The translations under genes and the position numbers were made by a program. Below are positions 1-35,104 of a stretch of 35,104 nucleotides of DNA, one piece after another. This DNA is from Pseudomonadota bacterium. Lineage in GTDB: Bacteria; UBA10199; 2-02-FULL-44-16; JAAZCA01. The stretch is taken from NCBI GenBank assembly GCA_043798915.1, contig JAZDOG010000038.1:1-35104 (forward strand), in the 5' to 3' direction. The notes under the pieces were generated by a model, which had not been told where the DNA came from, made no database searches, and was given only the letters and a program-made list of their open reading frames with translations. Within the stretch, counting starts at the first letter, position 1; each line of letters opens with the position of its first letter.

Positions 1-1
1 C

Positions 2-358
<357 letters not shown>

Positions 359-379
359 TCACACCCCTGTTTTGCACCG

Positions 380-1474
380 CTACATGATCAGCATGCAGTC
401 GCCGTAGGAGAACAGTCGATAGCGCTCCCGGATGGCCTCGGCGTAGCATGAGAGGATGAACTCGCGCCCCGCGAAGGCGGAAACGAGCATGATGAGCGTC
501 GAGCGCGGCAGGTGGAAGTTTGTGAGGAGCGCATCGACGGCGCAAAATCTATATCCCGGCGTGATGAAGAGGCGCGTGGTGCCGGAGAGCGCACCGCGCA
601 CGCCTTCCTGCCGGGCGCTCTCCAGCGCGCGGATCGCCGTCGTACCGCAGGCGATGACCCTGCGCCCTTCCGCTTTCGCACGATCCACCAGTTCAGCCGT
701 CTGCTCGGTCACTTCATAGCGCTCGCCGTGCATCCTGTGCTCCGATGTATCCAAAGCCCGCACAGGCCTGAAGGTGTCGATCCCGACGTGGAGCGTGACC
801 GACGCTGTATTCACGCCTCGCTCGCGCAATCTTCCGAGCAGCGCCTCGCTGAAGTGCAAACCAGCGGTTGGCGCAGCGGCTGAACCCGATTTGTCGGCGA
901 AGACGGTCTGATAGCGTTCCCTGTCCTCATCCGTGTACGCGGCAAGCCCCTCGCGCTCGATGTACGGCGGCAGCGGCGGAGCTCCGTGATGTTTTATCGC
1001 CAGTTCGAGCGCCCCGACCCCAAATTCTACGAGCAGAAAGATGCCATCGCGCTCCCCCGCCGTCGCCGTGGCCTGCATCCCGAAGAAAAATTTCTCGCCG
1101 CTTCGGATGCGCTTCGCTTTCTTGAGGAGGCAGCGCCAAATCCCCCCTCCTTTGTAAGGAGGGGGAGGTAGACAATGCTCTACCCCCTCCGCCTCCCCCT
1201 TACAAAGGGGGAGTGTCGCTTTTTCCACAACCAGGAGTTCAATTGTTTCCCCGGTCGCGCGCTTGCCGAAGAGGCGCGCGGGCACGACCTTCGAATCGTT
1301 GAAGACGAGGAGGTCGCCCTCGCGGAGGATCTCCGGCAATTCGCTCACGACAGAATGGCTCCATGACTTTGAGGCGCGGCTGACGACCATCATCCTCGAC
1401 GCATCCCTCTCGGCGAGCGGCCGCTGCGCGATGAGTTCCTTGGGGTATTCGTAATCGAAGTCGGAGAGCTTCAT
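380..1474 (-). CDS. queA: S-adenosylmethionine:tRNA ribosyltransferase-isomerase
   Basis: Motifs DFDYEYPKELIAQRP, LVFNDSKVVPARL, PLPPYI, YQTVFA..GSAAAPTAGLHF, TLHVG, TNFHLPRST, YRLFSYGD. Contains a ~24-aa in-frame insertion (see findings). Confidence 0.98.
   Translation of the reverse strand: MKLSDFDYEYPKELIAQRPLAERDASRMMVVSRASKSWSHSVVSELPEILREGDLLVFNDSKVVPARLFGKRATGETIELLVVEKATLPLCKGEAEGVEHCLPPPPYKGGGIWRCLLKKAKRIRSGEKFFFGMQATATAGERDGIFLLVEFGVGALELAIKHHGAPPLPPYIEREGLAAYTDEDRERYQTVFADKSGSAAAPTAGLHFSEALLGRLRERGVNTASVTLHVGIDTFRPVRALDTSEHRMHGERYEVTEQTAELVDRAKAEGRRVIACGTTAIRALESARQEGVRGALSGTTRLFITPGYRFCAVDALLTNFHLPRSTLIMLVSAFAGREFILSCYAEAIRERYRLFSYGDCMLIM
1141..1213. repeat. Doublet of short palindromic repeats inside queA
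   Basis: CCCCCTCCTT-tgt-AAGGAGGGGG and CTCCCCCTT-aca-AAGGGGGAG in inverted orientation, linked by GGTAGA..TCTACC. The same unit occurs at 13331-13366. Confidence 0.85.
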
Positions 1475-1475
1475 T

Positions 1476-2609
1476 TTAATAAAGTTTTACAACTTCCGCA
1501 TCAGGATAATAGGATTTCAAAATGTCGCGATAGCTTTTTCCCGCCTCGGCCATCCCCTTGGCGCCCCACTGGCAGAGACCCACCCCATGGCCATATCCGC
1601 GGCCGGTGAACTGGATCGATTTCCCCTTGATCGCGGCCTCGAACCACGTGCTCTTGATGTTCTGGTAGCCGAACATGCGCCGAAGCTCCGTCGCCTTCAC
1701 CATTTTCAGGCCGTCGTCATCCTCGACGAGGAGATCGTCCACGCGCGGCGAATCGGCGAGCGCGCTCGCGGCGATCGTCCTGACGTTGCCCACCTTCACG
1801 CCCTGACTCCGGAGCACCTCCAGGAAGCGCGAGATCGGGACATCGAAGCTCCAGCTGAACTTCGGCGAACGCGCGCAATAGGTGTCGTCGATGACCGGCG
1901 GGCCCTGCTCCCCCGGCCAGACATTGCCCGCGTGCTCCGTGTGCCCGCCGCAGCAGCTGTGATAATAGGCGGGGAAGACCTTCCCGTCGCGGAGCAGGAG
2001 CTCGCCGGCCGTCGCCGCGACCGCCTTCTGCGAGAGAAAATCCTCCTGATGCGCGCCCTCGTAGACCTGATCGAGCGTCGTGGAGGTGATATCGAATGGC
2101 CTGGGGTTTTGCGCCCTGCGCGCACCCTCGATCTGGTTCATGGCATACGTGCGCGCCGCGACCGCCTGCGCCTTGATCGACTCCACGGGCCACGACGACG
2201 ATATCTCGCTGTTGATGAGCCCGGAGAGGTAATCCTCGAGCGGAAGCCTGTCCACGACGATGAGCGTGCCCTTCGATTTCCAGACGACGGCGAGCGCGCC
2301 CCTGAAGGTCCGTTCGCCTATGCGGTATCTCCCTGCGGAATCGGTGAAGATTATCTCGGTCCCTCGCAGGGCGCCCTTGAATAAGAGGCCCGACTCCCCC
2401 GCGAGCACCCGCGCCGAGGCCCCCGCCATCTCCTCGCCATGGCCAGAGGATGACCCGATCCGAAGCGCCGAGCCCGCGCCCTCTATCGTTACCGCAGGCA
2501 CGCCGTCGATGACCTGGACGCGCACCTCCTGCAGCGGCGCCGCCGAAAGCAGCGCGGGCAGAAACAAAATCACCGCAGCCACAAGGACTTTATGGAAAGC
2601 TCTCATCAT
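1476..2609 (-). CDS. SpoIID/LytB domain protein (peptidoglycan lytic transglycosylase family), exported
   Basis: Signal peptide; LEDYLSGLINSEI..SWP.ESIKAQAVAARTYA, DQVYEG, YYHSCCGGHTE, GRGYGHGVGLCQWGA, ILKSYYP. Confidence 0.93.
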   Translation of the reverse strand: MMRAFHKVLVAAVILFLPALLSAAPLQEVRVQVIDGVPAVTIEGAGSALRIGSSSGHGEEMAGASARVLAGESGLLFKGALRGTEIIFTDSAGRYRIGERTFRGALAVVWKSKGTLIVVDRLPLEDYLSGLINSEISSSWPVESIKAQAVAARTYAMNQIEGARRAQNPRPFDITSTTLDQVYEGAHQEDFLSQKAVAATAGELLLRDGKVFPAYYHSCCGGHTEHAGNVWPGEQGPPVIDDTYCARSPKFSWSFDVPISRFLEVLRSQGVKVGNVRTIAASALADSPRVDDLLVEDDDGLKMVKATELRRMFGYQNIKSTWFEAAIKGKSIQFTGRGYGHGVGLCQWGAKGMAEAGKSYRDILKSYYPDAEVVKLY

Positions 2610-2695
2610 GGATTGGGTTCAGATACGGTTTTAACCCCATCCCGTCAATAGAATAACACCTTGAAATACCAAGTTATTTTACTGCAAAAAGATTA

Positions 2696-2722
2696 GCAAC
2701 TTTTTTTGCGGAACGCCGATAA
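2696..2722 (+). promoter_or_regulatory. Sigma28-like promoter motif GCAAC-N14-GCCGATAA, copy 1
   Basis: GCAACtttttttgcggaacGCCGATAA, 65 nt upstream of the diguanylate cyclase ATG. GCCGATAA is the FliA/sigma28 -10 consensus. Two more copies in the window. Confidence 0.65.
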
Positions 2723-2787
2723 CAATGATGGAAGAACGTTTTGACCTTTGGGCTTGCAGATCCCGGGGGTCTGGAGTGTAAAAAGTC

Positions 2788-4383
2788 ATGGCGAATCCCG
2801 CCACGGATAAAAAAAAGCTGCGCCTCTCCATACCGGTCAAGGTGGTCGTCCTCACAGGCCTCACCTATGCACTGCTCTGGGGCGCAGGCATCCTGCTCGA
2901 GCGCATCGGGTGGCTCGACCTCTCCGGCAGGGTCTGGGGCATCGATGCGCAGGCCCTGTGCTCCGCAATCCAGATCGTAATCGTCGCGGCTACCGCCACC
3001 GCCGGCACCCATTTTTTCATCGACAAGCCGCTCATCCGCCTGACGCGCGTGATGTCGCGCGCCGAAGAGGGTGACTTCCTCGTCCGCGCCCCCGTGATCT
3101 CGAACGACGAGCTGGGCGAGCTGGCCTACACGTTCAACAGGATGCTCGCTCGCATCACCGACCTCACCGCGAACAAGCTACAGGCAGATCACGACCTGAT
3201 GCTGGCACAGGAGCAGCTCAAGTTCCGTCACAGTATTGACGAGAAGAACTCGATCATCGAGCGCACCAACCGCACGCTCGAAAATCTGGTGCGCGACCTC
3301 TCGCTCATCTACGAGATAGGCCAGGAAGTCGGCTCCATCATCGACCTGGACGACCTCTACGCCAAGATCACCGACACGCTCACGAAATATCTCCGCATCC
3401 ACGAGCTCGCCATCCTGATCTTCGACGAAAAGCGCGAGGAGCTCCACGTCAAGGCCGCATATGGATTTGAGGATCAGGAGGCGATATTCCGCACCGCGTT
3501 CCGAACGGGAGAGGGAATCACCGGGCTCGTGGCCGAGACCGGCAAAAAAATCTATATCAGGGACACGAACGTGGAGAGCCGCTTTCTGCACTACAAGCGG
3601 GAGAAGCCGCTTTCTGCCTCATCCTTCCTCTCCGTGCCGCTCCTCTACAAGGGCGAGGTGCTGGGCGTCATCAACTTCTCGCGCCGCGGCGTGAGGAGTT
3701 TCACCTCACAGGACGTGAAGATGATGTCGCTGGTCGCCGGGCAGGTGGCGATAGCCATCGCGAACGCGCACCTCTACACCCGCACGCGCGAGCTCTCAGT
3801 GAAGGACGAGCTCACCGGCATCAACAACCGCCGCCACTTCCAGCAGATGCTGCAGATGGAATGGAAGCGCGCGGTGCGATTCAAGAGGCAGCTCTCCCTC
3901 ATCATGGTGGATGTCGATCACTTCAAGGAATACAACGACGTCTTCGGCCATCTGCAGGGCGACAAGGTCCTGAAGCAGATAGGCGGGATTTTGAAGCGCA
4001 ACCTTCGCGAGGTCGACACGGTGGCGCGATTCGGGGGCGAGGAGTTCGTCCTGCTGCTCCCGGACACGGACAAGCACGGCGCCATGGCCGTGGCCGAGAA
4101 GATCCGGGCGCTCGTGGAGGCGCATCGCTTCGTCTCCGAGGGCCAGGACGAAACCCGCATGGTCACGATATCTTCAGGCGTCGCGGCTTATCCGGACGAC
4201 GTCGCCGAAATGGACGATCTCATCGATCATGCCGACATCGCGCTCTACAAGGCGAAGGAAAACGGACGAAACAGGACGGCGTGCTACCCCGCCAAGAAAC
4301 CCGAGGAGCAGGAGGATGAGGCCTTCGTCCCGCGCGAACTCGACAAGATTACCGACAAGAAAAAGCCGGATACGCTGCAGTGA
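2788..4383 (+). CDS. Membrane-bound diguanylate cyclase (2 TM-HAMP-coiled coil-GAF-GGDEF)
   Basis: Two hydrophobic segments; HAMP (DELGELAYTFNRM); GAF (GEGITGLVA..SVPL..GVIN); DELTGINNRR, DVDHFKEYNDVFGHLQGD, RxxD I-site (REVD) and intact GGEEF. Confidence 0.95.
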   Translation: MANPATDKKKLRLSIPVKVVVLTGLTYALLWGAGILLERIGWLDLSGRVWGIDAQALCSAIQIVIVAATATAGTHFFIDKPLIRLTRVMSRAEEGDFLVRAPVISNDELGELAYTFNRMLARITDLTANKLQADHDLMLAQEQLKFRHSIDEKNSIIERTNRTLENLVRDLSLIYEIGQEVGSIIDLDDLYAKITDTLTKYLRIHELAILIFDEKREELHVKAAYGFEDQEAIFRTAFRTGEGITGLVAETGKKIYIRDTNVESRFLHYKREKPLSASSFLSVPLLYKGEVLGVINFSRRGVRSFTSQDVKMMSLVAGQVAIAIANAHLYTRTRELSVKDELTGINNRRHFQQMLQMEWKRAVRFKRQLSLIMVDVDHFKEYNDVFGHLQGDKVLKQIGGILKRNLREVDTVARFGGEEFVLLLPDTDKHGAMAVAEKIRALVEAHRFVSEGQDETRMVTISSGVAAYPDDVAEMDDLIDHADIALYKAKENGRNRTACYPAKKPEEQEDEAFVPRELDKITDKKKPDTLQ

Positions 4384-4675
4384 GATCACGGATTGATTCG
4401 CTGACAGCCTGGAAACCGCCCCCCAAAAACCGCTTGCCCATCACTCCAGGCAGGGCTATGCAACCCTCCCGTTTGAGCTCAAGATCGAGCGGCTCAAACT
4501 GCAAGATTCGGGGCGCCTTGAGATTCAGGCTGAGATGAGAGATGACAATATCCGTAAAAGTAAAAAACGGGGAACGGGCCGGCGAGCGGGCAATGCTTAA
4601 GGAATCTCTCTCTGCATTGGGCAGAATGAGCGTTGCGCAGATAAGGACGGGTTTCAGGCCGGAGGTCTTCAATGC

Positions 4676-5050
4676 CGCAAAAAGGAGATCACCGCATTCC
4701 AGTCGTGCCCCGGGGGCGCGGTGTTTCTCATGACGCTCAAGACCGGCGGCATGGGGCTCAACCTCACGAAGGCGACATATGTCTTCCACATAGAGCCGTG
4801 GTGGAACCCGGCGGTCGAGAATCAGGCGACCGACCGGACGCACCGGATCGGCCAGACGAGGCACGTGCAGGTGTACCGCTATCTGATGGAGGAATCGGTC
4901 GAACAGAAGATAGAAATTCTCAAGGAGCGCAAGCAGGCGCGTTTTTCGGCCCTCTTCGGCCAGGCGGAGGGGGAGGCGGATATTTCAAGATCCTCCGGAG
5001 GGCTCACGAAAAACGATTTTGATTACCTGCTTGCGGATGACGGGAAATGA
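4676..5050 (+). pseudogene. C-terminal remnant of an SNF2-family helicase
   Basis: RKKEITAFQSCPGGAVFLMTLKTGGMGLNLTKATYVFHIEPWWNPAVENQATDRTHRIGQ covers helicase motifs V-VI. The frame is closed by TAA at 4598-4600 and no Walker A/DEAH half is present. Confidence 0.8.
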
Positions 5051-5200
5051 AAACCCGTCAGACGGAGCAAAATTATTGCCAAATAGCTTGATAATTCAGC
5101 AAGTTAATAGCTAATTTGAGCACCCAAATCCATCATGTGCTATTTCAACCATAGGCAAAAAAGATTGCATATTTATTTGCTTTGAGGTAAAAAAGATTAC

Positions 5201-6370
5201 ATGCAGATAAAAAGGTATTTGCACGATCCTGTGGAGCAGGACCTCGCGCAAAAGATGGTCTTCCTGGCAGGGCCGAGGCAAGTCGGGAAAACCACCCTTG
5301 CAAAAGAGATAATGGCCGAATCGGGCAACGGGCTCTACTATTTGTGGGACAGCAAAGAGGATCGCCAGGCGCTTATGAAACCAAGGTGGCCGGCAGAACC
5401 TTCCACTGTTGTTCTGGACGAGCTCCACAAATACCGCAGGTGGAAGCAGTGGATCAAAGGCGAATACGACAAACACAAAGAGCACATAAGATTCATTGTG
5501 ACAGGAAGCGCCCGGATGGACATCTACCGGAAAGGTGGAGATTCGCTTCAGGGCAGATATCACCATTGGCGTCTTCACCCGTTCAGCGTGAATGAGCTGG
5601 AAGGTGTGACGCCACAGGTATCCCCCGCGGCACCGCTGACATTTTCCAGCAAACGGAAGGAAGATCAGCTCGCCGCGCTATTTCGTTTTGGCGGATTTCC
5701 GGAACCGATTGTCGCGCAGTCTGAAAAAACGCACAGGCGATGGGAAAAGGAGAGGCTGGAGCGGTTCTTCAGGGAGGACCTGCGCGATCTTGAAAACGTG
5801 CGCGACATCTCGTCACTGCAGATACTCTCTGACATGTTGCCGTCGCGCGTCGGATCTCCGCTATCCCTGAATTCTCTCCGGGAAGACCTCGAGGTGAGCC
5901 ACAAGGCGGTGACGCACTGGATGGAAGTGTTTGAGAGGCTCTATTTTCTGTTCAGGCTTCGTCCATACACGACAAGCGCTATCAGGGGGCTCAAGAAGGA
6001 GGCGAAGGCCTACCTTTGGGATTGGTCGCTTGTGAAAGACAAGGGTCCTCGATTTGAAAACATGATCGCTTCGCATCTCCTGAAATTCTGCCACTACCTT
6101 GAGGACAGCGAAGGCTACAAGATGGATCTTTATTACATGCGCGATGTGGCGAAGAGGGAAGTGGATTTCCTGGTGACGATCGACAGGAAGCCGTGGTTTG
6201 CGGTTGAGGCGAAGGTCGCATCAGACACGATCTCACCGGACCTCAAATATTTTGGCGACAGGCTGAAGATACCGTATCTGTTTCAAGTCACATTCGACGG
6301 GGGGCGCGAATTTGTGGAAAACGGCGTTCATCTATTGCCAGCGGCCAAATTCCTGACTGCGCTTGTTTAA
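5201..6370 (+). CDS. AAA+ ATPase with DUF4143-type C-terminal nuclease-fold domain
   Basis: Walker A GPRQVGKTT, Walker B VVLDELH, TGSA, SLQGR, FGGFPEP, FEN, C-terminal EVDFLV..AVEAK. Confidence 0.9.
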   Translation: MQIKRYLHDPVEQDLAQKMVFLAGPRQVGKTTLAKEIMAESGNGLYYLWDSKEDRQALMKPRWPAEPSTVVLDELHKYRRWKQWIKGEYDKHKEHIRFIVTGSARMDIYRKGGDSLQGRYHHWRLHPFSVNELEGVTPQVSPAAPLTFSSKRKEDQLAALFRFGGFPEPIVAQSEKTHRRWEKERLERFFREDLRDLENVRDISSLQILSDMLPSRVGSPLSLNSLREDLEVSHKAVTHWMEVFERLYFLFRLRPYTTSAIRGLKKEAKAYLWDWSLVKDKGPRFENMIASHLLKFCHYLEDSEGYKMDLYYMRDVAKREVDFLVTIDRKPWFAVEAKVASDTISPDLKYFGDRLKIPYLFQVTFDGGREFVENGVHLLPAAKFLTALV

Positions 6371-6384
6371 CCCGTCAGGCTGTC

Positions 6385-8286
6385 TTATCCCTTCGCCGTC
6401 GAGCAGCAGCCGTAGTTTTCCGGGATGCTGAATTTTTCAGCGGAGTTTTTGCCGCAGCTGTAGTCCTTCGCGACGATCTTCGGGAGCGACGGGTCGGCCG
6501 GGAAGCGCTTCGCGCGGTTGGCCGAGGCGTGCGGATTGCCATCCTCGCGATATTCATTGAGGCCCGTCGTCTTCTGCTTCTCCTCCACTCGCTCGCGGTA
6601 ATAGGGCCCGGAGTTATAAGAGCAGAACGGATACATCTTCCCGTCTGGCGCCGACTGATGGATCACGCAGCGGCGGACGCGCTCGGTGTCGTAGTTGTAT
6701 TTGTCCTGGAAGTGCATGCCGGCGACGAAGATCGTGTTGTAGCTGTAGGTGCGCTCGGCGTCAGGCTTCCTTCCGCGCTCCGTGTTCTTGTAGCCGTCCA
6801 TCACGCCCAGGAGCCTCTTGAATGTGAGGCCGGAGGGAGCCTTCTTCTCGTCGAAGTGGCGCTTCAGGACGCGCAACGCCCTCGCCCCTCCCACGAGGTC
6901 GGCCGAGCGCGAGATCCCCACCATCGACATGGCCTTGTACCACCACCTGTTCCGGCGGGCCGCCGTCTTTTCAGCCAGGTGCTGCAGGTCGACGAGCGCC
7001 TGCCTCAAGCTGAAAAACCGCGTGAGCGGCAGCACCTCGGAGTGATCGTCCGGATTGATGAAGAGATATCCGCCGCCGCCGCAATCGGGATGGCAGGAGA
7101 CGAAGAAGGCCGCCTTGCCGGAGAGCGCCTCGGAGAGCCTCGACAGCGGCTGGGTGGCGCCCAGCGAGAACCAGTTGTCGCGCGGCATCATGCTTCCGGT
7201 CTGGCCTTCGATATCCGCCGCCAGGTGCGTGATCGTGTAGCGCTGCTCCATCCGGTCCTTCTCCGAGATCCGCCCGGTGAAACAGACTGGCTGGAAGCTG
7301 ATGCCGGAGATGACGTCGGAATTGTCGCAGGCAAATTGGGTGATGGCGCCCACCTGATGGTCGTTGATCCCGCGGATGATCGTTGGGACCAGGACGATCC
7401 GGAGCCCAACCTTGCGGCACACTTCGAGCACCTGCAGTTTGACATCCAGCACCTCTTCGGCGCGCGTCTTTTTGTAGATATCGTCGGTCACGCCGTCGAA
7501 CTGGAGATAGAGCGTGTTGAGCCCCGCCTCTTTGCAACGGCGCGCGAAGTCGAGGTCGGAGAGGTTCTTGCCGTTTGTGGCGATCTGTATCTGCGAGAAC
7601 CCCATCTCCTTCGTCATCTTGAGGATCTCGATGAACTTCGGATGGATCGTGGGCTCCCCTCCAGAAAACTGTATCACCTTGCACGGAACGGGCCTGCGGT
7701 CGCGGAGGGTAGCGAGCATCGCCCTCACCTCTTCGATGGGCGGCTCGGTGACATAGCCCATGGAGTTGGCGTTGGCGAAGCACACGGGGCAGCGCATGTC
7801 GCAGCGGTTGGTGAGGTCGATGTTGGACATACATGTGTGCGAGTGGTGCATGTTGCAGATGCCGCAGTTCTCCGGGCACTCCTTGCCCGAGTCGGCCTGG
7901 GTTAGCGGGTTAGTGAACCCGCGGTTGTCGCCGAAGCGGAACGTGAAAAACTGCATGTAGAAATCGACATCCGGCGAGATGAGCTCGCGGAAGTAGCCGT
8001 GCTCCTCGCACTCCTTCTCCATGTAGACGATCTTCCCTTCGGCGAACTTGCGGGCCCGGATCACCTTGCCGCACTCAGGGCAGAGGGAACTCGTCCAATA
8101 GGGAAGCGTCCATGGGACCTCCCTGATCGGATGGCCGGAATAGGTCATTTTGGGTTGGTGCTTGTTGAGGAAGGCAGGCCTGATTGAGCCGCGCACCGTC
8201 TTCGTGCCATCCACACCCATTGCGCTATCCTGACCCAGCTCCACGGCCGGTTCGGCCCCCAAACTCGCTCCACTGCGAGGATTCAT
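6385..8286 (-). CDS. Radical SAM enzyme of the tetraether lipid synthase (Tes/GDGT-MAS, MJ0619) family
   Basis: Rubredoxin-like CPEC...CEEHG; auxiliary CPENCGICNMH; radical SAM DLTNRCDMRCPVCFANA; QFSGGEPT, IATNG, YLQFDG, FQPVCFTGR, HPDCG, MHFQDKYNYD..RVRRCVIH..PDG..PFCSYN. Full Tes-like architecture; RBS AGGAG upstream. Confidence 0.85.
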   Translation of the reverse strand: MNPRSGASLGAEPAVELGQDSAMGVDGTKTVRGSIRPAFLNKHQPKMTYSGHPIREVPWTLPYWTSSLCPECGKVIRARKFAEGKIVYMEKECEEHGYFRELISPDVDFYMQFFTFRFGDNRGFTNPLTQADSGKECPENCGICNMHHSHTCMSNIDLTNRCDMRCPVCFANANSMGYVTEPPIEEVRAMLATLRDRRPVPCKVIQFSGGEPTIHPKFIEILKMTKEMGFSQIQIATNGKNLSDLDFARRCKEAGLNTLYLQFDGVTDDIYKKTRAEEVLDVKLQVLEVCRKVGLRIVLVPTIIRGINDHQVGAITQFACDNSDVISGISFQPVCFTGRISEKDRMEQRYTITHLAADIEGQTGSMMPRDNWFSLGATQPLSRLSEALSGKAAFFVSCHPDCGGGGYLFINPDDHSEVLPLTRFFSLRQALVDLQHLAEKTAARRNRWWYKAMSMVGISRSADLVGGARALRVLKRHFDEKKAPSGLTFKRLLGVMDGYKNTERGRKPDAERTYSYNTIFVAGMHFQDKYNYDTERVRRCVIHQSAPDGKMYPFCSYNSGPYYRERVEEKQKTTGLNEYREDGNPHASANRAKRFPADPSLPKIVAKDYSCGKNSAEKFSIPENYGCCSTAKG

Positions 8287-8345
8287 GATTTTTCTCCTTT
8301 TTGGTCAGTCTTTTCGTTCTTGCGTTCAGAACATCCTGAACGTTG

Positions 8346-8377
8346 TAAATAATTGATTAATAAGGATTTTTAAGCTG
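8346..8377. promoter_or_regulatory. AT-rich motif containing an IHF-like site, repeated at 29401-29431
   Basis: TAAATAATTGATTAATAAGGATTTTTAAGCTG; the reverse strand contains AATCAA-ttat-TTA, matching WATCAANNNNTTR. Confidence 0.4.
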
Positions 8378-8438
8378 CGGCCCACTACCATGTGGACCAG
8401 CCCGCGTCAACTTTTTTCGTATGACTGACAGGAAACCC

Positions 8439-8466
8439 GCAACTTTCGGGCCTTTGCTGCCGATAA
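8439..8466 (+). promoter_or_regulatory. Sigma28-like promoter motif GCAAC-N15-GCCGATAA, copy 2
   Basis: GCAACtttcgggcctttgctGCCGATAA, 20 nt before the ATG at 8487. Confidence 0.65.
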
Positions 8467-8486
8467 TATGTATGGAGGGAGAAAAT

Positions 8487-8654
8487 ATGAAAGTCGTCAG
8501 GATAACGATGCTGGTCCTGGCCCTCGCAATGGCGGTCGGAAGCGTGTTGGCGATGTTACCGCCGGACACCTTCAAGGACCCCATCTTCGCGTCCCAGGAC
8601 GGCTCAGGCGACAGCGGAGGCTCCGATTCTGGCGGGGTCACCGAATTTGCCTGA
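8487..8654 (+). CDS. Small secreted protein (55 aa), unknown function
   Basis: RBS GGAGG before the ATG; MKVVRITMLVLALAMAVGSVLA resembles a Sec signal; acidic Gly/Ser-rich mature part; GC3-rich codons like the host genes. Confidence 0.7.
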   Translation: MKVVRITMLVLALAMAVGSVLAMLPPDTFKDPIFASQDGSGDSGGSDSGGVTEFA

Positions 8655-8699
8655 CGGACCCAGGCGGTTCCCCTTGCTTTGAACGCGCAGTGAATCCGC

Positions 8700-9425
8700 T
8701 CACCCTTTTTCACCCACAGGTTCCATCCCCAGCATCTTCATCACATTCTGCATGTCTTCCCATGCCGGCTTCTTCATGGCGGGATTCCGGAGCAGAAAGG
8801 CCGGATGGTAGGTGGGCATCACCGGGATATCGTGCCACATCGCGAACTTGCCCCTGAGCCGGGTGATCTTTTCCTCGGTGCCGAGGAGGTTTTGCGTGGC
8901 CACGCTCCCCAGACAGACGATGACTTTGGGTTCGATGATCTCCGCCTGTTTGATGAGCCAGGGCATGCACGCGGCGACCTCGTCCGGCTCGGGATTCCTG
9001 TTGCTCGGAGGCCTGCACTTGCAGATATTCGCTATGTAGACGTCCTCCCTCTTGAAACCCATCGCCAGGATGATCTTGGTGAGCAGCTGGCCGGCCCGGC
9101 CGACGAAGGGGATTCCCTGTTCGTCTTCATCGGCGCCCGGGGCCTCGCCGATGAACATGAGGTCGGCGTCCGGATTTCCCACTCCGAAGACAAGGTTCTT
9201 GCGTCCGCGCCCAAGTTTGCATTTCAGGCACTCGCCCGTCTCCGCCCGGAGTTTCTCCAGCGCTTTCGCCTTGTCGCCGGCCGTGCCTGTTTTCTGTTTT
9301 CTGTTCTCTGTTTTCCGGTTTCCGGTTTCTGACTCTTCAGAATCGCGAACCTCGGTCATCCCCAAGGTCTTCGCGTATTCAAGCAGGTTCTTCACATCCT
9401 CGAGCACCTCGCGTCTGTCGGCCAT
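8700..9425 (-). CDS. Uracil-DNA glycosylase, family 4 (Fe-S type)
   Basis: CLKCKL, VFGVGNP, IGEAPGADED..G.PFVGRAG, NICKCRPPSNRNP, TYHPAFLLRNP. Confidence 0.96.
   Translation of the reverse strand: MADRREVLEDVKNLLEYAKTLGMTEVRDSEESETGNRKTENRKQKTGTAGDKAKALEKLRAETGECLKCKLGRGRKNLVFGVGNPDADLMFIGEAPGADEDEQGIPFVGRAGQLLTKIILAMGFKREDVYIANICKCRPPSNRNPEPDEVAACMPWLIKQAEIIEPKVIVCLGSVATQNLLGTEEKITRLRGKFAMWHDIPVMPTYHPAFLLRNPAMKKPAWEDMQNVMKMLGMEPVGEKG
9287..9328. repeat. Six tandem heptamers, in frame within the UDG linker
   Basis: CTGTTTT CTGTTTT CTGTTCT CTGTTTT CCGGTTT CCGGTTT (42 nt, 14 codons). Confidence 0.8.
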
Positions 9426-9454
9426 CGTCCACCTCTTTCGTATTTACCCTGCGG

Positions 9455-10396
9455 ATGCGTCGGACTATAATGACATGCATGCTCCTTGTCCACGCCGTAT
9501 TGGCGGCCCTTTGCATCCTGTTTCTGCCCTCCATCGCCCATGCCTGGGGGCCCGGCATGCACGTGGAGACGGCGCTCGCGGCCATCGCGAAGGTCTCCCT
9601 CGCCGCGCCGTTCATCCGCGAGCTCATCCGCCGCTTTCCCGACGCCTTCATCTACGGCGCCACAAGCCCCGACATCGTGGTCGGCAAGAAGTACGCGGGC
9701 TATCTCCACCACTGCCACAACTGGAGGATCGGCTGGCTGATCCTCCACGAAGCGAAGAGCGACTGCCAGCGGGCGGCGGCCTACGGCTATCTCATGCATC
9801 TGGCCGCGGACGTCGTCGGCCACAACTACTACATACCGGTCAAGATCGTCCGGAGCTACACGGCGAGGCTCCTCTCCCACACCTACTGGGAGATGCGTTT
9901 CGACCTGGGCGTCTCGGACGAGGCATGGAGGCGCATCAAGAAGGTGCGCCACGAAAACATCGAGGAGTTCGACAGTCTGCTCGAGCGCGTGCTCAGCAAG
10001 ACGCTCTTCTCCTTCTCGACCAACAAGAGGATATTCAACACCATCCTGATACTGCAGAAGATGCAGGGCCTGCGATCGAGCCTCAAGCTCTACGCCTCCC
10101 ACTCGCGCTTCGGCATCGAGGATGAGAACCGCCGGCACTACGCCGACCTGACGATGGAATCGACGATGGAATTTCTCGCCCACCCTGAGAGCGCCGCGTG
10201 CCTGCATGTAGATCCGACCGGCGTCCGGCGGCTCGCCTATGCCAAGGACCTGCGCAGAAATTTGAGGGCGATGATGGGCCGCGGGCTCCTTTCAGAAGAG
10301 CGGGCCCGCGTCTTCGTGGAACTCGTGAAGGAGCAGCTGGCGGTGGGGCTCTATCGGCCGGAGATGAAGCTTCCTGTTGTGGCCGATGTGCTCTGA
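9455..10396 (+). CDS. Zinc-dependent phospholipase C family protein (start codon uncertain)
   Basis: Signal peptide then A-WGPGMH; GATSPD, HHCHNW, GYLMHLAADVVGHN, HTYWE metal-ligand pattern. Confidence 0.85.
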   Translation: MRRTIMTCMLLVHAVLAALCILFLPSIAHAWGPGMHVETALAAIAKVSLAAPFIRELIRRFPDAFIYGATSPDIVVGKKYAGYLHHCHNWRIGWLILHEAKSDCQRAAAYGYLMHLAADVVGHNYYIPVKIVRSYTARLLSHTYWEMRFDLGVSDEAWRRIKKVRHENIEEFDSLLERVLSKTLFSFSTNKRIFNTILILQKMQGLRSSLKLYASHSRFGIEDENRRHYADLTMESTMEFLAHPESAACLHVDPTGVRRLAYAKDLRRNLRAMMGRGLLSEERARVFVELVKEQLAVGLYRPEMKLPVVADVL

Positions 10397-10474
10397 ATTT
10401 GCGGTTTTTTGTTGCAATCACATCAACCGTAAGTAAAAAAGAAAACACATTATGGACAGCTCCGAAGGCAGCCA

Positions 10475-11758
10475 ATGTTCACCTTCTTCACCGAGATCAC
10501 CAAAAAGGATGCCGTGGATCGCTACGGCAGGTGGATCGGCCGGCCCTATGACTTCACCGTAAAACTCGACGAGACCTATCCCCGCGTCACATCGCTCATC
10601 ACCGCAAGCGGAATCCTGCGCAAGACTTTCTATGTGATTCCCTGGAAGGACCTCCACCAGACCCCGGACGGCTTTCAGCTCAAGGTCCCCATCGAGTCCC
10701 TGGAACCCAGGCGTTCCTATCGCGCGCCCGAAGAGGCCACGCTGCGCGCGGCCGTGCTCGACCAGCAGGTGGTCGACACGTTCAACCGCAAGGTGGTTCG
10801 CGTAAACGACCTCCACTTTCTGCGCGTCGACGACGACCTCCGGCTCGCGCACGTCGACATCGGCGTCAGGGGCCTGGTGAGAAGGCTTGGCCTCGAGCGC
10901 ATCGTGGACGGCATGGTCCGGTTCTTCAACAGGCACGCGAGATACCTGACGAGCGACGCCTTGATCTCGTGGAAATACGTCCAGCCTCTCTCGATACATT
11001 CGGCGACCGGCAAGATTCAGCTCACGGTCGAGATGGATCAGTTAAAGCAGATCCCGCCGCCCGACATCTCCACCATGCTGATGGAGCTCGACCCCTATCA
11101 GCGCGCCGCGCTCCTCAAGACGCTGGATGTCGGGACGCAGGTGGACATCATCACGGAGCTCGACCTCAAGTGGCAGAAGGATCTCATCGAAGGGTTGGAC
11201 GTCAACGCGGCCTCGGCCCTCTTCGAGAGAATGCCGGCCGACGAAGCGACAGACCTCCTGCGCATGCTCTCCAACAAGGAGGCCGATCGCATACTCGGCC
11301 TGCTCTCTCCCAAAAAGTCGCGCGAGCTCTCGGAACTCATGGTGCACGAATCCGATTCGGCCGGCGGCCTCATGACCACCGAGTTCATCGCGCTCAGGGA
11401 GTCGATGACGGTCGGCGATGCCATCGAACACATCCGCCACAGCGCCGCACATAAGAAGGCGGAGACGATTCATAATGCGTTCGTCATCGACGGCGATGGC
11501 ACGCTCATCGGGACGGTGTCGTTCCGCAAGCTCCTGTTCGAGCAGTTGGAGGCCAGGATTAGCGACGTCATGCAGCGAAAACCGCCCGTCGTTAATGTGA
11601 CCGACTCCGTCAAGGAAGTCGCCTACGCGATGGACAAATACAACCTCTTCACGCTCCCGGCGGTGGATGAAAACGGCGTCCTCGAAGGCATAATCACCGT
11701 CGACGACGTCCTCCACATAGCCGTGGAAGAGGCGTGGGGAAAGAGGACCGGAATCTGA
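10475..11758 (+). CDS. Soluble PRC-barrel/MgtE N-terminal/CBS-pair protein
   Basis: LDQQVVDTFNRKVVRVNDL, MPADEATDLL, SAGGLMTTEF, CBS pair, GIITVDDV; no MgtE transmembrane domain. Confidence 0.88.
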   Translation: MFTFFTEITKKDAVDRYGRWIGRPYDFTVKLDETYPRVTSLITASGILRKTFYVIPWKDLHQTPDGFQLKVPIESLEPRRSYRAPEEATLRAAVLDQQVVDTFNRKVVRVNDLHFLRVDDDLRLAHVDIGVRGLVRRLGLERIVDGMVRFFNRHARYLTSDALISWKYVQPLSIHSATGKIQLTVEMDQLKQIPPPDISTMLMELDPYQRAALLKTLDVGTQVDIITELDLKWQKDLIEGLDVNAASALFERMPADEATDLLRMLSNKEADRILGLLSPKKSRELSELMVHESDSAGGLMTTEFIALRESMTVGDAIEHIRHSAAHKKAETIHNAFVIDGDGTLIGTVSFRKLLFEQLEARISDVMQRKPPVVNVTDSVKEVAYAMDKYNLFTLPAVDENGVLEGIITVDDVLHIAVEEAWGKRTGI

Positions 11759-13023
11759 TGGAACTCCGCACCCGCGAACAGAAGCTCAAGCCGGCGGCCC
11801 CGAAGGGGATGTGGACCCATCTCGCAATCTTCTTCGCTGTGCTGGGCCCTGGGATAATCACTGCCAACGTCGACAACGACGCGGGCGGGATCGCCACGTA
11901 TTCGATCGCTGGCGCGCACTTCGGATACGACTTCCTCTGGGTCATACTGCCCGTCTGCTTCGCCCTCATCGTCATACAGGAGATGAGCGCGCGCATGGGG
12001 GCGGTGACCGGCAAGGGACTCTCCGACTTGATCCGCGAGAACTACGGCGCGAAGGTCACCTTCTACGTCATGCTGGCGCTGCTCATCACCAACATGGGCA
12101 ACGTGATGGCTGAGTTTGCCGGTGTGGCGAGTTCGCTCGAGATCTTCGGGATATCGAAGTACATCACCGTGCCCGCCGCGGCGATCTTCGTCTGGCTCCT
12201 CGTCGTCAAAGGGACCTACAAGACGGTGGAGAAGGTATTCCTCATCGCCTGCCTCTTCTACGTCGCCTATGTCGTCTCGGGGTTCATGGCCAGGCCGGAC
12301 TGGGGCCGGGTCGCCTCGGAGATAGTGGTGCCCCGTTTCAGGATGAACGGGCCTTACCTCTACATGCTGATCGGGATCGTGGGCACAACGATCGCGCCCT
12401 GGATGCAGTTCTACCAGCAGGCGGCGATCGTCGAGAAGGGGATCGATGTCGAGACATACCGGCACGCGCGATGGGACGTCATAATCGGATGCATAATGGC
12501 CGGCATAGTCGTATTCTTCATCGTCGTCGCCTGCGCCGCGACCATATTCCCGGCCGGCGGGCACGTGGAGACAGCGGCGGACGCCGCGGTGGCGCTGAAG
12601 CCGCTCGCCGGAAAATACTGCTCCTGGCTCTTCGCCTTCGGCCTCTTCAATGCGTCGCTCTTCGCGGCATCTGTCCTGCCGCTGTCGACCGCCTACTACG
12701 TCTGCGAGGGGCTGGGCTTCGAGGCCGGGGTGAACAAGAAGTTTAAGGAAGCGCCTCAATTCTACGGTCTCTTCACCGCGATCATCATCGTGGGCGCAAT
12801 CGTCATCCTGATCCCGGGATTTCCGCTCTTCTTCATCATGGTCTTCTCACAGGTGATCAACGGCATCCTGCTCCCCTTCATCCTCATCTTCATGCTCATG
12901 CTCATCAACCGCGAGGATATCATGGGCACATGGACGAACGGCCGCATCTGGAACGCAGTTTCGTGGTTCACAGCGTTCGCTATGATCGCCCTGACGATAG
13001 GCATGTTCGCAGCTTATTTTTAA
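11758..13023 (+). CDS. Nramp-family divalent metal transporter, probably of the Mg2+-transporting NRMT type
   Basis: Polytopic membrane protein; GPGIITANVDNDAGG in place of canonical DPGN, QEMSARMGAVTGKG, GTTIAPW. ATG overlaps the upstream TGA. Confidence 0.88.
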   Translation: MELRTREQKLKPAAPKGMWTHLAIFFAVLGPGIITANVDNDAGGIATYSIAGAHFGYDFLWVILPVCFALIVIQEMSARMGAVTGKGLSDLIRENYGAKVTFYVMLALLITNMGNVMAEFAGVASSLEIFGISKYITVPAAAIFVWLLVVKGTYKTVEKVFLIACLFYVAYVVSGFMARPDWGRVASEIVVPRFRMNGPYLYMLIGIVGTTIAPWMQFYQQAAIVEKGIDVETYRHARWDVIIGCIMAGIVVFFIVVACAATIFPAGGHVETAADAAVALKPLAGKYCSWLFAFGLFNASLFAASVLPLSTAYYVCEGLGFEAGVNKKFKEAPQFYGLFTAIIIVGAIVILIPGFPLFFIMVFSQVINGILLPFILIFMLMLINREDIMGTWTNGRIWNAVSWFTAFAMIALTIGMFAAYF

Positions 13024-13029
13024 ATTCCA

Positions 13030-13713
13030 TCATACCCCGAGGATGTGAGAGAGGATCACGATGGCGAGGTCTTCCTTGGGCAGTAGCGGAAGAGCGATTT
13101 TCTTTCCGCTCCGGCTGATGAGGAGGGCGCGGCTCACCCTGGCGCCGATCGCACAGGCGGGATTGGCGACTATCCAGTCGCAGTTCTTGCGCGCGAGTTT
13201 CCCGCGTGCATTTTTTTCGAGATCGTCCGTCTCGAGCGCGAAGCCGATCAATATCTGATTCGGCTTTTTTCTTTTTCCCAGCTCAAGGAGAATATCGGGG
13301 TTTTCTATCAGAGGGATAGCGTGCGGCATCTCCCCTCCTTTGTAAGGAGGGGATGGGGGAGGTAGACCTGTTTTGCTGCGTTTGATCTTTTTTCTTGAGA
13401 ACCGAGCCGGCCGCCAGTCGGAGACCGCAGCAGCCATGACGATCACGTCAGCGCGCGGCGCCAGGCGCATCACCTCGCGCCGCATCTCAAGGGTTGAGGC
13501 GACATCGATGCGGATCGCCCCCTCCGGCGTCGGCAGGGCCACCGGTCCGGCGATCAGATCGACACGAAATCCCAGATGGGCCGCCGCGCGGGCCAGCGCA
13601 AACCCCATCTGCCCCGAGGAATCGTTGGAGATATAGCGGACTGGATCGATGTATTCGCGCGTTGGCCCGGCGGTAATTAGGATGCGAAGTTTTTTGTTAT
13701 GTTTTGGTCTCAC
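13030..13713 (-). CDS. coaB: Phosphopantothenate-cysteine ligase (stand-alone CoaB domain)
   Basis: ILITAGPTREYIDPVRYISNDSSGQMG, AAAVSDWRP, NPDIL, GFALET, IVAN. GTG start is uncertain. Confidence 0.9.
   Translation of the reverse strand: MRPKHNKKLRILITAGPTREYIDPVRYISNDSSGQMGFALARAAAHLGFRVDLIAGPVALPTPEGAIRIDVASTLEMRREVMRLAPRADVIVMAAAVSDWRPARFSRKKIKRSKTGLPPPSPPYKGGEMPHAIPLIENPDILLELGKRKKPNQILIGFALETDDLEKNARGKLARKNCDWIVANPACAIGARVSRALLISRSGKKIALPLLPKEDLAIVILSHILGV
13331..13366. repeat. Short palindromic repeat inside coaB
   Basis: TCCCCTCCTT-tgt-AAGGAGGGGA-tgggggaGGTAGA, translated as LPPPSPPYKGGE. Same family as the queA element. Confidence 0.85.
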
Positions 13714-13720
13714 AACTTGC

Positions 13721-13788
13721 TGTCATTCTGAGCGAAGCGAAGAATCCCCCTGACCCAAGGGGATCCTTCGCTGTCGCTCAGGATGACA
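13721..13788. repeat. 68-nt REP-like palindromic element between coaC and coaB
   Basis: TGTCATTCTGAGCGA-AGCGAAGAATCCCC...GGGGATCCTTCGCT-GTCGCTCAGGATGACA forms a near-perfect ~30-bp stem. Confidence 0.85.
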
Positions 13789-14337
13789 TCATAGAATTTT
13801 CGTTATCTGCGCAATGATGTCCGCCGGCTCAGGCAACCTGCCCTTCCCCTTGTAGCCGCAGGCGAGATCGCCTTCCGTCGGCTCGATAATCCGATAGCCG
13901 TGTTTCACGAGCCTCTCCACGTTCTCCTGCACGATCGGGTTTTTCCACATATTGGCGTTCATCGACGGAGCGAATACGACAGGCGCCTGAGTGGCGCATA
14001 TCACGGCCGTCAGAAGCTCGTCGCAGATCCCGCACGCGACCTTGGCGATCAGATCGGCGGTGGCCGGCGCCACGAGGATCAAGTCGGCGGCATCAGCGAG
14101 CGATATATGGCCGATCTCCCTCTCCTGGATCAGGCTGAACATGTCGGTGTAAACGGGATTCGCGGATATAGTCTGCAGCGTCAGAGGGGTTACAAACTGT
14201 GCCCCGGCGCGGGTCAGCACGCAGCGGAGATCCGCGCCATCCTTCACGATCAGCCGGGCCAGTTCGCAGCACTTGTACGCCGCGATCCCCCCTCCGATCC
14301 CGAGGACCAGAGTCTTCCCTGCAAATTGTTTTGCCAT
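13789..14337 (-). CDS. coaC: Phosphopantothenoylcysteine decarboxylase (stand-alone CoaC flavoprotein domain)
   Basis: LGIGGGIAAYK, HISLAD, VAPATADLIAK, APSMNANMW, GDLACGYKGKGRLPEP; RBS GGAGG. Confidence 0.93.
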   Translation of the reverse strand: MAKQFAGKTLVLGIGGGIAAYKCCELARLIVKDGADLRCVLTRAGAQFVTPLTLQTISANPVYTDMFSLIQEREIGHISLADAADLILVAPATADLIAKVACGICDELLTAVICATQAPVVFAPSMNANMWKNPIVQENVERLVKHGYRIIEPTEGDLACGYKGKGRLPEPADIIAQITKIL

Positions 14338-14416
14338 TATAACCTCCAGGTGAAATCAGAATAGGAGGAAAGGAATTGGCTTGCAAGCGGAACCTGCAGC
14401 AGTGGACCACGATTAA

Positions 14417-14646
14417 CGTGGCGAAAAATGAGGAGGTGTTAAGGGAGGGGTCGCAGGTGCAGGGCGCACTTCGCTCGCTATTCCTCGTCAAAAGATCGTA
14501 TAGGTTTGTGAAACTTAAATGTCCTCCGTTGTCGGCCTTTAAGTTTCCAAACCATTACGACTTTTGACTTCGGAATACGCTCGTCTCGTAAACGCGCCTT
14601 TAGCACCGTACGACCCCTCCCTTAACACCTCCTCATTTTTCGCTCC
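14417..14646 (-). mobile_element. ~230-nt hairpin/MITE-like element, copy 1
   Basis: Perfect 33-bp terminal inverted repeat (14421-14453 / 14611-14643) plus nested inner stems. The reverse-complement copy is at 17111-17338. Confidence 0.8.
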
Positions 14647-14661
14647 GAGGACTGCCCTTAG

Positions 14662-14688
14662 CTTGAAATCACAAATTGTGATTTCAAG
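14662..14688. repeat. Perfect 13-bp inverted repeat with a 1-nt spacer
   Basis: CTTGAAATCACAA-A-TTGTGATTTCAAG, overlapping the stop codon of the 14684-15040 gene. Confidence 0.8.
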
Positions 14689-15040
14689 TTTTTGTTGTGC
14701 CTTTTTGCCCCTGCCCTGGTGGTTCTGAATCCCACATTTCTCGATAGGCTTGGACATAGGAGATCGCAGCTGAGGGGTTGATATCATAATAGTAGCGGCA
14801 GAGTTTTTTGTAGAGAAGGAGCACGTTCGGATCAAAGCTAAAATCGAGCAACCCATCCAAAGTATGTTCAATATGCTTGTTATCACTGCATCCTGTAGAC
14901 AGGATATCCTCTACAACAGGCACATACTCCTGAACCGCCCGACGGGCAAGGTGTTGCGTAGCCCGCGCCAACTCGACAATTGATTGCTTGGCAGCAAGTC
15001 TTCTTCTCATGGATAAAATCCCCAGATTGCCATCGATCAT
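14684..15040 (-). CDS. Hypothetical protein (118 aa)
   Basis: ATGA overlap with the upstream Bro-N gene; helical, protein-like sequence (HTLDGLLDF..LLLYKKLCRYY..YVQAYREMWD). Confidence 0.75.
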   Translation of the reverse strand: MIDGNLGILSMRRRLAAKQSIVELARATQHLARRAVQEYVPVVEDILSTGCSDNKHIEHTLDGLLDFSFDPNVLLLYKKLCRYYYDINPSAAISYVQAYREMWDSEPPGQGQKGTTKT

Positions 15041-15870
15041 ATTTTTTTCAGAAGCTTTTTGTCAGTTGGCTTATGGAGATAGTTTTTGGAGGTGACAACC
15101 TTGGCGCCAGTTTCTATCTCCAATTTCTTTCTCGCATCTCCGGCAATCTTGCCGCCTGATCGTGCGACTCGCTTATTTTCATCAAAACCCTGAGCATCCT
15201 TCCTTCTTGCTATCTCCGTGGTCGAAGCCTCGCCAAGCATTGAAAAAATAAGTTCAAGGTCCGTCATGTGATCACGCAAGTTTTCGCGATCAAGCCCTTT
15301 GTGTTCTTTATACTCACTTGGTGTCATACCAAAAGCGGCCTTTGAGATCTCGGCCGTCAATATCGAATATTCCCTTTGTTCCTCAATTCCTCTTTTCTGC
15401 CACTCATCCGTCAATTCTTCACGGACAGCAATGCCTCGAATCCTTTTTTCGATCCATGCAGCAGGATAACCCTTTGCCTTGTATATTGCCTTCGTTCGCC
15501 TCGTGGCTATCTCTGGGTCTTCGATCTCCTGGATACGTTCATAACCGACCTTGGCAAGCCATCTTTTGAATGGTTCTGCTTTGGGGGATGGGATCGATTG
15601 GACAACGCGAAACACGGTTTCGGTATTGGCGCAATCCGTCTCATAGTACTTGCCATCCGATGAGATCAATTTCAGTTGTACGATTTTATCGTACAACTCG
15701 GTGAATCCCTCTTTTTCCTTTAGATTTCGTTTTAAGTCCGACCAATAGCGTCTTGGATTGGCACTCTCGGTCAATACTTCCACAACATCGATTATCGAGA
15801 ACCACCATTCACCCTTATGGATGATTTTCCTGATCTCCTCCCCCCTAAAGATAGCAATTCTTGTCTCCAT
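15037..15870 (-). CDS. Bro-N domain DNA-binding protein (phage antirepressor-like)
   Basis: IAIFRGEEIRK..WWFSIIDVVEVLT..RRYWSDLK, QSIPSPKAEPFKRWLA, NLRDHMTDLEL; RBS GGAGG. Confidence 0.9.
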   Translation of the reverse strand: METRIAIFRGEEIRKIIHKGEWWFSIIDVVEVLTESANPRRYWSDLKRNLKEKEGFTELYDKIVQLKLISSDGKYYETDCANTETVFRVVQSIPSPKAEPFKRWLAKVGYERIQEIEDPEIATRRTKAIYKAKGYPAAWIEKRIRGIAVREELTDEWQKRGIEEQREYSILTAEISKAAFGMTPSEYKEHKGLDRENLRDHMTDLELIFSMLGEASTTEIARRKDAQGFDENKRVARSGGKIAGDARKKLEIETGAKVVTSKNYLHKPTDKKLLKKI

Positions 15871-16004
15871 GAAGGCCCTCCTATCATTTCATATATCCAA
15901 ACAGTCTTTATCTCAACCAAATTATCAATGTATTATGCATAGTTATGTCCATTTTGCAGACTTATAAGTTTCTTTCTTAGCAGCTTCCTCACAATCCGGG
16001 ATAA

Positions 16005-16120
16005 AGCAAGAATCGTTCCAAGAGCAGGCCTCTTCTATCTTGTTGATATGCTTATGTTCTGGTCCTTGGCCGGAAAAGATTGGTGCATCGTTTCGATGCA
16101 GCCTGCATCAAAAATGGGCA
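16005..16120 (-). promoter_or_regulatory. Sigma54-type -24/-12 promoter with upstream NtrC-like palindromes
   Basis: Minus strand TTGGAACGATTCTTGCT (GG-N10-GC) at 16005-16021; TGCATCGTTTCGATGCA at 16084-16100 and TGCATCAAAAATGGGCA at 16104-16120. Confidence 0.5.
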
Positions 16121-16147
16121 ACGGGTGGACTAAAAAAGGGGCCCGAA

Positions 16148-16192
16148 CCGGATAGACAGGTAACACTTTGATCCGGGGACATGGGTGACACT
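16148..16192. mobile_element. Possible IS481-family terminal remnant
   Basis: Two 20-nt direct repeats at 25-nt period (CCGGATAGACAGGTAACACT / CCGGGGACATGGGTGACACT) that resemble IS481-type subterminal repeats as I recall them. No transposase is adjacent. Confidence 0.4.
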
Positions 16193-16229
16193 ATGGAGGG
16201 TGCACCGTTTTTTGTGGAGCTGGGAAAGA

Positions 16230-16284
16230 CCCGCAGACCGGCCAAAAGCGAGGCGTTGCACTGCCTCCCCACGCGGCGTATAAA
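16230..16284 (+). promoter_or_regulatory. Duplicated sigma70-type promoter block, copy 1
   Basis: TTGCAC-17 nt-TATAAA within a ~52-nt block repeated at 16711-16765. Confidence 0.65.
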
Positions 16285-16311
16285 ATGTGCAATATTACTA
16301 TGCGCATCCGA

Positions 16312-16677
16312 ATGAAGAGAGCCTTTATTTTATTGTTGGCGCCCCTTGTTTTATTTGGCGCCTCTATAATTTCTTGCGCAAAAGTCTCTTTGCCCGAAAC
16401 AGCTGCGTTCGGCAAAGTTCAAAACTTGCCTGAAGTCCAATTATTTATGGCCAAGGTCAATAAGGCTGGAAATGATGTCAGGCCAATCATCAGGCAGGAA
16501 GAAAGCGACGCGAGCAGCGGCAATCTCATTGAGTTCTATGTTGGAGAGTCTCATCCAACACACAATGTGCTTTGGAACAGGTTTGCTGTCGATAAAACAA
16601 CGACACAGATTTTTGTTTTTGATGCAGAATCAGGTGAATATGTTTCGATTGAAGATTGGAGGAACAAACTGAAGTGA
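16312..16677 (+). CDS. Putative lipoprotein, unknown function
   Basis: MKRAFILLLAPLVLFGASIISC has a signal peptide with a lipobox-like Cys; AT-rich codon usage. Start chosen at ATG 16312. Confidence 0.7.
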   Translation: MKRAFILLLAPLVLFGASIISCAKVSLPETAAFGKVQNLPEVQLFMAKVNKAGNDVRPIIRQEESDASSGNLIEFYVGESHPTHNVLWNRFAVDKTTTQIFVFDAESGEYVSIEDWRNKLK

Positions 16678-16710
16678 TCCGTCATGCTCGTTTGCCAAGC
16701 CCGGCAAAAC

Positions 16711-16765
16711 CCCGCAAACCGGCTCAAAGCGAGGCATTGCACTGCCTCCCCCGGCGGCGTATGAA
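16711..16765 (+). promoter_or_regulatory. Duplicated sigma70-type promoter block, copy 2
   Basis: TTGCAC-17 nt-TATGAA, upstream of the dinD-like fragment. Confidence 0.6.
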
Positions 16766-16802
16766 TTGCGAAATTCGGGCGGTTCAAAATGCGAGGTGAA
16801 GT

Positions 16803-17042
16803 ATGAAGAAAGAACTTATTGTGAGACTTCATCAGAGCTTCGATGCCATTGCCAACGAAAAAAATGGAGTTGAGTATTGGCTGGCGCGGGAACTTCAGAC
16901 GTTGCTGGAATACACTGAATGGCGAAATTTTGTGCAGGTCATCGATAAGGCCAAGACAACATGTATAACAGCAGGGCAGGCCATTTCTGACCATTTTGTT
17001 GACGTCAACAAAATGGTTCCATTGGGTTCTGGGAGCGAGCGA
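16803..17042 (+). pseudogene. Truncated DinD-like (Bro-N) gene
   Basis: GVEYWLARELQTLLEYTEWRNF..VIDKAK..C..G..DHFVDVNKMVPLGSGSER matches the DinD N-terminus. Similarity stops at about 17042 and the frame runs on into repeat DNA until 17135. Confidence 0.8.
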
Positions 17043-17110
17043 AACAATAAAGGGGGTCATAAAGGGGGTCAAGTCTGGACATTGGACAGTCGGTTTCTTT
17101 ATTTGGACAA

Positions 17111-17338
17111 GGAGCGAAAAACGAGGATGTGTTAAGGGAGGGGTCGTACGGTGCTAAAAGCGCATTTACGAGACGAACGATGACGAAGTCAAAAGTCGTG
17201 GTGGTTTGGAAACTTAAAGGCCGACAACGGAGGACATTTAAGTTTCACAAACCCACACGACCTTTTGACGAGGAATAGCGAGCGAAGTGCGCCCTGCACC
17301 TACGACCCCTCCCTTACACATCCTCGTTTTTCGCCACG
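17111..17338 (+). mobile_element. ~230-nt hairpin/MITE-like element, copy 2
   Basis: Reverse complement of 14417-14646 with scattered substitutions, several of them compensatory. Confidence 0.8.
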
Positions 17339-17358
17339 CTGACACACAGGAGATCGAT

Positions 17359-17916
17359 ATGACCGCTAAACTTACGAGCACGGAGAAGAAGACGCTGCTT
17401 GAACTGGCTCGCACGACCATCGCTCGCTACCTCGCCGACGGGTCGAAGCCAGAGCTGCCAGAAGCAAAGGGCGTGCTGGGCGAGATATGCGGGGCGTTCG
17501 TCACGCTCCACAAGCGGAATAATTTGAGGGGCTGCATCGGTAACATGATCGGGCGCGGACCGCTGGTCGAGACGATCCAGGATATGGCGATAGCCGCGGC
17601 GACCGAAGATCCTAGATTTCCGCGGGTGAAGCCCGACGAACTCAAGGATATCGACATCGAGATCTCCGTCCTCTCGCCGATGAGGAAGATCAAGGACGTG
17701 AGCGAGATCGAAGTCGGCGTGCATGGCATACTCATGCGCAACGGTTTCAACCAGGGCGTGCTCCTGCCTCAGGTCGCCACGGAATGGAAATGGAACCGCG
17801 AGGAGTTCCTCCGCAACACCTGCCTCAAGGCAGGGCTCCCCACCGAGGCGTGGAAGGACTCAGCGACGATCATCGAAATATTCTCGGCAGAGGTATTCGG
17901 CGAAAAGCAGCGCTAG
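17359..17916 (+). CDS. AMMECR1 family protein (AmmeMemoRadiSam protein A)
   Basis: GAFVTLHK..LRGCIG, AATEDPRF, IEISVLSP, GVLLPQVATEW.W, CLKAGL. RBS AGGAG before ATG 17359; the ORF-track extension lies inside the repeat. Confidence 0.95.
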   Translation: MTAKLTSTEKKTLLELARTTIARYLADGSKPELPEAKGVLGEICGAFVTLHKRNNLRGCIGNMIGRGPLVETIQDMAIAAATEDPRFPRVKPDELKDIDIEISVLSPMRKIKDVSEIEVGVHGILMRNGFNQGVLLPQVATEWKWNREEFLRNTCLKAGLPTEAWKDSATIIEIFSAEVFGEKQR

Positions 17917-19358
17917 TCCGCGTTCGGGTTGTCGTCATGCTCGATCTTCATGGCAACCTTCGGTGCCCCCTCTTTCGGGAAGGGGTGGTGAACCGCGGCC
18001 GGCTTCACGAATTTCTCCACGACATCCCGGCTCCCTTTTATATTGAGCTTGGTGAAGAGCATGTCGAACTGGCGCGCTAGTTCGGACATGAGCGCGCTCT
18101 TCGTGTTGTCGGTGAGCGACCAGAGCTCGCGCTTGAACGTCCCATAACCTTTTTTGCGAGCCTTGTAGTAGAACTGCTCCGGCGTCATCCCGGGCTTCTT
18201 CTCCGACGCACAGTTTGAGTCGAGCCACTTGTAGATCTGCTCCTTCAGGTTTTTCGGGAAAGATGTCGAGTCGAAGAGCGTGTTCTGGAAGCCGGTCGCC
18301 AGGTGCACCTCCATCGCCTGGTGCTTCGGGAAGTTGTCGAAGGCCGACTCGGGGAGCGTCGAGGCCCCGTGCTGCACCACGCCGCCGATCTTAAACTCCC
18401 GTCTGCACATCTCGCCCAGCTTGTCGATCACGCCGAAGTCGATCGCCACCTTCGCGACCGATCCGTCGGGGAGGACCACGCCTCCGTGGCTCGTGCCGGT
18501 CTGGATCGATATCTTGCTGATCCCGGAAAGCTTGGCTCCCATCGAAGTTTTGTACCCCTCGACGAACGCCGATAGCTCCTCAGGCGTGGAATTGGCCGTC
18601 CCGACCTCGCCAATCTCGCCGCCGACAGAGACCGTGACGCCCTTCGGCGAAAGCTCCCTGATGTGTTTCGTGAGCTCAGCTGCAACCTCGAAGTTTGCGC
18701 GCTGTTGTTCGAGCGTCGTGGGCTTCGAAAGATCGACGAGCGTCGAAGAGTCGATGTCTATGTTGTAGAAGCCAGCCGCTATCGCGTCGGCGATGAGATT
18801 CTTGAGCGAGCCCATCTCCGCCTTCGGGTTCTCAACGTACTTCTTCGCGTTCGCCTGGAAATGGTCGCCCTGGATGAAGACCGGCGAGCGCCAGTTCTCG
18901 CGCAGCGCAGCGCCTAGCACGCACGTGACGTACTCGGAGGGATTCTGCGCGGTGTAGGCCATCTCCGACTTTGCGATCTCGAAGAGGCAGGCGGTCGCGT
19001 TATGACGGGTGAGAGTCTTGAATATGACGCGCGCGGTGTCATAGGTCATGCCGCGGATGTTGATCGCAGGCACCGTCATGTCCTTCCACGCGTCCCCCAC
19101 CCTCGCGGCATAGAGGTCGTGTATCGACGCCGACGGACAGCCCAGCGCCAGGGCCCCCTCCCACACGACCCAGCGGGCGACGTCGCGCACCAGAGCGTCA
19201 GCGTTAAAGACCGCGTTCCACACGAGTTTGTCCATGCATTCGTGGCGAAAGCGGTTTTCATCGGCGATCGCAAGGGCGTCACCTTTGATCTCAAAGGCTC
19301 CCTTGCAGGCGTTCTTCATCGAATCTACATTTTCCCAGAGTTCCATTGCTTCCTCCAT
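17913..19358 (-). CDS. Class II fructose-bisphosphate aldolase family protein
   Basis: VPAINIR, FEIAKSE, FIQGDH, IDIDSS, GGEIGEVG, GTSHGG, VQHGASTLP, HLATGFQ. Confidence 0.88.
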   Translation of the reverse strand: MEEAMELWENVDSMKNACKGAFEIKGDALAIADENRFRHECMDKLVWNAVFNADALVRDVARWVVWEGALALGCPSASIHDLYAARVGDAWKDMTVPAINIRGMTYDTARVIFKTLTRHNATACLFEIAKSEMAYTAQNPSEYVTCVLGAALRENWRSPVFIQGDHFQANAKKYVENPKAEMGSLKNLIADAIAAGFYNIDIDSSTLVDLSKPTTLEQQRANFEVAAELTKHIRELSPKGVTVSVGGEIGEVGTANSTPEELSAFVEGYKTSMGAKLSGISKISIQTGTSHGGVVLPDGSVAKVAIDFGVIDKLGEMCRREFKIGGVVQHGASTLPESAFDNFPKHQAMEVHLATGFQNTLFDSTSFPKNLKEQIYKWLDSNCASEKKPGMTPEQFYYKARKKGYGTFKRELWSLTDNTKSALMSELARQFDMLFTKLNIKGSRDVVEKFVKPAAVHHPFPKEGAPKVAMKIEHDDNPNAD

Positions 19359-19367
19359 TTTTAGGTA

Positions 19368-20564
19368 TCAAGTCAGTTTTGCAAGCGCATCGGCAAGGCG
19401 CTTGATCCCCTCGTCGATGTTCTTTCGCGATGTGGCGTACGAGAAACGGATATGTCCGGGCGCGCCGAACGGATCGCCGCTCACAGTGGCGATTCTCCCC
19501 TCCTCGAGGAGATATTCGGCGAGCGCCGTTGCATCTGAGATCTCCCTGCCGCCGAAGCGTTTCCCGAAATAAGCGGAGACATCCGGCAGGAGGTAGAAAG
19601 CGCCCTCCGGCAAGTGGCATTTGAGGTGCGGGATCGTGCGGATTTTTTCAATCATCATGTCGCGGCGCGCCGCGAACTCCTCGCCCATGCGGCGGATATC
19701 GTCCTCTGGCCCGGAGAGCGCCGCCGCGCAGGCCTTCTGCACGAAGCCCGGGATGCAGGATATCTGCTGCTCCGAGAGTTCGGTCATCTTCGCGATGATC
19801 TCGCGGGGCCCAACCGCATAGCCCATCCGCCAGCCGGTCATCGCATATGCCTTCGACACGCCGCTCACGAGGATCGTGATCGCGCGGGCGGGAGGATAAG
19901 CCGCGGCGACGGAGGTGTGCCTGAAACCGCCGTAGACGAGCCTTTCATATATCTCATCCGCTATGATGGCCACGCCGCGATCGACGAGAATTTTTCCAAG
20001 CGCCGCAAGCTCTTCGCCCGTATAGGCGCTGCCGGTCGGGTTCGACGGCGTGTTGATGATGATAGCGCGTGTGCGCGGGCCGATGGCCTTCGAGAGTTCA
20101 CTGGGCGTCACCTTGAAGCCGGTTGCGGCTGAGGTCTGAAGGATCGCAGGCGTACCGCCCGAGAGCCTCACCTGTTCCGGATATGAGACCCAGTAAGGCG
20201 CGGGGATTATCACCTCGTCGCCGTCGTCCACGATGACCTGCAGGGCATTATAGATCGCCTGCTTCGCGCCGCATGTGACTGTCACCTCGTCGTCCGAGTA
20301 GACGAGGCCGTTGTCCCTCTTGAGCTTCGCGCAGATCGCGGCCTTGAGCTCCGCAGTGCCGGCGCCGGGCATGTAACGCGTGAGGCCCTCGTCCAGCGCG
20401 CGCTTGGCCGCATCGCGTATGAAAGCGGGGGTGTCGAAATCCGGCTCGCCGGTGGCAAAGCTTATGACGTCGACCCCGCGAGCGCTCATCTGGCGGGCCT
20501 TCGCAGCCATCGCCATCGTCGCCGAGGGGGCGATCTTCCGGGCGCGTTTTGAAATTGGAATCAT
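19368..20564 (-). CDS. PLP-dependent aminotransferase class I (aspartate aminotransferase-like)
   Basis: GEPDFDTP, GAKQAI, PYWVSY, NTPSNPTG, DEIY, SKAYAMTGWRMGY, RFSYA. Confidence 0.95.
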   Translation of the reverse strand: MIPISKRARKIAPSATMAMAAKARQMSARGVDVISFATGEPDFDTPAFIRDAAKRALDEGLTRYMPGAGTAELKAAICAKLKRDNGLVYSDDEVTVTCGAKQAIYNALQVIVDDGDEVIIPAPYWVSYPEQVRLSGGTPAILQTSAATGFKVTPSELSKAIGPRTRAIIINTPSNPTGSAYTGEELAALGKILVDRGVAIIADEIYERLVYGGFRHTSVAAAYPPARAITILVSGVSKAYAMTGWRMGYAVGPREIIAKMTELSEQQISCIPGFVQKACAAALSGPEDDIRRMGEEFAARRDMMIEKIRTIPHLKCHLPEGAFYLLPDVSAYFGKRFGGREISDATALAEYLLEEGRIATVSGDPFGAPGHIRFSYATSRKNIDEGIKRLADALAKLT

Positions 20565-21043
20565 TTCTTCAGTCTCTCCTTGAGTTTTTTCTCGACGACA
20601 GGATGGATCATCCCGCAGCCGCTGCCGCCGAACGAGATGATCTCCTTGATGATGGATGATCGCAGGTGGGCATACTTGCCCTCCGTCATCATATACATGA
20701 TCTCCATCTCGGGATCGAGCGTCTTGTTCGCGAGGGCCAGCTGCGATTCGTATTCGTAGTCCCCCATGGAGCGCAGGCCCCTCAAGATGGCGTACACGCC
20801 CCGCTTCCTGGCGTAGTTCACGAGCAGGCCCTCGAAGGAGTCTATCTCCACGTTTTTGCGATCCCGGAAAATCTCGCGGAGCATCTCCACCCGCTCCGCC
20901 GGCGTGAATATCGCCTGCTTCGATGTGTTAATCGCCACCGCGACGATCACTTTGTCGAATATCTTGAGCCCCCGCTCGACGATGTTTATATGCCCGTCGG
21001 TCGGGGGATCGAAGCTTCCCGCGCAGATTGCCTGTTTGCACAT
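20561..21043 (-). CDS. coaD: Phosphopantetheine adenylyltransferase
   Basis: GSFDPPTDGH, RGLR..DYEYE, SSIIKEI; follows rsmD. Confidence 0.97.
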   Translation of the reverse strand: MCKQAICAGSFDPPTDGHINIVERGLKIFDKVIVAVAINTSKQAIFTPAERVEMLREIFRDRKNVEIDSFEGLLVNYARKRGVYAILRGLRSMGDYEYESQLALANKTLDPEMEIMYMMTEGKYAHLRSSIIKEIISFGGSGCGMIHPVVEKKLKERLKK

Positions 21044-21059
21044 AGGGACCTCACAATGT

Positions 21060-21608
21060 TCACCTGCTTTTTTTCAGGAACGAGACGCACGTTTGACCAT
21101 ATTTGCGGCTGTCGGTCAAGGTGAGGCCTTCCGCAGCATCCGGCGGCTCCTTCGGGTGATGTTCGACCACGATGAGGGAGCTTTCGAGGACGATGGACGA
21201 CGAGGCGAGCAGAGAGAGCGTCGGATTGACGAGGTTTTTGAGGTAAGGCGGATCGACGAAGATGAGGTCGAAGGACCTCCCCTTCCGCTCCAGACGCGCG
21301 ATCGCCGCCTTGACGGTGGATTTCATCACAATAGCGCGGTCCGCAAAACGGCAGAGCTCGAGATTTTTGTGTATCGTGGTTACAGCCGGGAGCCATTCCT
21401 CGACGAAGACCGCTTCGGCGGCGCCGCGGGAGAGAGCCTCGATGCCGACCGAGCCAGAGCCGGCGAAGAGGTCGAGGACCTGCACATCCGAGACATCGAA
21501 GAGGATGTCGAAGATGGCTTCCTTGACCTTGTCCAGGGCGGGACGCACCCTCTGAGAGACGGGCGCCACGAGCCTTCGGCCCTTTGCTGTTCCGGAGATT
21601 ACGCGCAT
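21060..21608 (-). CDS. rsmD: 16S rRNA m2G966 methyltransferase
   Basis: MRVISGTAKGRRL, VRP..DKVKEAIF, LDLFAGSGSVGIEALSRGA, DPPY, RKYG. Confidence 0.96.
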   Translation of the reverse strand: MRVISGTAKGRRLVAPVSQRVRPALDKVKEAIFDILFDVSDVQVLDLFAGSGSVGIEALSRGAAEAVFVEEWLPAVTTIHKNLELCRFADRAIVMKSTVKAAIARLERKGRSFDLIFVDPPYLKNLVNPTLSLLASSSIVLESSLIVVEHHPKEPPDAAEGLTLTDSRKYGQTCVSFLKKSR

Positions 21609-21618
21609 GTTTTTGTGA

Positions 21619-21978
21619 TTATACCGAGCTTGTCACATGGTCGAAGGCGCCCATGGTGCCAAGCGACATGCCGAGCGCCATCAGCGCCGCAAATGCCAGG
21701 ATGGCGAGGCACGTGAGGACGGTGCCGACGATGCCGAGTATGTAGCCCACCCTGGCCACGCCCTCGCCGGCCTGCGGCGCATGTCCTGCCTTGATCGCCT
21801 TGAGTTCCATCGACCCCAGGATTATGGCCGGGATCCCCGAGAGGAAGCCCATGCAGAGGAGCGAAAGGATTCCCAGGATGAGCGCAGCTATCGCGCGCCC
21901 GCTGGCGGAAGGCGCCGGGGGCTGCGTCTGCACCGGCACATCGACAGGTTTTGCCACGGGGATGTTCTCGTCGACCAT
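21619..21978 (-). CDS. DUF4190-like membrane protein
   Basis: Pro-rich N-terminus then AIAALILGILSL..GIPAIILG..I..GEGVA.VGYILGIVG; RBS AGGAGG. Confidence 0.8.
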   Translation of the reverse strand: MVDENIPVAKPVDVPVQTQPPAPSASGRAIAALILGILSLLCMGFLSGIPAIILGSMELKAIKAGHAPQAGEGVARVGYILGIVGTVLTCLAILAFAALMALGMSLGTMGAFDHVTSSV

Positions 21979-22134
21979 ATCGCCTCCTCACAAGTGTTTT
22001 CTCTGATTTTTCGACGCCGATGATGCCCTATTTTTCCATCATTGAAAACTCCAAAATTGCGGTCGCAGAGACATGGCAACGGCCGCGCAATTTTGCGTGG
22101 ACAACGCCCGCAGCTTGAGATAGGAAGCCAGCCT

Positions 22135-23034
22135 ATGAAAAAAATCATCCTGTCTATTGCGGTGTTGTGCCTGTTCGCCGGCGAGGTTTTCGCGGCGAAG
22201 ACCACCTACATCATCACCAACAAGCGCTTCAACTACATCAAGCTCAAGGAGGTGAGCGGCCGGGAAGTGGAGGCTCGCGCCATGACGCACCCCGCGACTG
22301 TCGACGAACAGGGACTTCGCGCGGCGCTCGCCTCGGTACAGCTCTCGCGCACCTACCTCATCAAGAAAGAGGTGGACACGCAGCAGGTCTTCGACGACTG
22401 GGCGATCGATTTCCTCTCCGCCAACCTGCCCAGGGCGTTCGCCAAGGCCGGGCCCAACGAGACGGTGGTGTTTTCCTATCTCTCCAAGAACCCGGTATTC
22501 ATCATCCGCAATGACCGGCTCAACATAGGGCAGATGTGGATCCATAACGACGAGCTCCACATCAAGTTCGAAAAACTCTACGCAAAGGTGATCGGCGACA
22601 TCGACAGGCGCGGCACCGAAGCGCGCGCCATCGCGCAGGCCAAAAGCCTCCGGGTAAAGCTCGATCTCGGCGAGGGGCAAAAGCTTGGGACAGACGATCC
22701 CGAAGAGATAGTCCTCGACATGCATCATAACTACGCGAAGAAGCCCGAGTCCGAAGCGCCGCCGCCGCCGAACGTAACGATGGCGGGCGAGAAGATTGAG
22801 GCTCCGGCGGATCAAAAGGCCCAGGCCGCCGCAACGAATGAAAAAACCCCGAAGGGGAAAAAAGCGGTCAAGGGCAGCAAAGCCGAACAGACAGCCCCAG
22901 CAGCCGTGCCGCAGGCGGCAGCCCCCACCGGCCCCAAGCAGCGCCTGGAGCAGCTCGAGTATCTGAAAAACAAGGGTTTGGTCAACAAGAAGGAATATGA
23001 AGAGAAGCGCAAAGAGATCCTCAAGGATCTGTAA
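22135..23034 (+). CDS. Exported hypothetical protein with a C-terminal SHOCT-like domain
   Basis: Signal peptide MKKIILSIAVLCLFAGEVFA; Pro/Ala/Lys linker; RLEQLEYLKNKGLVNKKEYEEKRKEILKDL. Confidence 0.8.
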   Translation: MKKIILSIAVLCLFAGEVFAAKTTYIITNKRFNYIKLKEVSGREVEARAMTHPATVDEQGLRAALASVQLSRTYLIKKEVDTQQVFDDWAIDFLSANLPRAFAKAGPNETVVFSYLSKNPVFIIRNDRLNIGQMWIHNDELHIKFEKLYAKVIGDIDRRGTEARAIAQAKSLRVKLDLGEGQKLGTDDPEEIVLDMHHNYAKKPESEAPPPPNVTMAGEKIEAPADQKAQAAATNEKTPKGKKAVKGSKAEQTAPAAVPQAAAPTGPKQRLEQLEYLKNKGLVNKKEYEEKRKEILKDL

Positions 23035-23058
23035 TTTTTGTCTTTCATCGACTTCAAC

Positions 23059-23088
23059 AGACCCCGCTTCCCTCTGGGAGCGGGGTCT
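23059..23088. terminator. GC-rich hairpin between the SHOCT gene and tlyA
   Basis: AGACCCCGCTTCC-ctct-GGGAGCGGGGTCT. There is no U-tract, so terminator function is uncertain. Confidence 0.4.
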
Positions 23089-23109
23089 AATGTTGTGCGG
23101 AGCAAACAG

Positions 23110-23883
23110 GTGAAAAGGGTTCGCATAGACAGGCTGCTCATGGAACTTGAGATGGTTCCATCCAGGCAAAAAGCGGTGGCCCTGATCATGGCAGGCTGCG
23201 TCTATGTCGGCGAGACGAAGGCGGCCAAGCCGGGCCAGCTGGTGGACCCCGAAGCGAAGATCTCAATCCGCGGCGAGGATCACCCTTACGTCGGCCGCGG
23301 CGGAGTCAAGCTCGCGCGCGCTCTCGACGAATTCAAGGTGGAGGTCGAGGGAAAGACCTGCATGGACGTCGGAGCGTCGACCGGCGGGTTCACCGACTGT
23401 CTGCTCCAGAGAGGCGCGGCGCGCGTTTATGCGATCGACGTCGGGTACGGCCAGCTCGCGTGGAAACTCGCCAGCGACGAGAGGGTCGTCGTCATCGAGC
23501 GCACCAACATACGCAAGATGCCGCCGGATAATATCCCGTCAAAGATCGACATCGCCGTCATCGACGTATCGTTCATCTCCCTCTCGATCGTCCTGCCAGT
23601 CGTCGACACATTCCTCTCTGCGGGGAGCCTGGTCGTGGCGCTCATCAAGCCGCAGTTCGAGGTGGGCCGGGAGCTCGTGGGCAAGGGCGGGATCGTCCGC
23701 GATCCCAAGTCGCACGAGCTGGCGACAGAGCGCATCCGCAGCGCAGGTCTTGCCATCGGCTGGAGCTATGAGGGTGTGGTGGATTCACCGATCCTCGGCG
23801 CAAAGGGGAACCGCGAATTTCTGATCTGTTTTCTGAAGAAGAACAAATCAGACGAAGCGGATTTGGAGAAACTCATTAAATAG
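23110..23883 (+). CDS. tlyA: TlyA family rRNA (cytidine-2'-O)-methyltransferase
   Basis: S4 domain RIDRLL..SRQKA; YVGRGGVKL, DVGASTGGFTDCLLQRGA, DVGYGQL, DVSFISL, LIKPQFE, SPILGAKGNREF. GTG start at 23110. Confidence 0.96.
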   Translation: MKRVRIDRLLMELEMVPSRQKAVALIMAGCVYVGETKAAKPGQLVDPEAKISIRGEDHPYVGRGGVKLARALDEFKVEVEGKTCMDVGASTGGFTDCLLQRGAARVYAIDVGYGQLAWKLASDERVVVIERTNIRKMPPDNIPSKIDIAVIDVSFISLSIVLPVVDTFLSAGSLVVALIKPQFEVGRELVGKGGIVRDPKSHELATERIRSAGLAIGWSYEGVVDSPILGAKGNREFLICFLKKNKSDEADLEKLIK

Positions 23884-24084
23884 TCCTTCAATCAGCAAGA
23901 TGTGTTCACGAATTTAGCCACTCAGCGTCCGCTGGACGCGGCTGTCATGGTCAAATCCTTTCCGCTGACGGATTGAAGGCAGATGAGGGCGCATAACAGA
24001 GGTCTCAGCAATAGACCTCCGCGTCTGCGCCCCTTTCGAAGACGCCGGCATGGATGAAATAGATGTGTGAAATCGAAGATCGGC

Positions 24085-24783
24085 CTACTCCGGCGGGCCC
24101 GTCATGCGGATTGTCATCGCGTCAGTCACTTTCCTGCCGAGCCGTTCGCACAGCTCACGGTACTTCTTCAGCACCCAGTCAGGGTCCCCAATGAAATTGG
24201 TGTGTGAGATATTCAGCAACTTCCTATTTTCAATCAGCACCTCCACAATTGCCCGGTACTCGCTCCGGCGTTCTTGGGGATCCCTCCCCAAAGCCAAATA
24301 TGAAGTTGAAGGTGTGATCAGCGGATCGGCCTTGCCGTAGGCATAATATTTGTACGAGGACCACGTGTTCTTGCGTGGATGAGGCACTTTTTTCACCCTG
24401 TGTTGATTGAGATCGATATACGCCATAGCAGTGAGCATATGTTCGTCGGATTCGATCAACGGGGATTTGAACCGGTCCATCACCACTTGGCCGCGTCTCT
24501 TGAGCTGCTTGTTTACGATCCTGGCGAACTGACTGTTCACCACACGGAAGAAAGCGGAAAACTTCTCCTTCTCGTGCAGATGTCCGGTCAGATGGGGGTG
24601 GTTGTCCATGAAATTGTAGGCGTAGAATTCAACACCGTACTTATCCTTATATTTGAGCAAGAGGTCATAGTAGGCGCGTTTTGCCCAGTCCCACTGGAGC
24701 AGCCAGTCCTCGTTATGGCACTGCCAGGTGACGTGGAAGAAGGCGTCGTCGTAGATGATCTCGTATCTTGGTAGGTAGGCCAT
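24085..24783 (-). mobile_element. Y1 (HUH) transposase, REP-associated tyrosine transposase (RAYT)-like
   Basis: FHVTWQCHN, AYNFMDNHPHL (HUH), RRGQVVMDRFKS, catalytic YIDLN, WSSY. Likely start is ATG 24783. Confidence 0.9.
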
Positions 24784-24796
24784 GCCTGATGGATAT

Positions 24797-24890
24797 AGCA
24801 AAAGGCATGCCAAGTAGGGCCATCAATATAATCGTTTCTAAGAGGCATTAGCGGAAAATCGTGTCAATGCCGGTGCTGCGTTTCGATGCA
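24797..24890 (-). promoter_or_regulatory. Sigma54-type promoter and upstream NtrC-like site for the Y1 transposase
   Basis: Minus strand TTGGCATGCCTTTTGCT (GG-N10-GC) at 24797-24813; TGCTGCGTTTCGATGCA at 24874-24890. Confidence 0.55.
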
Positions 24891-25189
24891 CCCTGACCAG
24901 TTTCGCTCCGTCTGACAAATTTATGGGTTTTGTGAATCTGGAGAATTCTGCAAGCCAGGAATGGAACGCATACCACAGGGCATATTACGCCAGCGCCAAT
25001 CTCGTCTTCCAGCTTTATAAACGCCTGTGCATAGGCGCCGAAGGCCTGTATTGATACAAACAGGTGAAAAACGGCGCCAGCGGCGACGCATTTCGAGGTC
25101 AGATAAGCGTAATGTATTCGCTGTTCAAGTAAGTCTTTTCTTTTCCTGATTTAATTCCCGTCAATCCTGTTTTTCCATAGCATGCCATC

Positions 25190-25540
25190 TTATTTGACCG
25201 GAGATTTGCCCTCTGCCCCCTTATCGCGTTCGGCATCCTCTTCTCTGCCATCCTCATCAGCGCCGGCGGACCGCTGCGGCCGTTCAGGACGAACCGGTTC
25301 TGCCGGCGCGGCGACTGATGCAGACTTTCTTACGCGAGCGGTCAATTGTTCCAAGCCCGCAGGCGTTATTCTGCCATCCCGGACATATTCCCTCTTGAAG
25401 CCCTCATCCAACAAAATTGTATGCACGAAATCCGCAATCTCTGTTTTTCTTGCCGGAAGCAGATCACCGTATCCTGGCAGCCGGAACAATTCGCCGTTTG
25501 CATCGACCGAAGGCCCCATGGCCACAGTCCTATCCTCAAT
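25190..25540 (-). repeat. ~350-nt direct repeat A (shared 3' module)
   Basis: Aligns to 27950-28300 at offset 2760. Confidence 0.9.
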
Positions 25541-27949
25541 GGGGGCCGGTCGATCGCCGGAGACCGCGCCAACCCCGGCCCTCGCTGTTTGGATCATCTC
25601 AAAAAGGCGGCGGGTTGCGGCAGTCGGCTTTTTTGGAAGCGATACAGTTGAATTGCCGTCACCCTCCCTCGCCAATATAGCAGCAAAATACCGGCGGTCT
25701 TGAACGTGCCCGTTCGTCTCATCTACGATGCGCAGGCCGTTGACCGATCCATTCAATCTGTGACCTCCGACCATCGCAAATCGGGCCGGGAGTGGAATGT
25801 CGAAGAGCACCTCGTGCAGAATCCCGAGTCTCGCAACGGCGCCGCCCTTCCCCAAGAATGCCACCACTTGAGCCTTCGTCAGCGACACATATCCGGATTC
25901 GGCCATGACACGGGCGCCGGTCCACGATGCGACGATGGATTTCTCGACCGGATCAGCGAGCTCGATGCCCCTCGCCTTAAGAAATCCGAGCACCAGATCG
26001 AGGCTGCCTTTTCCTCTCGTCTGATCATCTCCGGCGGACGGCTCAAACACCAGCCTTCCGCTATCAGCCGCCTTGAGCTGAAGGATAAAATGATAACGAT
26101 TCAACTTCCGCGCATCTTCGGCGCTGATGATGCGCAGGCCGCCAACTGATCCATTCGATTCCTGGCCTCCGACTATCGCGAACCGGTCCGGGGGTGGGGT
26201 GCCGAAGAGCACCTTGTGCAAAATCTTAAGTCTCACCGCGGCGTCACCCCTTCCCAGAAACGCCGCTACTTGAGCCATCGTCAGCGACACATATCCGGTT
26301 TCGGCCACGACACGAGCGCCGATCCACGATGCGACGATGGATTTCTCGACCGGATCGGCGAGTTCGATGTCCCTCCCCTTCAGAAATCCGAGCGCCAGAT
26401 CGATGCTGTCTGTTCCCCTCGTCCGGTCATCTCCCGCGGGCGGCTTGAACACCAACCCACCGTTATCATCCAGCTTGAGCTGAAGGATAAAATACTGATG
26501 ACCCAACTTCCGCGCATCTTCAGCTCCGATGATGCGCAGGCCGAAGACCGACTCATCCACCCCCTGCTGGCCAACCAGACAAAAATCCCTCTTGCCTTTG
26601 AATCCGTTTTCATCCGCGCCAAGATGCATGAGCAGCGTTTTGAGCGCAGCCTCTTTCCCGACGATCACTTTGAGCTCCTCGAAATCCGGATACCTCGCGT
26701 CGAGACCGCTCCTTTGTAGCCCTGCCCAATCCACGAAATAGACCTTCTCACCTCTTTCCATCTCGACCACACGAATTAAATCTCTGACCTTCGAGAGCTC
26801 CCCGCGCCAGAGGCGTTCGGCGAGTTGCGTGGCATCGAGAGCCCTGCCGGTGAACCGCGACTTTACATCCACCTGGTCCGATCTTTGGAACCCTTCCAGG
26901 ACGATCTCGTTGCCAGGCGTTTTTGATCCAGGTATTACTACAGGCAACGCCCTCTTGCCACGGTCCGATGCCACAACCCCATCGCTCCTGTCGTATCTCA
27001 AACCTCCATCGATCGCCTCCCTCGCCCTTCCTCCCTCCACCCTGATGATGAATGGAACTCCAGCTCTTTTGAGCCTCGCAGCAAGCGCCTCCAGGAATTC
27101 TCTGTTCACACCAGCCGAGCGAAACACGTAATCGATCCCGGCAAGACCGTGGTGTTTCACAAGCTTCGCGCGACTCTCCGCCTGTTCCATAATATTCATC
27201 CACGCCGCTGTGTTGGGATTGAAAATCCCGGAGCTGGACTTGACCTCGAGAAGCACGCGCCTGCCATCGGGCAGCGTTGCGACTGCAGTCGTCTCCACCA
27301 TCCGACCGCCGTCAAGGCCAAGCTCCTTGCCCATCTCGACTTTCGCGCCGGTGTTTGCCGCGAGCATCAGCGCTGCTTCCATCTCCGCCTGCATCGAATG
27401 CGTCCGGTGCCCTTTGGGAGAGAGGAACCGCTCGTCGATATCGGACGCCCTGAACGCGCGCTCAAATCCCGTGGCGCCGTGAGCGTAAAGGGCAGCGACC
27501 GTCGCGAAGACATGGTCGGCGCCGCCGGCCCCTGAGATCGCGGGATTTTTGAGGACTCGCTCGATGTTGACTGCAGCGACGCCGCGGACGAGGAGCAGAT
27601 ACACACCCTCGCGCGCGGCGCGGGTGAGCCCGTCGTAGCGATGCCTGGCGAAGCCGCTCACGCGCTCAAGCCGAGTGACGTTATAGACATCGACCACCTG
27701 AGCAGGGGGTTCCGGTGGCTCAGTGAAAAAACTTGCCGCAATACGGGCCACGGGGCCCGTCATCTCGGCCAGCGCCGCACCGGCAGCGCGCAGCGTATCG
27801 ACAATCCCGTCCGTTGCCTGTGCGCCCTGAGACGTCACGGCAGCCGGCGGCGCCTGGGGTGTCTGGACCTTATTAGCGCCATTCGCGTTCGGCGTGGACA
27901 CTGGAAGCCTGGCAGGGCCAGTCGCAGATTTTGGCGGTATCTTTGGCAT
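25190..27949 (-). CDS. Orphan 919-aa protein: disordered N-terminus, degenerate PD-(D/E)xK-like region, 134-aa tandem repeats, shared C-terminal module
   Basis: Long open frame starting immediately after the upstream stop codon. Internal repeat with 402-nt period; C-terminus homologous to that of the upstream gene. Confidence 0.85.
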   Translation of the reverse strand: MPKIPPKSATGPARLPVSTPNANGANKVQTPQAPPAAVTSQGAQATDGIVDTLRAAGAALAEMTGPVARIAASFFTEPPEPPAQVVDVYNVTRLERVSGFARHRYDGLTRAAREGVYLLLVRGVAAVNIERVLKNPAISGAGGADHVFATVAALYAHGATGFERAFRASDIDERFLSPKGHRTHSMQAEMEAALMLAANTGAKVEMGKELGLDGGRMVETTAVATLPDGRRVLLEVKSSSGIFNPNTAAWMNIMEQAESRAKLVKHHGLAGIDYVFRSAGVNREFLEALAARLKRAGVPFIIRVEGGRAREAIDGGLRYDRSDGVVASDRGKRALPVVIPGSKTPGNEIVLEGFQRSDQVDVKSRFTGRALDATQLAERLWRGELSKVRDLIRVVEMERGEKVYFVDWAGLQRSGLDARYPDFEELKVIVGKEAALKTLLMHLGADENGFKGKRDFCLVGQQGVDESVFGLRIIGAEDARKLGHQYFILQLKLDDNGGLVFKPPAGDDRTRGTDSIDLALGFLKGRDIELADPVEKSIVASWIGARVVAETGYVSLTMAQVAAFLGRGDAAVRLKILHKVLFGTPPPDRFAIVGGQESNGSVGGLRIISAEDARKLNRYHFILQLKAADSGRLVFEPSAGDDQTRGKGSLDLVLGFLKARGIELADPVEKSIVASWTGARVMAESGYVSLTKAQVVAFLGKGGAVARLGILHEVLFDIPLPARFAMVGGHRLNGSVNGLRIVDETNGHVQDRRYFAAILAREGDGNSTVSLPKKPTAATRRLFEMIQTARAGVGAVSGDRPAPIEDRTVAMGPSVDANGELFRLPGYGDLLPARKTEIADFVHTILLDEGFKREYVRDGRITPAGLEQLTARVRKSASVAAPAEPVRPERPQRSAGADEDGREEDAERDKGAEGKSPVK
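25720..26585 (-). repeat. Internal tandem repeat with 402-nt period, a little over two copies
   Basis: GATGCGCAGGCC recurs at 25727, 26129 and 26531; IELADPVEKSIVASW occurs twice in the protein. Confidence 0.9.
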
Positions 27950-28300
27950 CTATCTGACCGGAGATTTGCCCTCTGCCCCCTTATCGCGTTTGGCGTCCTC
28001 TTCTCTGCCATCCCCATCAGCGCCGGCGGGCCGCTCCGACCGTTCAGGGCGAGCCGGTTCTGCCGGCGCGGCGATTGATGCAGACCCTCTTACGAGGGCA
28101 GTCAATCGTTCCAGGCCCGCAGGCGTTATTCCGCCACCCCGGACATATTCCTGCCTGAAGCCCCCATCCGACAAAGTTTTATCTATGAAGCGCGCAATCT
28201 CTGCTTGTCTCTTCGGAAGCAAATTGCCGTATTCCGGCAACCGGAACAATTCGCCGACTGCATCGGCCGTAAGTCTGATGGCCGAAGTCCCATCCTCTGT
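27950..28300 (-). repeat. ~350-nt direct repeat B (shared 3' module)
   Basis: Aligns to 25190-25540. Confidence 0.9.
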
Positions 28301-29293
28301 TGACGGCGGGGACAAAGCGGCAGATGGAGACACCAGCGGCCGCTGCGCCATCCATGCCTCTAGCCCTTGAGCCACATCTGGCCAGTACTCGGCAATGAGG
28401 CGCATTTTCGCCGCCAGCGCTTCTTTCTCGACTTGATGGTCAGATAATTCCTTGAGAATCGATTTCGCGTCGTCATTCCTTCCAATCTCAAAGAGCTTCT
28501 CAGCCACGATCAACAGCAGTTCAGTCCTGCTAATCTGGCCAACGGATCCCATACTTCCTGTCCAAAGTCTCGCGATTCCAGCACAGCTCACCGTGAGGCA
28601 GCGGGCCGCATCTTCGATTTTTCCCGATCGCGCGTATTTCTCCGCTATCTGCAAGAAGATTGAAAAGCCGGGGGGGCGGTCTTTAATCCCGGATGCCACG
28701 CGATACGCTTCGTCCGGGCGATCGATTTTCAAGTATGTATGGGCTACCGCAAAACGGATTCCATCTTGTGCATAACGGAGTCCCCCTTGGCCTGTTTGAC
28801 CCTCGACGCGGCCTGGATATGAAAGAACCCGCGAGAATATCTCCTCGACATCGCTCAGCCTTCCGAGGGCGTGCGCATGTTCAGCCATTCTAAGCTCCCA
28901 CATGTATAGGCTATGATCTTTTACATATTTTGACATGATTCTCTTTGCTTCATCCAATAACGCATTGGCGCTGGCCGGATCGCCGTCCCTGATATATAGT
29001 CTCAATATGGTTGCAAGATAAGACAGCGCCTGCCCCGGGTCATCTCTTTCAAGAGCCTTCCTCGCTTCTCCGATGTTAAAACCCGGCTTGCCGCGGCCTC
29101 TGGCAGGTGCAAGAATCATTGGCGTTGTAAATTGAGGAGGAGGACTGGGGAGACTCGCCGGTGTATACCTGTCAGGCAATGTTGCAGCTCGGCATACATC
29201 GGCGGGGGCACCTTCTTCACCCGGTGTGCGACCTGATTCGCCTGCATATACATTAGGGAGAGATCCAGTTACTTTATCACTTGGGCCAGCCAT
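27950..29293 (-). CDS. Orphan 447-aa TPR-like helical protein with the shared C-terminal module
   Basis: ATG 29293 has RBS GGAG and lies downstream of promoter copy 3. Pro/Ser-rich N-terminus; TPR-like units (VAHTYLKIDRPDEAYRVA, IAEKYARSGKIEDAARCL, VAEKLFEIGRNDDAKSIL). Confidence 0.85.
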   Translation of the reverse strand: MAGPSDKVTGSLPNVYAGESGRTPGEEGAPADVCRAATLPDRYTPASLPSPPPQFTTPMILAPARGRGKPGFNIGEARKALERDDPGQALSYLATILRLYIRDGDPASANALLDEAKRIMSKYVKDHSLYMWELRMAEHAHALGRLSDVEEIFSRVLSYPGRVEGQTGQGGLRYAQDGIRFAVAHTYLKIDRPDEAYRVASGIKDRPPGFSIFLQIAEKYARSGKIEDAARCLTVSCAGIARLWTGSMGSVGQISRTELLLIVAEKLFEIGRNDDAKSILKELSDHQVEKEALAAKMRLIAEYWPDVAQGLEAWMAQRPLVSPSAALSPPSTEDGTSAIRLTADAVGELFRLPEYGNLLPKRQAEIARFIDKTLSDGGFRQEYVRGGGITPAGLERLTALVRGSASIAAPAEPARPERSERPAGADGDGREEDAKRDKGAEGKSPVR

Positions 29294-29333
29294 ATGACTT
29301 TCTCCATTTAAACTATCTAAATTATCAGCATGG

Positions 29334-29360
29334 TTATCGGCATGAGCGACCAAAAGTTGC
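29334..29360 (-). promoter_or_regulatory. Sigma28-like promoter motif GCAAC-N14-GCCGATAA, copy 3
   Basis: Minus strand GCAACttttggtcgctcatGCCGATAA, 40 nt upstream of ATG 29293. Confidence 0.65.
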
Positions 29361-29547
29361 TAGAAAAATAATTATCCCAGTCCCCACATGGAAAGGCTAT
29401 TAATTTATTGAATTGTAAGGATTTTTAGCTGACACGATCACAGCTTGTACCTATTGAGATCCTCCCTTCGTGTAGTTTATTTGTAAATATCAGTCTTGCT
29501 CTGCGGCGGCATAAGCGATAGCAATTGCACATAACAAGGAGGAATCA

Positions 29548-29943
29548 ATGACTCGTCTTTTCAAAGCAAAGGAACTCAATGTGGTCGCCGACAACAAACC
29601 GGGGACGCTCGCGCGCGTGACCGCGCCGATCGCGGAGGCAAGGGTCAACATCAACGCCTTCTGCGCCTATACAGAGGGCAACAAGGCGCACTTCCTCATA
29701 ATCACCGACGACAATGCGAAGGCGATTGAAAATCTCAAGAAGGCCGACCTGGAGATCTCCGAGCGCGAGGTGGTCGTGGTGGAGACCTCGAATGAAGCCG
29801 GGACACTCTTCCGCTCGGCGCAGCAGCTGGCGAAGGCTGGCGTCGATCTCGACTACTGCTACGCCACCGCCGGCGCCCAGGGCAGCACATGGATCGTCTT
29901 CGCAACGAAGGCTATCGAGAAGGCGATGAATGTAATTCCGTGA
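29548..29943 (+). CDS. Tandem ACT domain protein
   Basis: DNKPGTLARVT..IAEARVNINAF and NEAGTLFR..LAKAGVDLDYCY; RBS AAGGAGG. Confidence 0.9.
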   Translation: MTRLFKAKELNVVADNKPGTLARVTAPIAEARVNINAFCAYTEGNKAHFLIITDDNAKAIENLKKADLEISEREVVVVETSNEAGTLFRSAQQLAKAGVDLDYCYATAGAQGSTWIVFATKAIEKAMNVIP

Positions 29944-32189
29944 AACGAATCGACGCATACGAAAAGGTCACGGGACGAGCGCTCTATGCCGACGACCTCT
30001 CCCTCGACCGGATGATCCACGCTGCGCCCCTCTTCGCCGCTTATCCGAGGGCGATCATGCGCCGCATCAGCGTGGAGAGGGCTCGCGCTCATCCCGGCGT
30101 CATCGACGTCATCACCGCCGCAGATGTGCCGGGCGCAAAGCAGGTTGGCGGAATAATCCCAGACCAATTCGTTATCGCCGATGACAGCGTCAGATACTCC
30201 GGCGACGTAGTCGCCGTCGTCGCGGCTGAGAGCGCCGAAATTGCGCGCGAGGCTGTCTCACTCATCATCGTGGATTATGAACCTCTCGAACCGGTCCTCG
30301 ATCCCGAGGCCGCGCTGAGAAAGGGAGCGCCGCAGATCCACGCGGGCCGCGACAACGTCGTGTCATCGTTCCGCGTGAGGCACGGCGATGTGAAGAAGGG
30401 CTATAAGGCGAGCACCTTGAGCGTGGAGGCAGAGTTTCGCACCTCGTTCGTGGAGCACGCGTACATGGAGCCGGAGTCCTGCGTCGCGATTTTGGAACCA
30501 GACGGCTCCGTAACTGTCTATGGCGGGATGCAGCACCCCTTCTCCACGCGCCGGAACGTCGCCGCGGCGCTCGGCATGCCGTTTGCCCGCGTCCGCATCG
30601 TCCAGACGACCCTCGGCGGAGGCTTCGGCGGAAAGGACGACACGATCGCGGCGATCTGCGCGCGAGCGGCGATACTCGCCATCCGGAACAAGAGGCCGGT
30701 CAAGATTACCTACACGCGCGAGGAATCGATCCGCGAGAGCTACAAGCGCCATCCATTTCACATCAGATACAAGGCCGGGATAGGCGCGGACGGAAAGTTC
30801 CGCGCGATGGAGGCCGACTTCGTCGCGGACGGAGGAGCCTACTGCGCGGCCTCGCCGTTCGTCATATGGCGGCCGACCGTCCAGTGCACCGGGCCCTATG
30901 CCGTTCCGAACGTCCGCTGCGATTCGAAGGCCGTCTACACGAACAACACCTACACGGGCGCGATGCGCGGCTTCGGAACGCCGCAGCAGGTCTTCGCGTG
31001 CGAGTCGTTCATCGACATGTGCGCTTCAAGGGCGGGGATGGATCCTCTCGCCTTCCGGAAGCTCAATTTCTTCAAACAGGGCGCGAGTACGCACACCGGA
31101 CAGAAGCTCTCGGGCCATACTGTAGCTGTCGCAGAGGTCACCGACCGAGCGCTCTCGGAACTCGGCTGGGGCAAAAAATACAAGCTCTGTTCGCGCGGGA
31201 AGACAGGCGCCGACGGACTCCTCCGCGGCGTCGGATTCGCGACGAGCTATCGCGGCGTGTCGCTCGGCGCCGAGGGAAATGATTTCTGCTCCGCCATCAT
31301 CAACATCCAGCCGGACGGGTCGCTTTTGCTCGAAGTCGGCGTCTCTGAAAACGGCCAGGGCCTGAAGACTGCGATGACCCACATATGCGCGAAGGAGCTG
31401 GGCATCGGCGAGGAGCGCATCCGGTTCATCGACACCGACACGTCGTCGATACCGGACGGCGGACCCACCGTAGCGTCGCGCGGGACGCTCGTCGGCGGCA
31501 ACGCGGTGATCGACGCGGCGAATCGCATCAAGTCGATGATGCGCCCCGTGCTCTCCGAGCTCGTCGGCGCTTCGAAAAAAGGATACGTCTACAAAAACGG
31601 CCGCATCGGCAACCCGCAGAACCGGAAGGGTATCCCCTTTGAAAAAGCGGTGGCCGCCTGCCACGCGCGAAAGATGTACCTTCATGCGCTGGGCGTCTTC
31701 TCAGGCCCCAAGGTCGGCTGGGAGGAGAGGACCGGCCAGGGCAACGCATATTTCACCTACGTCTACGGCTGCCAGGCCTGCGAGCTTAACGTCGAGAAGA
31801 AGAGCGGCAGGGTCCGAGTGAACCGCGTCGTCGCGGCGCACGAGGTGGGAAAGGCGATCAATCCGCAGATGGCTGCGGGCCAGATCTTCGGCGGCATAGC
31901 CATGGGGTTGGGCTTCGCGCTCTCCGAGGAGATCCGTCACCAGAACGGAGTGATCCAGAACCTGAACTTCAACACGTACCGCCTGACGCGCTCGACCGAC
32001 GTGCCGGAGATGACAGCGATCCTCGTAGAGAACCCGGATCCGGCGGGGCCGTGGGGCGCAAAATCGCTCGGCGAACCGACGAACGAACTGATGGGCGCCG
32101 CGTTGGCAAACGCGATCTACAACGCCACCGGCGTGAGGTTCACGGAGACGCCGATCACGGCGGAGAAGATCAGGAAGGCGATTGGATAG
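29940..32189 (+). CDS. Xanthine dehydrogenase family molybdopterin-binding large subunit
   Basis: RIDAYEKVTGRALYADD, EHAYMEPE, LGGGFGGK, GAMRGFG, GQGLKT, ASR, GAKSLGE. GTG at 29940 overlaps the ACT gene stop. Confidence 0.93.
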   Translation: MKRIDAYEKVTGRALYADDLSLDRMIHAAPLFAAYPRAIMRRISVERARAHPGVIDVITAADVPGAKQVGGIIPDQFVIADDSVRYSGDVVAVVAAESAEIAREAVSLIIVDYEPLEPVLDPEAALRKGAPQIHAGRDNVVSSFRVRHGDVKKGYKASTLSVEAEFRTSFVEHAYMEPESCVAILEPDGSVTVYGGMQHPFSTRRNVAAALGMPFARVRIVQTTLGGGFGGKDDTIAAICARAAILAIRNKRPVKITYTREESIRESYKRHPFHIRYKAGIGADGKFRAMEADFVADGGAYCAASPFVIWRPTVQCTGPYAVPNVRCDSKAVYTNNTYTGAMRGFGTPQQVFACESFIDMCASRAGMDPLAFRKLNFFKQGASTHTGQKLSGHTVAVAEVTDRALSELGWGKKYKLCSRGKTGADGLLRGVGFATSYRGVSLGAEGNDFCSAIINIQPDGSLLLEVGVSENGQGLKTAMTHICAKELGIGEERIRFIDTDTSSIPDGGPTVASRGTLVGGNAVIDAANRIKSMMRPVLSELVGASKKGYVYKNGRIGNPQNRKGIPFEKAVAACHARKMYLHALGVFSGPKVGWEERTGQGNAYFTYVYGCQACELNVEKKSGRVRVNRVVAAHEVGKAINPQMAAGQIFGGIAMGLGFALSEEIRHQNGVIQNLNFNTYRLTRSTDVPEMTAILVENPDPAGPWGAKSLGEPTNELMGAALANAIYNATGVRFTETPITAEKIRKAIG

Positions 32190-32192
32190 GGA

Positions 32193-32693
32193 ATGAAAAA
32201 TAATTTTATCTTAAACATCAACGGAGCGGAGAAAAAGATATTGTGCGAGCCCGAGCGCACGCTGCTCGATTGCATCCGCGAGGATTTGCGTCTCACCGGG
32301 ACGAAGTGCGGCTGCGGCATAGGCGCATGCGGGACGTGCACGGTGCTCGTGGACGGGAAGGCAGCGCTCGCCTGCCGCGTGAAAATAAAGAACGTCTCGA
32401 GTCCCGAGTCCCAAGTCTCAGTTCTTCCCAAGATCACGACCATCGAAGGATTGGAACACGACGGAAAGCTCCATCCGATCCAGCAGGCCTTCATCGACTG
32501 CGGCGCGATCCAGTGCGGCTTCTGCACGCCGGGGATGGTGCTCAGGGCAAAAGCCCTTCTCGATGAAACACCCTCCCCCACGCGCGTCGAGATCAGAAAG
32601 GCCCTCGCGGGAAACTTATGCCGCTGCACCGGATATCAGCAGATATTCGAGGCGATCGAAGAAGCAGCGAAGAAGATGCGGGCTATTCCCTGA
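32193..32693 (+). CDS. Xanthine dehydrogenase family 2x[2Fe-2S] small subunit
   Basis: LTGTKCGCGIGACGTC, ITTIEGL, QCGFCTPG, GNLCRCTGY. Confidence 0.95.
   Translation: MKNNFILNINGAEKKILCEPERTLLDCIREDLRLTGTKCGCGIGACGTCTVLVDGKAALACRVKIKNVSSPESQVSVLPKITTIEGLEHDGKLHPIQQAFIDCGAIQCGFCTPGMVLRAKALLDETPSPTRVEIRKALAGNLCRCTGYQQIFEAIEEAAKKMRAIP
32394..32421. repeat. Four tandem heptamers within the Fe-S subunit gene
   Basis: GTCTCGA GTCCCGA GTCCCAA GTCTCAG, read as VSSPESQVS. Confidence 0.6.
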
Positions 32694-33315
32694 CGAGAAA
32701 AACCCGCGCGGGGGCGCCGTCGCCGTCCTTGATTTTGAGCGGGCCGCAGAAGAGCTGATATTTTCCCGCCGGAACGCCTTCGAGGTTTAAGCCTTCCACT
32801 ATCACGACACCAGCCTTCAGCAGCGGAATATGAGCCGGGTGAGTGCCGCTCTTGAAGCCGTCGACCGAAAGACCGTCGACACCGACGAGTTTTATCCCCT
32901 TATCGACGAGGAACCTTGCCGCATCGCCCGTTAGAGCTGTGAAGCTCCGGCCAAAGGCGCGCGCACGCGCCCATCGGCCAGAGTTTCGCGTGCGAAAAAG
33001 GATGCGCATGGCTCCGCGCCACCCGATCCGTTTCAAGTGCGGCACATCGATGTGGCCCTTGATGCGCCGCATGTCCACGACGAGCGCGGGGCCAACGAGC
33101 GCATCCAGCGGGAGCCGGTCCACCCTCTTTCCGCCACGGACCATATGCGCCGGCGCATCGACGTGCGTGCCAACATGGGTTCCCGTCTCTATCACGGAGA
33201 GCTCGCTCGAAGCGCCTTTCGCAAGCGATGAGACGACGCGGCGCCGGAACGGCGGATCGCCGGGGTAGATGGGCATGCCCTCCTCAAGGGCCAACGTGAC
33301 GTCATAGATCTTCAT
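32683..33315 (-). CDS. Cyclase family metal-dependent hydrolase (kynurenine formamidase-like)
   Basis: YPGDP, HVGTHVDAPAH, GVDGLSVD, H..LL..GVVIVEGL, PLKI..GDGAPAR. Confidence 0.92.
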   Translation of the reverse strand: MKIYDVTLALEEGMPIYPGDPPFRRRVVSSLAKGASSELSVIETGTHVGTHVDAPAHMVRGGKRVDRLPLDALVGPALVVDMRRIKGHIDVPHLKRIGWRGAMRILFRTRNSGRWARARAFGRSFTALTGDAARFLVDKGIKLVGVDGLSVDGFKSGTHPAHIPLLKAGVVIVEGLNLEGVPAGKYQLFCGPLKIKDGDGAPARVFLVRE

Positions 33316-34583
33316 GCAAAATCCACGTCGAGTTTTTTTCCGCCGACATGCGTCGATTCGATGGCGCCGCCGCTCCCGCGGTACATGAGGAGCGACAAAA
33401 CCTCGTCGGTGTCGAGCTCGGACAGGCGATAGTTCGGATCGATTCCGGCGATGTCGACGACGCAGAAGTCGGCTGATTTGCCCTTCTCAAGATTTCCGGT
33501 CTCGCGACCCTGCGAGAGGACCCGGGCGCCGCCGAGCGTGGCCAGATAAAACACCTTGGCTGGCGTCATCTCCATTTCAAGCTGCATGTAATCCGCATGG
33601 CGCATCTCCGTGAACATGGACATCGACGTCCCCGCGCCGACGTCCGTCCCGAGGCCATAGACGACGCGGGCCGATTCCACTTTCGAGACAGGCATCCAGC
33701 CGCTCTTCAAGAAGAAGTTCGATGTGGGGCAATGGGCAACCTTTGTGCCCGAGGACGCGAGCCTTTTGAATTCATCATCCGAGAGATAGATCGCATGCGC
33801 GAGGATGCTCTTCTCCCCCAGACAGCCCGTCCTCTCGAAGAGGTCCACATAGTCTTTGAACTGGGGATAGAGCTCACGCACGCGCGCATTCTCGTCGCGA
33901 GTCTCCGCGATGTGGCTCTGCAGATAAGCGCCGCTCCCCCTCGCCAGCTTGCCGGCCTCCTCCAGCAATTTCAGGCTGCAGGTCGGCGCGAACCGCGGCG
34001 TATAGGCGTACATGAGCCTGCCGCCTTCCGCCCCGTGCCACTTAGCGCAGAGGGCCTCGCTCTTTGCCAGCGAATCGGCCGTCGATTCGATGAGGCCCTC
34101 AGGGGAGTGCTGGTCCATCATCACCTTGCCTATGAAACAGCGCACGCCGGCTGCGCGCGCGATCTCGAAGCAGCGGTCGGTGGCATCCGCATGGACCGTC
34201 GCGTAGAGCCCTGCGGTCGTCGTCCCGTTCAAGATCAGCTTCTTGAAGAAGCGCGTGGCGACGTCCTCGACGACCTTGGGGTTCGCAAACGAGCGCTCGG
34301 CCGGAAAGATGTAGCGGTCGAGCCACGAAAGCAGCGTGGAACCGTGTTTGCCCCTGACATCGAGCTGCGGGATGTGGCTGTGGACGTCCACGAGACCGGG
34401 GATGATGAGGCGGCCCCTCATGTCCGTTATTTTTCCACCGAAGGAAGCATCGAAGGGACCGCACGAGACGATGCGACCGCTCCCATCCACGACGAGCATC
34501 CCGTCGGCCACATCCGTCACAGCCGACGGTCCCGTCGAATGGATGATCCTGGCTCTATATGCGACGCTGGAATCCTTGTTCAC
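33312..34583 (-). CDS. guaD: Guanine deaminase
   Basis: [71 protein letters not shown]. Confidence 0.92.
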
Positions 34584-34786
34584 TGACTCTCCTTCTCGTC
34601 TTCCCCGTCCTCGACCTCCGGCGCCTCCGGAGCTGCCGGCTCTCCCGGAATCCTGTATCTCTCCGACGCCCAGTCGCCCAAGTCGATGAGCTTGCAGCGC
34701 TCAGAGCAAAACGGCCGGAAGGGATTGCCCTCCCAGGCTGCGGCCTTTTTGCAATGTGGGCAGCGGTGTGTGCGAGTGATATTCAT
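34580..34786 (-). CDS. yacG: DNA gyrase inhibitor YacG
   Basis: [34 protein letters not shown] with an acidic tail. Confidence 0.95.
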
Positions 34787-34846
34787 GATTCAAAATCCCA
34801 ATCCTTCCGGCTCATCGGCCGAAAGCGGACTATTAGGACAGGGGGG

Positions 34847-35104: not shown

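What the first reader, a model, noticed from the sequence alone, without database searches (positions are those of the whole stretch)
6385..8286. Bacterial homolog of the archaeal tetraether lipid synthase (Tes/GDGT-MAS)
Seen: all four metal-site signatures in order, namely rubredoxin-like CxxC..CxxH, CxxxCxxCxxH, radical SAM CxxxCxxC, and C-terminal HPDCG / MHFQD / RC / PFC. Known: this family couples lipid tails into membrane-spanning lipids in archaea, and bacterial homologs are candidate producers of branched GDGTs or diabolic-acid-type lipids. Inference: this organism may make membrane-spanning lipids. A Zn-phospholipase C family gene lies about 1.2 kb away, possibly by chance.
Basis: partly seen in the sequence, partly recalled or inferred. 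Interest (0 to 1): 0.7.

Follow-up and report, generated by a model that had tools for sequence, protein, structure and literature searches.

The report
Tetraether-synthase homolog in lipid-scavenging bacterium
This gene is an intact bacterial relative of the archaeal enzyme that welds two lipid tails into one membrane-spanning lipid; such relatives are known but untested, and this one stands out because its host has no detectable genes for making fatty acids or lipid A and so probably works on scavenged lipid tails.

Summary
Observation confirmed. Window 6385-8286(-) encodes a 633-aa protein above the NCBIfam Tes cut-off (524 vs 450 bits). Its model superposes on GDGT-MAS 7TOL (Z 37, 2.3 Å over 479 residues), and all four metal sites are intact. 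Bacterial Tes homologs are published, and this scan noted them before (25 notes, at least 24 genomes); none has a demonstrated activity. (1) Tyr459, reported as strictly conserved in archaeal Tes, is Gln here, and Gln or His in 16 of 16 clade members. (2) The 97%-complete genome has no detectable ACC, FabD/H/F/B/Z, PlsX/Y, lipid A or GGGPS genes. It does have acyl-CoA ligase, PlsB/PlsC, GpsA, a Ger/PlsA-like protein and BamA. Across the phylum, LpxC is found in 0 of 93 genomes, FabF in 1 and FabZ in 6, while 62 carry a full Tes-like gene. Best reading (0.55): tail-to-tail C-C coupling of G3P lipids built from scavenged acyl chains. The link to diabolic acid is weak, since that is made by the unrelated Mss. 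The Zn-PLC neighbour is part of a conserved gene block, not a shown partner. No activity or expression is shown.

The parts
6385..8286 (-). Tes/GDGT-MAS family radical SAM gene, 633 aa, single copy in the genome
   Evidence: NF045702 524.4 bits vs cut-off 450; 7TOL E 7e-110; one match over cut-off among 14 in G000
8294..8298 (-). Ribosome-binding site AGGAG, 7 nt before the ATG
   Evidence: sequence
7999..8082 (-). Rubredoxin-like mononuclear Fe site C69/C72/C93/H96
   Evidence: spacing matches MJ0619; PF23545
7846..7878 (-). N-terminal auxiliary [4Fe-4S] ligands C137/C141/C144/H147
7780..7803 (-). Radical-SAM cluster motif C162/C166/C169
6622..7083 (-). C-terminal auxiliary cluster region: C402, M524 (= Met439), C540, C555
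   Evidence: invariant in 36 of 36 aligned proteins; Met439 mapped; assigning the three Cys as ligands is inferred from conservation and the 3Cys+1Met description
6655..6657 (-). Gln544, at the position of Tyr459 of MJ0619 (clade-specific change in the active-site tunnel)
6388..6411 (-). Conserved low-confidence C-terminal tail with a Cys-Cys pair
   Evidence: present in 45 of 54 Gln/His-type proteins and 0 of 64 Tyr-type proteins among the 120 hits; pLDDT under 50
8700..9425 (-). Family-4 uracil-DNA glycosylase gene; syntenic neighbour, no functional link proposed
9455..10396 (+). Zn-dependent phospholipase C family gene with a signal-peptide-like N-terminus; syntenic neighbour, possible lipid-salvage role, not shown to be a partner

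Best explanation
The protein is a Tes-type radical SAM enzyme that joins two lipid tails end to end. By analogy with MJ0619, a first 5'-deoxyadenosyl radical removes H from a chain end, and the chain radical is parked as a C-S adduct on the C-terminal [4Fe-4S] cluster. A second SAM then makes a second chain radical that displaces the cluster and forms the C-C bond. That chemistry is shown only for the archaeal enzyme; for this protein it is inferred from conserved fold and residues. In this host the likely substrate is a glycerol-3-phosphate phospholipid assembled from imported fatty acids (acyl-CoA ligase, PlsB, PlsC, GpsA, CdsA, PgsA, PssA), possibly turned into an ether by the Ger/PlsA-like protein. 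The product would be a non-isoprenoid membrane-spanning or macrocyclic lipid whose chains copy whatever was scavenged. The Tyr459-to-Gln change may reshape the tunnel for non-phytanyl chain ends (speculative). Shown: gene, family membership, fold, residues, gene inventory. Inferred: substrate, product, scavenging lifestyle.
For: Above the Tes equivalog cut-off and below the TrsS cut-off (343 vs 490). AlphaFold model pLDDT 84, pTM 0.88; 7TOL TM 0.90 by target; Z 37.4, rmsd 2.3 Å, 479 residues aligned, next-best entry Z 17. Of the 11 SAM/5'-dA/Met-contacting residues named for MJ0619, 10 are identical and Ser271, a backbone contact, is Cys (read by hand from the alignment). 126 of 144 columns that are hydrophobic in 21 archaeal-type Tes are hydrophobic here (0.875; distant Tes-like proteins 0.75). 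Trees place the clade (100/99) inside a bacterial Tes group (100/99) with Acidobacteria. MJ0619 binds E. coli ester phospholipids, and its Y459F and Y459L variants stay active. Genome: a 1426-aa protein with two BcrAD_BadFG domains and DUF2229, the BBD core shared by Ger proteins of alkyl-ether producers; PlsB, PlsC-like, GpsA, acyl-CoA ligase, PgsA, PssA; no GGGPS, and the only UbiA-family gene is MenA-like. FAS II and lipid A genes look lost in place: acpP is flanked by ilvC and rpiB, and bamA-skp-skp is followed by an FHA protein and yicC, not lpxD-fabZ-lpxA-lpxB (vs E. coli).
Against: No bacterial Tes homolog has a demonstrated activity (PMC11868695). Validated bacterial membrane-spanning lipid synthesis uses Mss, not Tes. 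Family membership does not guarantee activity: archaeal MA_1114 gave only trace macrocyclic archaeol, and halobacteria with Tes homologs showed no GDGT. No lipid-biosynthesis gene is co-oriented next to this gene. 18 of the 144 hydrophobic columns are polar here, 11 of 59 in the C-terminal part, more than in acidobacterial Tes (0.81 vs 0.92). Gln is polar, unlike the tested Phe and Leu substitutions. The Ger-like protein is not specific to Tes genomes (DUF2229 in 13 of 15 with this Tes type, 26 of 47 with the other type, 12 of 29 with none), and Ger cannot be told from plasmalogen-forming PlsA by sequence. 4 of 12 family relatives, three of them 95-99% complete, lack the gene, so it is dispensable in the lineage.
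Confidence: 0.55

Rival explanations
1. It acts on a lipid but does not complete tail-to-tail coupling: it stops at a single radical step (sulfur transfer from the C-terminal cluster, desaturation or another modification), possibly on a hopanoid or other isoprenoid.
For: MJ0619 forms a chain-sulfur adduct as its intermediate. The clade has fixed changes where archaeal and acidobacterial Tes agree, e.g. Tyr to Gln/His at 544, Leu to Met at 153, Thr to Gly at 406, plus a Cys-Cys tail. The genome encodes squalene-hopene cyclase and HpnH.
Against: All ligands of all four metal sites are kept. Tyr459 is not needed for coupling. The gene is not near the hopanoid genes (contig C31 vs C76 and C66).
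Confidence: 0.2
2. It does the archaeal reaction on imported archaeal diether lipids (archaeol to macrocyclic archaeol, GTGT or GDGT), the host feeding on archaea.
For: The host must get hydrophobic chains from outside. It has a G1P-dehydrogenase-like gene beside a GlpT/UhpC-type transporter and a HAD hydrolase. The protein passes the archaeal Tes cut-off.
Against: PlsC-type acyltransferases are in 22 of 22 genomes of the order, pointing to ordinary G3P acyl lipids. The G1PDH-like gene was found in only 8 of the 15 genomes with this Tes type, scores below the G1PDH cut-off, and could serve salvage of phosphatidylglycerol head groups. Nothing here identifies a host or prey.
Confidence: 0.12
3. 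It acts on a non-lipid substrate, as may be true of distant Tes-like clades (TrsS type), or as in the old pterin-methylase annotation.
For: Housekeeping-type neighbours; some database labels still read 'dihydro-hydroxymethylpterin dimethyltransferase'.
Against: The pterin annotation could not be corroborated for MJ0619. The protein is below the TrsS cut-off. The distant clades sampled fall on the other side of a 100/100 branch and lack the C-cluster ligand pattern.
Confidence: 0.08
4. It is a weak or conditionally active relic with little effect on the membrane, like MA_1114 in a heterologous host.
For: Patchy presence (15 of 93 genomes carry this type); precedent.
Against: Open frames without internal stops and 62-81% identity across four families indicate purifying selection.
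Confidence: 0.05

Closest known systems
GDGT-MAS / tetraether synthase Tes of Methanocaldococcus jannaschii (MJ0619; PDB 7TOL, 7TOM; NCBIfam NF045702; PMC9433317, PMC8941075)
   Same: Four-domain fold, all four metal sites, Met439, 10 of 11 named SAM-contact residues, about 35% structure-aligned identity.
   Different: Tyr459 is Gln. There are N- and C-terminal extensions of about 60 aa each, ending in a Cys-Cys tail. The host has no GGGPS or DGGGPS candidate, so it cannot build the archaeal substrate.
Acidobacterial Tes homologs (Koribacter, Solibacter usitatus), proposed brGDGT synthases (PMC8941075, PMC10087280)
   Same: Same bacterial branch of the tree (100/99), 45-50% identity, same motif set, co-occurrence with a PlsA/Ger-like gene.
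   Different: They keep the Tyr (21 of 21), and S. usitatus produces iso-C15 ether lipids; this host has no detectable fatty-acid or branched-primer synthesis. Neither is biochemically tested.
Mss, membrane-spanning lipid synthase of Thermoanaerobacter ethanolicus (WP_129545148.1) and Thermotoga maritima (Tmari_0825) (PMC13159169)
   Same: Radical SAM enzyme shown to couple fatty-acyl tails: the reaction proposed here.
   Different: A different family: those genomes have no Tes homolog, and NF045702 does not match T. maritima at E 1e-40 (control). I had no Mss sequence, so Mss in this genome was not tested.
Divergent bacterial Tes branch without the N-terminal auxiliary cluster ('type 2' here)
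   Same: Same family; keeps the rubredoxin, radical-SAM and C-terminal ligands; found in 47 of 93 genomes of the same phylum.
   Different: Lacks the CxxxCxxCxxH ligands in 21 of 21 aligned, keeps the Tyr, scores below the cut-off, sits on a long branch, lies beside a CDP-alcohol phosphatidyltransferase in 17 of 23 genomes examined, and was not found in the same genome as this type.

Membership tests
Tes/GDGT-MAS (NF045702) | Whole-protein score above the curated cut-off | tested here: met
   524.4 vs 450 bits, profile 2-483 of 486
Tes/GDGT-MAS (NF045702) | Rubredoxin-like site Cx2Cx20Cx2H | tested here: met
   C69/C72/C93/H96
Tes/GDGT-MAS (NF045702) | N-terminal auxiliary cluster, 3 Cys + His | tested here: met
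   C137/C141/C144/H147
Tes/GDGT-MAS (NF045702) | Radical-SAM CxxxCxxC and SAM/5'-dA contacts | tested here: met
   C162/C166/C169; 10 of 11 named contacts identical, Ser271 is Cys
Tes/GDGT-MAS (NF045702) | C-terminal auxiliary cluster, 3 Cys + labile Met | tested here: met
   C402, M524, C540, C555; the identity of the three Cys ligands is inferred, not read from the structure file
Tes/GDGT-MAS (NF045702) | Same overall fold as 7TOL | tested here: met
   TM 0.90 by target; Z 37.4, rmsd 2.3 Å, 479 aligned
Tes/GDGT-MAS (NF045702) | Tyr459 (strictly conserved in archaeal homologs but dispensable for catalysis, so a marker rather than a requirement) | tested here: not met
   Gln544; Gln 11 / His 5 of 16 clade members, Tyr in 69 of 69 others
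Tes/GDGT-MAS (NF045702) | Two hydrophobic lipid-binding pockets | tested here: inconclusive
   Only a column-hydrophobicity proxy: 0.875 overall, 0.81 in the C-terminal part; no cavity calculation was possible
Tes/GDGT-MAS (NF045702) | Forms biphytanyl C-C bonds from archaeal diethers | not testable with these tools
   Needs an assay; the host lacks GGGPS
TrsS radical SAM (seleno)protein (NF045646) | Score above cut-off | tested here: not met
   342.8 vs 490
Mss membrane-spanning lipid synthase | Sequence homology to WP_129545148.1 or Tmari_0825 | not tested
   No Mss sequence or profile was available; per PMC13159169 the two families are only remotely related
Ger/PlsA (for the 1426-aa protein on contig C94) | Two BcrAD_BadFG domains followed by DUF2229 (BBD core) | tested here: met
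   the small HGD-D domains of T. maritima Ger were not detected, and alkyl versus vinyl ether cannot be told from sequence

The most novel reading that the evidence does not exclude
A whole uncultured phylum of bacteria with an outer membrane has lost both fatty-acid synthesis and lipid A. It builds its envelope from acyl chains taken from other cells and uses one of two mutually exclusive Tes-family enzymes (62 of 93 genomes), often with a Ger-like reductase, to weld them into membrane-spanning (ether) lipids that stand in for LPS as the barrier. The Tyr-to-Gln clade would be a Tes retuned for fatty-acyl chain ends, and these organisms an unrecognised source of brGDGT-like lipids whose chain pattern reflects their food rather than their own temperature or pH response.
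Probability: 0.25. Interest if true: 0.85.

Novelty: new variant of a known kind. Interest (0 to 1): 0.55.

Why it matters
What bacterial Tes homologs make is an open question that limits the use of brGDGTs as palaeoclimate proxies. This protein is a good test case. It is single-copy, has every metal site of the solved enzyme, and differs at one characterised active-site residue. Its host cannot be shown to make either phytanyl or fatty-acyl chains, which narrows the substrate to imported chains and suggests a broad chain tolerance that E. coli lipids might satisfy. Separately, a phylum-wide absence of FAS II and lipid A in bacteria that keep BamA, Skp and LolCDE would be an unusual envelope design. 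I did not find it described in the searches listed in the full report, but the phylum's name is only my inference.

Tried and rejected
(1) An exclusive pairing of this Tes type with Ger looked strong with a single-protein query: 13 of 15 versus 1 of 47 at E below 1e-90. It weakened with the DUF2229 family search: 13 of 15, 26 of 47, 12 of 29. It is not used as evidence of partnership. (2) Zn-PLC as a dedicated partner was rejected as unproven. The gene is in 75 of 93 genomes, travels in a UDG / Zn-PLC / MgtE-like / Nramp block, is divergently oriented, and was near the other Tes type in 0 of 23 genomes examined. (3) De novo fatty-acid synthesis by an archaeal-type thiolase/DUF35 route: G000 has such a pair (bioRxiv 10.1101/2024.07.05.601840), but DUF35 was found in only 6 of 22 genomes of the order. 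It cannot be the general replacement, though it is not excluded for G000. (4) Archaeal-type lipid synthesis: no GGGPS, and the UbiA-family gene is MenA-like. (5) My recollection that Mss is the TIGR03960 family was wrong: the supplement lists them as separate proteins. (6) Expression: no RNA holder was listed, which is no evidence either way. (7) Several B12-binding radical SAM proteins exist in G000, but none could be assigned as Grs. (8) Promoter/terminator scan: 4 promoter-like sites versus 0.6 expected. One on the minus strand at 8491-8463 could serve the gene; no terminator-like site was found on the minus strand. (9) The look-up of earlier scan notes by sequence found nothing. No complex prediction was run.
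Full report
OBSERVATION. The ORF at 6385-8286 on the minus strand encodes 633 aa. An AGGAG site lies 7 nt before the ATG, GC3 is 0.85, and relatives at 71-83% identity start at the same place. The four motif groups are present in the stated order, and 0 of 20,000 shuffles reproduced the two N-terminal ones. The gene is native: it is the only match over the cut-off among 14 radical-SAM matches in the genome, and its neighbourhood recurs in relatives.

IDENTITY. NCBIfam gives Tes NF045702 at 524.4 bits (cut-off 450) and TrsS at 342.8 (cut-off 490). The best PDB sequence match is GDGT-MAS 7TOL, E 7e-110; the next is MoaA at 1.7e-08. An AlphaFold2 model from a 36-sequence alignment (pLDDT 84.4, pTM 0.88) matches 7TOL with TM 0.90 by target and Z 37.4, rmsd 2.3 Å over 479 residues, against Z 17.1 for the next entry. 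I mapped MJ0619 residues by hand from the alignment (chain number minus 20). Phe106, Gly145, Tyr195, Asp199, Arg210, Val236, Thr238, Gln268, Thr273 and Arg275 are identical, Ser271 (a backbone contact) is Cys335, Met439 is Met524, and Tyr459 is Gln544. Lloyd et al. report Tyr459 as 4.2 Å from the chain end and strictly conserved in 1,000 archaeal homologs, yet Y459F and Y459L remain active. In my 93-row alignment this column is Gln in 11 and His in 5 of the 16 clade members, and Tyr in 69 of 69 other Tes-like rows; the 8 distant rows are not counted. Among the 120 listed hits it is Tyr 64, Gln 41, His 13, unread 2. A C-terminal Cys-Cys tail occurs in 45 of the 54 Gln/His proteins and in none of the 64 Tyr proteins. 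Pocket geometry could not be computed. As a proxy, 126 of 144 columns that are hydrophobic in the 21 archaeal-type rows are hydrophobic here; in the C-terminal part the figure is 48 of 59, lower than for acidobacterial Tes (0.92) and higher than for the distant proteins (0.66). One of those 21 rows comes from a contig labelled Bacteroides that groups with Methanomassiliicoccales.

PHYLOGENY. FastTree on 93 rows and IQ-TREE LG+G4 on 40 of them agree. The clade (100/99) and its Tyr-bearing sisters lie in a bacterial group (100/99) with acidobacterial Tes and with a long-branched second type. The archaeal rows branch outside that group, and the distant Tes-like proteins of the phylum are separated by a 100/100 branch. 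Sampling is limited: the rows came, and fragments, duplicates, one intein-length row and about 30 close relatives were dropped. MJ0619 and Mss themselves were not in the tree, so no donor or direction of transfer is claimed.

DISTRIBUTION. Of 93 genomes of the phylum, 64 match NF045702 at E of 1e-40 or less. 15 are over the cut-off ('type 1', families f1, f3, f4, f11). 47 have a divergent 'type 2', three or four of them partial at contig ends. 2 have only distant homologs and 29 have none. No genome had both types. Type 2 lacks the N-terminal cluster ligands in 21 of 21 aligned rows and sits directly beside a CDP-alcohol phosphatidyltransferase gene in 17 of the 23 genomes whose flanks I examined, in either orientation. 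That is the clearest genomic link to lipid metabolism, but it concerns the paralog.

NEIGHBOURHOOD. The gene appears to be transcribed alone or after the UDG gene. Neighbours are UDG, Zn-PLC, an MgtE-like CBS protein, Nramp, CoaBC, a GGDEF protein, SpoIID/LytB and QueA. Zn-PLC lies within about 4 kb of type 1 in 10 of 15 genomes from three families, always behind UDG; two of the five misses have a contig end within 1.4 kb upstream. The gene is present in 75 of 93 genomes regardless of Tes. The adjacency is therefore old synteny. An exported phospholipase would fit lipid scavenging, but nothing ties it to Tes.

HOST LIPID INVENTORY. G000 is 2.34 Mb, 97.2% complete, 3.3% contaminated. blastp of 38 E. 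coli proteins against all open frames found no hit at E 1e-4 for AccA/B/C/D, FabD, FabH, FabF, FabB, FabZ, PlsX, LpxA, LpxB, LpxC, ClsA, Psd, DgkA, FadL, LplT, UbiA or RpmF. LpxD gave only a weak partial hit, and FabG and FabI hit only generic short-chain reductases. The controls DnaE, RnhB and TruA were found. The RpmF and UbiA misses show that this test can overlook short or divergent genes, so the key absences were checked with HMMs: FabH, FabZ (47), PlsY (48), carboxyltransferase (120), E1 dehydrogenase (42) and GGGPS (41) all gave none. Two loci show loss in place. acpP is flanked by ilvC and rpiB-glyA-nrdR, whereas E. coli has fabG-acpP-fabF; that fabF normally precedes rpiB-glyA in deltaproteobacteria is recalled, not checked. 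And lolC-lolE-lolD-bamA-skp-skp runs on into an FHA protein and yicC, where E. coli has lpxD-fabZ-lpxA-lpxB. Present are PlsB-like, two further PF01553 acyltransferases, GpsA, CdsA, PgsA, PssA, a long-chain acyl-CoA ligase, an SCP2 protein, beta-oxidation genes, Dxr, squalene-hopene cyclase, HpnH and a 1426-aa Ger/PlsA-like protein. Across the phylum LpxC matched 0 of 93, FabF exceeded its cut-off in 1 of 93 (32 had weaker, mostly PKS-sized matches), and FabZ matched 6 of 93. In the order, acyltransferases were found in 22 of 22 genomes and ACP in 21 of 22. The kin are not independent and most are draft genomes, but 63 of the 93 are at least 90% complete. The simplest reading is a bacterium with an outer membrane, without LPS, that imports its acyl chains. 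NCBI labels on close homologs read 'bacterium', 'Proteobacteria bacterium', 'Deltaproteobacteria bacterium' and 'Pseudomonadota bacterium'. I guess GTDB phylum UBA10199 from memory and did not test this. Earlier scan notes describe hydrogenase and Hdr genes in this genome, which fits an anaerobe; I did not check them.

MECHANISM AND RIVALS. Most likely (0.55), the enzyme does what MJ0619 does, two SAM-derived radicals and a C-S intermediate on the C-terminal cluster, on G3P lipids made from scavenged chains, perhaps after ether formation. MJ0619 co-purifies with two E. coli phospholipids, so acyl lipids fit the pockets. Rivals are an incomplete or different radical modification of a lipid (0.2), coupling of imported archaeal diethers (0.12), a non-lipid substrate (0.08) and a weakly active relic (0.05).

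WHAT IS KNOWN. Bacterial Tes homologs are published: 456 in Zeng et al. and 281 Black Sea MAGs, where the activity is stated to be unconfirmed. They are proposed for brGDGT synthesis in Solibacter. The validated bacterial enzyme is Mss. This scan has 25 earlier notes with these words, in at least 24 genomes, none on a look-alike of this sequence. I found no paper reporting the activity of a bacterial Tes, the Tyr459 replacement, or a lineage of this kind lacking FAS II and lipid A, in paper searches or supplement searches. The library lacks most subscription papers, one supplement file of PMC8941075 was unreadable and another was cut, figures (such as trees) are not held, and the phylum name used was a guess.

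PAPERS SEEN. PMC9433317: parts 1-4 of 9 of the text, passages, and the first half of the extended-data legends. PMC8941075: passages, section 6, supplement search. PMC13159169, PMC11868695, PMC11214058: passages and supplement searches. PMC13274423, PMC13459092, PMC10087280, PMC12042123 and bioRxiv 10.1101/2024.07.05.601840: passages only. Others: search listings only.

VERDICT. As a gene it is a known kind; the active-site variant and the lipid-dependent, LPS-less host make it a new variant and a useful test case. Interest 0.55.

Noticed in passing
Phylum-wide (G000-G092); G000:C8:1-5271 (L167) and G000:C35 (L199:3892-12413): A phylum with BamA, Skp and LolCDE (seen in G000) but LpxC in 0 of 93, FabF over cut-off in 1 of 93 and FabZ in 6 of 93 genomes; acpP is retained alone. 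This suggests an LPS-less, fatty-acid-dependent diderm lineage and deserves its own study.
   Followed up: partly
e.g. L136:8440-11410, L134:8638-11605: The second Tes type (no N-terminal auxiliary cluster) is in 47 of 93 genomes, never together with type 1, and lies beside a CDP-alcohol phosphatidyltransferase in 17 of 23 genomes examined.
   Followed up: partly
L014, L027, L028 (acidobacterial contigs): Type 1-like and type 2 Tes genes lie 1-4 kb apart on the same strand in some Acidobacteria.
   Followed up: partly
G000:C53 (L196:4961-12243): A porin, a small radical SAM gene on the opposite strand, a CDP-alcohol phosphatidyltransferase fused to a type I phosphodiesterase domain, an HTH regulator and an OPT transporter. 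The transferase is 41% identical to the one beside type 2 Tes in other genomes.
   Followed up: partly
G000:C79 (L221:3-3409): GlpT/UhpC-type transporter, glycerol-1-phosphate-dehydrogenase-like gene and HAD hydrolase in a row; a possible glycerol-1-phosphate salvage module. The dehydrogenase was found in 15 of 93 genomes.
   Followed up: partly
G000:C28 (L169:4134-8168): Thiolase, enoyl-CoA hydratase, archaeal-type thiolase and DUF35 protein in one run, resembling the thiolase/DUF35 pair of archaeal acyl-CoA metabolism.
   Followed up: partly
G083:C216 (L183): Three distant Tes-like radical SAM genes clustered with FabF- and FabZ-like genes: a dedicated lipid operon in a phylum that otherwise lacks FAS II.
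   Followed up: no
G000:C76:34418-36388 and C66 (L216): Squalene-hopene cyclase and HpnH over their cut-offs: hopanoid synthesis in a cell without lipid A genes.
   Followed up: no
window 4672-6370: A short SNF2-helicase C-terminal remnant (4721-5050) and a lower-GC AAA_14/DUF4143 ATPase gene (5201-6370) sit between the GGDEF gene and Tes; in some relatives the two are adjacent, so these look like insertions.
   Followed up: no
window 8487-8654 (+): 55-aa ORF with a signal-peptide-like hydrophobic start and a Ser/Gly/Asp-rich tail, divergent from Tes; not tested for conservation.
   Followed up: no
window 10475-13023: An MgtE-like N-terminal/CBS protein without a membrane domain, followed by an Nramp transporter; the pair recurs beside Tes in relatives.
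   Followed up: no
window 15037-17135 and 24085-24813: Low-GC stretch with two Bro-N/DinD-like genes, and a REP-associated tyrosine transposase-like gene further on.
   Followed up: no
L047, L051, L054, L058, L076: Methanomassiliicoccales-type archaeal Tes proteins also lack the N-terminal auxiliary-cluster ligands in the alignment.
   Followed up: no
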